DNA from: Basidiobolus meristosporus CBS 931.73 | Taxonomy: Eukaryota > Fungi > Basidiobolomycota | Length of the DNA stretch: 61,663 bases | Direction of reading: 5' to 3' | NCBI GenBank assembly: GCA_002104905.1 | Contig: MCFE01000532.1 | Location: 1-61,663, forward strand | Part shown: in pieces, positions 1 through 61,663 of the stretch | Numbering within the stretch: position 1 is the first letter of the stretch | Layout: every line of letters starts with the position of its first letter | The notes under the pieces: generated by a model | Told to the model about the DNA's origin: nothing | The model's input: only the letters and a program-made list of their open reading frames with translations | The model's database searches: none | Translations under genes and position numbers: made by a program

Positions 1-428
1 GTTGGGGGCAAATAGGTAAAACGATATATAAGGAACTTGATTGCAAACGTGTTTCTTATGTACTAAACACGACAAAACCACGTGTAGGTACGGCTTACGA
101 AGATATACATTTCAAAACTTCAGTAGTCCGAACTTTGAGCTTTATCGGTAGGTCAAAGTATATCTGCAACATAGGAATATTGAGTATTAAGTCATTGAGA
201 TTGGTTCCAGATCAAGCAATCTATCGCATAAACCCTAGCCTTGCTCGCCCTCCGAACATCACCGTTAGCCAGTATATGGAATTTCTCAGTCATCATGGAT
301 ACGTTGACAAGCGGATTACTGAAGCCTATGCAGATGGCTACGAAAGAGCGCGGTTTGGTGACGAAGAGTGGTCTGAGATGGAGTATACGGACTTTATGAA
401 ACTAGTGTCTCTATTCCTGTCAACGTAA
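1..428 (+). CDS. DLT1: 3' part of a DLT1-like (defect at low temperature 1) membrane protein; gene starts before the window
   Basis: GT-AG introns at 16-87 and 148-210 join exons into ...WGQIGTAYEDIHFKTSVVRTLSFIDQAIYRINPSLARPPNITVSQYMEFLSHHGYVDKRITEAYADGYERARFG...*. This resembles the fungal Dlt1 C-terminus (WG..G..YE.IHFK, Y..GYERARF) from memory, not from a search. Confidence 0.55.
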   Translation, partial: WGQIGKTIYKELDCKRVSYVLNTTKPRVGTAYEDIHFKTSVVRTLSFIGRSKYICNIGILSIKSLRLVPDQAIYRINPSLARPPNITVSQYMEFLSHHGYVDKRITEAYADGYERARFGDEEWSEMEYTDFMKLVSLFLST

Positions 429-996
429 GCGAACAGCACTTCAGCTCGACATGTAATATCTTCTTAAACTAATTTTAACAGTCTGGGCCACCAATCTGAC
501 TTGGAATCCGATCAACAATCAATCAACACCATGCAAACGCGAATGAGTATGTGAACGCTCGCCCACTCTCTGCTTTAAATACGACAGCCTTTGGACCAGC
601 CCCCCAGACTTACCACTTAGATATTTCCCTCAATTGAGAATCTACCAATCTACTGTTCTCCTTTTTAATAAAGTCGTCAATATGCAACTTAGCTCACCAG
701 TATTTTCCTGGGGCACGTTCCTGCTTACATGACGGCCATTAGAAGAAAATAAAGCCAAGTAGTATGTAGCGACCATGACTCATCGAACAGGCATTTAACA
801 ACATAATGACGCGCCGTATCGAACCCGCAGAAAATATGTACAAAATGAAGCATATTCGGGATGTGAAACAAAGTCCACCCAACGAAGCTATACAGGATAC
901 AGGATAGTGGAGGCCTAACTCAAGTTCGCAAGTGTACAAAATCGGATTTAAATAGAAAACGAATATCACTGGCACGGCTGACGCTCAAAGCAATCC

Positions 997-3993
997 TCAA
1001 CTGTCATCCTCGTCATCTAGCCAAATCATCCTCTGTATCTTCACAACCTCATGTTGCATGGGTTGAGAATATTTCCGTTTCGTCGCCGACATACAAGAGC
1101 CTTTGGTTGGATTTGATGCCACTTTTGAAGGGCTATACTTTTTGGTCCCATTTGAAACTAATAACGGATCCCAGTTAACGCGTTTGCGCTCATGGCCTTC
1201 AATAGAATCCGCGTTTGGACGGAAATCGTCGGAGGGAGCAGTGAATTTTTGCTTTTGATTGATCCTATCTAATAGCTTCTTGGTTGGGCTGGGCGGTCTA
1301 GGAACGCCCATCTGAATGGGGATGAACTCAAGTGTGGCCAAGTGATACCCAGAATTATATTGTGTAAGATCCTTTGTAGCTGTGCGTAGGGATGAAGCTT
1401 TGACTTCGCTAAGCGGGCACTCTAAGGTCACTGGGGGCTTCCGCTCTAGTGGATTCTCATCGGAGGCTTCAATTGTGATGACTTGCATAGCCGGATCGTT
1501 CTCTGGTTCAGATAAAGGAGCTGGTTTGGTTTTCGGACTACGGCGACCCTTCGCTGGATTCTTAGGAGTATCTTTCTTTGGCGCAGCCTGTTGAGCTATC
1601 CCATTCTGTGGTTTTGTTTGTGCATTGGACCGTAGACGAGAGGAAGAGCGGAGTGAGCGGGTAGCAGCGGGTGGAGCCTTTGACTGCTCTGGTACAACGA
1701 CTTCACTTGCCTCAGTTCCCAAGGTTTGTTCCTCGCTGATCTTCTCGGGCTCAACTGAGATATCACTATCCGCTGGGCTCGTTTCGTTAGTCTCAGTTTC
1801 TTGCGGCGGCTGCTCACCCGAACCCGTACATTGCTGTGTTTCAGATTTATGATCTAGTTTTCTAACTAAAGATTTTGGCACATTAACAGACATTCTTCTC
1901 TGGTTCAATGTATCCTGAAGGTCCATCATACTTGTCTTCTTTCGCGGAGCACGGCGTTTCTTCTCACCAGGAGTGTCTTCCATACGAGATGAATCTCCTT
2001 TAAGTTGGCTCACTGTTTGACCAGCAGCAGCTGAAGATGCCACTTGCCCGAGCTCATCCGCGGTAACTGGAGTTATTAGCACTAGATGTGGTGACGCACT
2101 CTCTACGCCTTCAATAGCTGCTCCCTCGCTATATGCCGCCTCAACGATATTTAAATAAGCACTCTGAACCTCTGCTGTATCGTTTGGCTGGCCGTTGTCG
2201 GGATTCGAATGTAGGTCATTTGAATCCGAAATTACGACAGATGATTTTGAGCTCTTCTCAACGTGTTCTGAGCATTCGATCATTTCGCTACAAATAGAAG
2301 ATTAGGCCTGTTGCTTATGATATCAACCAAGCTTATGTATCCATACCTTTCAGATAATAAAGTAGTAGTCTTATTATTAGCCTCTATTAGGGAGGTATCA
2401 GCTGTGTCAATTAAAGAACTTGGAGTACTCTCATCTCTGAGTGAAGCGTCATCATCATCCACAATGGAATTTGCACCATCGGCACCATCAATGGCCTCCT
2501 CTCGCAAATTACACGTGTCTCCTTCATCCTGCCTTTGAAGTGATCTTAATGCTGAAGATTTGTATGATAACGAGAATTGTGCAGACGGCTTCAAACTAGG
2601 CTTTGTCTTCAATAGTTGTGAGCCGAGAGATGACTTGATACTTGATTTTTTTATGGTCAGCGATTTGGAGAGCGCGGATTTTCCTTGGGAACTGAGTATA
2701 GAGCGAGCTGCTTCCGCTGTAGCAACATCGTTTCTGCTAATGGATACTGGTTTGCGAAGTGTTGGATTCAAGATCGAGTTTTGCAACTTGGATGACAAGG
2801 TAGGCCTCGAGTCTGATTTGCGAAGAGATACTAATTTCTTCGCACCTGCGGTATATGAGGAGATTCTTTTACTTTCCTCCATCTCTGATGACTGTGGTGA
2901 ATCACTACCAGCGCGAGACGCCTCGTAATCGGCAGACTCAACCGAAGGTTCCTTAGAAGCTGAGAAAGGCAACTTTTTTAATTCATGTGCTAAGGAATCA
3001 TCATCCTCACTGGAACCGGGAATACAACCAGTATCGCCTTTTTTAATTTTCAAAGGTCTATGCACGGTACGATTTTCGTCGAGTAGATCAGTATCTTCGT
3101 CTGGTATAGATGTTCTATTCTTCAGCACAGTTGTAAATGACGAGGGTTGTCGGGTATCCTTGGATCTCGCAGAGATCTTGAAGGTTTTCATGTTGTCAAC
3201 CACTTCTGAATTAAGACTCGGAAGCTTTCCAATAGATCTCTCCTGATGAACTCCGGGACAATTTCCTTGTTGCGGGTTTCCAATATTCCGAAGCGTCTTT
3301 CTTTTTCGAGGAGCAGCAAGAAGGTTCTTCGTACTACCGCTTGCTTTAACACTGTACGAATTTTTCTTGTTTTTGTGTGTTTTCGATATGCTTTCTGTAA
3401 GTTGGCTAGATCCACCATTTTCGTGTTCACACTGTTGTGCATTCTCAGCTAACTCGTTATTAGGCTTCAGCTCTGATAACCCCCCTTCTGGCTCAGAGTG
3501 GTTTGAATTTTCGCTTTCGATATATGCTGGTAGGGAGGGCGCCTTGGGAGAAGCTTGCTCGCTTGCCCTAGTTGATTCATCGCGAAGTTTGTTTTTGGAG
3601 TGGCTCGGCTGTGAAATGACGGGGGAGTCTCTAGAGTCTACATTTTCACCTGTGGTGTCAGCGTGGTCAGAATCAATGTCTCCAGTTTTCACGAGGTTCG
3701 TTTTGATATCGCTGTAAACGTCCACATGTTTAGACAGGTGACACGGATTTCAAGTATGTGTGCTTAAAGTAGATGGAATACCTCTCGGCGACGATTTCGG
3801 CCTTTTTTGAAACGTTTGGCTTCGCCGCTTTCACGCGGCTAATAGGTTTTATTAGTGCACAGGAATGAAAGGGCACCATGTTGCAGGATACATACTCAGC
3901 TTTGTTCTTTTTGCCACTCGCGCGAACAACTGGAATAGTATTGTTTCTTCTCCGTTTCTCAGTAACTACGTGTTGCCCGATATGACCGAGCAT
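997..3993 (-). CDS. Large (~950-1000 aa) Ser/Lys/Glu-rich disordered protein with short C-terminal motif blocks; function unknown; start codon uncertain
   Basis: ORFs 3730-4005, 2280-3725 and 997-2283 join in frame through GT-AG introns, e.g. the 59-nt intron 2288-2346 (GTATGG...CTAAT...TAG) giving LLSE-S-EMIEC, and introns near 3714-3780 and 3840-3895. The C-terminus carries LRTATKDLTQYN, RPPSPTKK, KRVNWD and KIQRMIWLDDED blocks. Confidence 0.75.
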
Positions 3994-4357
3994 ATTTTCA
4001 GGCAAACTTAAAGGGATATCTGTCTTGTGCTGTATATTGTCGTATTAAGGCTTCCTGGTGGGATTCTTTGAACTGATTTCCCCCTCGATAGAAGCAAAAA
4101 AGAGGAATGGTAAGACTAGGAAGGCGCAGCAAACACCCAGGTAAGTGAAGGTTAGTAGACCTGTATCGCACCAAAACCATGCAAGATCCATATGTTTATC
4201 AATTTTCGAAAACCCTACCCCACCCTATTGGCTAAAAATGACTTGGACATTTGTTTACATTCTTCTATGATCAACTTACTAGTTGTAATCACATTTGCAG
4301 GATGTAAGTCGCCTCCTCTCACCCATTCAAGGAACTCATTCCAGATCAGGCTCCAGC

Positions 4358-4378
4358 TATATATATATATATATATAT
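4358..4378. repeat. (TA)10 microsatellite
   Basis: tatatatatatatatatatat read directly. Confidence 0.95.
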
Positions 4379-4835
4379 CAAACTGGCTGGTATGTTTCTA
4401 GTTCGTACAGTCCATGATCAATTCGAAAATATTCTTTAGATGATGTCGTTTTCCAAATGTATGATATATGAATAATGATTGTAGGGCTGAAGGATCACTT
4501 TTCTATTTCCGACAGCCATGGGTATGGATACATATGCAATTGAAAACGGACAAAATTCTGATAGAGGAATATAGGCGGAAAGATATAGGTGATGAAATGG
4601 CTCTTCGATAGATAGGAAAAGAAGTATATTTGTGTAAACAACTCCCTCTTCCCTGGGTAGAAGCTAGAATAGCAGAATAAAATTAAATTGAATGCTTAGG
4701 AACCTAAGAATGAGTATGTTTGGAATTGTGGCTTAAATAACGATGCATGAGAAATTGCAAGATCACCATGCGTAACTTAAAATCACACCAAGGTGATGAC
4801 TATCCAAATCAGCAAAATCCAAGGTGCTAATGTAA

Positions 4836-5852
4836 TTATGCCCAAGGCTCAAGACAATGTTTAGGGAAGACGCCTTTGACCTTTCCACGGGTTTCGTTGA
4901 TTCCTTGAGCCCAACCGTCGTCATACTGATGAAGTAAGGTAACCATATCTCCAGGTAGAATCTCGATCTCATCACCTAGAGTAGGGGTATATGTACTAAC
5001 AACAAGATAAGGGCCCTGGAATTGAACATCCTTGCCCGTGGACACTTGGCCTCCTGCCAACATGCCTGGATTGGCGCTCTCTAAGGTAGCAGTCTCATTC
5101 AAGCGGGCTTTGATTTGACGAGAAGTAGAGCGCTTACGCACTACAAACAATCCAACTGCTAGAAGGCCTACACAACCCGCTGAAGCTAGCCCAGCAATAA
5201 GCCCTTTGGGGACATTCTCCCCGTCAGTTTTCACTTCGTTGCCATTGGAATCAATCGTGTTGGCTGCCGACCCGTTGCGATTTTCCGACTCCATGTTCTT
5301 GTTGGGTTTCTTACCCACGAGTTCAACATTCGTACCTTGGGGTTCTGAGGGTGATCAATCGGAATGCGTAAACGTCTGCACAGAAAAATGCTTGGGTAGT
5401 CAGAGGAAGAAAACTCTCTTACCTTTAGTTTTTTCGAGTTGCAACCCTTGGCACTCGACAGTTTGCTTACCCACATCACATAGGAACTTCTTGTTGTTAT
5501 CTGCGTAGCACCCATACACCTTTCCCGCTGGAGTGTTGGATACAGCATTGCACTCAACAGCTGCACCCTTTGCGCTTAAACTCATGGCCTTCGGAATGCT
5601 GTCGACTTTACAAAAGCCACGAGTTTGCTTCGTCTTCCCGTGTGGCTTGGTCAGCTCACACCAGGGCTTTCCGATGGAGTCGACTTCGATACAGCCAAGG
5701 TATTCGTGTCGTTTGTAAACAAATGATGCGGCGCAAAGCTTATAGTCTACTTGGGGAAGATTCTCGGGGACAGTTTCCGGGGTGGTAACATTTTGGCTGG
5801 TAATCGATCCAGCAAGGAGCGTAGCAGCGAGAATTGCTAACAAGGACTTCAT
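4836..5852 (-). CDS. Type I membrane protein (312 aa): signal peptide, fibronectin type II-like Cys module, second Cys module, TM helix, cytosolic SH3
   Basis: Exons 5423-5852 and 4836-5344 join in frame via intron 5345-5422 (GTAAGA...CAG). Signal peptide MKSLLAILAATLLAG; C-x3-F-x-Y-x4-Y-x2-C...WC...GFC module; TM LIAGLASAGCVGLLAVGLFVV followed by RKR; SH3 YTPTLGDEIEILPGD...DDGWAQG...GVFPKHCL. Confidence 0.85.
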
Positions 5853-6249
5853 GCTCGTTTATACTCGTATGGTTGGTAGAGGTTTCAACCCGAAGGGTTG
5901 CCTATTACTGGATGATAGTGGCGAACGTGAAGGGTGGCTAAGGAATAATACTACAGAGTTTCTTGTTCGACCCAACTCCCTCGCGTATGTGGGATAGACA
6001 AAAAAGGAAGGTGCGGATTGAAGAATCTAATGATACAACGTGTTGAAGAGAACGACTAGATTCAAGTCTTGAGCACAAGTAAACCCTCGCCTAAGGGAAT
6101 GCCGAAAGAGGGAGAATGAATTAAAGAGGGTAAGAGAATGGAAATGAGGGGAGCAGTGCTTGTAAAACCTTGCTTTTAATGAGAAGTAGGATGATCACAG
6201 AATTGAACTGAGGATCATTCCACTGCCTTCAGGGTTAACAGGCCTATTT

Positions 6250-8900
6250 TAAACAATAAAAAATCTGCAGTATTGGACCATTGTCCATTGATCGGAGGGA
6301 GGGGTGCTTAGGGCTAGAATAGCGCTTGCCTATTGTAAGAATAACAAAACTATACACACCAACCAAGTCTCGGCATATTGCCAGGGTTGGAAATCCTGCT
6401 CCTCGTGGAACCGAGGCCGCATCTTAAATAATGAATTATCCTGTCTACCAACCCAGCAATGGATTCCCTCGGGTAACCCAAGTTTTCCGAATTCGTATGA
6501 ACTCATGCACAAATGTCTTCACGGCCACACTTGTATGAGCGAAGTATTGCAAAGGTGATATATTTGTCCACCCAGAAGACAAGCCATTTACTGTCCAACT
6601 CGTGTGAATCTCCTCAAAATATCAAACCGGAGCTTTCAGATGGGGATCCGACTATTGGCCACTGTTCAATAGCGAGGTAGGGCATTATCTAGGTGGGATT
6701 TTCCATGTACATTGCTTGCTTGGTGCATGCTCGGCAGAATGCAGGCCTATCCAATTATCTCCACTTTTCAATAGGATATACCTAGCTGCCTGCTGATGAT
6801 CTACTTGGAAATGCGGAGATCATCAAGGATCGCGGGTATCTTTCTACGGCAACTGTCGTACCACTACACCCGCATGCCATCCACCACACCCGCCGTTCAA
6901 AGCTGAAACAGAAGCGCAGATATATTCTTGCTGTCGCTTGTTGCTGCAAAAGGTGCTTTATCTCTTTGGAGAATCTTCAGCGAAATCAGTGATACAACCT
7001 ATTTGAAACCATCAATTATAGCTGCACAGCCATAGTGGCAAACACTGGGCTGGCTGATTGCACTGGAATGGTTTAATCGTTCGTAGCAATTAGGGACCTT
7101 GGATTTGGGCTAACATGACTCCAGCAATCAACCCGTATATCGTAGAATTTCATTCTTAAGCAGGGATCGCTTAGATCACTTGATGAGTTGGCCCTTTCGG
7201 CCTGCGATTTGAGCGCGCTGCCTCATCGCTTTGGACATACTGACCAGCAGACTAGGAATAACCGCGGCCAACTGGTATGACGACCCCTAGTACCAAGTTG
7301 CATTGCACATACGCGGTGACACCAGATGGGCTGAGAAAGCCTTGGGTTGTCACGTCTGCTCGGCATGTTTATCCTTGCACATGGATATCTTCGCTTCACT
7401 ACATCAGATCTGAAGATGCACAGCACCGTTCCCACTGGAAATTGAGTGTTTCTAAATAGAAACGTACTATTAATGGTACAACATTGGAGGGTGCAGAAGT
7501 AGCGGGTTGAGAGCCTCTCCTGCCTGTGATTGGTCCGGAGGGCTAATGAAATATGCCGTGCAAGAATCAAGGTAACCACCCTGATCAGCTTTCTTGGATG
7601 AGACAGTAGCATATGATTTATTGATGCCCCACACTATCTAAAAATATCCAAACCTCTGACAAAAGAGGGCTCCAAATTAAAGTTTGACCACTACCCACTG
7701 AAATGAATCATGCATCACGCAGCCAAAACCAGATTCAGAAACCATCTAGAATTCGCCTTGATTATGCGACAACGTTCTATCGCAAGCAGTGCGATCGGTG
7801 GTTCCTCCAAAACGAGATTCACCATGCTACAAGATGCTGGATACATGTTATCAAATTTGTATTCCATGATAAATATCTCCAATTTATTTTTCAGCATATT
7901 GCCGTATCGCCTTTTACGTCAGGCGATGGTTTCAATTAACATTAAGCTTGAATCTAAGGGGCTGGGATGGTGGCATCGCTTGGTATAGCCTGTTCTGCTG
8001 GAACTTAAATTGTGGCCAATGGCTATAGCGGCCTCCGTTGTTGTCGCTTGGTGGCATTGGGTGTTCAATCGTCGGTATATTGTTGAGCGCTGAGCCAACA
8101 GGATCCATGGTGTGCAGGATGTGTTTGCATTAGTTGTACGATCTTGGGGGCAGTTAACATCCAGGTCTTGCTATGCCAGTTGGTGGCTGTCTAGATCAAT
8201 GGCTAGCATATCAGAGTATATGCCTCGCGGTTGCATCAGCTATGTTAGTGTCCCAGGAGGGAGATACACAATCGCTATGGATTCAGTATGCCAAGCCTCA
8301 ATGACTGAATAGGGTACACCGTATTACGTACGAACAGCATATGCTATCAGATGTGTGGTGTGTTTTGTATAGATTTCATATGGTGCTCGAGTGATGATTG
8401 GTTGTGAATCAAGGGCTATGCGGTATTTTCTCTTAGCTGCTCTAATTACTGGAGCTTAGGTGATGCCTTGCCTTACATATGTATCGCCTTGTTGCGATAT
8501 ATGTTGATCTTTACTGGGTGGCCTCGCATTTGTATTGCCTTCTCGCTGGCTGTTTGAAGGCCACCTTTGCCGTTCATCAGGAGACCAGTTATATTTCAGC
8601 TCAGCTTATTGATGTTCCCGGCATCAAGACAAAAACCACCATAGAATGCACGTCTAGTGGTGCATCTCCCTGAATCCAGATCCCTATTTTTCCTCTGGTG
8701 CAGAATACTGATGAAGAGTTTTGGTGGACTTCGAATCGATGGCTATGGAGGCACCAGGGATGCCACAGAATTCTAATGTCGTGATATCATCCTGCACTGA
8801 CAACATGGTCCATTACCGCTATACTCGATTCAACACCCAGTAGCCTTCCATCATTGCTTGCACTGTGATTGTGATCATGGGCACATATTGCCCAATTTTG
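6250..8900 (-). mobile_element. Highly degraded L1/Tx1-like non-LTR retrotransposon relic (ORF1-like, endonuclease-like and RT N-terminal remnants); boundaries approximate
   Basis: Stop-riddled minus-strand translations give TAGVVDGMRV*WY (cf. KAPGPDG..E.Y), ILLKSGD and CPTSLLN (cf. LPKKGD...RPISLLN) in LINE RT order, plus a long near-open frame at 7700-8500. Confidence 0.4.
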
Positions 8901-9206
8901 GCGCCCAGATGTTACAGTAAGTGTGTAACCCGTATCCTAGCACTTAGTAAACAAACGAATATCAGCCATTAGTCGAAGTTGATCACTGTGAATGAACATC
9001 ATTTATTAGTTCTATTCCAGTGTAGAATCTGAGCATTCAGGAGGTTGGATGAGAAGTTGCATAATGAGAGGTTACGACGTATTGCACGAGATTGAGCGCC
9101 TTCATTACTTTTGGCAGCATCGGTTATAAGTATCAAACAACCGGAAATATGCTGTAGCCAAGAAGGCGGGACTCTCGCCAACTGATTGGTTGCCAACTCG
9201 AATCCA

Positions 9207-9829
9207 TCAACGAAGGACTTTCTTGAACTTATACTCTGAAACAGTGTGAATTGTTTGCGGAATTGACGCTTAGTTAAGTGGGAAGCTTACCTAGTTGCTT
9301 GGAATATTCATCTAATTCTGCAGTTACTTGCTCAATGAAATCCACTTGTCTGCTGATGTCATCAATCTGTGTTATATATGTGCTGAAGCTTGCGTCTAAA
9401 AAATGGCCACGTTAGTAGGAGGCCCAGGAGAATTCCAAATACATTTTTAGACAAGTACAAGATTGCTGTAATTTGGTGACTTGGTTTATCAAGTCCTTTG
9501 CATCATCGGACATTCCCTGGTATTTCTCCTTGGTTAGGTTATTGAAAGTTTCCAAAAGCTTATAGTCCTGGGTAGAAGCTAATCAAAAGTATTGATTATT
9601 AAATACGAGGAATCTCTTTGCGGACCTTGTGTCGTATTAAAAGGCTACCTAGGAGCTCGGACTTCAAATACTCCGACACCTTATCAAACATCTCTTGAGA
9701 TAGGTTGAGCGCATCTTCCTTTCCTGCAGTCTTAGATCTCTCTGTGGCGGAGGAACTGTTTCGAGGGCGAGTCTTGCTGCCAGATGTTAAGAAGTCCTCA
9801 AAGACAGAGCTACTTGGGGAGTCGGACAT
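9207..9829 (-). CDS. BLOC1S2: BLOC-1 complex subunit 2 (BLOS2)
   Basis: Four exons give MSDSP...QEMFDKVSEYLKSELL-ASTQDYKLLETFNNLTKEKYQGM...YITQIDDISRQVDFIEQVTAELDEYSKQLEYKFKKVLR*, the typical BLOS2 coiled-coil pattern. Confidence 0.85.
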
Positions 9830-10419
9830 GATTTGAGGCAGTGTAGTAATAGTGTATGATGTGTTCGCTCTAATTAAATCGCTCTGGAATATTGATCAGA
9901 TTTGATGATTTGACCCTAAGAATTGGGCAGTGCTGCCCATTATCATATGTACAAGTTACATTTCTAGCATTCAAACCCTATCCCTATTGGAGGTAAACAG
10001 TTGCTCATCACACTCGTTTCTTGGGAGCTGACAGATTATCTTTGGTGCACACTAGCATGCATACCGGTGTCCAGACACAGTTCAATGTTGGCCGTGTTGT
10101 TGTTGGTTTTCTTTATTGTCATTACAATACTAGACCATTTATACAAAAGAAAAACTTCGCTACAGGAACAAATAATACAAATATGACCTATCAATATTTT
10201 TCTCACGAGCGAGCAGGCGTGGAGTCGTTCATGAGGTTCTAGATTTTGACATGAAAAACTATTAATGGGCCCCAGAATTGAACGGGCAAATAAATGTGAG
10301 CTGGGAAAACTGTCTACAATTGAACCAATGTAGGGACTATCACATCGTTTTACGGCAAACGATGTGGAGATATTTACTCGAGATTCGAGCAAGTTAATAT
10401 TCAGCCGAGCATCAAACAA

Positions 10420-13400
10420 TCACTGCAAGGTTTTCAAAAAATTGATGATGTCGTTAAATGAATCGGCTATGGATTTTGGTTTTTCGGTGTTTGGGTCGCC
10501 GGTGGCGGCCATCTCCAACTCTGCAATGCTGGCAAATTCACATGCTTGGCTCACCGAGCCCCCGCCGATCATCTCATTGAAATGCAAGAACTCTTCTAGA
10601 ATGCTTACTAAACTCCGGACCGAACGATCCGGCAACAGGTCTATGATGAGCTTCTGGTTCGGTTCATTCTGCTTCATAAGACAGCCAAGTAAGAGGGCGA
10701 CGTACGCAACTAAAACATTATGTTCGGTCTACGATTAGGAGCACGTGATTAATACGAAGCAGTTAGAGGGGAGCGGTGATTTCTGTCGCAACATACCGAG
10801 TCCACACCGTTTTGAATTCGGGTGTATAATTCAATGAGATACTCAAGGGCAAGCTTTTTGCTACATTGGCAATGGACGGTGTGTTGCGTGTGGCACGATT
10901 CATTTGGACAAAATTCTGCTCAAGTTAGGATTGCTTCATTCTGATGGGTAATGAATAGGTACGTACCGGTCTCTCGGATTATGTCTTTGCATTCTTCACT
11001 TGCGTCCACGATATTGATCAATAAGCCAATTGATAGCAGGGTAACGTCGTACCTGGACGCTGACAGCGTTTCATTTATGCCAGTATCCGAAGATTCGATT
11101 TTGTTGCTTTGGCTGAAGGAAATGAGCCGCATGACTACACTAAGCCCAGGCTGTTCAGACACTAGATGCGAGCATTTTTCATGTTCATTCGTCAAATTGA
11201 TGAGCAGGCGAAGGACGCCGCTGATAGAATCCATCGCCTGGATCGCTTTTTGAGGGCTACCTGAGGTCCCCTCAACCTGGAAGAACAATGCTAGTATAAG
11301 AAGTCTTCTGAATAGATTCTTGTATAGAGCTACTGCGTCTTGATTGGCGGGACAAAACTGGGTTGCATTTTCGAGGATTCGTAGATAAGGCGCACTCTCC
11401 AGCAATGTCTCATAATCTAGTTTCGGCTGATTCGCATCGTTAAGCTGTTGATTCATTGTCATCAAATCTTCTTCCAAGATTCGACAAACAATGTCTAGTA
11501 TCCCGGACTCCCTAACTCTGGTCCGGGTTACTTCATCATTGCGGGATTTTCGAGAGACAATCGAGAGCAGAGTGCGGGCCGCCAAGGATTTGACGGAAAT
11601 CTGGAGATGCAGCCGCTTAATGCAAAAGCCGGTGTGAAATTGGAAAGAGAGTACACTTACCGAAGCTTCGGGTAAGACGGGTTTGGAGGTAGCGACTAGC
11701 TCGCGGAGTTCCTTGATCTGGCAGATAAGTTCGAAGTCAGCACGACGAGTATTTGATTTGCGGTGTGTATATGTATCATGCGTGCATTACCAATCTCTTT
11801 TCAGACTTAGTGGAGCCCCAATTTGGCTGAACAAGTGGGTCAGGCTCGACAGTCAACAATTTCCCCAAAAGCTCCAAGCAATGATCTTCAAGAGGCAAGA
11901 ATTCCAGGTTGCGTTTATCTTGGGTCAAAAGGTACAGCATGAATGCCCTACAGGACAGGATTGTCTATCATCAAGTTAGCACTAGTCAGAGCGAAATATA
12001 GACAGGATCACTGGAAACATACTGTGTCGTTTTGCTCCCGCAAAAGTTCATAAATCTTGGGGATAAAGTTGTGAGCACGCAGCTTCATACTAAAGCTGCC
12101 TGACAGCAACTTGCGTGTAAGCTCAAGACAACTGCATTGAAAAAACATTAACAAATGTAGGTTAGAGCAGGATGGTAAACGATGACAAACCTGGTTCTAC
12201 GAACACTTAGTGACTGCTCGGGATCTAGTCCTCCCAAAACGTACTCCATCTCGTCATTGAATCGTTTACTCTCACCAAGTTCTCTTAGCTCGTGCTGGCT
12301 TTTGAGATCCGTTGCGGTTTGCTGCACAATGATTTAATAATGATCAGTAATGCTCGAATCGTTCGATAAAAACCAACAGTACTCACATCATCATCGTCGT
12401 CGATCAAATCTCGCTCCGCTGAACCATCATCCCATCTGCTATCACCTTCAGGCAAGGTCTTTGCTCTGTGGTAACTTGGAGTGGTAGGTGCGGGTGTATG
12501 AGGCGAATGCTGCTTTCTAGCGAGGATCGACTTTCTAGGAGTTGCATCCAAGTCTGTCTTTGCGCGAGAAAACGTAGGCGGTGATAAATTGGAAGTGCTC
12601 TCAGGGGTGTCGTCCCTCTTCTGTCGATAGACCTTCGATGACTTTTTGCCCTTTGTTTTTACATCCTTTTCATGGCTATTGGCATTACTCGGTTTCTCGG
12701 CTTTGCTGTGGGATTCTTTTTTTTTGGAATCCTCCGATTCAGTTACTTCAATGTCAGACTTCATGATATCGGCAACACTTAGTTTGGAAATCTGCGACGC
12801 AGACATGTTGCTTCGAACAGAGATCCTATCGGTAAATATCACTGGTGTCCAAGTGTCTTGACCCTCTTCTTCATGAAAGCTGCCAAACAGATTGGTTCTT
12901 TTGGTTTTCGGTGTCGCGTACTCACTATCAGTGTGTGCTCGTTTAAGTGAGTGTGCAATCTTTGAACGAGCTGGGCTATTTTTGGGAGTTGTATCTTGTG
13001 TCGACTCTAAAGTAGGATTGCCAAGAAAACTTGCAAAAATATCTTCCAAGGAGTTTTGGCCCTTCTCAGAGGTATCTGTAGTGTACGCTTTGGACTCTGT
13101 GGTGGGGACTTGGCCTCTATGTCCAGATGAGCTTTCGGATGTAGTTTCAGCGATATTCGTTTCAGCACTTTGTGTAGTTCTCTTCACTGAGGAAAATGGT
13201 TTCTTCGAGGTATAATTAGTTAATTCAGCTGGTTACATTTGCTCAAGTTATTTATCTTACCTTACGCACTTCTGCCTCACTTGAGATAGGACCCTCTTTA
13301 TCCTTCGATACTTGCTTACGTTCTCTGGTTCGTTTGATTAGGGATGCATAGTTACTATTTGTCTCCGACTTTCCAACACTCTCACTCTTATCCACAGTTG

Positions 13401-13545
13401 CGCTTTCAACGCTTTCAGCTTCGGGATCCGTGCTCCGGGTATCATCATGTGTGGAGAGGTTTGCTAAAGTAGGAACGGGTTTTTTATTTCTTCTTCCAAA
13501 TGTTACTTTTATCTCCTTATTCCTCAGGCCAAATTCGGTAGGCAT
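10420..13545 (-). CDS. WAPL: Wings apart-like cohesin release factor (Wpl1/Rad61), multi-exon
   Basis: Disordered N-terminus (VTFGRR...) followed by a helical WAPL domain: LRILENATQF, VLRLLINLTNEHEKC, LLSIGLLINIVD, AYVALLLGCLM...LVSILEEFLHFN. GT-AG introns link ORFs 13252-13545, 12285-13187, 10920-11585 and 10420-10677. Confidence 0.85.
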
Positions 13546-14157
13546 CGTTATTGAATCTAGAGCAGGTTCTCTTTACGGTAAAGAGGTAAAAATGGATCTT
13601 TAAGCTTTTGGAGTGAGGTACGCGTCTCGCGCCTTTTATCAAGTATTTACAGGAAGTTAGTTTGTTGAAAATGGACTATCAACAAAGTTAGTTTGCGGAT
13701 ATCCAAAGTAGAATAACCTATCCCGAATCAATCAATCGTCTCCCATGATGATTTAATAGGACATGATCAAAAAATTCATAATATGGTGACATGTATTGGA
13801 CGAGGCAACATCATCCACACCCCCTCATCTGCTGAACTTGATGCCAATAATATCTTCAACCCCGTATAACCCAAAATTAGTGGATATCTCCACCTCCCCT
13901 GCTCCAACAAGTACTATTCTACATAATAAGGGTGCTGCCCCTTTACCAAACTAAACCATCATTTTAAACAAATTATAGTTGTTAGCTACAAAGAACCCAA
14001 TTGAACATGCGCTAATGGACCAATCAGTAGAAACCTCGATTCCAACCAAGTGCGTAAAAATTGAGCATATGTGAAGCTTTTTTTTTTTGAAATTTTATAA
14101 AGCCTTTCAGTGCATACGAGGAATGCTTTGGCGCATATACTCGCGAACTGGTCGACA

Positions 14158-16413
14158 ATGGAGCAGGATAAAAATACCGACATAACACCTACAGTTAGCG
14201 AAACAAGCACTCCTAAGCCAGAAGACATGGCTGCCGAGCCATTGCCTTCCCCTTTATCCGAACCTCCAAAACAAAGGGAAAAAGGCATTGCTCCAATCAA
14301 GCCTGAGTATGCATTTCGATTGTATCATTGATGTTTTACCGCAGCGTGACTAAATACTGAGACATTAGATATCTTGTGAGCAATAAGCCTCAAGAGAGCT
14401 CGCAAAAGGTCACTGAGGAAAGAGTCTCCGAGCCTCCGAAAAAACGCATGCGTGGTCAGAACAAGGGTCGTGAGAGCCGAGTTCGCACCGATGATGAAGT
14501 TCAAGTAGGCCATATTTACTATCAGCACATTCCTATTGATATTAACCTGTATCTCCAAAGCTGTGCAACTTCATAAACAAAAACCAAGAATGCCCACACG
14601 GAGAGAGGTAGTTATTTTAACGTCGCAGTAGCGAGGCGCCCTTTTTAATGACCCCATCTATATCATAGTTGCAAGTACACTCATGATGTGAAAGCTTATA
14701 TGGAGGCTAAGGGTAATGATATTGGTGACAAGTGCCCTCATTTCGAAAACTACGGATCGTAAGCTATATCACTGATACACATCAAGCCAGATACATATAG
14801 TAACTATTATCGATTCTACCAGTTGCCCATACGGCTATAAATGCAGATTTGCCAAACATCACGTCACCGACGACCTGAAGCTCATTGTCAAGCCAGATTA
14901 TGATGTAACTTCCTCTTCTACCTCTTTGTTACCACCCACATTTTGACAAAGGTATCGTAGGGATCCTCCTACAATGATGAGGTAAAGAATACTATTTCTC
15001 GCGAAACCCAGAAGAAGTTGCGTTTGCGTCAGGTATGTCAGATGTATCTCATTGTCAACAAGCTGCCGTTATACTTACATTCTCAACAATTTGAATAATT
15101 ACAGTATGAATTCCCAAAATCCACCATCTATCTCAAGGAGTTGGAGGAACAAAAGCCAAAGGATAACGAGCCTGTAGCAGAGAAATCTGAAGAAGCAAGC
15201 ACTGATGGACAGGCGAAATCAGAGCAGGTCGATCCTGAAGAGTTCCGTGATACACCTGATGTTCCTTTGCGTGGAGTCGAAAAGAAGAAAGTAGACTTCC
15301 GTGGTAAAACCTATCTCGCACCCTTGACCACAGTAGGAAACTTGCCATTTAGACGAATCTGTAAAGAGTTCGGTGTCGATATCACATGCGGAGAAATGGC
15401 CATGACATCCAATTTGCTACAAGGGCAACAAACTGAATGGTCTCACATGAAGCGTCACAAATCAGAGGATATATTTGGTGTTCAAATATGCGGCAACAAA
15501 CCGGAAACTCTCGTTAAAACAGCCGAGGTCATCAACAATGAATTGGATGTCGACTTCGTTGATGTGAACTGTGGTTGCCCCATCGATATCGTGTTCAAAC
15601 GAGGCGGTGGTAGTGGTCTATTGACTAACGCAAACAAGCTTGGCAAATGCTTAAGAGGAATGAACAGAGTGTTGGACTGCCCTCTTACTATCAAATTCCG
15701 TATGGCCATCGTAGATAAAGACCCCATTGGCCACAAGTTAGCACCCAAATTCCAGGAATGGGGATGCGCTTTGGGTACTTTGCATGGAAGATCCAGACAA
15801 CAAAGATACACAAAACTTGCCGATTGGGATTACATTGAGAAGTGCGCAGGCTTGTTGGATGAGATGCCATTGTTCGGTAACGTATGCCCCGCTCTTATGT
15901 TAGCCTTATCATAACTAACAGTGCATCCGGTATTGTCTAGGTAACGGTGATGTTCTTTCTTGGGAGGAGTACCATCAAAACGTCTCGCGTAAAGGAGTTG
16001 CCGGAATTATGATCGGGCGTGGCGCACTAATCAAGCCATGGATCTTTGACGAAATTCAGACCAAAAGACACTGGGATATTTCTGCAAATGAACGTTTCGA
16101 TATTATGAAGAAGTTCTGCAACTATGGATTGGAGCACTGGGGATCTGACACCTTGGGTGTTAACACCACTCGTAAATTCTTCCTCGAGTGGCAGTCGTTC
16201 TTGTACAGGTATATTCCTGTTGGACTTCTTGAAGTCCTTCCCCAAAAAATCAACGAAAGACCACCACCCTTCGTTGGCCGCAACGACTTGGAAACCCTCA
16301 TGGCCAGTCCCAACGTCAGCGATTGGGTGAAGTTGAGTGAAATGATCCTTGGACCAGCACCAGACAACTTCAACTTCCTTCCCAAGCACAAATCGAACTC
16401 CTATGAAGGTTAG
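14158..16413 (+). CDS. DUS3: tRNA-dihydrouridine(47) synthase with CCCH zinc fingers, multi-exon
   Basis: [62 protein letters not shown] and [10 protein letters not shown] motifs; CCCH finger exons at about 14650-14870. Confidence 0.95.
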
Positions 16414-16599
16414 AACCCACCGCACTTCTACCCAACACCCCATTTCAATATACGTCAGCTATGTTTACCGTCACCGAAAAATGTATCAAGCTTTGTTTAT
16501 TTGTTTGCTGTCTTTTACTGGGTTGACTGTTAGAAATGAACCATGATATATTGATGGATCGGATGCTCCGGAATTATGTTGTCCAAACACCATTCGATG

Positions 16600-19500
16600 C
16601 GCGAGGTCGTATTCTAGAAAGATCCTCATGTTTGTGTCAAGAAGGGGAGTGTGTTGATCACCCTCTAACTTCCAAGCACCTCCAGACTTCGTGAAATATT
16701 TGCAAGTGATGAATCGCCAACACTTGAGGAAAGTTGGGATACGAATTAATCAGAAATACTACGGGTCTACGGGCTAGTTCGAAGATAGATCCTCAACAAG
16801 CTCAATTCTACAGGGAGGGGTATCTATTATGATGGATTTCAGATTTGATAACATAGAAAGGCTTAGATATCTCATTGAAAAATATACACGTTGGTCACTC
16901 TGCACTTTTGGTTATTCAGGTTGCGAATGTGTGACAAGTCTCCTCGTTCGTAATGTTCAAGTGGACGGCTTCATATATAACAGCTGGTGTATCAGTTTGC
17001 CATACCATCTCCAATCCAGCCCAGACAAAGTTCAGCTCGACGTACTGCTGGTAGTGATGGAAGAAATGATTTGCTTAATTGAATTGGTATGAAAAATACT
17101 AATAGTAATGTTACTGTTTTAGTGCTTAAATTTTAATGCTATTCATTGTATCTTAGATTAAATATTCATCTTATGATTCTACATGATCAATTGTGTGTAA
17201 ATGACACTGCATCTAATAGCACATATTGGAATGGAATCCCCTGGGCCCATTGATGCCAGTTTGTGAGATTTTCATTAGTAACCAATATACTTGATGGTAT
17301 AGTGTCTACTGCCTCTAGGTATCTTCTGTTGAAAAAGAGAGCCATTATAAAGGCCTTAAATGCTCTCCAAACTTCCAGGGAAGTCTAGCAAAAAAATCAT
17401 ATTCCCTTGTTACACTTGCATGTTACAGGCACACATTGCGCACAAAACTAGGGACCTAGCTTTAATGAACATCACACAAATCTTCTAGTTCTTCAAATTA
17501 TTTCCTATTCTCAGCAATATCTTGCAACATTGCAAACTTTGGCTCACTTTTTGGCCACGAATTCCGCCTAAATGCTCGGATTAGATTATATGTGATTTGA
17601 AGTAAGAGCTGGCGTTGAGAAGAAAATTGGTAAACTTGGAGGAAAACTTGTCTTACATATGGATATATTACAGAAAAAGTTTTTTTTAAATGTGAGGATC
17701 CTTTCAATATTTCCAATATTCTTGACAATTGCAAGATTAGCCAGTGTTCTACTAAATATTGATAGCTATAAATTCCAATATAGTGTAGGTACTCAAGTCT
17801 GATTGATTTCTCACCATTGGAGAGCAAACTATTTACCACTATTTAGATGTGTTGCCTGCATCATGCCCGGCACCTGTTCCCAGGCAGCTCGTACCCACGG
17901 CATCGATATCCTTTGCAAGCACACAAACATCTCGATCCATCCATGGCTATATGGTCACTTTGGAATGGTTGCGGTTGCGGTTGCGGTTGCGGCTGGTGGC
18001 CCCTCTGGAGTGCTGATACACTTGCTGGAAAATCAGGAATATTGGGCAATTTCGAAGTCACCAGCCTGAGATCGTGACTACGATGACATGGCACTTGGAT
18101 GTTTGAAGATACCAGCACATTCTGCGGGGCCCTTGCATAGGCGCTGCTAGGGAATGAACACCGTGCAGGTGATCCCCAGTACAAACTGGCGGCCTTCCAA
18201 CCGGGTATCTAAACGGGAACACATCACACTGCTCCAAAGCAAATGAGCAGTTTATGAAACTAAATGCCTGCTCAATCTCTGCCGTAGTTACTCGAGCCCC
18301 AAAGTAACCAATCAATCCGCCCGTCTTCCATCCCAACAGGCTATTTAGTATTCCCCCGGTTGGAGCACTAAAATATAAGAACCTTTCAAGACAGCGAACA
18401 ATTAATTTGGCTAGTTTGATCTCTAATGATGAAATCCGATGACTGACCGAATAGCCAAGAGCTCAGAACCAGTCCAATGGTTGCAGCTATCCTTTGAGCT
18501 GGTGGCAATTTGTATCCACAAGTGGAATCAGTCGCCCATCAGAACTGTTTACCGACACGCACTCCTATACCATGTTGAGACGTCACCCTAGTTTGTTTCG
18601 TAATTGGCGCCAAGATTTCAATATCGAATATCACCGATGACCGTGGAATGCCTTGACAAATACCTCCAGGCAATACAGTTGGATAGTCTTGATCACGCTG
18701 GCTCACCATGCCCTCAGCCATCACCGTTTCGGAGAGCCTTGATATCATTTGCTACAGGAGCCGGAGATATTTACTAAACAAACAAATATTAATTATGGGA
18801 CCGCTTCTGGTTACAACCGGTTCTCTGTGGTTGGCCCACCAAATGTGTGATGATTATCTCACTACAATCAACAAAATAGGGTGTCTGATGTGAAACAAAA
18901 TACGCGAGTATAAACCACGATGCGGTGCCGCAGGTCACACTAGGACACATCAACGTGCAAGTGTTTGAACTTTCGCCGACCAAGGTATCGGAAAAAGTCC
19001 ATAAGGATCACGTCAAGTTGGTAGGTATCATCCGGCATGGTTTCAATACTTATTAATAGAATTGAAACAAGAGCACCATTGGCGATTCTTGATAGATCTG
19101 ACGTTGGTACCCTTTCCATTAGTGGGGTGACTAAACTGGTTCATTAGCTGGGCTCCATTGCTACGTGACACGGAGGAAATTGGGCTTAACATTCCTGGCC
19201 ACTGCCCAACTAGGTTTGAGATCCCAATGAGCGCAAATCTGAGGTGTTTTAATAAACTGCCTGAAATGGCTACGGTGCAATAGAAACGGGAAAGTGGAAA
19301 TCTGATTCCCAACGTTACTCAATCCATCGCCTAAAGACCAATATGGAAATCGAAGGCTACATGGAGCGTTTTTGCTTGATGAGAATCAGCTGCTACCAAC
19401 GCCGACCATCTAGCGGGCATCCTCTCCCATATCTTGGACAACCTTTATGCAGTATTGATAGCTCACTGGGCGTTGGGTATATTTAGCTGCGGGAGGTGTA

Positions 19501-20450
19501 ACAGAAACTCAAGTAGAAGATCGCCCTGCAACATTTTGCGACATTGATGCAACTGTCGAAAACCTCTGGACTCACTCAGGTGGCGACCACAACATCGCGG
19601 AAGCACCAATCACATGAGGCTCCACTACAGGGCATACCAAATAGGGCAACACAGTGCTGGTCTCATTAGGTTGATAAAAATGGTGCGTATGTTGGTTCTA
19701 CTCAATCGGAATAGCCCACCAAACAGAACAAATGCTCGGCCAATAAAGCGATATAGAGGTTGAATTTCGCGAATTCGAACTCGAGAAATCCGTTTTTATA
19801 TTTTTAGAATTCCGACCAGTTTAGCTGACGCTGAATTGACTATGCGCACCTACGCCAGACACTTCGCCATTGCTGGGGCGATGGATATCTTTAGATAGAA
19901 CCCGATCAAATGCAGGGTTGGGCTCTGCTGCAGAAGCTTCCAATCACTCAGCTGACGAGCCAGCGTGAGCTGAAAGCCGCCCTCCTCTGAGCTGACCATC
20001 AATCGGGGAACATGATCTGTACTGAAGAGTATGGACACAGAAAGCATTGGTGATTAAGGCCGCGCCTAATTCCGATGTTGTCATGGAAATGCCAAGAAAC
20101 TAGTGCGCAGACATGAATGATGTTCACAAGCTACTGGGTTTAGGCAACTGATAGGTGCATGTGAGATTTTACATGGAATTACATAACCTCGGCGATGTAT
20201 TACATACTGTGAAGCACGGCTGGCGAATCATACCTCATCTCTAGCACCAGGCGTGGGTTCACTCAATGGAAATGAACTTCATGAGAGTATTTCTTAAAAC
20301 CCTACTGTTTAGGATTGAATTACCCCAATCTTCCTCTTGACCAAATCTTCATCTAGCAAAATGATACGTTTGTTGATCCTCAATAGGGCCAGTGTATTAA
20401 AGTGTCAGGTCAGTCAGATTCCAAATCATTCGATCAACTGATGCCTATTC
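16600..20450 (-). mobile_element. Degraded L1/Tx1-like LINE relic (endonuclease, RT and C-terminal remnants); boundaries approximate
   Basis: In LINE order on the minus strand: LG*FN (~20330), PTPSEL...GRGCPLDG (~19430), GICQGIPRSSVIFDI (~18650; cf. GVRQGCPLSPLLFNI), QF*WATDSTC (cf. YADDLTC) and FGQSS (~18450). Confidence 0.5.
17777..18216 (-). repeat. ~440-bp repeat, copy 1 (inverted relative to 25330-25780), containing a (GCGGTT)n microsatellite
   Basis: The reverse complement matches 25330-25780 with about 11 substitutions plus one indel in the hexamer tract (manual alignment). Confidence 0.92.
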
Positions 20451-21010
20451 CTGGTGAGCCTCCCAGATAACGTGATTTACTCAATCAATTCAGTAACTAG
20501 GTTTCCGCTCCTTAGCCAACCATTCGCTCTGCTCGCCTACTGCACCTCCTTACGTGCCACTGCTTGTTGTTATTGTCTACATGCCTCTCAGCTACCATCT
20601 TTCTTTCAATAATCCTAGTACATGCCAGTTTCATACTAGAGCGGACGTGGTAACGCTTTATACTCGCTTTCTTGCGATAACCACTTTTATCTCCGTAAAC
20701 AATCAGTAACATTTGATTGAGGAGCTGCACTATTTGTACACCAATATATTATCGCTTATTGAGTAAGAGTCTCATCAAATTTAATGGCTATTGCAGTTAT
20801 CATTCCAAATCTGGTAATTGAGAATGAGATATCTATTCGCTCATCGGAATCCACATTTTGTTCTCATTATTCTTAAATTGTCTCCTTCGGGTTATATATA
20901 TATATGTGTATATATTGCCTGTTAGGTTGCCATTTACCGTATTTACTTTTTTTGAGCTTTCCTTCCCTGTTCCTTAAATTTGTCGTTTCTTCTCCTTTAA
21001 ACATTGACAC

Positions 21011-23005
21011 ATGAGTAGGAACGAAGCAAATTACTGGAACTTTCTCCACTTGTGTCGGTCTGTTCGGTTGGTACAGGAGGACGACTTTTTACGGTTGTCA
21101 GAATGGACTGATACTCCATCTTTGCCTTTACATGATCACAACCATTCGAACAGTAATTCATTATCAAGAGGCACAAGAGGTAGAGGTACTTCCATATCTG
21201 TGCATACCTCCGGGCCCACCTTCCAACTTACTTTCAAAGACTCTGAGGAGAGTGAAAAAAAGAAATTCGATGATCCCGTCCAAGGGTTCTTTTCGAGTGC
21301 ACACTTTCGGTCCCAAGCCTTTGACATACCACCTTCCACCAAAGTCCCGTTTTTAGACGAGAAGATAAACCCTAAACGGAAGCAATATCGTATCCTCGCG
21401 TTGTGGCCTTTACCCGTGGTCACCCGTCACCTTATTTTACTCTCCTTCTTCCTATCTCTACTGAACGCGTTCGGCGTGCTACCTACAAGGTCTTGCTCGG
21501 CGCCTTCTTTCGTGCTGTATCGCAAGGAGTTTTTGAGCTTGCTTCTCTCTCCTTTCATCATTCCTATTTCGCCCGTTGGTCTCCTTATCTCTGGACTTAA
21601 TTTTCTCACGCTTGGTCTCTTTGAAGAGTCGTTGTCTCACTTCTTGGGCGGGACAAAACGCTTTCTTATCACCTTCATTAGCCTGTTGGTTGGAGTCAGC
21701 ATTGTGAGGCAATTTATAGGCTATCTATTTTCTCGAGGAACTGGTTGGGCGCTTCCAATCCTTTTCTTCAGCGATTCACTGCATGAATGTAGTCAAGGTA
21801 AGTCAGTCCAGCACAGCGGTCATCCTGATGCAGTATTAACCCCCGTTAATCTAGGACTCTCACCATTCTTGTTTTCCATGCTGGTTTTCCAGTCCGTCAA
21901 TCTTCAGGATAAATACATCTTGTATTATGGAGAAGATGTCGACACTCGCATGAAAGTTCCCAAAGTGTGGATCCAATTGTTCATGTGCATGCTGAATTTC
22001 CTCCCAAGAAACTCCTTCTGGTGGAGTACGAGCGGACTCTTAGTAGGCTTCATTGCTACCATGAGCTCGTATTACACAATCAAGCGTCAGAAGGTCCGGA
22101 AATATTTCCCGAACACCTTGCAAAATTACTCTGCAGCCTATTTGAGGCATTTGTTGTTCAAAGCATTGAAGCAGAGTGTTTACGTACTGGGAATTGCCGC
22201 AATTATTCTAGTCGCTTGCAATGTGTTCTATACTAGACCAGTTCAAGTAGATCCAGAGGCTTTGACATCTATCAGCGAGGACCGCTATCTTATGACCTTC
22301 CTGGTGATGACTGCTCCGCGCCCCGGAGAGCCAGATTTCCTCACCAACACCATCGAATCCTACCTATCGCATTTCCCTGCCGAGCCAGCCCTGGAATCAT
22401 TCTATTCTAGGATACAAATGGTTGTATACACACACTTCAGCAACCATTCTGCCTTCGATAGAGCAAAGGCGGCATTCGAGAACACCCGCAAAGGCCAGAG
22501 ATATATCAAATGGGTTCAAGAGCCAGGTACAGAAAAGAACCAACGACTACATTTCTCAAAAGCTATGAAGATGGTGAAGGAGACTTACCAAACGTCGTAC
22601 ATCGAGATCGTCGAGGACGACTTCCCTCTATGTAAGGACACATGGCCTGATTTCCTTAGAGTACTCTATCACGCCAACAAGCACGTTCCAGAGCATTGCG
22701 GAGCATTCGTTGGCACTGGTGGCAGTGGATTGATTTTCAAGCAGCACATTGTTGAGAAGGCTTATGAATTACTTCTCACTGAAGATCCAGAAACTCCACC
22801 AGATATCATTCTACAAGATTGCCTCTTGGGTGTCCACCCAAAATGCCAAGAATGTAGCCAAACTCTGGTCATTTCGAAGAGTTTACTAATGCATCACGTT
22901 GGTTTCAATACAAGCACCAGCGACGACAGGGTCTACAACTCCGACGAGTTCCAATGTGGTTGGAGACACCCCTTCAACGGTGAGCAAAGCACCATCATTG
23001 TGTAG
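21011..23005 (+). CDS. Multi-pass rhomboid-superfamily-like (TMEM115/DUF1751-type) N-terminal domain fused to an MGAT4/GT54-like glycosyltransferase domain
   Basis: 664-codon ORF with a probable in-frame 57-nt intron at 21798-21854 (GTAAGT...TTAAT.CTAG). TM helices LPVVTRHLILLSFFLS...NFLTLGLFEESL...GGTKRF; luminal domain FLTNTIESYL, YIEIVEDDFPLC, FVGTGGSGLIF, HHVGFNTS. Confidence 0.75.
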   Translation: MSRNEANYWNFLHLCRSVRLVQEDDFLRLSEWTDTPSLPLHDHNHSNSNSLSRGTRGRGTSISVHTSGPTFQLTFKDSEESEKKKFDDPVQGFFSSAHFRSQAFDIPPSTKVPFLDEKINPKRKQYRILALWPLPVVTRHLILLSFFLSLLNAFGVLPTRSCSAPSFVLYRKEFLSLLLSPFIIPISPVGLLISGLNFLTLGLFEESLSHFLGGTKRFLITFISLLVGVSIVRQFIGYLFSRGTGWALPILFFSDSLHECSQGKSVQHSGHPDAVLTPVNLGLSPFLFSMLVFQSVNLQDKYILYYGEDVDTRMKVPKVWIQLFMCMLNFLPRNSFWWSTSGLLVGFIATMSSYYTIKRQKVRKYFPNTLQNYSAAYLRHLLFKALKQSVYVLGIAAIILVACNVFYTRPVQVDPEALTSISEDRYLMTFLVMTAPRPGEPDFLTNTIESYLSHFPAEPALESFYSRIQMVVYTHFSNHSAFDRAKAAFENTRKGQRYIKWVQEPGTEKNQRLHFSKAMKMVKETYQTSYIEIVEDDFPLCKDTWPDFLRVLYHANKHVPEHCGAFVGTGGSGLIFKQHIVEKAYELLLTEDPETPPDIILQDCLLGVHPKCQECSQTLVISKSLLMHHVGFNTSTSDDRVYNSDEFQCGWRHPFNGEQSTIIV

Positions 23006-23549
23006 CGCAAACACCCACCACACCGACACGCCCTACACCCTACCCACCTGGTGGAAGCCTATCGACATCGACACCTTGGTTTTTGTCCGCCTCGCATTTT
23101 TACCCACTTCTCTTTGTATATCTATTTTCAACGTTCTTCCTCTGGTATGCGTACATCTTTATGAACTTAATTTAATCAATCGACGCCAAGATTGCTTGGC
23201 GAGAAATTATGTATACACATCGCCAGCAACATCTTTATCATATCTACACGTCACCCCCATCCTCTACCCAATATATTTATTCGACCGCTTTATTTCTAAT
23301 CCGATTCTTGGTGGAGTCGTTGGTAAACAGACGAAGTCTAGAGGATTTCTAGTTTTTGGTTGCCACACCCACAATTACATATTCCCCGTTCCATATCATC
23401 AAATTTATCACCCATATAAACCCAACACCACACGAACACAATAAACTGCCCTTTTGATCCAATCATAAGCCATTGCCAAGAGCGGCAATGAGGCGAGACC
23501 AATCGAAACCTGCACCATATGCTTTGTGCACATTAATATGGTGAGAGTT

Positions 23550-25780
23550 GGCACCGTTTCCATGTATGGTGTGTGTATACAAAGGTATTGGTAAGGTGGG
23601 ATGCAGTGTATTGTGATTATGGCATATCGACCAATTATCTATGATTCGCAGCATCCTCTCCCATGTGCAAGCCTAATCCGAGGGGAGATCTTGTAGATTT
23701 TCTATTTCTACCGCCATGCCCCATTGGCTAATGATAGATTGCTCTGATTGGACATGATGACTTCTCCATTGCGCCGACAACCTTGGCCATGGTAAGTGAT
23801 ACAAGCATTGTGGTCGGTATGTGTGGCTAGGACGTCTCCCCACACCTACATGTTATATATGTCCATATAATTGATTCCCATGGTTTTGATATAAGGCAAT
23901 TCAAGTTGCTCCTCATGAATCAGACCACCGAACACAGATTCCAAATATCAATGGATGTAACATTGCGATTAGAAGGGCTTACTGAGCCATAGAGTGAGGC
24001 CAGTTGGCCAGGGACAAGGTTTCAAATTCATTCCCCATCGGTTACATTATCTCACTTGCCATTCATCAGTGTTCGGATAGTCCAGTAATGTTCAGGCACT
24101 TGCCATGGTTGATTTGAATCCGTTGTATCTCGTCAATATGAAAAAGCGTCAATCTGATCACTTAGAATCAAGGCCTAGGATTTACAATCTACTGCACGTT
24201 TGGTGTGCCACATGCATCTGGAACACCAATCATCGTAGAGCCTCGCAGGGTGGTAATGACATCACACTCCCCCTTGTGCCTGGCATGGAATGGAGTGCCT
24301 CGAACATGTTGCTTGACATATATTCAGATGTTGCATAAATCTGAGCCCGGTTTACTGTTTACAAAACGCGTGCGGTCAGTATTTCGTAAGAAATGCTACT
24401 TCGTGATGTCGCCTATCCGAAACACGTGAAATCGTATGCGTGGTCGTGTCAAGATCTCACTCCCCCACATCAAATCGTATCGAATAATCGGAATGGGATT
24501 CATGTTTGCCACATTCCTCAAAAGGCCTGATCGGATTTTGGTTTTGGGGATTTGTCCATTCAACACCAATAATGCATTCCAATTCTCTCACCTCTGAAAA
24601 TATCGGCCGAGAATGGATTTCGGAGCGCTGAATTGATTCAGGTCGAAGGATGCGTGTGCTGGGGTTGAGGCTTGTGACCTCCTGCCTCGACATGCGTGGA
24701 TTTTTGTACCTTTGTTGCAAACGATCAATTTGGCTTGTTGATGAAAACACTGGGTCAGATGGAAGCTGCATATTATTTAGGATTTGTGTCGAAATCATAT
24801 GGTTACTGTTTATGGTTTGGATGATCTGATATCAGTTGGTCAATAAACATATATATTTGGATTTATCGCGTTTCTCCAGCTTAATAGGACGAACAATGGC
24901 TCGTAAATTGGGGCGAGTTCGGATATTCTAGCAACCGTAGCAGGGCACGATATCTATGATGCTAAGGCGGTCTTCGAGGCAAGAATAGGTATTTCAAACG
25001 ATACACATGCTAGGTTTTACAATGCTCGGCCATTTCTATTATCCGCTGAAGAGTTTGTCGATAATTTTTCGGCTAATGGCTAAGTGCATTTCGATCGAAT
25101 TGGCCGAGATATCACGGAGCTGACTATTTCGAGGGTTTTCAGCATCATTTCATGTTACGATTATCTAGAGATGAGTAGATGTTTCATTTAGGCCTTTATT
25201 GGGTGTTTTGGCATTAGGAATGCTAATACCTCCAATGCTTAGATTTACAGTTCCTTGTAGATAAGATAAAGATCCATGATTCTGCTCCTGTTGCTAACTG
25301 CTACCAACTATTGTACCTAATTGTTCATGCCGTTTGGATACCTGGTTGGAAGGCCGCCAGTTTGTACTGGGGATCACCTGCACGGTGTTCATTCCCTAGC
25401 AGCGCCTATGCAAGGGCCCCGCAGAATGTGCTGGTATCTTCAAACATCCAAGTGACATGTCATCGTAGTCACGATCTCAGGCTGGTGATTTCGAAATTGC
25501 CCAATATTCCTGATTTTCCAGCAAGTGTATCAGCACTCCAGAGGGGCCACCAGCCGCAACCGCAACCGCAACTGCAACCGCAAACCAACCATTCCAAAGT
25601 GACCATATAGCCATGGATGAATCGAGATGTTTGTGTGCTTGCAAAGGATATCGATGCCGTGGGTACGAGCTGCCTGGGAACAGGTGCCGGGCATGATGCA
25701 GGCAACACATCTCAATGGTGGTAAATGGTTTGCTCTCCAATGGTGAGAAATCAATCAGGCTTGAGTACTTATACTATATT
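23550..25780 (+). mobile_element. Degraded LINE relic(s), RT remnants; boundaries approximate
   Basis: PNPRGDLVDF...CPIG* (cf. PKKGDL...RPISL), LLLMNQTTEHRF (cf. LLLDQEKAYDRV) and QCSDSPVMF (cf. QGDPLSPLLF). The right end is the near-identical partner of the relic at 17.8-18.2 kb. Confidence 0.45.
25330..25780 (+). repeat. ~450-bp repeat, copy 2 (inverted partner of 17777-18216)
   Basis: Direct sequence match; the ORF track shows near-identical peptides at 17803-18184 and 25311-25754 on opposite strands. Confidence 0.92.
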
Positions 25781-26481
25781 TGGATTGAAAGCCATCCGCT
25801 CTTTCCCAGGAATGATGTCTTTATTTATAACCAAAAAGTCAGATTCAGAAGAAGTGCATCATTCTGATTCACTGTTTTCAAGTCAAACATTGTGTTGCAA
25901 GGACAAAGTCCCACAATGAATAGCATAGGATCTAAAGCATGTCTTTATTCCCAATGGAGTACTCCCATTAATATTGGCCTTGGAGCTGTTGTAATTGGTT
26001 AAAGACCTAACTCTTCACATACCATGTTTCATACTTGATTACTATCTTGATTGAACTTCTACTTAGAATTAATCCAGGAGAACTCATTTATCAATGCCTA
26101 GGTGTTGTAGAGTTATGGGAACATCAAAAGATGGTTATTAAGGCTATCTGATAGCTCCTCTTCATATACAATGTGTTGGCCATATGTTTTGGAAGTGCAT
26201 CAAGAAGATAAAAATCACTGCATCCATGTCAACATCTAAATCCCCAGTAATATGTTCCCAATGCTATTAGCTGGAACTATTGATAACGTTCTAGTTTCTA
26301 AGCTTGCCCTATGACTGGGATATATAGTTTGCATCTACTCCTGAGCATTTACATTGATCTAGTACTTGCATTAAAGTATAAAAGGACAATTTCTGATATG
26401 AGGACTGAACTGCATTCAAAATTGGCACAGGTAGCAAAGTACAATTCCATCCTGTCAATACTGACTGTAGCAGCAAAATAT

Positions 26482-26829
26482 TGCTGTAAGTGTTTTGGAG
26501 ATACTGGAAGTGATTGGGAGAACCAGTAGATTATTGGGTTTCCACTTCATGATTTATTGAATGCAAAGGATGTATCAGTACTTTTGCATAGTCTTGGCAA
26601 AGCAAACATGTGAAATATGCTTAGAAAGGCTTCAAGAACATGTGTGCAAAGTTTGGGGCTGTCTTGACAACTTTGAGAATTTTATATTCAGGTTATCTGA
26701 TGATTTGGTGAAAATATTTTGAGTAAATGCCAACAAGGGATTTGGTCAGTATTCTCTAAGATTTGTAGGAAATGATCAAAATGACTAATTTAAGTGAATA
26801 TTTAGGTGGAACTACAAACTTTTATAACA
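26482..26829 (-). mobile_element. Old, complete LTR relic A of the Copia family
   Basis: 348 bp, TG...CA termini, colinear with the reverse complement of the 31408-31757 LTR but clearly diverged; no TSD found (aatat vs tttag). Confidence 0.8.
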
Positions 26830-26832
26830 TTT

Positions 26833-27089
26833 AGTAGTATTTATACCTTTACATGGTCTTAGCAAAACAAACACACAGAATCTGTATAGGAAGGGCCCAA
26901 GAACATGTGTGCAATGTATGAGGGTGTTGGGACAACTTTAAGAAATTTCATGTTCTGGGTACCTGATGTCTTGGCAGAAATATTTCAAGTAGGTCCCAAC
27001 AAGGAGTATTGTAGGAATTCTCTAAGTTTTGTAGGTAATGATCTAGGTGACTAAGTGAGGTGAATATATAGGTGCAATTAAAAATATTT
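26833..27089 (-). mobile_element. Truncated LTR relic B, interrupted at its tip by the Copia insertion (last bases resume at 31763-31768)
   Basis: Homologous to the LTR from the TATA-like box onward. Removing the Copia and one TSD copy rebuilds ...ggtgcaattaaaaatattt-accaca, matching the LTR terminus ...ggtggaactacaaatttatacaaca. Confidence 0.7.
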
Positions 27090-27421
27090 TGTTGTAAAAA
27101 TTCGTATTTCCACCTAAATATTCACCTAACTTAGTCACTTAGATCATTACCTTCAAATCCTAGAGAATACTGACCAAATTCCTTGTTGGGATTTACTTAG
27201 AATATTTACCCAGAACATGAAAATTAGATAAGTTGTCCAAACAGCCCCAAACTTTGCACACATGTTCTTGGGACCTTCCTTAACCTATTCTATGTGTTAG
27301 TAATGCCAAGACCAGGTAAAAGTATAAATACTACTTTTATATTCAATAAATCATTAAGTGAAAACCACATAATCTACTTGTTCTCCAAATCTCTTCCAAT
27401 ATCTCCAAGACTCTTACAACA
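27090..27421 (+). repeat. 5' LTR (332 bp)
   Basis: TGTTGTAAAAA...CTTACAACA; contains TATAAATA and AATAAA; differs from the 3' LTR by about 11 substitutions and an 18-bp deletion. Confidence 0.97.
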
Positions 27422-27433
27422 GGTTATGAGCCC
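27422..27433 (+). promoter_or_regulatory. Primer-binding site of the Ty5/copia type (internal half of initiator tRNA-Met)
   Basis: GGTTATGAGCCC immediately follows the 5' LTR, the same motif as in yeast Ty5 and similar to Drosophila copia (GGTTATGGGCCC). Confidence 0.8.
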
Positions 27434-27452
27434 CAAGCTGTCACTCTCTGCA

Positions 27453-30400
27453 ATGTCTACTACTGCTATTACTGGAATTTTTCCCTCTGCTGAAAAGTTG
27501 GATGGCTCTAACTACCAAGTGTGGAGGGTGAAGATGAAGATGCTGCTACAAGAAAGAGGCCTTTGGGATATTGTCATGGGAGAAGAATGCCCTCCTAAAA
27601 ACGTGGGAGAGGAAGCCTTGAAGTACCAGAAGAAAGAACAAAGTGCCTTTAACTGCATTTGCCTTAATGTCAAGGACAAATTGCTAATTCAATGCTCAAG
27701 AGCAAAAACGGCAAAGAATGCCTGGAAGGCATTAGAAGACACCTACCAGTCATGTTCAGCTGCCAAGAAAATGTATCTGAGAAGAAAATTCTTTACTACA
27801 AAGATGCTGCCAGGAGAAGAAATGAAAAATATAATTAACAGAATTACCCTGCTGGTAGATGAGATGGAATCTGTGGGCGTACCAACTACTGATGAGGATG
27901 TGATAGTTACCATCCTGAATAGCCTGACAGACAAGTTTCAGGGCCTGTATCAGCCCTAGAGTCCAGAACTGAAGATTTGACCTTAAATTACGTATATGGA
28001 AGGCTCCTGGATGAAGAATTAAGAAAATCAAGCGCCAATAAGAAGGAAGAAGAAAATGCTTTAATAAGCAATGATAACCAACAAAGGAGGTACCCAAGAC
28101 CCTACAAAGGCAACAGCAACCTATATTGCAACTACTGCAAAAGGAAAGGACACACATCAGACCGGTGTCTCAAAAAGAGAGATTATCAGCAAAAGAAGCC
28201 TGAATATGGAAATGCTGCAACAACTGAAGATAGACTATTCATATCTGCACTAAATATGACCACAAACAAGGATTCTCAGACGTGGTATATTGACTCTGGA
28301 GCTTCTCAGCACTTTACACACCAAAAAGAACTTTGTACCCAATATCAAGAAATTCCAATTAAGAAGGTTTTCATGGGTGATGATAGAACACTTGATGCAG
28401 TGGGAGAAGGAACTATCCAAGTAAACCTTAGAAGCAGTGAAGGAAGCCATACACTGACCTTTAAAGAAGTACTCTATGTACCAGAAATAGCCAAGAACCT
28501 ACTCTCTGTAAGCAAGGCCACAGCAGAATGGCTCAGTTTCAGTTTTGACAATTCTGGATGCAGGATCACTGATCAAAATGGTGCTCATATTGCTTTGGGC
28601 ATCAGAGATCAGAATCTATACAACTTGACTTATATTCCATCATATCTGGAATCCAATATAAGTAACTTAAATGAAGAAACACCAATGCTTTGGCACAGGA
28701 GATTTGAACACATCAATTTTGATTATTTGCGTAAAATGATCAAAGATCAGCTAATTTCTGGAGTGAAAATTGATCCCCCAGCTAATTTGGAGCACTGTGA
28801 AGCCTGCATATATGGGAAACAAGCCAGACAACTGTTCAAGAGCTCTGGGTTAATCAAAACTAAGAAAAAATTAGATCTAATGCACTCAGATCTGTGTGGA
28901 CCTATGCAAAATTTATCCTTAGGCGGGATGAAGTATTTAATCACTTTTATTGATGATTATACAAGATACACATGGGTCTACTTCATGGAGAGAAAGGAAG
29001 AAGCTCTGTCTAAGCTCAGGGAGTTTAAAGCCATGGTGGAGAGAGAAACTGGTGAAAAAATCAAGAAAATACGCTCTGACAATGGTGGAGAATATACCTC
29101 AAAACTCTTCATCCACTTCTGCAAAATTCATGGGATAAAGCAAGAGACTACTGTACCATACTCCCCACAGCAAAATGGAGTAGCAGAACAAGCTAACAGA
29201 TCAATAATTGATATGGCAAGATCTATGATCCATGATCAAAAATTATCCTATGATTTTTGGGCAGAATCAGTTGCCACTGCTGTTTATCTTAAAAATAGGA
29301 GTTATAACAGAATGCTTTGTGATTCTACTCCATTTGAAGCATGGTATGGATACAGACCAAGTGCAGAACATCTAAGAATATTTGGGTGTACAGCATATGC
29401 CAAAAAACTGGCCGGAAATCAGTCAAAATTTGAGCCAAAAAGTGTAAAATGCATATTTTTGGGCTACTGCAATGAGAGTAAGGCATACAGACTCTACAAT
29501 ACCAAAGCAAAGAAGCTGATCAAGTTCAGGGATGTGTTGTTTGATGAAAATTCAAAATATTCACAAAAAATGACATCAGATGATGATGAAAATCTGATCT
29601 CAAGTCCACCAATTGTCAGGATTGAATCAGAGCAAAACAATGAAAATTTTTTCACTCCAGAGGACTCTACAACCGTGGTTCAGCCAGAATCAGTGCCCAG
29701 GAGTATCCCAGAAGTGATCATTTCAGTATCAAATGCCTGGAGATCCAATCGGACAAGAAATAGCCCAAATTACTATATCAATGAGGGTACAAACTTAGCC
29801 TATGCCTACTCAGTCCATATTGATGAACCCCAGACTGTAAAAGAGGCCCTAAATAGCCCTCAGACAAAGTTTTGGAGATCTGCAATGACTGAGGAATATT
29901 AGGCCCTGATGGAAAATTAAACTTGGGACTTAGTCAAATTACCAATCAACCAAAAATCAATTGGATGCAGATGGGTCTTCAAGACAAAATACAAGGCTGA
30001 TGGCACAATTGAAAGATACAAAGCAAGACTTGTAGCCAAAGGATACTCTCAAACAAAAGGACTTGACTATACTGAGACCTTTGCACCGGTAGCCAAGTTT
30101 AATTCCATCAGATTAATATTGGCTATTGCAGCCAAATATAAGTTTTTTATTCATCAAATGGACGTAAAAACTGCATTTTTGAATGAACAACTTGATGAGG
30201 ACGTGTATATGGACCAGCCTGATGGGTTTGTTGACCAAGATAACCCCCATTTGGTCTGCAAGCTTAAAAAGTCACTATATGGTCTCAAACAATCACCGAG
30301 AGCCTGGAATTGCAAGATAGATTCTTATTTGGAATCTTTGAGTTTCAAAAGGAGTAATGCTGACTATAGTATATACTACAAGCCAGATAGAGCAAATCCA

Positions 30401-31396
30401 GTTCTATTAGCTCTATATGTGGATGATCTTATTATAGCCGCCAATAACCTAGAAACATTAGAAGAGACTAAATCCAGCCTATCTAAGGAGTTCAAGATAT
30501 CCAATCTAGGAGAACTTAGTTACTACTAAGGGATTAAGTTCTCCATAGACAGAAGTACCCAGACTATCACCCTAAGTCAATCCAAGTATATTCAAGATAT
30601 ACTAAAGAAGTACAAAATGGAAGACTGTAAACCAGCAGCTACCCCAATGGAAACAAACCTTAACCTGGTCAAAACTCAACCAAATCAAGAGAGCTTGGTG
30701 CCATCTGAAAGCCCTGACTTTCCTTATCAATCTATGGTCGGCAGTCTGATGTATATCATGCTTGGAACACGTCCAGATATCTCATATTCAGTGGGAGTTG
30801 TCAGCCAACATAATCAGAATTATGGATCTGATCATATTGCAGCAGTTAAGCGGATTTTTAGATACCTAAAAGGAACTGCTGATATCTGCTTAAGATATAC
30901 TTATAAGGATTCAGAACAGGATCTTGTGGGATACTCTGATGCTGATTGGGGACGAAATTTAGAAGACAGAAGATCCACCACAGGATACACCTTTCTTTAC
31001 TGTAAAGGAGCAATATCATGGAATTCAAGAAAGCAACCAACCGTAGCACTTTCCACCACAGAGGCAGAGTATATGGCAGCCTGTGAAGCTACAAAAGAAG
31101 CAATGTGGTTAAGAAAGCTGTTTACAGATTTAGGCCTATGTCAAAAAACGCCTATTACTTTATTTCAAGATAATCAAGGATGTATACAATTAGGTAGAAA
31201 TCCAACTTTTCATGCTAGAACCAAGCACATAGATATTAGACATCATTTCATACGTGAAGCTATAGAGAATAACTTAGTTAGCTTAGTTTACTGTCCTACA
31301 GATGAAATGATTGCATACATATTTACCAAACCATTAGCTAGAGACAAGTTTGAATATCTTAGGTCAAAATTAGGACTAGTCAGTATGAACATTTAG
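27453..31396 (+). pseudogene. Copia gag-pol polyprotein with one frameshift (~27945) and three premature stops (29900, ~29918, 30527)
   Basis: Gag DGSNYQVWRVKMKMLL; knuckle CNYCKRKGHTSDRC; protease WYIDSGASQH; integrase HSDLCGP, IDDYTR, RSDNGGEY; RT QMDVKTAFLN, LYVDD; RNase H GYSDADW, TEAEY, DNQG, KHID. Confidence 0.97.
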
Positions 31397-31407
31397 CTGA
31401 GTGGGAG

Positions 31408-31757
31408 TGTTGTAAAAATTCATATTTCCACCTAAATATTCACCTAACTTAGTCACTTAGATCATTACCTTCAAATCCTAGAGAATACTGACCAAATTCC
31501 TTGTCGGGATTTACTTAGAATATTTTTCACTAAAATACCAGGTACCCAGAACATGAAAATTCTCAAAGTTGTCCAAACAGCCCCAAACTTTGCACACATG
31601 TTCTTGGGACCTTCTTTAGCCTATTCTACGTGTTAGTAATGCCAAGACCAGGTAAAAGTATAAATACTACTTTTATATTCAATAAATCATTAAGTGAAAA
31701 CCACATAATCTACTTGTTCTCCAAATCACTTCCAATATCTCCAAGACTCTTACAACA
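31408..31757 (+). repeat. 3' LTR (350 bp), preceded by the tract GAGTGGGAG
   Basis: TG...CA termini, near-identical to 27090-27421, followed by TSD TATTT. Confidence 0.97.
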
Positions 31758-31768
31758 TATTTACCACA

Positions 31769-31970
31769 TTATTTATACTCCAATATGGTCTTGGCAAAAG
31801 TAACATCTAGTATATGCTAAAGAAAGCTCTCAGGACATGTTTGCAAAGTCAGGCAGTCAACAGACAACTTGAAGTTTTCTCATGCCCTGGGTACAAGAAA
31901 TTTTGGTAATATATTCTTAGTAAATTCAACAATGAATCAGGGCAAGAGATTATTGGACTTGCAGATCATA
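31769..31970 (-). mobile_element. Truncated, diverged LTR relic C
   Basis: ttatttatactcc...ggtcttggc...catgtttgcaaagtc...gacaacttg...ctgggtac is colinear with the reverse complement of the family LTR. Confidence 0.6.
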
Positions 31971-32129
31971 ATACAACCCCAAAAGAACAATTAAGAAAAG
32001 GCTAGCAGAACACTATCTTAATATCAGCTGAATTGCAAGTCTTTGAAAACCAACAACTCCCAATATCTCAGGCACCAGCTGTTGGTCAGACAAGCAGACA
32101 CATTTTTCAGGAAATCAGCTGCCCACTGC

Positions 32130-32581
32130 CTTCACCAAAATTGGCAACTTAAAATTTGAAGGAAAAATGTCAGCTGGAATAAGATGAATCCAAGTTTGAG
32201 ATTTTTTATAGGGTGCAAGTAGCCAAGTCTATGGAATATCAAGTGTGTTAGGTAAATAGTTGCACCAAAATGCCAAGTGCCCAGAATATGAAAATTCTCA
32301 ATGATGTACGAAATGTCCCAAGCTTTGCACACATGCTCTTTGGTCCTTCCTAAACATATTGTATGTGCTTCTTTTTCTCAAGTTGTGGAAATGTTCGAAA
32401 TTTTCAAGCTTGTCCAAAAGCTCATGAACATTGTACCCGGCTACCTGCAGTCTTCTTCAGGACATACTCATAGTTGCTATCAAAAAGTTGTGCTAAAATA
32501 TAAATACTCTATTTGCACTCAATAAATCAAAATGCAAAAACCACACTTGTTCAAAATTGTAACCACTACTATGCCACAACA
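32130..32581 (+). mobile_element. Distantly related, longer LTR relic D; left edge approximate
   Basis: cccagaatatgaaaattctc, ctttgcacacatg, tataaatact, caataaatc and aaaaccaca blocks occur in LTR order and end in ccacaaca. Confidence 0.55.
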
Positions 32582-32966
32582 AACATCTGTAGGTATCTTC
32601 AGAAACACCTTGGAAGAAGTCAGGGAAATATAGTCGCCAGTGAAACAAAGTAACAAACACTACGTTGCAAATTACTCAGCAACCTTAATACTCTGATTTA
32701 TGTTCAGGTTGGGTGCTTGGTCAACTCTGGGCGATATGTTGCTTCTTGCTTATTGTTTCTGCTACAACCTCATTGCCATATACGACCGGCCTACTGTGCA
32801 AGAATAGCTTTTGCAGTTTATTAGTAATCAATAAGTGAATACACAGAAGCGATTCTTTATATTCAACGGCAATGAACATGATTTTCGATCAATACCATGT
32901 GCGATACACATACATGGGTATACATATTACACTACTATTTGCAGCAGCGGCATCATCATTTGAAAA

Positions 32967-33966
32967 TTACTCTTTGCTGAGCAATATATAGATCCCCATT
33001 ACTCCTAACAAGATCATCTTGGCTTGTGGGTAATCGTTCATCAGGATAGTGACCATTCCTAGGTATGGCATATGTCTAATCATGAGATTCAAGAGTTAGT
33101 ACGTGCAGCAGTAAGAACACCATATTCGCCCATTCACTCCGCCCCAATCGTATCCTATCCTTCTCGTACTCTTCAACACTCAATCATTGATGTGATAGTG
33201 TACTTACCCCTGGACTCTGCCAATGATGTCTTTCGGCGTAATCCAGAGTTGACCTCTGTTGTAAAGACCACGGTCGTTTACTTCATTGTGATCGCCCTTA
33301 GTCAGCAAGAAAGTCTCCTTGGCACCTTTCCTAAGGTCAAAAGTCGTGTTATTCCAGTTCACTCAGGCTCAACTCGGGCCGAACTTACTCTTCATGGACC
33401 TTCAACACTCTGTGAACAATGGGGATATCTCTTCCTTCAATCTTGAATACTGTAATGTCGCCGACTCGGACCGGCTCCTGCGACATACTCAGGAAAAGCA
33501 GGTCTCCTCGATAAAACGCTGGCTCCATACTTCCACTGTTCATTGAGACGACAAAATAAAGTAGTCACCCAAACACAGCCGCAGAGAAGTTCGAAGGGTT
33601 GAAAAAACAAGTGGTCAGTATTGGTGAACTAAGGACGCTACGAACCAGAGCACAGAAAGGCACCTCTGTGCCAGTGGCATCAAGCCGTAGCACACCGAGC
33701 CAACGCAGGAAAGTACTAACCTGAGCACAACCACGATAGGACTCTCGCTGTTAGTCCAGATGCCCATTCCTTTCCACACCATCAGTGCTGACGACACAAC
33801 CATCAACACGTTCAGAACCTGTGCAGCGAGCTATTGTGTTGTAGAAGTAACAAACAGCGACGCAAGGCTTCCGCGTAAGTAAGAGCACAGCTATTCACAA
33901 CAACGATATTGAGCTGAACAAAACCTGACGAACGCTCATACGTCTCAAGGTAGCAAGGGCTTCCAT
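32967..33966 (-). CDS. SEC11: Signal peptidase complex catalytic subunit Sec11, copy 1 (~176 aa, 5 exons)
   Basis: [35 protein letters not shown]...[25 protein letters not shown]...IPIVHRV...[16 protein letters not shown]...[21 protein letters not shown]...KE*; all four introns are GT-AG and in frame. Confidence 0.95.
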
Positions 33967-34047
33967 AGTACCGAAGTAAACGAGTAACAAGAAGTAGTAG
34001 ACTGTAGTGTGGCTTTTAAGAGTTCAACGAGGACAGACCAAACAACG
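33009..34047. repeat. Tandem duplication unit 1 (partner 34792-35857)
   Basis: Identical to the partner, including introns, except the 33266-33284 / 35049-35094 patch and one mismatch at 34012 / 35822. Confidence 0.97.
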
Positions 34048-34749
34048 TTCGACTGGAAGCTTGCAGTTTAGTAAAAGTAAGGGGGAATATTCAATGATGC
34101 TACGAAATACTTGGCTTTCATTTTTCAAAGGAAATTCTGCCACGTCAATTACGGGATTTTCGTTAGGTTTGATTCAACACCTAATTAAATTGTCATCAAA
34201 TTGTCATCAATTTGCATTGCCAAAGCTAACTAGTCCAATCTTAAACAAGATTGGCATTTCAATCCACTTATGCTGATATTAAGGCAACTACATCCTACTC
34301 TCGTAAACAACATCCATGCACAAATGTAAAGAAATAATTGGTCAGTATTGGGTCTATTTCTGGATCGCGTCTCACACTAATGATGCTACTAGTGGTGTAT
34401 CGAGTGTTTTGTTATGTCCATGATTAGTTAAGAGCTTCCAACATTCTGAAATGTAGGCGAACCCTTTTTTAAACCTTCGTTCAAATCGAATACTGAATGA
34501 TCTGCTTTCTCTATCCGTGCGTGGCAAATGTAACATTGAATGCGGTGTGTTGCGTTTATATTTCTGTGTATTTCGAGTGGTGCAATCTTGTTTGTACAAA
34601 GAGTTCTGGGACCTTTCAAATATGTGCGAAATACGATAACGTCATGATGTAGATGTTCCTCGGTGGATGCAAAATACCCAAAAGATATGGATACCGTAGC
34701 CGAGTATACTCCCAGAGCTTGACTCACTGGAGTAATGACGCAGGCATAT

Positions 34750-35776
34750 TTATTCTTTAGTGAACAGCACGTAAACTCCCATTACCACTAGCAAGATCAT
34801 CTTGGCTTGTGGGTAATCGTTCATCAGGATAGTGACCATTCCTAGGTATGGCATATGTCTAATCATGAGATTCAAGAGTTAGTACGTGCAGCAGTAAGAA
34901 CACCATATTCGCCCATTCACTCCGCCCCAATCGTATCCTATCCTTCTCGTACTCTTCAACACTCAATCATTGATGTGATAGTGTACTTACCCCTGGACTC
35001 TGCCAATGATGTCTTTCGGCGTAATCCAGAGTTGACCTCTGTTGTAAACGCCGTTGTCGTCTACTCCATTGTTGAATTGGCGGTCATTTACTTGATTGTG
35101 ATCGCCCTTAGTCAGCAAGAAAGTCTCCTTGGCACCTTTCCTAAGGTCAAAAGTCGTGTTATTCCAGTTCACTCAGGCTCAACTCGGGCCGAACTTACTC
35201 TTCATGGACCTTCAACACTCTGTGAACAATGGGGATATCTCTTCCTTCAATCTTGAATACTGTAATGTCGCCGACTCGGACCGGCTCCTGCGACATACTC
35301 AGGAAAAGCAGGTCTCCTCGATAAAACGCTGGCTCCATACTTCCACTGTTCATTGAGACGACAAAATAAAGTAGTCACCCAAACACAGCCGCAGAGAAGT
35401 TCGAAGGGTTGAAAAAACAAGTGGTCAGTATTGGTGAACTAAGGACGCTACGAACCAGAGCACAGAAAGGCACCTCTGTGCCAGTGGCATCAAGCCGTAG
35501 CACACCGAGCCAACGCAGGAAAGTACTAACCTGAGCACAACCACGATAGGACTCTCGCTGTTAGTCCAGATGCCCATTCCTTTCCACACCATCAGTGCTG
35601 ACGACACAACCATCAACACGTTCAGAACCTGTGCAGCGAGCTATTGTGTTGTAGAAGTAACAAACAGCGACGCAAGGCTTCCGCGTAAGTAAGAGCACAG
35701 CTATTCACAACAACGATATTGAGCTGAACAAAACCTGACGAACGCTCATACGTCTCAAGGTAGCAAGGGCTTCCAT
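34750..35776 (-). CDS. SEC11: Signal peptidase complex catalytic subunit Sec11, copy 2 (~185 aa), with a 9-aa in-frame loop duplication and a divergent C-terminus
   Basis: Same exon structure as copy 1 and an intact ORF; loop [22 protein letters not shown]; C-terminus [14 protein letters not shown]. Confidence 0.93.
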
Positions 35777-35857
35777 AGTACCGAAGTAAACGAGTAACAA
35801 GAAGTAGTAGACTGTAGTGTGACTTTTAAGAGTTCAACGAGGACAGACCAAACAACG
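34792..35857. repeat. Tandem duplication unit 2 (partner 33009-34047)
   Basis: Offset 1783 bp left of the loop patch and 1810 bp right of it, i.e. a 27-bp insertion. Confidence 0.97.
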
Positions 35858-36398
35858 AACGGCCATGGAAGTTTACTCTTTATTATATCCAGTAGAAGAG
35901 GTCTATGTATTTTGTTGAGTTTGGGCTCTCATAACTCGATAGAAGTAATGCCACGTTAGTGAATAACAAATACCAATTAAGTTAAAATACGTTTAGATTA
36001 GTTGACAGCAAGGCACGAGGTAGTACAAACAGTAGATGATGCCAATATAGAATACGTTGGTAGTGAGGGCTTTAAGCTTCAACTAAACAATATCTTATCT
36101 AATGCATACGGCCGAAGCTTAATTCATGGATAAACAGAATTGGTGTTTTATGCTTCATCACAATAATAACATTCCCAATTAAATCCGCTGAAAACATTGT
36201 ATTGGATGTCCAATTAATATCTTTCACGAACGCGAGAATCTCTTTTCAATAGAGTTCGATCCTCGCTGCCTTTGATTCGAACGCGCGCAGGTCCATTTGT
36301 TTTTTGCCCCCTTGTACCAGATCTAATCTTGGTCCTCAACAGTGAATCATATCACGAAATACATTGATAGTTTGAACAAGCTTCTTCAGTGTTCCATA

Positions 36399-38054
36399 AT
36401 GCCACCCAAAAGAGCTACAAAATCGAAGGCGGTGCAAGAGATTGATTCTCCAGTAAGTGAGTCTGTGAGCAAATACGAAGCGATTCTGTGTGTTTACTTA
36501 TACAAAATAGACCCCCTCAAAGACCGTGAGAAAGGAGACCAATGTATCAAGAGGAGGAAAGAAAAGATCAGGTATGTGACTTGTTACAACATACAGATAT
36601 TAGCTCCTGACACTTTTCAATACCGTCGCATTAACCCAACTACTATTATCAAGTCAAATACGACGATGAACTTGGAAGTATGTCTACCTTTAGAATGCTG
36701 GAACTGCCAATTTGCTTTGGTATTCATTTTTCTTGATTTTAGTGGATAGTGACACGCTATCGCCGCTACGACGTTCTCCACGTCAAATCTCGAAAACGGT
36801 ATCAAAATCTACACAAGCAAAACCTCGCAAGGCGCGGAAACTTGAGATGGCGGTGGAATCAGATAGCGATCTTAGCGACAGCCCACATATACAGAAGAGC
36901 GTAAGCAAAGCTCGCTCAGATAAAAATCCTTCCAGAGATCAAAGGAGTAAAGCCCCTCGATCCGTCAAGACAACACCGGTCCTAAGTCCTCAATCTGACT
37001 TTGGCTCAGAGTCTATAGATAGTTTTGAGAGCCCAAGGCAACACAAATCCCGTGCAGGAGTGAGGAGGGCGGAGTCAGAAGACGAGGATTTAACACATGC
37101 CAAGCACAGCAAAACACACGGGAGCTCAAAAAATCTAGAGTCACCTAGCTCTGACGCTTCTGTTTTGTCAAACTTGGATGAGTCGCCAATTGTCAGAGGT
37201 TCTGGTAAGGCCACAAGATCATCACCTCGAATTAACCGCACCATTGGAGGGAAGCATACGTTATCTGCTGCGTCCAAGAATGACCCTCAGAAATCGGCTG
37301 AATTTAAGAAGTTGAAAAAGCAGCTTGCGGAGTTGACCCAAAAGTATGAAGATTTAAAGCAAGTCGGAATTCAAGATGCACAGAAGACCTTCAGCGAGTA
37401 CAAGAACAATGCCGAGCAACAATTCGAGGCTTCGGACAATGCTATCCAACGGTTGAAAGAAGAGCTTTCAGTTCTTAAGGAAAAGAAAAGTACCAAAAAG
37501 CAGCTTGAAAACCAAAAACTGTTGGAAGAACAGTCCAAAGAGCTAGGTTCTTTAAAGGAACAATGTATGTATGGTATACCTGTGCTTTGTAAATTGTGAT
37601 CTAATGCCATTTCTAGTGGAGAAACTCCAGGCTGAAAACAAAGAATTGGGCGAACAAGCAGCCGCCCAAGCAAGCCCGAGCCTAGACCTGTCTCTTCAAC
37701 TTTACCAGGAACTGTCCCATTTAAATGTTGTTCGAATCGAGAGGACTAATCAGGAGATCATCTTTGAGTGCGAGCTAACGGGCGGTAAAGGAAGTAGGTC
37801 CAGCAACAGTCTTATTATGTGGTTGATTTTTCTTAACACGGTCTTGTTAAACAGCACTAAGGTATTTGCTTCGACAAGACTTGGACGACTTGGAAACGTA
37901 CCATTACGAGCCATTACTTGATGACGAGGATGACTCTGAATTGATAGAGCACCTGCCCGATTATTTCGGTGACACGATTTCTTTCAAGAAATCATATGCA
38001 AGCCTGTTCTTCTGGAGAGCTCTTGACTCGTTGAAGGAGACCAAAAAACATTAA
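36399..38054 (+). CDS. CSM1: Monopolin subunit Csm1/Pcs1-like protein with a long disordered N-terminus, multi-exon
   Basis: Starts MPPKRATKSK; coiled coil LKKQLAELTQKYEDLKQVGIQDAQKTFSEYK; C-terminal LYQELSHL...IFECELTGGKG...YHYEPLLD...LIEHLPDYFGDTISF pattern typical of Csm1/Pcs1. Confidence 0.8.
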
Positions 38055-39654
38055 CTTCAAGCGCTTGTAACCCATCATCATCGTATCGTATAGGGCGGGG
38101 TGCTCGTCACTCCACTACAAAATTACTTTGTACATTGCTTACACCGGCCGGTTCTTACAGCAACATCATATATTATTACTTGAGATGATTGGCCTACCCA
38201 TTGGGTTGGGATATACGATAAACACTTTATTCGGACAAGAAAGCGAGTGATGTCGATACCCAGAGTTTGCTTTGATACAATAAAAAGCGCCAAGTTGTCA
38301 TTCAACCCCTCCCCCAGTCCTGCCATAGCCTTGGCCACCAGTAGAGCCAATCAATTTAGGGTTGCGGCCGACACTTTCAGAGTTAGTCTTAACTGGTCAT
38401 TTATGAACCTTGAGGAGGACACATATTATTACAGTTGTTGGTTCCATGCTTGTCACCATTAACCATGCATATCCTAGTGATATTAGCCAATATGGCAGGT
38501 AAGCCGCATTGGGGATGCCCTCTGAAAGCGTGCCCAATCTGATCTTCGAAGTTCCTGCATAACAGTGTTAATCATTGGAAGCAAGATTGACAGTGATTGT
38601 TTGTTCGCGCAACCCCTGGGTCGTTATGCACAGTCGCATGCACAGTTATGGTCGGATCAGGCGAAGTTTAAGGCTATGGTATAGGAATAGTTAATAGGGA
38701 TTTGGGGGTCGAGGGTCGGGGGTCGGGGGCAATGACACGCGACTCCCATCAATCTACATTATATTGCTGTTCATCAGTCAAGATCTACGTCGTTTTTCAC
38801 CCCGGCCACAAGAAACCAGTGACCCTTGGAGTCTTCACCCATTGTACGCTGGCCAGTCCCTTCGGCTTGGTGGCCCGCTTAGGAGGGTGAGAGCATGGGC
38901 ACTGGAATCTTGCCAGTGGGCTGAAGAGATTGTTGCGAGCCTGATTATCCTAGCTGAACATTTCGGTTGCCATACCGTCGAGCTTTAAAGTTGCTTGGAA
39001 CAGATGTAAATCGTGTTTCTACAGCATATATATTAAAATTAAACATTGTTGACGCGGCCCACAACCCTGCTTGCTCGTTGCCGTCAAATTCCATAATTGT
39101 ATATCCGTGTGAGACAGCTGGTTTCGACAACACCTACATGGTGTACCTTACCTTACCATGTATCAAATCGGGGCCTGCTTGGAAATCCCTTCTCCTTGCT
39201 TGGCCATGCTACGGGGCGGCTTAATATATATCAATTGGGAGGGTAAATCAAATGTCGATAACATGCGCATCTTTGTTGTATGTTACCCATCCGGTCCGGG
39301 TTTTGAGACCGCTAAATTCTCCTCCATCAAGCTTTAGTCGAAACAACAACAATTTATCAACACTGAGGTCCCATTTGGTCGATATTTCGGAAAGGACTGG
39401 ACGTTTATCTGCTGTCTACCCACCGGGAACCCAAATCTTTCAGACGACACTCTGCACCTTCTGATATCTACTTCATTGCTACACCCTTTGTACTTTCCCG
39501 CTGGGTCTCTGTTTTTCATCGACGTGCGTGCTAGAGATTGCGACCACCTCTTTTTGTAGAAAAGCGCGAATCACCTCAGTAACCGGTAAACGCGAAGCTT
39601 ACTAGCTCTTTGGTATCCGCACTTGGACCTGCCTAGCAACGAGTCCCAAATGCC

Positions 39655-41141
39655 ATGTGTTTCTGTCTCTTTCTTCTGATTGTATTCGTCGTTCTTACTC
39701 AACTGTCGAGCCAAGCGCAAGCAGAAATCTCCCTTGCTGGCGACCAACTGTGTTATGACATACTTAAGCCTTGGATTAAGAACTCTAGAGTGAGGGTTGA
39801 TTGTGCTTTGGTGGAAACCACCAAAGGTCTTAAAGGGGACCGAGTCATCTCTGCGGGACTTGAAGCAACCAACATGAACCTTAACTTTTACTGCACCGCT
39901 GACAAAGCGCAATGTAACAAGGTTCAGGCCGCATTCGATACTGCTTTCAAGCTGATATCCAATGTGGTGGTGCTCAAAGAGCCGTTGACGGTAAACGCTT
40001 CCTTTGTCCACTTCTGCGAGGAGTATGGTGAGTGCAACGCTCAATACAGGATACTAGGTAGGCCCTCAAACTCCACTGGTGATTTCGAATGCAGGGACTC
40101 ACAGGTACAAACAGGAAGTGCCGGCCCGGCGAGAACGATAGTTCTAACCGACGAAGACGGGCGAAAGCGCTCGTTTCCCCAGGCGTTGTTGAAACAAAAG
40201 GGGTTGACCAAGCATCCGAAATTTAGCCCTTACGACATAGTAGCCACATTCAACGCCGACGTGGATTTTTGGTTTGAGGTTAGTCAAGGCTATACGTAAT
40301 TCCGGTGCAAGAAGGTTGCCTACATCAACGCTAACATCGTGGTACAAAATACTAGGGAGATGGGATGATCAAATCAACCCAAAGTGACTTTCTGTTTGTC
40401 ATCATCCATGAGCTTATTCATGGTCTGGGGTTCTCTTCGGCATGGATGGATTATATCAATGATATGCCTCAGTACCTGACGCCCAACATTCTGATCTCCA
40501 ACTCCTCTGACCTGTATGTCTTTGCTGGCTTCGTCGAGAACGTGTTCGATAAGTTTCTGGTGGAGTACCCGTCGCTAAGACCATTGTCGGAAGTGACGGA
40601 CGTTCTCAACACTTTCGCTAGTGGCCCGGGAACCGTATTCCACCACGAGGAGGAGTTTTCCAAGACCTTCTCCTCCTCGACACAGTCCAAAGAGGCAACT
40701 CGTATGTTGCACCTGTCAACCACTGGGAAAACCCTGGCGTTCTTTCCAAAAAATACCACTGGATCCAATACCCCAATAATCCTGGAGACCTCGCTGAATC
40801 CATACGTCCAAGGAAGCTCGATATCTCATTTCGACTTCAAGACGTATTCGAACACGGCCGATTTTCTGATGAGATACATGGAGGATCGAGGCGTGTCGTT
40901 AAGGACGAGTATTGAGCGAACCGGAACCTATATCGGTGGCCCAGTTGGCCCACAGCTCGGGCTCGTATTGCAATCACTGGGATACTCGATCAATCCCAAC
41001 CCAAAGCCCATATCCGAAATCCTGCCCAAGATTGGCAACTCAGATACGATGCATAGCAACCCTGCCACGACGACTAAAGGTGGCCAAGTCCGCTGGCTGC
41101 TGCTGATGGTTCTGATTACTCTCTGGGCCAATTCCCGCTAA
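39655..41141 (+). CDS. Secreted, probably GPI-anchored zinc metalloprotease (HExxH; leishmanolysin/M8-like motif arrangement)
   Basis: Signal peptide; introns 40058-40114 and 40279-40355 give ILG-SAGPAR and WFE-GDGMIK; IIHELIHGLGF; GSSISHFD (candidate third His); hydrophobic C-terminal tail VRWLLLMVLITLW after a Ser/Thr spacer. Confidence 0.8.
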
Positions 41142-41813
41142 TATGAGCGTATATCCTGGGCGACCTTTATGGCGTAGTCTGCTAGTGTCCGGCTGTAGTA
41201 CAATATCCCGCATGGTTGCCTTTGGAGCCCAGGCTCATTCTGTTTATTTTTCATGTTAGCTAAATACGTAGGATACACATTTTGATTCCTTTTTGGCAGT
41301 TGTTGGTTGTGCTCTAGTAGATCGGGATATCTTATCCACCCATAGATATCTTCGTTCGAGCGGTTTCCAAAGTCGATTTTGTTTGATAGTTGTGCTTGAC
41401 AAGGGAATCCTCGGGCTGACCATTCTCCATAGAGATAGACATATTATATCCATCTGAGTATTCACAGGTTTAATTGACCAACATTCCACTAATCACCTCC
41501 TTTCATTCGGGGGCAAGGTATGAATAAATTGAAATTGAAATTGAAATCGAACTCTTGGCGCATCCATGGGGCGCTGAGCCCTCTCTATACCAAGAGGTGC
41601 TGTATTAGAGATGGAGCAGGCCGTCTTCCTGCTTGAGCCCCCCATCCGGTTTCTTTGGCCTTTAAGAGAGGGGATTCACGGAGTTGGGTCTTACATGGAC
41701 TGTTTATTAATTGATATGTGATTGGCTGTGAGTGTGTGAATCATGCTATGAAGGAAGCCGACAAAAGAATCCGCTTGTGTTGAATGGAATCCTAACTATA
41801 GATCCACACCTCG

Positions 41814-43731
41814 TCAATTGACCCATCGAAGACCACCCAAAACAGATCTGGTTTTTCTTGAAAGGACCTCCTCCACTTTTTCAACGACGCCTCGTTTACC
41901 TTGACGATCGGACATGAACCATTCAACGATCCCCTTGTGGTCCAGCTGGGGTGATCCGGAGTTCATGTTCTCTCCGTTAAGTAGCTTACGCACTTCTTCC
42001 TCACTTGGGAGCGCCATACGACGATGTGGGTATTCAAGGAAGGGGAGCGCTTCAGGGAGCTCAAGAGAATGAGGATGGTTGCCACCAAAGTACTTTTCCT
42101 CCACAAGCTGATCGCTCACGCCTGTGATAGTCGAGGGGGACCATTTGGGATCGCGAGTCTTCGTAACCAGAGCCTTGGTAACCCCTTCGGCAAAATCGTG
42201 CTCCGCCTAGGTAATGGAATGGTTAGCCAGTCGAAACAACACCCAAATCTCTGTGAAAGGCAGCTCACTAAGAATGATTGAACCAAATGGTACTCCATCT
42301 TGAAGCAATTGGCGATGTTCATTTTGCGACCGGAACGGAGGGCACGGAGGGTAACTTTGAGACTGGTGGGAGACATCTCCTTCAGAGTGGCGAGCGTTTT
42401 CTTGGCGAATTCGGAGCCGTCTTTTTCGAGTGATTCAAAGATCTCCTCAACTGTATCGTGGCGGAAACAGCTAATATCCAGGTTAAACAAATGCTTTGAA
42501 TCCTCGGAACAAACGAAAATGGTTACTTGTCGATAGTATTCCGGTGCTTAGCGAGGCTGTACTCATGCCCGGTGGGCTCGGAAACGAAATCTTCGATAGC
42601 TAGGTTGATGACTTCCGGATCTGAGGTATCCAGCTCACAGAGTCTTTCTTCCAGCGCATCCAGGCGAGCGGCGGGGACGTAATGGGTTGCGATACCAGCA
42701 TATCTACGTAGATTGTTATTATTCTTCATGTCCAATTGATGCGTTCGTTACATAAAACGGTATTACAAGGTATCCTCTCCCTTTAATCTGTCTCCCGTCA
42801 AAGCGAGGTATGTGCCAGTTTCCCCATCCAATCTGGGCAGAAAGAATGATCCTCCCACGTCTGGGAAGAAACCGATCTTGGTTTCCGGCATGGCGAACAA
42901 CGTGTTCTCGGTAGCAATACGGAAAGGTGCATGAACCGAAAGGCCAACACCACCTCCCACTAAGTCAACGAGCGTTAATCAAAGCTAACATCGCTGAGTA
43001 TTCATGCAAATATCGTTACTAGTGATTCCGTTAATCAGCGCCACAAATGGGGTCTTCAGTGTAGAAAGTGTGTAGTTGAGGCGGTATTCTTCTTCAAAGA
43101 ATTTGAGCGAGTTGGGATCGTTGTTTTTAGCTCCTTTGACAACCTCTAGATGTGAATGTTGCGCTTTAGCACAAGTTAATCGAAGGCCAACCCAAGGGTT
43201 CTTACCAACAACGTCTCCACCGGCACAGTAGGCCTTGGGATTGTTGGACTTCATCAGGATAACTTTGCACAGATCAGATTGCTCCCAGGCCTGCCGAGGG
43301 TTACGGAGAAAATTAGCCTTTAACCGACAGGTTATGAGCATAAACGCGCCTTTTGAATACCTGGAGTTGGGGATATATCTGACGGATCATGGGAAGGTTC
43401 AATGAATTCAGAACCTTGGGCCTGTTGAGGATGAAGGTACGACCTCCGTAAAGCTTCTGCTGAATCACCTCATTCTGCTCGAAGTGTTATTGCTGGGTGA
43501 CTGGACAGGGGAAAGCTGGTAGACGGCATACCTGTCTTGGGCTAATTGTGCTATAGGGTCTTTCAAGCTAGAGAAAGAAGGTTACTACGCAAACTCCAGA
43601 TAGGAATGATTCAGTAGCGAAGCTGACGATACATTTTGTGGACTAGTGGCCAGTTGGATTCTCGCAACGGAGGCCCTGGCAAAGAGGGCGCGATTTTTGG
43701 GTAAATGATTCAAGACACTGGAGCTTAGCAT
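41814..43731 (-). CDS. EHD3: Mitochondrial 3-hydroxyisobutyryl-CoA hydrolase (HIBCH/Ehd3), multi-exon
   Basis: Presequence-like [21 protein letters not shown]; [78 protein letters not shown] motifs. Confidence 0.93.
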
Positions 43732-45012
43732 TGATGTTGTGTAATTCACTAAGGCTTGGAGTAGATAATGATGCGGTCAAAGGAATTGGAACTCAACAAA
43801 TAAACTTCGTGAGAAATGTGCTTTTAAATATGCAAAATGGATCATGGTAGAAATGGGATCCATGTGCCAAAAAGGAAAATTTGCCCAGTTAAATTGGCAA
43901 AACCCGATGATTAAATCGACCTGAGAAACCAGCCAATGGTAGATGGATTTCGTACAATCTCTTGCATAGACTCCATGAGAATGGAGTGGTAATGCAGTTT
44001 TCGTGAGAAAACACCCTCGGAATTCAGCCGTCAGCCAGTTGACAGTACCCATTTCATGAAGGTGGAATATGGCGTAACTATCTCTGAAACGATTAACGTG
44101 AGAAAGTTCTCTATTCATAGGGCATGCAGTCAAACTAACCTGTAAGCACGTCAAGTTGGAAGCGACGTCACCCGGCCTCAATCAATTTTCCACACCCATT
44201 CCACCTCCGTTATGATTTGTCATGAACTGATCAAGCACAACGGTACCCCGTACGACTTGGAATGAGCAGTCAGTGATTGATAGCGCAATAGCGAATCCAT
44301 GGAAATCAACGAGGTTGCGTATTCCCGTGACGGCCGTAATTCTAGTCAATTGAATGGAAGTAGCGTGAGCTTAAATTCTGTCCTACAGCGAGAGAGAATC
44401 CATGCCATTTTCCCAACAAGAGGTTTCGGCTTTTGCTCGATCACACACACATTCCCCCCGGTTAAATCATCCAACCGGTCTGCTGTATCAGGCACACGAT
44501 TCTTGGACCGGAACCGTTGGCCAATTGTTCGACAACTCCTTCCAACAACCAGGCGCATTGAACCATTCTGTGGACCAGCGGTCCATAGCCTGTGTCGGAA
44601 AGCATGGTAGGTGTTGATCGATTAGTGCCTATAGGCACAGAACCAGCCCGAAAGTCTTGACTATTGTTACATATTCTGGTGACTCCGCCACCTTGTGGTG
44701 TCTAAGATTCAGAAGTGGTGGCAACTGACTGGCAAGTAGGAGCCTTATGGCTTACGGAAATCTCGCTTACAGAGTTCGTCAATTCCCCATCATCAGGATT
44801 AAATAAATAGTCTCGAGGCACGTGAGTTGCTTATTTTTATAGAACGTCATCATTGGCATATTCAGATGACCAACCTTCGAAAAGATTGCTTGTATTGCGC
44901 GGAGTGAAATTGAAACCCATCTCCAGCAAATTTATTTTATCTCCAATAGCTACACTCAAGTGCCTCTTACTTTGCTCCTCAAACCTTGTAACGCGTTACT
45001 CACTTAAAGACA

Positions 45013-45351
45013 ATGGACTCTCCTCGTTTTGAACGTGCCAAGAATGGTGCCTTGATGGGCGGTACCATCGGTTTGTGTATTGGCCTAGTATTTGGGACAG
45101 TTACTCTTATGAGGTAAAAGTCATGCCTTCGGCAAGAACGTTACTTTCAAACATTTAATGACTGTATTCCACTCAATAGGTACGGGCCTGGAAGAAATGG
45201 TTATATTCAGACTCTGGGACGCTACATGGTCTCTTCCGCGGCCACCTTCGGCTTTTTTATGAGTGTTGGTAGTGTTGTACGCAGTGATGGCACCCAGGTG
45301 AACTTCAACACTAGGCTACCTATCTATATCAAAGACGAGAGAAAAGAATAA
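45013..45351 (+). CDS. MGR2: Mgr2/Romo1 family TIM23-associated small protein (absent from the ORF track)
   Basis: Two exons (intron 45114-45179): [70 protein letters not shown]...KE*. Confidence 0.92.
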
Positions 45352-46094
45352 ATTTTCTTAATGCTTTTTGCTCCACCTTTCTCCGTACCCGGAGGGTCAA
45401 ACTATGAGCACATTTTCTACTAAATACGGTATTGAGTCTCAACATGATATTTATACCCGACAATAGGGGCCTTGGTTCGTATCCCACAGGTCACCTTGAC
45501 TTCTTTCAACATTCAGTTTATGTGCTATATATATCTATATATTGGGACGAATATCTGCTCTGTTTGGAGTCAAGTGGTTCATTTTCTAGGCAATTTGGAG
45601 TTTCCGTGATAAAATTAATCGTCATAAGGCCTGCTGGGATGTTGACTTTCAGAGTTGCAGCAATACGTGGGCTTTGGACCTGCTGTAAGAAATAATAATC
45701 TCAAAATCCTCATATATCTGCCGAAGGTAAAATCTCACATCAACAAACAATGGATGAATTGTGGGTTAATTTCAAGCAAGTGTATTGATGCTGTGCACAT
45801 ATATAGTACACAAAACCTCTTGCAAGATGCTGAAATCACTTGAGATAAATAAGTTCTCACAACTATTTTACTAGTCCTTTTGATTTGTGCTTTGGCTGCC
45901 TCAGCAATGAGTCCGTTCCTGATCCAGTGACTTTTGTTGGGAAATGGCTGATCACTCAGAACTGTACAAGGGTGTAAAAGATGAGAAGTTCACACAAACT
46001 TTGCCTACGTTAACTCATTCAACTGAATGCATTTGTGCTGCATCTCAATGAACAAGTGAGAACCCCAATTCTCCACATGGTCTGAAATCACTAT

Positions 46095-46360
46095 ACTGCT
46101 TATAGATTGTAAGAGTTTTCTATTTGTCTTGGCAAACATACACGCACATTATGCTTGGGAAGCTCTCAAGAGCATGTATGCAAAGTTTGGGGTCTTTTCG
46201 ACAACTTTGAGAAATATCGTGTTCTGTGTACCTGTCATTTTAGTGAGAAGCATTTCAAGCAAACCCCAACAGAGAGTTTGGTCAGGAAATAATATGGCTC
46301 GAAGGCTAAAGTCTAAGTGACTAAGTTGACCTCAATATTGTGGTGTTAATATGGAAAATT
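46095..46360 (-). mobile_element. Diverged partial LTR relic E of the Copia family; edges approximate
   Basis: gtcttggcaaac...catgtatgcaaagtttgggg...gacaactttgaga...tttggtcagg...tctaagtgactaagtt is colinear with the reverse complement of the LTR. Confidence 0.6.
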
Positions 46361-46949
46361 ACATATGCCTCTTTGCGAAGAAGTCTTGTATCGAATATTT
46401 TGATGTCTGGTAAAATGATGAACATCAACAATGCATGCAGTGTGCTATTCATATGCATATACCCTAGTAGAAATCAGGCACATATACATTAGCAATGAGA
46501 CTTTTCAACACCAAACAAAGAGTGCATTGCAGAGGCCTATGAGCTTTTATCGAGTTTGGAGTAGTTGATCAACTTCTGAATATTTATGCTTTCAGTATTC
46601 CCAAAAGTTTAGGTACTAAAACCTGGCCATGTAGCATTATTAATTACCAGTAACTATTTGTGACATGTATCTGTGGTGCACACATACTTATGCATAGCCA
46701 TCACAGTAAGAATCGATACGGTCGCAAAAATGTATATTGTAAAACGCTCTACTGATTATTGCAAGAACTACACGTATCCCAAAGATCTTCCAAAATCACC
46801 ACTATACTTGGGCCATGAAAAGTGCTTTGCAGAAAGGCACCTGATTTGTTTTTCGAATGCATCAGGCAACTAACTCGATCCGAAAATTCCACATCAGCGT
46901 CAACTTGCTTCAAGTTGCTTCCCTCCTTACTACCGAGGTCTAGGCAGAA

Positions 46950-49500
46950 CAATACCTATTCTAACCAAACCCCCTAAGTAAAATTCATCCTCGCAAGAAA
47001 ACGTAGCGACGGAATATATGTATCCCACATGTGGTATTGACAAATATATCAATAAATCGTGAAATCTAATTTGCCCTATTTAGATTATCCTCTCGGTCGC
47101 AGTTATTCGAAGGAAAGAGAACACCTGTGTCTAGTAGTCCCCGCATTTGCATACATTCACCAAATCTTCCACCACCCAATTCCATAGTCATCTCTACCAT
47201 TCTTACAATGTGAATGCCTCCACTTCGGAATGCAGCCAAAGCTATGACTTGGATTCTTTCAACAATCGATCATTACTTGGATACCGCACTAGAATATTCT
47301 TGGATGAAAATGATTCGAGTTCAATCGCAAAATACTCTGCTGATTAAGCCGGAGCATTTTCAAGACATTTCGAAGGCTTTGAGGGTTGGATGCGAACCAC
47401 GGGGCAGCCAAAATCTGCCCTACTGTACCCACGCCGAATGGAATACGGTGTTTACATATTCCATGATCATCAAATACTGGTGCAAAATATTTGATCTAGG
47501 AGCATCCGTTTTACCAATACAGTTACATACGGTGCTCGGTCTCATGCACTGCTGACGAACCTCAACTTCATAATAGATTTTGTTGCAGGAGCGAGTCCCA
47601 GAAATCACCAAGATATACAGGAACAATGAAGGAGACTAGGGCAGATGTTACGTGGGTATCTAGTCTAAGTTGTTCTAGGTTCTGCTATTGATGGGCACAA
47701 CATTATCATGGACGTTTCCGGAAGCAGGGCCGACCGCTATAACCCAACTGGTTTCACACGATGTCTAGGTTCTTGACTACCTTTGGCCCGACCAAGGGCC
47801 TGGGATGGAACCATGGTTGGGGCGACTTTGAACTCTTTCAAAACTTTCCAAGTTCCTTGTCTCAGACACGAAAAATATCCAGGAACAGTTTGAGCTGAAG
47901 TATTTGACCAAATCGAGCCTGGGTTTATACATAGCGGCATATTCGGGAATATTGTATGTCTAGTCCAACCTGTGCAGAATTGTCTGCTCTTAACGGAGGT
48001 CTCATCATCCAGCGTCGAGGCATCTGTTCAGGATCCAGATACGGTGCAATGGTTTTATCAACGCCGCTGCTGTTCCATTCGGTCAATGTCGGTCTAAAAT
48101 ATCAAGTTACGGTTCAGAAAGTGATGCATGCATGAAGGGAGGTATGTCAAGCTTCTATGCGTAAACAGAGTACAACGCACCTAAAATCGGGATGTGGTTC
48201 TTCAAATCCATCCAAATCCACCAATTCCTCAACAACTGCTGGACTGGAGCAGTCGCTGGGACTCTCTTTGGTAGCGGAGGCACCGAGAATTTCACCGTAT
48301 AATTCCTATAGGCTGCTGGGATCATACGCAATAGCAACTAATCAGCGACATCGGGAATTTAATGAAATCTGCCAATATGCTCTCTACATGTTACACATGT
48401 GCGTCAAGGCTGACCAAAGATGGGTGAGCTGGAGGAGAGGCCCCTACCTCTTGGCAGGCGATCCCTCTCGCTCAACCTCTAAAACATAAAAATCAAGAAA
48501 CAGCAGGGTTGAATGATGGTATCCAAAGAAAAGCCCAACCTGTGGACGACAGCTAACAGGTACCCGTTGTGTTGATTCCAAATGCAACCTGCTGGTCACC
48601 TGTGAATCCCCTTCTCCATTACAGGAGTAAAGCCAACTATATGGAGCAGACACAGGATCCAGTGAAGGTCAATTAAAGACAATCCTCAATTACATCAAGG
48701 GATAGCGGCACATTCTAGAGCTCCATAGCAGATATATTACCGTGTGAGACAAGTGGAAAATCAGCAAATCATTTCTCGGGATACGGCCACGAGTTGATGG
48801 TGGTTGGCACATCATGTGAATCGAATCTGGAGTTTCCCTTCATCTCGTAGATTCAGATTCCAGAAAACTGGTTCGGACACTGGTCGTTTGATCATATGAA
48901 TTCCTGTAACTGCTGGTGTTCTAAGTTGCAATAGATACTGGCATGTGCCAGGATGCCATCAAGTAAACATTGCTGGATGCAGGTGGAAGGTCGGTCCCTT
49001 GGAGCAACCTCGGGGTTAAGCGGTCGCCGGTTGGAAAAAATGCCCCCGTTTTGGCAAATCAATGGCCAAAGTGGAACCTCTCTTTGGGTTCATCTCTGTG
49101 TAAACAGATGCGATTTGAAGCTTTCCACTTTGCAAGCGCCGGTTACACCACGAGCTGCATTAGTAATGCTGCTGATTCCAGCAAGTATCATTAGAAAGCC
49201 ACATGATTAACTGGTGTAGTAGATCAGCCACGGTATCAACCCACTGGAGGGGCTGCCCCAATCTTCCATCAAAGCGGTCACGAATATTGGGTAACGGGCA
49301 GACGGTATTCTACTTTACAAAGCATTTCGGCGATACAAGAGCGGGAGGCCGTGTGGAGGAGGACGATGGCTTCACCATGGTAATAGGCGTCAGCAATGTG
49401 CGGTGGAAATTTCCATATCCTACAGGATTAGCTCTTTCAAAGTTATCTAGATTCTGGGTAGCATCGGCCAATTAGGAAGGCCAATGTCTCGTTGTAGCGA
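46950..49500 (-). mobile_element. Probable very degraded LINE relic
   Basis: Weak RT-like remnants on the minus strand: GLDIQYSRICRYV*TQARFG (cf. LDQEKAYDRV...RFG), VYLGDF, GADFGCPV; no intact ORF. Confidence 0.3.
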
Positions 49501-49881
49501 GTAAGGTGGGATGGTTGGATTTACCCAATATAGTAAGCGAGGTCTTGACCGCCGAGATATATCAAATAGAATGGGTGTCACCGGTACAAATCTAAGAATC
49601 AATTGAAATTCGTCTTCATTTATTGATTATATGAGAATGACGGGAAAGCCTTTCGAGAAAGGAATTAAAGATTATTGCGCAAGAAATTTAGGGATAAAGT
49701 ATGCATAAGTTCATTATGGGAAGAGATGATGATGCTCAATTTTGGGTTCGTGATCAATATCAGTGGCTTAAGTGTAAAAAATAATAACGTAACAATGTCC
49801 GCGGGAAGATGGCTGTCAGAACAATGGCTCGGAAATGATGAGTAACATGGTTTCAGAAGACTTCGAAAATCCAAAGTGAAA

Positions 49882-52047
49882 CTAGTTCGATAAACGGCTA
49901 GCGGCACGGACGGCGTCCTCGAGGTCATAATGAAAGAATGGGTATCTTTGTTGCGACCATTCATCATTGGCTTTGTGTGAGATTTCGGTGCCTGTCTTGG
50001 CAATAAACTTCTCTTCGAGTTCTTCGGCTTTCTCAACTGCAATGGCGGATTCCAAATCATCACGGTTGGCTTCTGGTTGTTCGGTGGTTGTATGGGTGGC
50101 GTGAGCGACTGGTGATTGAGGGCCGTGGGATGGAGAAAGGAGGTCTTCATTACCAAATCCAGCGGCAACCAACTTGCGACGAATGGTTGGTGCATTGACG
50201 TTGGCGAAGTGCCACTCAACCTTTCTGTCTGCATAACGATCAATGGCTGAGCGAGCATCGAGCAATGCCTGAGCACCTGTAGTATCCACTTGATTGACTC
50301 CGGCAAGATCTACCACCAGAGCCCGACACACAGGGAAATTCTCGGAATGTTCCGAGACCTTGCCACTGGCATCATTCCAGGGCCTGTCACCGAATGACTT
50401 GGGAAGAGGTTTTCCCCGTTTGCTGTTATCTTTAACGTACTCCACAATGCGATCCGAAACGTATCCGGCATTTGGATAGGTGACGGATTCCTCCAGACGG
50501 AAAACCAAAACACCCTCAGGAGGGGAGAATACGGAACCAACGACGTTAGGGTTGTCGATGGGAACGTAGGCATAACGTTCAGTAGGCTTTCCATCAATGG
50601 TTTTTGACACCACAGACAAGCGGCCCAAGGCGTTGTAACGAGGACGTGCGATACGGAAGAGCAGAACAGCAAGTGACAAACCGACGGTGGTGTAGATACC
50701 ATCTTCGATGTTGGTGAAGAAGGTGACAATCACACCAATGGCAAAAATGAAGAATTCGATGAAGCTAACTCTCCAGAGCTCCTTGATGGCCTTCGGTCCA
50801 GAAATCAAGTCTCCAACAGCATGGATAATGACGGCCGCAAGAGTAGCATCAGGAATATAGTAGAAAGCCGGGGTCAGGGCATAGAGCGCCAGGAGGACGA
50901 TGATACCCGCATAAACACCGGCAATGGGAGTTCTAACTCCGGATTTAGCTTTGATGGCGGTACGAGAGAATGAACCAGTTGCAGGATAGGCGGAGAAGAA
51001 GGAGGCAATCATATTTGTGAAGCCAATGGCAATCACTTCCTGATTAGGATCAATCTTATAATCGTTGACTCGACCAAATGACTTGGCAATAGCAACATGT
51101 TCCATGATTAAAACTAGGGTTACAACCGGCAGTGATGAGGCAACTTGACTGATCAATTCGGAGTCCATTACGGGAACACGGACTTCACGGAAACCGGAGG
51201 GTACATTCTTAAGAATACTGATAGGGCTTGTGGTCTTGCCGATGTTGATCAAGAAAGAGATCAAGGTGGCGAAGATAATTAGGATGGCGTTACGAGAGAT
51301 TCCAAAGAAGAAAAGTGGACGTTCCAGTCTAGGGTATTTCTTGGAGAAATATCCCACCCCCCAGCGGATACCGTAGAGCCAGATAAGACCGGTAAAACCG
51401 AATACGGCATCGAGTTTAGTGCGGCCAAGGCCTCCTAAACTATTTCCAAGTACCAAGTAACTAGGGTCTCTAGTGTTGACTCCGGCAATACCTAGCAGCT
51501 TCGTAAGTTGCCCGATAGCAATGGAGATGGCAGAGCCGGTCATGTAGCCAGCAATAGCAGGATGGGGAATGAAATCAACGATAAATCCCAGTCTAAGTAA
51601 ACCAAGTGCAAAAGAGATACAGCCAGAGAGCAGACACAAGCATACAGCGATTTGGACGTTCGTATAGGTGGTGCCCTTGTCCAAAATTGTTCCGATGATT
51701 TGGGCTAGTAGTTGCGACATGACAGCAACAGGACCAATGGTGATGTCTTTAGAGGTGGCGAAGAAGCAGTACACAATCACACCAACAAAGGACGAATATA
51801 ATCCGTATTGGGGCGGAAGCGTTGCCAATTTCGAGTAAGCCATTCCTTGAGGAACTACAACTGCACCAACGGTAATACCAGCGATCAAGTCGCCAATAAA
51901 CCAAGTCATGTTGTAGTGGCCTATCCAATCTACAATTGGGAGAAGCGACCTAACATAGCCAGCAGCATAGGTAGGTGCCTGCTTGGTGTAATTTCTTACT
52001 TGGTCTTTGAAAGAGATTTGTGGGTCGTCAATGTAAACTGAAGACAT
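49882..52047 (-). CDS. SUL1: SulP/SLC26 sulfate permease with STAS domain, single exon (721 aa)
   Basis: GDLIAGITVGAVVVPQGMAY, GLYSSFVG, IGPVAVMS, GSFSRTAIKAKSGVRTP, STAS DLAGVNQVDTTGAQAL. Confidence 0.95.
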   Translation of the reverse strand: MSSVYIDDPQISFKDQVRNYTKQAPTYAAGYVRSLLPIVDWIGHYNMTWFIGDLIAGITVGAVVVPQGMAYSKLATLPPQYGLYSSFVGVIVYCFFATSKDITIGPVAVMSQLLAQIIGTILDKGTTYTNVQIAVCLCLLSGCISFALGLLRLGFIVDFIPHPAIAGYMTGSAISIAIGQLTKLLGIAGVNTRDPSYLVLGNSLGGLGRTKLDAVFGFTGLIWLYGIRWGVGYFSKKYPRLERPLFFFGISRNAILIIFATLISFLINIGKTTSPISILKNVPSGFREVRVPVMDSELISQVASSLPVVTLVLIMEHVAIAKSFGRVNDYKIDPNQEVIAIGFTNMIASFFSAYPATGSFSRTAIKAKSGVRTPIAGVYAGIIVLLALYALTPAFYYIPDATLAAVIIHAVGDLISGPKAIKELWRVSFIEFFIFAIGVIVTFFTNIEDGIYTTVGLSLAVLLFRIARPRYNALGRLSVVSKTIDGKPTERYAYVPIDNPNVVGSVFSPPEGVLVFRLEESVTYPNAGYVSDRIVEYVKDNSKRGKPLPKSFGDRPWNDASGKVSEHSENFPVCRALVVDLAGVNQVDTTGAQALLDARSAIDRYADRKVEWHFANVNAPTIRRKLVAAGFGNEDLLSPSHGPQSPVAHATHTTTEQPEANRDDLESAIAVEKAEELEEKFIAKTGTEISHKANDEWSQQRYPFFHYDLEDAVRAASRLSN

Positions 52048-52599
52048 GGCGTTCCGTCGATTTCAATAAAGAAGTATCAGTTAAGAAGATTAATTAAGTG
52101 CACACCCCAAAGGAAAGTCGATTGGATGGTGAATGAATAAGCGTGCCAGCCTTCTTTTATAGGAAAATTCGGATCTTTATGAATGCTAATCACAAGTGTG
52201 CTATTATAAAGTTGGTTTCTATTGCACAATCGGATTGCACCATTTAACCCAAGAATTGCTAGCGATTGATGATATTTTTGTATGTTTGACAGAGCTACTT
52301 TTACTAGTTCAGGGTGAGGATTCATGTAACAACCGTTTATTATCTTCTTGTGAGACTGAATATTCCGAATTAGGAATTCCACTGAATTGCAACATCTAAC
52401 ACCAGCACTGCGCAATTGGTGGGTCTGATCGATTAATGCACCTCATTTTCGTAATAGGTGACTCTAAAACTTTAAAGCGAAGACTATCTTGGATAACCGA
52501 TAGCGAATTCGCTGATAAGAAAGGTGCCCTCTGCACCAGGATAAACAGATACAAGCGCTTGATGGTCAGTGGTAGGAGGCATCTGGGTGGCCCTCCGGC

Positions 52600-55350
52600 A
52601 CTCCAAATACGAAATGCCGCCAGCTCTGACGCGGTTTTCGGCGTTTAGAGTTCGGAATCAAGCGCGCAAGCGGCCACGGTAATTCAACATCCAACCTGAT
52701 CTCTTGAAGTAATACAGGATATTCTTGTTCAGGAAATGCTGCAGATGATAGTACGCTCGCGTGATTCCGAAGTGTAATCTGCCGCTTTTGCGGAGAAGAA
52801 ACTTGCCATCACGGGGCAAAAGCGAATGTATCACTTGAACAGCGAAAGCCGATTCCATGCACAGCAAACACCAAAATTGCTCTCTGATGAAGATCTGATC
52901 CAGCCGTAATGATTGGCTAAAATTCAAGCCTAGCTTGGTTTAGAATGCCTTGGGGAATTAGAGTTTGGGTAGTGCTGAGGTGGATATAGATATCTCACAG
53001 CTAAATTGCTCAATGGCTCAATTTGGCATTTGCTCTTAACAAAGACAAAGATGATGTAACAGCAGCGTTGGTCTCCAGCGTCAGTGAGACAGGAGGGCAT
53101 CGAATCATAAGTGGAGGCTCCCAACCCATTAATCAAGCCATTGCAAAATCAAGCTTCCACCTGGCTGACCATTTCGTACAGACTTATGAAACACGAAACT
53201 GGCTTTTGTATGATGGCGATAAGACAGAGCTTATGTATAGAGTAGGAAGTGATGCAAGAATAATAATACCCTCCCGATAAGAGGTTATACCACTTGTTTG
53301 TTTGGAAAAAGGAGATTGATACTGATGAAGTATGGAGACAAGGGTTCATAGGATTACTATATTGGATTAGGGAATACTGGCTCAGCACACGAAATAGGGC
53401 CTGTGTCTAAGGTCTAAAGCGAAATGGTCCACTTCCTTAATTGGGGATATGTCACTGATCAATCATTCACTAAAACAGGTGTCGCTACATGATACGGTAT
53501 TTCTTTTAACCTACTTTGCTTTTAGCTATTCTCGGGAATTTGCTTAGTACAGGCGGTGGGCCATACGCCATCCATGGCAACCAGAAAAGCGACGCATGGT
53601 GCCCCAACCACCGTTGATGCCCATCTTCGCCATGCAACGCTAGAGCGCTCCCTAGCTGGGGCACTCCCAAACTCATTGTTTGGCCCGCAGTCGCTCATCG
53701 GACCGTAGTACAATTCTTTATATCGCGAGTAAACAATTCCCTGCACAGTTCCAGCCCTAGAGAGAGCACAAAGTTGTCAAGTGATATATGGCACAATAAA
53801 GCGTCATTTAATTTGACCATTTACAGGCCGAAGCCAAAGAGCTAATAACACAAGTTGCGTAGAGATTATTCAGCTCATCAAGGGGTCAAGTGCATACGAA
53901 CAGGTATTTCAACGCCCGTTTGTGGTAGAACAGGGCCTAAATGTCCCTCCTTGAGGACTCATCCATAGGAGGGGGTAGAGTAGACAGTAGAACTTGATTC
54001 CAGTGATTGCAGCGACATCTATCCTTACTGATATCGCAAAATATCCCCCACAATGCGTCTAATAACCAACTCGACTCATGATTAACAGAGAGTATCAGGA
54101 CCCGGTCTCTCGAGGGCCATGCAACCTCTCACATGTTCATTCTATTCATCTAGCAGATAAATGAAAGAGAAGAATCAAGAGTGGCGAGCCCCGCGAGCAG
54201 GGAATCATGGTGTGACCAGTAGAAAACTCGTTTACTCTCAGTTGAATGCTCCCATAGCTCATGAGATTAGAAGGTAATATCCAGTGGAAAGTTTGTACGA
54301 CCAGGCTAATCCTTGATAGGATTGCTTCATTGCTGATTGCCGTAGGAATCATCTTCACTCATGCCAAAGCACTCGTCTTGAATGCGATGTAACGGGCCAC
54401 AAAGAGCCTTTCTAACCTAGGTACATACCAGCATCAAATAGAAGCCCTGGGGAATTCGTGCTTCCGAATGAATGAATACTTGATCTTTTTGGCCCAATTA
54501 CCAGTCTTCCCTAAGCGAAAATCGATTATCTAACCAATTGTGGGGATCTCAATCTAATACGATTAGATGTAACATTTACCCACCACGGTATCTGGTCATA
54601 TGAAAAGGACGCCGGAGACGCCAAACAAATCTACGTGTCATCAGATTGCACCATCGTATCAGTGCTATTGCGTTGGCCCTTGGGGACCAATTTTTCATGG
54701 CTGATTCTTTCGTGGTGGGCGAGCGAAATTTCGACAAATGCTAAAATAGCGCAACTTTTCGGGTAGCTGTGCCAATTATCTACCTATCAACAGTATCTGA
54801 CACAGATGGCTTGTATATCTTGAATGCCCATCTAGCCTTTCAAATCTATTCTCCGCCAATCGTATCGAGTGTTTGGATTCACCCAAGACCCGATCAGATT
54901 ATTGCCAACATGGCAGACCACATATTAATCTTTGGCAAAGGGCTTGGGCCAAGTAAGCATGGTATATGATTGGAAACAGGGTGCATGCATGCTACACCAG
55001 ATACCCGCCCCAACTCAAAATACCCATCAATCTTATTTCACGGTCGTTCTACCGTGGTATTCTGGAATACTCTTCAGGTAACCGTTAGTGAGCTAATACA
55101 ATGACCAGAAGATGCGTAGAGTATTGCATATATATTTCCACTACACTGTCCCACTGCCATACACGGTGATTTTGGGCCTTACTGTGCCCCCTTACCAAGA
55201 ATATATAATCCTTACCAGTTGGATTATTTGCTTAGTGATATTTATTGTTGGGATTGTATGTCAATTCTGGATGGTAGACTACAAATCATCACGGTTACCA
55301 CATTACTCTGGGTATTGGGGATCAGAATCTCTGTAGCTTAACTGCTAATC
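52600..55350 (+). mobile_element. Probable degraded LINE relic (RT to C-terminal Cys-rich remnants)
   Basis: In LINE order: AKSSFHLADHFVQTYE (cf. KSSPG.DG.PYE), IPLVCLEKGD, HGNQKSDAWCP (cf. DQEKAYDRVHP), SFNLT, AYEQVF and a distal SRSFYRGIL...RRCVEYC segment. Confidence 0.4.
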
Positions 55351-55374
55351 CACTTCATCTCTAAGCCAATATAG

Positions 55375-56260
55375 GAAAGTTGAACAAACAAACATCATGC
55401 TATGGTTAATGTTAAAGACAAATTGCTAACTCACTACTCAAGAGTAAAAGCATTAAGGAATGCCCAGAAGACATTAGAAGACACCTACTAGTCATGTTGA
55501 GCTGTTATGAAAATGTATCTTAGACAAGAATTCTTTACTACAAAGATGCTGCCAGAAGAAATGAAAAATTCAATTAACATAATTACCCTGCTGGTGGATG
55601 AGATGGAATCTGTGGGCATACCATCTACTGATGAGGATGTGATAGTTACCATCCTGAATAGCCTGATAGACAAGTTTCAAGGCTTTGTATCAGCCCTAGA
55701 GTCTAAGACTGAATATTTGACCTTGAATTACATATATGGAAAGTGTTGTATGAGTCTTGAAGATATTGGAAGTGATTGGGAGGACAAGTAGATTATGTGA
55801 TTTTCACTTAATGATTTATTGAATGTAAAAGTAGTATTTATACTTTTACATGGTCTTGGCATACAAAACACGTAGAATAGATTAAGAAAGGCCCCAAGAA
55901 CATGTTTGCAAAGTCTGGGGCTGTTTGGACAACTTTGAGAATTTTCATGCTCTGGGTACCTGGTATTTTGGTGAAAATATTCTAAGTAAATCCTGACAAG
56001 GAATTTGGTCAGTATTCTCTAGGATTTGAAGGTAATGATCTAAGTGACTAAGTTAGGTGAATATTTAGGTGGAACTACAAATTTATACAACAGAAAGCTC
56101 CTGAATGAAGAATTAAGAGAATCAAGTGCCAACAAGTAGGAAGAAGAAAATTCTTTAATAAGCAATGCTAACCCTACAAAGGAGGTATCCAAGACCTTTT
56201 AAAGGCAATAGCAACCTGTTTTGCAACTACTGCAAAAGGAAAGGTCACACATCAGACTTT
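55375..56260 (+). pseudogene. Decayed gag fragment of the same Copia family, split by a solo LTR
   Basis: Matches 27630-28165 (EEMKNSINIITLLVDEMESVG...CNYCKRKGHTSD) and resumes exactly after the solo LTR at 56093. Confidence 0.9.
55744..56092 (-). mobile_element. Solo LTR (349 bp) of the Copia family with TSD
   Basis: TG...CA termini; 5-bp TSD GAAAG at 55739-55743 and 56093-56097; closely similar to the reverse complement of 31408-31757. Confidence 0.96.
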
Positions 56261-56449
56261 TCCCTGCTTGAAAATACTTCTACTACTCTGTCATTCAACA
56301 ACATTCCCAACTTCCAATATTTATCTTTTGATGTTAACTCCAGAACTCTCTCTTCTCATGAAACCCTTAGCCTAAAAACCTTCTCCTCCAGTGTAACTCC
56401 CAATTTAAAAAATATCTCCCCAGATGAAACTACAAATATATCTCCCTAC

Positions 56450-57315
56450 AATTCTTCTATATCTAGCCCTTTCCCATCCCTCATCCCTAACACAGAAAAT
56501 CACTCTCCCAGAAGGAATGAAAGTTATACTAACCAAATTCCTTTATGTCTTTTACCTGGAATACTTTTGCCAAAATATCAGGTACCTAGAACATGCAATT
56601 CCTCAGAGCCGTACAAACAGCCCCAAAGCTTGTATACATGCTCTTAGAATTTCCTTAACATACTCTACATGTTTGGCTTGCAAAGGCCACGTAAAAATAT
56701 AAATACTACTTTTACATTGAATAAATTATCAAGTGAAAACCATATTACTGAGCTGTATGCCCAATCACTTCCTGTATCTCCAACTCTCTTGTAACATGCT
56801 ATGAGCCCAGAGCTGTCACTCTCTGAGGTATCTACTACTGCTATTGCGGGAATTCTTCTCTGCTGAAAAGTTGGATGGATATAACTATCAAGTCCTGAGG
56901 GTGAAGATAAAGATGCTGCTACTAGAAAGTGGCCCTTGGTGTGTTGTTATGGGATAAGATTGACCTCATAAAAGTGTAGGTGAAGATGCCTTAAAGTGTC
57001 AGAAGAAAGAACAGAGTGCCTTCAACTGCATTTGTCACAGTGTTATCAACAAATTACTAATCCAATGCTCAAGAGCAGAGACAGCAAAGAATGCCAGGAA
57101 GGCATTGGAAGACACCTATGAGTCATATTCAGCTGCCAAAAAATGTAACTTAGACAAAACTCATTACCACAAAGATGCTGCCAGGAGAAGAAATGAAAAA
57201 TATGATTAAAAAAGTCACTTTATTTGTTGATAAGATGAATGAAGTGGGTGTACCAATTACTGATTACAATTCAACAATTACTATCCTAAATAGCCTGACA
57301 GACACATTTTGGGGC
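56450..57315 (+). mobile_element. Second decayed Copia 5' end (diverged LTR ending 56796, PBS-like TGCTATGAGCCC, gag remnant), cut by the CACTA element; left edge approximate
   Basis: The LTR end ...ctctcttgtaaca is followed by a gag leader colinear with 27422-27945; homology stops abruptly at about 57315. Confidence 0.85.
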
Positions 57316-57814
57316 CCCTATGAAAAATTATTGAGATGATCCCGTCAAAAGGCCGTCACAAAGTTAATGTCCCATGACTGAGAGGTACTGATCTTGTCAG
57401 GACTCTGTCCAGAGACCATTGAAAAATAATTGCACCCAATATTTCACAAAAAACTTTGTCAAAATTTTTCATCACAACAATGTATAAGTGGCTTTTGATT
57501 GGTTCCCTGCCAATTTGCTCACTTTCTGATCCCGGACACTCTATTGCCTCCTACATTTGTTTGAATTGATTGGCTATTGCTTCTTTTTCACACTCCTTAC
57601 TTCCTGACTCAGCCGTTTCTCTTACTTTTCATGTGTACAAATTGATTTATTTCCGTTGAAACTTCAGTTGTACCTCAATTGCCAATTGTATTGACCTATG
57701 CAAGTCTCTATACCCTACACTAACATTAAGCCCAACCCCACACTCAACAAGTAACTCCATTAAAATCCACCACTCAATAAGTATTTCTGCTACAACACTC
57801 TGGTTCCACAACTT

Positions 57815-59714
57815 TCACGGGAACCCAACGGCTTTATGCCACTGTTCATTCACTGGTTCCCATATGTTCTGGTCTTCAGCTGGCCCTGCAAGGTCTAGCT
57901 CCTCATCTGCCAGTCTTTGCAATAAATCCTTGCAGTATTCCAGTGCATTTTCTTGAGCACTGCTCTTGAAGAAGTGCTGCAACCTCTTGGTGTGCCTATT
58001 AATGTTCCAAAACTCCACTGAAGGCATTGTGATAGTCTTTTGAGCTCTTGATGTTGTAGCCTTATCTGTCAGTGGGATCTCCTCTCTGTCAACAACGGAG
58101 GCTGTGGAGGCTGTGGTAGACAAATTGCCTTTTTCAGCAAACTCATCTACCGTGCTGGAGTGTAGCTCAACTGGCTGCACTTCCAACTCTGGTGAAAACA
58201 GCTGTTTTCTTGTTGGTAATTCTTCTTGGCTATGATGGGATTCAGTCTGTTCCTGGCTTGCGGCATTAATTGGCAAGAACTGCAGTTTTTTTTGCATGCC
58301 TCCCTGTCCCAGGGTTGGGTAGACATTTTTCCCTTTACCTTTTCCTTTATCACTGCCAGGTCTTTCACTGCTACTTTGGCTGAGTGCTTCTTGTAAAGAA
58401 CTATGTTTTCTCCTGGATAAATTCTGCTCTGACGCATCTGTTTGGCCTGCTTGTCCCTTGCTGGCACTCTTCTGGCAACCTGACATTTCTTTTCAGCTTG
58501 TTTTGAGCTCTCAACCGTAGTTGTGACAGGCTCCTGTAAAAGCGGCTGGTTTTTATCACTGCCAGGACCTTCACTGCTACTTTGACTGGGTGCTTCTTGA
58601 GTGGTACTACGCTTTTTCCTTGATAAATGTTGTGCTGGTGCATCCATGTCTGCCTGCTTGTCCTTAATTAGCACTCTTGCAGCTGCCTGACATCTCTTTG
58701 ACGCTTGTCTGGAGCTTTTGGCCCACTTGTAATGGGCTCTTGAGGAAGCTGCTGGTTTTTAGCCATGGCACCCTTGTTCTTCTGACTTTGATAGTTTCTG
58801 CTATTCTTAAGATACTTTCTTAGCATACCAATACTGGCCCAAAATCCATTTGCCCATTTGAATCCAGGATAATGCTCATGGAACAAGTCAAGTGCATTCT
58901 GCTTGGCCTTGAGTTCCTGATGGTCCCATGGTATGCCAGCCTTAAGGTGATGGCATGCTAGACTTCTGATGGCCTCTTGTATATTAGCCCACTCTTCATT
59001 ATTGCACTCAATGACTTCTCAGATCTTCAATGTCTTTTGATTTTTAGGTTTTGGTATAAACACCACATTGTCTCCCTCCCATGCTGTGATAGGTTTTTCT
59101 GTGGGCTTTATCTTTGGGCACTGTTGTTGTGCTTCAAAGACTGTACGGTGTTCCTCTGCTGTTACATCAGGAAATGGCTCAATTCTTGGCTGTGACATTG
59201 AGCTACTTGAGTTCCTTCTTTGCAGCAAAGATACTGCTTTCTCTACCTGGGATATTGATTGCTCTACATGTATTATCCGCTCATCCTGTTTCTGGACTAC
59301 TTCCTGATTTCTCTGGGCCATTGCATCTATCCTATCAGCCACTGCACCTAATTGCTTCATTAATGCTTTGGTATGAGCTGACAACATACTTGCTAATATG
59401 GGTGGTGGTGATGTTATCATGGCCACTTGCTGATCCTCAACAGAGGGTACTGCATTTGCTACATTCTCATCTGCCGGAGCATAACAGTCAGCTTGTGGCT
59501 CCGCAGAGGTTCTCAATTGCCTACTTGACTAAGAACCTGAGGAGTCCGCATTATTACCTTCAATGGGCACACTGTCCACAGGGCCTTTTTTGGATGTAGC
59601 CCCACTTGTTGCACTGAATGTCAAAGCAAGCTGTTGTCCAACAGTTCTTCTGTTGCCGTCAGCGGTGGGGTTTGGTTGAGAACCAGACAACTTTGCTTTA
59701 TTTTTTGGCGGCAT
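57815..59714 (-). pseudogene. Accessory ORF of the CACTA element (coiled coil, small helical domain, repeated charged region), with stops and frameshifts
   Basis: ORFs 59529-59714, 59019-59516 and 58668-58886 are one frame broken by TAG and TGA: MPPKNK...KI*EVIECNNEEWANIQEAIRSLACHHLKAGIPWDHQ...FHEHYPGFKWANGFWASIGMLRKYLKNSR; frameshifted repeats follow. Confidence 0.7.
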
Positions 59715-59937
59715 ATATATGGAAGTGAGTCAAACCAAAGGGGAAACAGTGTTACATATACGTGTGTATGTGGTGCCACAACTTTATTTATAATGCTTAC
59801 TATGGCGGGTCATCATTGAATCTTACATTCATGTAGGTGCAATGTCTCAAATACAAGACTGTCTTAAGTTCACATGAGTATTGACCAAAAAGTGGTATAA
59901 TAGTGTTATGTTGTTGAAGGTCAAACTGTTTGCCCCT

Positions 59938-61663
59938 ATGGACAAGACTACTTTGACTCAAAGCCGTAAGAGAAGAGAAAAAAGACCATGTGGCTATTGT
60001 GGCAAGCCTCTCAGCCATGAAGCATGCAGACAGCATAGGAAGTATTACAAGGATCACTGCCAGTGTTTTGCCACCCAAGTCATATTTGACCATTGATTGG
60101 TCACTACTGTACCAACATTATCTTGCCGGCCAGTTGATACTTCTATATAGCACCTGGCTGTCTTTGTCACCTTGTGCAAACTGAGTCAGGTGAGTTTGTG
60201 ACGCCTTTAGACTCACCTCAGTCCTTCTGAATATGGCATGCAGAGTGATAGCTCTGACAAAGAAGGTTCACTGATGGATTTTGAGCCTATCTCCCCTAAC
60301 AACAGTACCACGTATGAGCCTGGTCAAATCCCTATATGCAATGAGACAACACCCGTTGAGACAAATGCCAAGGATACTTTATGGAGCCAAGTGAGCCCAG
60401 TAATCCATCTACTGGTGAATGATGTGATGTTGTGGCAGAGAAGTGGCGCGTTTCCACTAATATCAGTAATGGGGGCTTTGAGGATTTATTACTACTTCTT
60501 GCCAAAATCATACCGGGATGCAACTTACCATGTACATGGTACAAGTGGACAACCATCATGCGGCTGGCAACATATGATCCAGAGACTGTCCTGATTCCAG
60601 CATGTGTTAACAGTTGCATGGCATTCACATCCAAAAATGCTACCATTGCAACATGTCCAAATTGTCAGGAATCCACCACCATTGAGGGAAAACATTGTTC
60701 ACACTCTGGATATATTCCGGTCATACCCTAGTCTGAGGAAGCTGATGCAGTCCAACAAATATTGCAAAGCTATACAGTACCGCACTCAGTATCAATCAAG
60801 CGCAAACATATCCAATATATTTGATGGCAAACATTACAAACAGCTAAGAAGCAAGGGCTACTTTGAAGGTATGTATGACCATGCCTTTGCTTTAGCACTT
60901 GATGGATTCTCATTAAACAAGTACTCTACCAGCAAATCCTGCTGGCCACTGATTCTCATCAATCTGAATCTGCCGCCCATCTTACGGTATCAGAGCAATA
61001 ATCTGATGGTAGTCTCACTGGTATCTGGGCCTAAATCACCATCCAACCTGGATAGCTACCTGTATCCATTGCTGAATGAATTTTGTATGCTTTCCAGCGG
61101 GATAACGGTGAATGGCCGTCATGTAAAAGCGCATATTATTATCTGCATTGGAGATACCCCAGCCATCAGCAAGATAGCAGGTTTTTCTGGGCACAATGGA
61201 CGGTATTGCTGTTGAATGTGTGAGATCCAGGGGATTTACTCCATAACTCACACACATTATTATTACCCAAACACCAGCACTAAGAACATCATCTTTCCAC
61301 AGAGAGAACATACAGAAGTAAGCATGCAATTGCAGCAAAGTTGGCAAGCTATAAGCCATTGGCCGGAATATGGAATCAATTGGAAACCGGAGATACTTAA
61401 GATAGAGGGTATCTGTTGGAGCAAAAGCTTTCCACTGGGAGCAATGCATTTGCTTTTCAACAATATCCCTATACTGATGACCAAGTTGTACATGGGGCAT
61501 TTCAAGCTAAATGAGCCCTTTGAGATACCGGAGAAATTTGAAAAAATTGGCAAGATATTACAGAGTATCCGCTACCCTAAGTACTTCTCACGGGCTCCAA
61601 TAAATACTCATACGCATATGCAACAATACAAATGCAAAGACTGGATGAACTGGATATGTATTT
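59938..61663 (+). pseudogene. CACTA/EnSpm (Transposase_21/Tnp2-like) transposase, with a frameshift at ~60728 and a stop at 61213; runs off the window; start uncertain
   Basis: ACVNSCMAF...CPNC, IFDGKHY, ALALDGF, SCWPLILINLNLPP..RY, LDSYLYPL, IGDTPA...GHNG..CC*MC, SFPLGAMHLLFNNI, FSRAP...KCKDW motifs. Confidence 0.9.

Follow-up and report, generated by a model that had tools for sequence, protein, structure and literature searches.

Does the fungus Basidiobolus meristosporus CBS 931.73 carry a surface receptor with an animal-type fibronectin type II (FN2) module outside the cell and an SH3 domain inside, and if so, what is its origin and likely function? A 2007 paper listed FN2 as specific to deuterostomes (PMC2394772), and in 2018 the domain was described as found in "vertebrates and invertebrates" (PMC6211748). 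A receptor of this kind had been proposed for a locus on contig MCFE01000532.1 (GenBank assembly GCA_002104905.1), of which positions 1 to 61,663 of the forward strand form the window, that is, the whole stretch of 61,663 nucleotides analysed here.

Gene structure and protein layout

The gene and its layout at positions 4836-5852 of the window were confirmed to be real. The coding sequence spans exactly 4836-5852 on the minus strand, with the ATG at 5852 and the TAA at 4838-4836. Its two exons splice to a product of 312 amino acids that is identical, letter for letter, to K493DRAFT_341313 (GenBank, 312 aa) of the same strain, which is annotated merely as a hypothetical or SH3 domain-containing protein; the spliced ectodomain motif of the original prediction is thus present in the deposited protein. 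Whole-protein analyses were performed with K493DRAFT_341313, and the exons were otherwise searched separately. Exon 1 (5423..5852, minus strand) extends from Met1 to base 1 of codon 144 (143 codons plus 1 nt), encodes the signal peptide and the entire Cys-rich ectodomain, and matches residues 1-143 of K493DRAFT_341313. The intron (5345..5422, minus strand) has 78 nt and GT..AG borders (GTAAGA...CAG; GT donor at 5422-5421), and lies in phase 1, so that a Glu codon is split into G and AA with the frame kept. Exon 2 (4836..5344, minus strand) encodes the stalk, the transmembrane (TM) helix, a cytoplasmic linker and the SH3 domain up to the stop codon (4836-4838), and is identical to residues 144-312.

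This splice, predicted from the DNA, is supported by a paralogue whose phase-1 intron, 95 nt long, occupies the equivalent position, and by short contigs of relatives, in which uninterrupted ORFs carry the whole architecture. DNA similarity between the two paralogues is limited to the exons. Comparison with the paralogue (pN 0.21-0.26 vs pS 0.65-0.81; dN/dS 0.16 for exon 2) indicates that the gene is under purifying selection.

The encoded protein comprises, in order, a signal peptide, an FN2 module, a second four-Cys module, a polar stalk, one TM helix and a C-terminal SH3 domain; the last three folded or membrane-spanning elements that had been claimed downstream of the FN2 module, namely the second four-Cys module, the single TM helix and the SH3 domain, were all found. 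The predicted signal peptide (5793..5852, minus strand; residues 1-20, MKSLLAILAATLLAGSITSQ) was read from the sequence by eye; it has a basic residue, a hydrophobic core and a small polar end, and the N-termini of all family members are comparable. Module 1 (5607..5747, minus strand; residues 36-82) contains C40, C54, C65 and C81, and module 2 (5442..5591, minus strand; residues 88-137) contains C101, C115, C125 and C134. After a polar stalk of ~55 residues, which is not Ser/Thr-rich, follows the TM helix (5139..5204, minus strand; residues 191-212, GLIAGLASAGCVGLLAVGLFVV, G191-V212), the sole stretch outside the signal peptide with a Kyte-Doolittle mean above 1.6; its position is conserved across the family, and it is followed by RKR. 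The cytoplasmic tail of ~100 residues has the C-terminal SH3 domain (4845..5009, minus strand; residues 256-310, by Pfam) as its only recognisable element. The signal peptide, the single TM helix, the RKR on its C-terminal side and the SH3 end together predict a type I single-pass topology.

Pfam assigned the SH3 domain with SH3_9 (39.5 bits, cut-off 30), SH3_1 (26.3, cut-off 22.9) and SH3_2 (22.3, cut-off 21.8), and among solved structures it lies closest to the second SH3 of p47phox (E 2e-10). The domain is 66-77% identical to the SH3 domains of Umbelopsis (66%), Piptocephalis and one further relative, and a word search with this region returned only Basidiobolus proteins and one other protein. 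The Trp of DDGW and the Pro of "FP" are kept and STYTP stands in place of ALYDY; neither the second ALYDY Tyr nor the "SNY" Tyr is present, suggesting that the binding specificity may be non-canonical.

Sequence evidence for an FN2 module

Module 1 reads C40-AASFVYKRHEYLG-C54 ... W64-C65 ... G79-F80-C81. Its spacing, C-x13-C-x10-C-x15-C, conforms to the FN2 rule C-x13-C-x10-12-C-x14-16-C, and both the FN2 spacing and the "AS" in place of the usual "FP" that had been noted in the locus are there in the spliced sequence. F44, Y46, Y51, W64 and F80 of the FN2 aromatic core are retained. The module 1 cysteines are invariant in 11/11 family sequences aligned for this module, and all eight ectodomain cysteines occur in at least 11/12 aligned sequences, the exception being a truncated fragment. 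In canonical FN2 domains, the four cysteines pair 1-3 and 2-4. At the ligand pocket, His71 and Arg78 replace Tyr100 and Trp106 of PDC-109, suggesting that the pocket of the Basidiobolus copy may differ or be degenerate; the Trp at the position equivalent to Arg78 is kept in most other family members.

The Pfam check of the FN2 module (PF00040) gave a divided result. The Basidiobolus copy scores 20.9 bits (E 3.6e-4), just below the gathering cut-off of 22.2 bits, whereas six relatives exceed this cut-off; the paralogue reaches 22.9 bits, and relatives 23.5, 25.3, 26.5 and 35.3 bits. With phmmer, exon 1 matched PDC-109 at E 1.2e-5. The family profile gave 17 matches in the PDB, the best at 3.3e-7, of which 16 are FN2 domains and one is a partial match to the neurotrypsin kringle (6e-4), consistent with the known kinship of FN2 and kringle domains. 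An exhaustive search of 1.84 billion proteins gave 77 matches, and Pfam fn2 was present in nearly all of the non-family matches scanned (50/51 as a batch, 9/10 singly). Pfam WSC (PF01822), Kringle (PF00051) and chitin-binding models gave no match to exon 1 at E<=10 or to the relatives at E<=0.1. No animal FN2 exceeds ~30% identity to the ectodomain. On these sequence comparisons, the FN2 homology of module 1 is real.

Predicted fold of the ectodomain

The AlphaFold2 model of the ectodomain (pLDDT 89.8, pTM 0.80) retrieved only FN2 proteins at ranks 1-10 in Foldseek. In an unbiased structural search against 48,161 PDB chains, eight reached Z>=2 and all eight are FN2 domains, two aligned to module 1 and six to module 2. 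For module 1, the best match of model residues 18-66 is PDC-109 (Z 2.9, rmsd 2.5, 42 residues, 26% identity), and model residues 67-118 match the FN2 domains of IGF2R, factor XII, PLA2R and fibronectin (Z 2.0-2.3, rmsd 2.2-3.0, 44-48 residues). Such low Z-scores (2-3) are as expected for domains of ~45 residues and are weak in themselves. By predicted fold, module 1 is thus an FN2 domain, and the WSC, kringle and chitin-binding folds that had been named as possible alternatives were not matched.

In the model, module 2 also has an FN2-like fold, without detectable sequence similarity to FN2: hhalign linked it to module 1 at a probability of 19.8%, its profile gave no match in the PDB, and its C3-C4 loop is shortened. 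All family sequences that extend into module 2 have its cysteines. Folded alone, module 2 gave a pLDDT of just 59.8, suggesting that the pair acts as a unit; the modules appear in the model to form a single rigid unit of ~105 residues.

For the ectodomain as a whole, the closest structural match is an ESM Atlas cluster of bacterial PhoD proteins with Pfam fn2 (Pseudomonadota; TM 0.74 by query over 104 residues, rmsd 2.3), so the label "animal-type" given to the module seems overstated. Likeness to these PhoD-family phosphatases, which are soluble or secreted enzymes without a TM-SH3 half, is in ectodomain structure only. None of the PhoD+fn2 proteins is among the 77 matches of the exhaustive sequence search, and tblastn of the ectodomain against 185,579 bacterial and archaeal species genomes (E <= 1e-3), a search that detects close relatives only, found no relative.

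Distribution and descent of the family

The taxonomic survey suggested with the original prediction was carried out, and the full FN2-module 2-TM-SH3 architecture was found in six fungal genera, Basidiobolus, Conidiobolus, Neoconidiobolus, Entomophthora, Piptocephalis and Olpidium. A protein of the chytrid Cladochytrium carries the ectodomain unit three times without an SH3 domain. In Mucoromycota, the TM-SH3 half is kept with other ectodomains, which in Umbelopsis is mucin-like; similarity over this half shows it to be common to the family and to the mucin-like-TM-SH3 proteins of Mucoromycota. A word search with exon 1, restricted to a length window, returned one paralogue only.

The gene tree groups the sequences by taxon, with Basidiobolus (85/92) and Entomophthorales (90/92) as groups and Olpidium apart. 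This distribution across early-diverging fungi (Entomophthoromycotina, Zoopagomycotina and Olpidium) fits vertical inheritance of the family within them rather than a recent transfer from animals, and the conservation of the FN2 module across these lineages argues that FN2 is not confined to animals. The original statement that such a layout is not known from fungi has accordingly to be revised as regards databases: the architecture is conserved in Entomophthoromycotina, Zoopagomycotina and Olpidium, the unit reaches Chytridiomycota, and UniRef automatically labels paralogues "Fibronectin type-II domain-containing protein". As regards the literature, searches for FN2 in Basidiobolus, Entomophthoromycotina, Zoopagomycota, Olpidium or fungi generally, or in PhoD, found nothing relevant. 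The apparent literature matches for FN2 in fungi concerned fibronectin "type III".

Proposed function and alternative explanations

The two-exon gene probably encodes a type I plasma-membrane FN2/TM/SH3 protein that acts as a surface sensor or anchor and belongs to a vertically inherited fungal family. By analogy with known systems, we infer that the protein senses contact or a ligand at the surface and recruits partners through its SH3 domain. The FN2 unit, whose aromatic pocket is partly retained, would use this pocket to contact an extracellular ligand (a wall, partner-cell, substrate or host component), and the membrane-held SH3 domain would concentrate a conserved partner, such as polarity, MAPK or actin machinery, at the contact site. 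The working principle would be that of yeast Fus1p and Sho1p, with no enzymatic output.

Module 1 shares its four-Cys spacing and aromatic core with animal FN2 domains (PDC-109/BSP, fibronectin, MMP-2/-9, factor XII, Endo180/mannose-receptor, IGF2R, PLA2R and SEL1L), and tandem FN2 modules like the two-module fungal ectodomain occur in fibronectin, MMPs and BSPs. Unlike the animal proteins, however, the fungal protein spans the membrane once and carries an SH3 tail, reads "AS" for "FP" and has H71 and R78 in its pocket; its module 2 shows no detectable likeness to FN2 in sequence and has a shorter C3-C4 loop, and its modules appear, in the model, to be fused rigidly rather than strung like beads. 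Among yeast surface proteins, Sho1p and the Wsc/Mid2 sensors likewise signal from surface to cytoplasm as membrane-anchored proteins without enzymatic domains. Sho1p also signals through a C-terminal SH3, but it has four TM helices and lacks an ectodomain. In Wsc proteins, an eight-Cys ectodomain is joined through a stalk and a single TM helix to a tail, but this ectodomain has a WSC/PAN-type fold, the tails lack an SH3 domain, and K493DRAFT_341313 has no Pfam WSC match.

The closest likeness in layout is to Fus1p, and it is possible, if somewhat doubtful, that the family is the early-fungal orthologue of a Fus1p-type fusion scaffold. The ectodomain would then only anchor or position the protein, the SH3 domain would carry the whole function, and later fungi would have replaced the head by an O-glycosylated mucin-like stalk. 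This explanation is a sharper version of the surface-sensor explanation. The SH3 domain of Fus1p binds R(S/T)(S/T)SL peptides, which are resembled by the KR-x-SS tails that follow the SH3 domain in many family members; these tails are a lead only, and K493DRAFT_341313 itself has none. Orthology is also favoured by the Umbelopsis relative, in which a mucin-like ectodomain and a TM helix precede an SH3 domain 66% identical to that of Basidiobolus. Saccharomyces cerevisiae Fus1p is a type I TM protein whose C-terminal SH3 scaffolds polarity and fusion proteins, and both it and TmFus1 of Talaromyces marneffei share with the FN2 protein a type I plasma-membrane topology and a terminal cytoplasmic SH3 (PMC2063912, PMC10315666). 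However, the Fus1p tail has 416 residues (PMC2063912), including a proline-rich region, against ~100 here, and its short, Cys-free, O-glycosylated ectodomain stands against a folded eight-Cys FN2 pair with a polar stalk. The Ser/Thr-rich, O-glycosylated ectodomain typical of Fus1p is absent from K493DRAFT_341313, whereas the Mucoromycota relatives share a Ser/Thr-rich ectodomain of this kind (seen in the Umbelopsis relative). Look-alikes in the ESM Atlas, sought for the whole protein and for the TM-SH3 half, include proteins of Ascomycota and Basidiomycota, but all score below 0.9 and are leads only. The likeness is one of layout.

A host receptor or adhesin that binds collagen/gelatin or phosphocholine, with the SH3 domain signalling host contact, is unlikely. 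Binding of gelatin/collagen or phosphorylcholine is established for canonical FN2 domains, the top matches are PDC-109, MMP-2/9, fibronectin and Endo180, and core residues Trp64, Tyr46, Phe44 and Phe80 are kept; most carriers, including Basidiobolus, Conidiobolus and Entomophthora, are animal-associated. But members are also found in Olpidium bornovanus, a plant-root parasite, in the mycoparasite Piptocephalis and, as the ectodomain unit, in the saprobic chytrid Cladochytrium, which argues against a collagen-specific role, and the pocket residues equivalent to Tyr100 and Trp106 of PDC-109 are replaced.

It is highly improbable that Basidiobolus recently gained its FN2 exon by horizontal transfer from an animal or a bacterium. 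Basidiobolus lives in vertebrate guts, and the bacterial PhoD+fn2 cluster is the best structural match of its whole ectodomain; FN2 has, moreover, been regarded as an animal domain (PMC2394772, PMC6211748). Transfer from animals is nevertheless rejected on the spread of the eight-Cys unit over six genera in three fungal phyla or subphyla and a chytrid, the taxon-wise tree, the spliceosomal intron and the low identity to animal FN2, and the tblastn search found no close bacterial relative. The remaining alternative, that the FN2 likeness is a chance Cys pattern on a WSC, kringle, chitin-binding or other fold, can appeal to the sub-threshold Pfam score of the Basidiobolus copy, the "AS" for "FP" and structural Z-scores of just 2-3, but it is essentially refuted by the Pfam, profile and fold searches, in which six relatives pass the fn2 cut-off, the family profile reaches FN2 structures at 3e-7, no WSC, Kringle or chitin-binding model matches, and every PDB chain at Z>=2 is an FN2 domain.

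A vertically inherited surface sensor or anchor is the preferred explanation. A bolder extension of it is rather unlikely as a whole: the FN2 pair would be an ancient fungal ligand-binding unit, not an animal invention, that predates the split of Chytridiomycota from the Olpidium/terrestrial lineage, and the family would be an ancestral Fus1p-like TM-SH3 scaffold whose head was later swapped for a mucin-like stalk in Mucoromycota and Dikarya. If true, fungi would possess a ligand-gated surface receptor for mating, hyphal or host contact, and FN2 would be tied to a function older than animals.

Since databases already list these genes under automatically assigned domain labels and the function is only inferred, the gain in knowledge is moderate. 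To our knowledge, almost no signalling receptors are known for early-diverging fungi. In summary, the known range of the FN2 domain is widened to early-diverging fungi, and a candidate surface sensor is provided for fungi that include pathogens of humans and insects (Basidiobolus, Conidiobolus and Entomophthora), suggesting that Fus1p-like membrane SH3 scaffolds may have begun with a folded ligand-binding head.

Gene structure and domain anatomy

The gene K493DRAFT_341313 (window 4836-5852) lies on the minus strand. Exon 1 extends from the ATG at 5852 to a GT donor at 5422-5421, its ORF and translation giving 430 nt (143 codons plus 1 nt). A 78-nt phase 1 intron between this donor and the AG acceptor at 5346-5345 splits a Glu codon (G/AA), and the reading frame continues through exon 2 to the TAA at 4838-4836. 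From an alternative acceptor about 30 nt upstream inside the intron, reading meets a stop. The predicted spliced product has 312 residues, and a protein search showed it to be identical in sequence to the GenBank/UniRef protein P0101 from B. meristosporus CBS 931.73, confirming that the two-exon model of the original prediction is the JGI model. Homology searches were performed by individual exon, and P0101 was used for whole-protein steps.

P0101 comprises a predicted signal peptide (residues 1-20), module 1 (36-82; C40, C54, C65, C81), module 2 (88-137; C101, C115, C125, C134), a polar stalk up to about residue 188, a single TM helix (191-212) followed by RKR, a cytoplasmic linker, and an SH3 domain (256-310) ending three residues short of the C-terminus. 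Cys positions, hydropathy and Pfam thus bear out the second four-Cys module, the TM helix and the C-terminal SH3 read earlier from the DNA. The protein would be oriented with its N-terminus outside and its SH3 inside. In Pfam, the SH3 matches SH3_9 (39.5 bits, cut-off 30), SH3_1 (26.3) and SH3_2 (22.3), and among solved structures the second SH3 of p47phox comes closest (E 2e-10). Its binding groove keeps the Trp (DDGW), the FP motif is likewise present, and STYTP stands at the ALYDY-equivalent position.

Comparison with the paralogue K493DRAFT_75840 (P0001) gave pN of 0.21-0.26 and pS of 0.65-0.81, with dN/dS of 0.16 in exon 2, showing that K493DRAFT_341313 is under purifying selection; DNA similarity between the two genes is restricted to exons. 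Downstream of K493DRAFT_341313, two long ORFs (428 and 481 aa; window 997-3725, minus strand) abut one another; both are low-complexity and Ser/Pro/Lys-rich. A short stretch at 2730-2861 resembles the gene that lies downstream of the paralogue, hinting at segmental duplication.

FN2 identity and predicted fold of the ectodomain

Judged from this copy alone, FN2 identity of module 1 is borderline: it scores 20.9 bits with Pfam fn2 (E 3.6e-4), below the cut-off of 22.2, and matches bovine PDC-109 with phmmer (E 1.2e-5). At the family level, the sequence assignment is clear, with the paralogue scoring 22.9 bits and other relatives 23.5, 25.3, 26.5 and 35.3. A module 1 profile from 11 family members matched 17 distinct PDB sequences at E<=0.01, 16 of them FN2 domains, led by PDC-109 (3.3e-7) and MMP-9 (7.8e-7) and including fibronectin, factor XII, Endo180 and MMP-2. 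The sole non-FN2 match was the neurotrypsin kringle, and FN2 domains and kringles have a known link. When 1.84 billion representatives were searched exhaustively with HMMER, a two-sequence ectodomain profile yielded 77 matches. Pfam fn2 was present in 50 of the 51 non-family matches in a batch scan and in nine of ten matches scanned singly, the tenth of which is the chytrid protein P0018. Those non-family matches that have a name come from animals, for instance turtle ELSPBP1-like and salmon-louse MMP9-like proteins. The FN2 reading of the original prediction is borderline on this copy and clear with its relatives and the PDB profile. WSC, kringle and chitin-binding identities found no Pfam support in exon 1 or its relatives.

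AlphaFold2, run on residues 21-143 with a 12-sequence family alignment, predicted an all-beta ectodomain with confidence (pLDDT 89.8, pTM 0.80). The ten best Foldseek matches in the PDB all contain FN2, with weak E-values, as expected for such small modules. Independently of Foldseek, VIA-align against 48,161 representative chains found just eight chains with Z>=2, all FN2 domains, the Z-scores of both modules being low in absolute terms. Module 1 (model 18-66) matched PDC-109 (Z 2.9, rmsd 2.5 Å, 42 residues, 26% identity) and also fibronectin, and module 2 (model 67-118) matched FN2 domains of IGF2R, factor XII, PLA2R and fibronectin (Z 2.0-2.3, rmsd 2.2-3.0 Å, 44-48 residues, 8-13% identity). 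By sequence, hhalign gave no link between modules 2 and 1 (19.8%), and a module 2 profile matched nothing in the PDB; folded in isolation, module 2 was poorly predicted (pLDDT 59.8). Module 2 may accordingly be described as FN2-like in the model.

The modules are treated here as one rigid unit, a reading supported by a triple copy in Cladochytrium and by a match of the whole unit to an ESM Atlas cluster of bacterial PhoD phosphatases with Pfam fn2 (TM 0.74, 104 residues, rmsd 2.3 Å). This Pseudomonadota cluster ("alkaline phosphatase D family protein") is the best match of the whole ectodomain, in structure only. The fn2 of these phosphatases means that FN2 is not restricted to animals and fungi.

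Distribution and descent in fungi

The taxonomic survey proposed with the original prediction found the full layout in Basidiobolus ranarum (P0002, P0100, P0007, P0109), B. meristosporus (K493DRAFT_341313, P0108, P0001), Neoconidiobolus thromboides, Conidiobolus coronatus, Entomophthora muscae, Piptocephalis cylindrospora, Olpidium bornovanus and three transcript-like contigs. The annotation of members goes no further than hypothetical, "SH3 domain-containing" or "Fibronectin type-II domain-containing" protein. Each of the eight Cys is fully or almost fully conserved in the aligned family, the truncated fragment P0010 being the sole aligned sequence without some. In the Piptocephalis protein P0102 (627 aa), module 1 no longer has Cys2 and Cys4, leaving one predicted disulfide, and the protein model beyond residue ~400 resembles read-through into non-coding sequence. 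The 171-aa model of P0001 (4001-4995 of its locus, L001, on MCFE01000505.1) is truncated, passing the donor at 4425 into the intron; the missed TM and SH3 exon lies just downstream (4520-4995), intact and 69% identical to window exon 2.

P0018 (Cladochytrium replicatum KAI8803833; 3001-4690 of its locus, L002) carries three tandem FN2-module 2 units, then a single TM helix and a short tail that lacks SH3, showing that fungi use the two-module unit as a building block that is both old and mobile. Mucoromycota carry the same highly conserved SH3 behind a TM helix (66% identity between P0101 and Umbelopsis), preceded by a mucin-like ectodomain in Umbelopsis vinacea P0112 and a different Cys-rich domain in Mucor plumbeus P0119.

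In the maximum-likelihood tree, sequences cluster by taxon: the two Basidiobolus clades are joined (support 85/92), as are the Entomophthorales (90/92), and Olpidium groups with one further sequence, apart from these (100/100). A tblastn search for close relatives (E<=1e-3) in 185,579 bacterial and archaeal species genomes found none of the ectodomain. Together, distribution, taxon-wise tree, purifying selection, exon-confined similarity and this prokaryotic result indicate vertical inheritance within fungi and not a recent acquisition from an animal host.

Proposed function

The cytoplasmic part of P0101 has about 100 residues and ends in the SH3, which leaves recruiting an SH3 ligand to the membrane as the sole conceivable output, and the very high conservation of this SH3 between Basidiobolus and Umbelopsis suggests that its partner is conserved too. 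We infer that P0101 may work at the cell surface as an anchor and as a sensor of contact or of a ligand, concentrating SH3 partners, with the ectodomain as a compact binding module locked by disulfides and carried on a stalk.

The FN2 aromatic pocket is partly retained (F44, Y46, Y51, W64, F80). In the alignment, this copy has His71 and Arg78 at the Tyr and Trp positions of PDC-109 that help bind phosphorylcholine. Binding of collagen or choline lipids is a possible but less likely role, weakened by the fact that the family also occurs in a parasite of plant roots, in a mycoparasite and in a saprobic chytrid.

For the surface sensor and anchor, the best functional analogy is yeast Fus1p, which has type I membrane topology and binds polarity and fusion proteins through a cytoplasmic tail with an SH3 near its C-terminus (PMC2063912; PMC10315666). 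P0101 shares the SH3 position and, by prediction, the type I topology; Sho1p offers a second analogy. Many non-Basidiobolus members (P0103, P0104, P0112, P0014, P0033, P0034, P0036) have a basic-Ser motif right after the SH3 (KRVSSM, KRTSSF, KRISSI, KRCSSN, KRSSSS, QRSSSNL, KRSSSN), absent in P0101. The motif may serve as a kinase site or as an intramolecular ligand of the SH3; its likeness to the peptides that the Fus1p SH3 binds is no more than a lead.

Published surveys call fn2 deuterostome-specific (PMC2394772) or assign it to vertebrates and invertebrates (PMC6211748), and our literature search found no paper linking FN2 to these early-diverging fungi. The family genes were already in GenBank and UniRef under automatic labels; their product would be a membrane-anchored SH3 scaffold bearing an FN2 head.

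Follow-up and report, generated by a model that had tools for sequence, protein, structure and literature searches.

A tandem SEC11 pair in Basidiobolus meristosporus in which one copy repeats the aspartate segment of box E

What becomes of a signal peptidase whose gene carries the segment around its catalytic aspartate twice? The ER signal peptidase complex has SEC11, a member of family S26B, as its catalytic subunit; most eukaryotes have a single SEC11. We took up the question in a 61,663-nt stretch of the genome of Basidiobolus meristosporus CBS 931.73 (contig MCFE01000532.1), referred to here as the window, which holds two SEC11-like genes in tandem, both on the minus strand. Copy 2 is the upstream member of the pair and copy 1 the downstream one. 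A first-pass annotation had reported a diverged nine-codon duplication of the aspartate loop in copy 2, at 35040-35110. We found no literature on SEC11 in Basidiobolus. The two genes are laid out as follows:

34750-35776, minus strand: coding sequence of SEC11 copy 2, 558 nt and 185 aa, with its ATG at 35776-35774 and its stop codon at 34752-34750
35735-35776, 35531-35640, 35199-35345, 34991-35140 and 34750-34858, minus strand: exons of copy 2, with boundaries transferred from copy 1
32967-33966, minus strand: coding sequence of SEC11 copy 1 (ORX88397.1, P0233), 531 nt and 176 aa, with its stop at 32967
33925-33966, 33721-33830, 33389-33535, 33208-33330 and 32967-33075, minus strand: exons of copy 1, from a spliced RNA contig

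Are both genes SEC11-type signal peptidases, as the first-pass annotation held? They are. The TIGR02228 profile (sigpep_I_arch, cutoff 51.85 bits) scores 101.8 bits on copy 1 (P0233) and 100.1 bits on the public model of copy 2 (P0142), a model that is without the nine extra residues described below. Pfam Peptidase_S24/S26 (PF00717) is matched at 25.1 bits against a cutoff of 23.3, and exon 3 of copy 2 alone also passes. The AlphaFold model of copy 1 (pLDDT 86.6, with a helix at residues 12-40) has human SEC11C and SEC11A chains as its best matches (7p2q_A and 7p2p_A; TM 0.85-0.87, identity 65-66%). The five-exon model of copy 1 is fixed by a spliced contig from run X3 that skips four CT..AC introns (GT..AG on the gene strand). 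Copy 2 had been described as intact in its reading frame, splice sites, Ser and His, and this is borne out: none of the five exons has an in-phase stop, the four introns keep their GT..AG ends, and their 469 nt match copy 1 exactly. In box D of the S26B family, His stands where the bacterial enzyme has Lys. Copy 2 has the box B Ser (SGSMEP; Ser53, 35341-35339) and the box D His (IPIVHR, His92-Arg93; His92, 35224-35222) in an exon 3 identical to that of copy 1, and its codon coordinates also place Asp113, Asp119 and Asp127/128. Searches with copy 2 sequence used its exons one at a time.

The pair differs in exon 4. Copy 2 exon 4 (34991-35140) has 27 extra in-frame nt relative to copy 1 exon 4 (33208-33330), within 35047-35100 and thus inside the interval of the reported duplication. 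These nucleotides form part of two successive units and of a patch that sets the two copies apart:

35074-35100, minus strand: unit 1, HNQVNDRQF, residues 114-122, with Asp119 (35085-35083) followed by Arg120
35047-35073, minus strand: unit 2, NNGVDDNGV, residues 123-131, with Asp127/Asp128 (35061-35056) followed by Asn
35049-35094, minus strand: the patch, 46 nt against 19 nt in copy 1 (33266-33284), an unconverted island as argued below

Both units keep N-x-V-x-D. They have 15 of 27 nt in common, a level that random 27-mers or shuffles reach in ~8e-4 of trials, and each matches the one unit present in copy 1 at 19 of 27 nt. No second copy of the insertion occurs within the window, so a local template was rejected.

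The public protein record does not contain the insertion. The copy 2 model ORX88398.1 (P0142, 168 aa, labeled "partial") reads ...HNQVND|NGVY..., skipping exactly the 27 nt at a point within 35056-35085 on the minus strand, and it ends before the last 8 codons, so that both the insertion and the C-terminal tail are missing from it. Could the 27 nt be an intron instead? We rejected this: the four equivalent placements end in GA..AC, AC..CG, CC..GA or CG..AC, and the size is too short besides. Because no placement has intron-like ends, the skip is a gap in the gene model; the insertion is concealed in the database protein, and database surveys would miss it.

Is the patch genuine? The read data at our disposal were Logan contigs of the source sample (runs X1, X2 and X3) rather than raw reads. 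The short-read contigs show two copies of the block shared between the genes, at ~1.6-1.9x the flank depth, and one contig runs from the sequence that precedes copy 1 into the tail of copy 2, in support of a real tandem arrangement. The patch of copy 2 is absent from every short-read contig of the source sample, and ~8-13% of the sampled words of 34600-36000 are missing from its runs. The 61-aa ORF that holds exon 4 of copy 2 has no homologue in a protein collection that excludes short ORF fragments. These gaps are what one would see if the patch had arisen in assembly or consensus calling, or from a collapsed allele, and the genome itself had two identical copies. Contig builders, however, pop bubbles and drop rare variants, which makes the absence of the patch expected and hence weak evidence. 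The X2 DNA contigs stop at 33325 and 35012 (gaps 33230-33324 and 35013-35134), and a break on each side of the patch is what a two-variant bubble would give. These ends lie 36-42 nt away from the patch edges, not at them. The interval 35866-36100 has no contig in X1 or X2. Sequencing errors do not typically insert 27 nt in frame together with clustered substitutions that respect codons, and the diverged tail and flanks mark copy 2 as a distinct locus. We therefore consider an artefact very improbable.

How far back does the arrangement go? Basidiobolus ranarum (JASJQH010007151.1) also has a SEC11 tandem pair, at 10001-10921 and 11338-12258 of locus L001, with the same five-exon structure. The two are ~99% identical within a near-perfect 1,337-nt repeat, and the upstream side, beside a Csm1-domain gene, is syntenic with the window. 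The species are thus alike in synteny, exons, near-identical tandem copies and an upstream TGACGTGGC element. They differ in that both B. ranarum loops are canonical (KGDNN[P/A]VDDRGLY) and both tails identical, with no island and no insertion. A tandem pair with canonical loops in this relative makes the pair a feature of the genus and the insertion specific to the B. meristosporus lineage. Among the annotated B. ranarum proteins returned, only one SEC11 copy appeared (P0039).

With B. ranarum in hand, the two units can be read for their age. Unit 2 retains the ancestral Asn and Asp-Asp states, as found in B. ranarum and in most eukaryotes, and derived His and Asn are common to copy 1 and unit 1. 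Since ancestral states persist in one unit and derived states are shared by the other with copy 1, the repeat is not a fresh slippage product. A search with copy 2 exon 4 alone against protein cluster representatives gave 21 weak matches, none with the same repeat.

Such a history sits beside near-perfect identity across most of the gene, and the boundaries of that identity are informative:

34792-35857, minus strand: block shared with copy 1 (33009-34047 on the copy 1 side), all four introns included
34750-34791, minus strand: diverged C-terminal tail of copy 2, its last 14 codons (copy 1 counterpart 32967-33008)

Outside the patch the ~1,070 nt of the shared block are identical, with 728 (5') and 257 (3') consecutive identical nt flanking it, and the block continues to 81 nt before the ATG, with a single mismatch. 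Within the patch lie the 27-nt indel and 5-8 substitutions, depending on gap placement, with perfect identity on both sides. The tails have 14 differences in 43 nt (33%), mostly at third codon positions and with five conservative residue changes. Beyond -90 upstream and past the stop codon downstream, the identity of copies 1 and 2 is at chance level. Coding and noncoding sequence are therefore identical inside the tract while flanks and islands are diverged—the pattern by which gene conversion is recognized. Identical exons and introns with old divergence outside them indicate an old duplication homogenized by very recent gene conversion, and the evidence points to the patch and the tail as unconverted islands in the conversion tract. 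A simple recent tandem duplication in B. meristosporus was rejected, as tails, 3' UTRs and upstream regions are all diverged. The locus resembles known cases of concerted evolution of tandem paralogs with unconverted islands in its perfect exon and intron identity, near-saturated flanks, tail and short patch. We infer that the island has persisted either because 27 nt of heterology form a barrier to conversion or through selection.

Has selection preserved copy 2? The first-pass annotation preferred a working enzyme to a pseudogene, and the tail bears on this in two ways. Taking both lineages together, 5 of the 14 tail changes are nonsynonymous (P = 0.003 against neutrality), which shows purifying selection. 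All five replacements fall on the copy 2 side when B. ranarum is used as the reference, however, and on the copy 2 lineage alone (five nonsynonymous and four synonymous changes) neutrality is not rejected (P = 0.18).

Which aspartate would serve as the catalytic one? That the K-G-D..D segment supplies the Asp of the triad, as first proposed, agrees with the human enzyme: the triad of SEC11A is completed by Asp122, which precedes Arg; Asp116, in K-G-D, forms a structural salt bridge with Arg97, and Asp121 is not required (10.1101/2020.11.11.378711). K111, G112, D113, N115, D119, R120, Y123 and W129 are invariant in a 60-sequence alignment. GD-x5-DR occurs in 243 of 250 fetched proteins; it is missing from five budding-yeast-type sequences (D-L/I), from the faulty public model of copy 2 and from one unrelated protein. 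The GD-x5-D spacing is found in all 248 homologues that contain box E. Two Asp-bearing units are indeed present in copy 2, but the comparisons do not support treating them as equivalent candidates: only unit 1 keeps the GD-x5-D(R) register, with Asp119 and Arg120, and unit 2 falls outside it. The Asp of unit 2 lies 15 residues from K-G-D instead of 6, a spacing absent from the 248 homologues. The register of unit 1 has its own departure, in that Tyr stands 13 residues after Asp119 against the canonical 4 (D-R-G-L-Y).

The universal GD-x5-D spacing, unit 1 as its sole match, and the position of insertions in other homologues (after D-R, as described below) together make Asp119 the likely catalytic residue and unit 2 a probable loop insertion. 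On these sequence comparisons, copy 2 probably consists of a unit 1 box E, a nine-residue loop extension and then GVYNRGQLW, with Asp119 catalytic. In the model of copy 1, D119-L122 form a short helical turn, and directly after it the luminal domain is irregular and modelled with its lowest confidence. Nine residues inserted beside the triad could also abolish activity.

Could unit 2 (DD) supply the catalytic Asp instead, or the two segments alternate? Basidiobolus would then keep two signal peptidase complexes, the copy 2 enzyme differing in cleavage or regulation or switching between Asp registers, and the patch would be under selection. Several observations lean this way. Unit 2 has the canonical NN..DD and a D-to-Y spacing of 4, and HMMER aligns it, not unit 1, with the NNAVDDRGLY of human SEC11A/C. 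The island persists in an otherwise perfect conversion tract, and the tandem pair is retained in two Basidiobolus species. Human cells, moreover, have two SEC11 paralogs that form two distinct functional complexes. SEC11A and SEC11C (PDB 7P2P, 7P2Q and 9RJB) have the fold predicted for copy 1, and they share with the Basidiobolus proteins boxes B, D and E with their Ser-His-Asp residues and the occurrence of two paralogs per genome. The human genes, in contrast, are dispersed, ~80% identical and both canonical in their 7-residue box E spacing, whereas the B. meristosporus paralogs are in tandem and identical except for the nine-residue box E repeat and the C-terminal tail.

There are also counterweights. 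HMMER prefers unit 2 because that unit runs directly into the conserved Y..GQ.W that comes next; the Arg is missing from unit 2, and its distance from K-G-D is never seen among the homologues. Residues of the S1/S3 pocket lie in boxes B-D (PMC13385932), and these boxes are identical in both copies, so a change of specificity is not obviously to be expected. The heterology of an indel can by itself be enough to stop conversion, with no need for selection, and the RNA-type run X3 has no contig with the copy 2 patch. We judge a second complex with a changed active site to be improbable; a changed function of copy 2 is possible but unsupported.

Other homologues bear on the reading of Asp119 followed by an extended loop. 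The spacing from box E to Tyr is canonical in 219 of 224 of them, and the five exceptions (+1, +2, +4/5, +5 and +11; P0001, P0011, P0012, P0051 and a Mortierellaceae cluster, P0015) all insert after D-R. The Mortierellaceae insertion, of 5 residues, is kept across the 52 members of its cluster, which suggests that it sits in that family's main SEC11 and not in a spare copy. In P0001, a metagenomic fragment, the insertion is 11 residues long and is itself a tandem repeat (RGHYNSSQDWV/GIYNPGQDWV). Like copy 2, then, the Mortierellaceae and other loop variants have 1-11 residues placed directly after the catalytic Asp-Arg; unlike copy 2, they do not repeat the Asp-bearing unit and have no second D-D motif. 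Insertions at this site of the loop are tolerated in other fungi. On whether other fungi share the insertion itself, a point raised by the first-pass annotation, the answer is accordingly divided: insertions after D-R recur, but none repeats the Asp unit, and B. ranarum is without one.

Which of the two genes is expressed? Run X3 behaves as RNA: a 542-nt spliced contig of depth 1672 carries exon 4 and the tail of copy 1. No X3 contig has the patch or tail of copy 2, in an assembly type that drops rare variants. The sole copy 2-specific X3 contig (35834-36070, depth 21.6) lies upstream of the copy 2 ATG and may represent either an extended 5' leader of this gene or an independent transcript; it covers the unique upstream region and ends ~30 nt inside the shared block. 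The upstream regions differ in one further respect:

34116-34147, minus strand: conserved 24-nt element TGACGTGGCAGAATTTCCTTTGAA, -181 to -158 of copy 1, shared with both B. ranarum copies
35950-35958, minus strand: degenerate version TAACGTGGCA upstream of copy 2, at the same distance from the ATG

With its TGACGTGGC core, the copy 1 element is 23/24 identical to B. ranarum L001 9808-9831 and 11145-11168. The ACGT core of TGACGTGGCAGAATTTCCTTTGAA resembles bZIP/UPR-type sites. The dominance of copy 1 in RNA, together with the degenerate element of copy 2, makes copy 1 the main gene and the expression of copy 2 low or unproven.

Is copy 2 then dead or dying? The insertion would in that case disable or destabilize the enzyme, the gene would owe its intact look to conversion by copy 1, and its diverged promoter would leave it hardly transcribed. 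That no RNA contig carries its patch or tail, beside the depth of copy 1, is in keeping with this, as are the lack of resemblance to copy 1 beyond -90 upstream and the degeneration of the conserved TGACGTGG element. Besides the five tail replacements, the patch has an excess of nonsynonymous changes assigned to copy 2; neutral evolution of that lineage is not rejected, and insertions of such length are very rare in the family. Against this, the frame survives a 27-nt indel and ~13 substitutions, N-x-V-x-D is kept in both units, and the tail replacements, in a transmembrane or C-terminal segment, are conservative. The tails of both lineages taken together show purifying selection, a functional Mortierellaceae SEC11 has an insertion in the same loop, and a copy 2-specific upstream transcript exists; the missing RNA contigs count for little where rare variants are dropped. 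We regard loss of function as a rather unlikely outcome for copy 2.

The account we lean toward, with modest confidence, is an old converted pair in which copy 2 is a minor paralog with a tolerated loop extension. An old SEC11 tandem pair would have been homogenized recently by conversion from -81 through all four introns, and two islands would have escaped—the last 14 codons and the 46-nt patch with its old, in-frame, diverged 27-nt repeat. In the protein, unit 1 would stay contiguous with K-G-D, so that Asp119 could complete a Ser53-His92-Asp triad and Asp113 could keep the structural salt bridge to Arg93. The next nine residues (QFNNGVDDN in an alternative parse) would lengthen a poorly ordered surface loop after the catalytic Asp. 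Copy 1 would be the main expressed enzyme, and copy 2 is predicted to be a minor paralog with weak expression, perhaps still active. The insertion taken by itself is, as far as sequence can indicate, most likely a loop extension tolerated in a spare copy whose expression is weak. As it stands the case is a curiosity. Box E spacing is near-invariant, and a paralog that repeats the Asp unit would be a ready-made probe of loop change beside the Ser-His-Asp triad; the pair also shows, cleanly and on a small scale, how a conversion tract can enclose an island.

Two further sequences resemble parts of the locus. Run X4 (organism C) contains low-depth DNA contigs from a relative that is ~90% identical over 33511-34198; the shared parts are exons 1 and 2 and the spacer that precedes copy 1, intron 2 differs, and the coverage stops short of exon 4. 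In Blyttiomyces sp. JEL0837, one annotated protein of 294 aa (P0141) holds two consecutive SEC11 units; here too a tandem pair of SEC11 genes has probably been fused in annotation.
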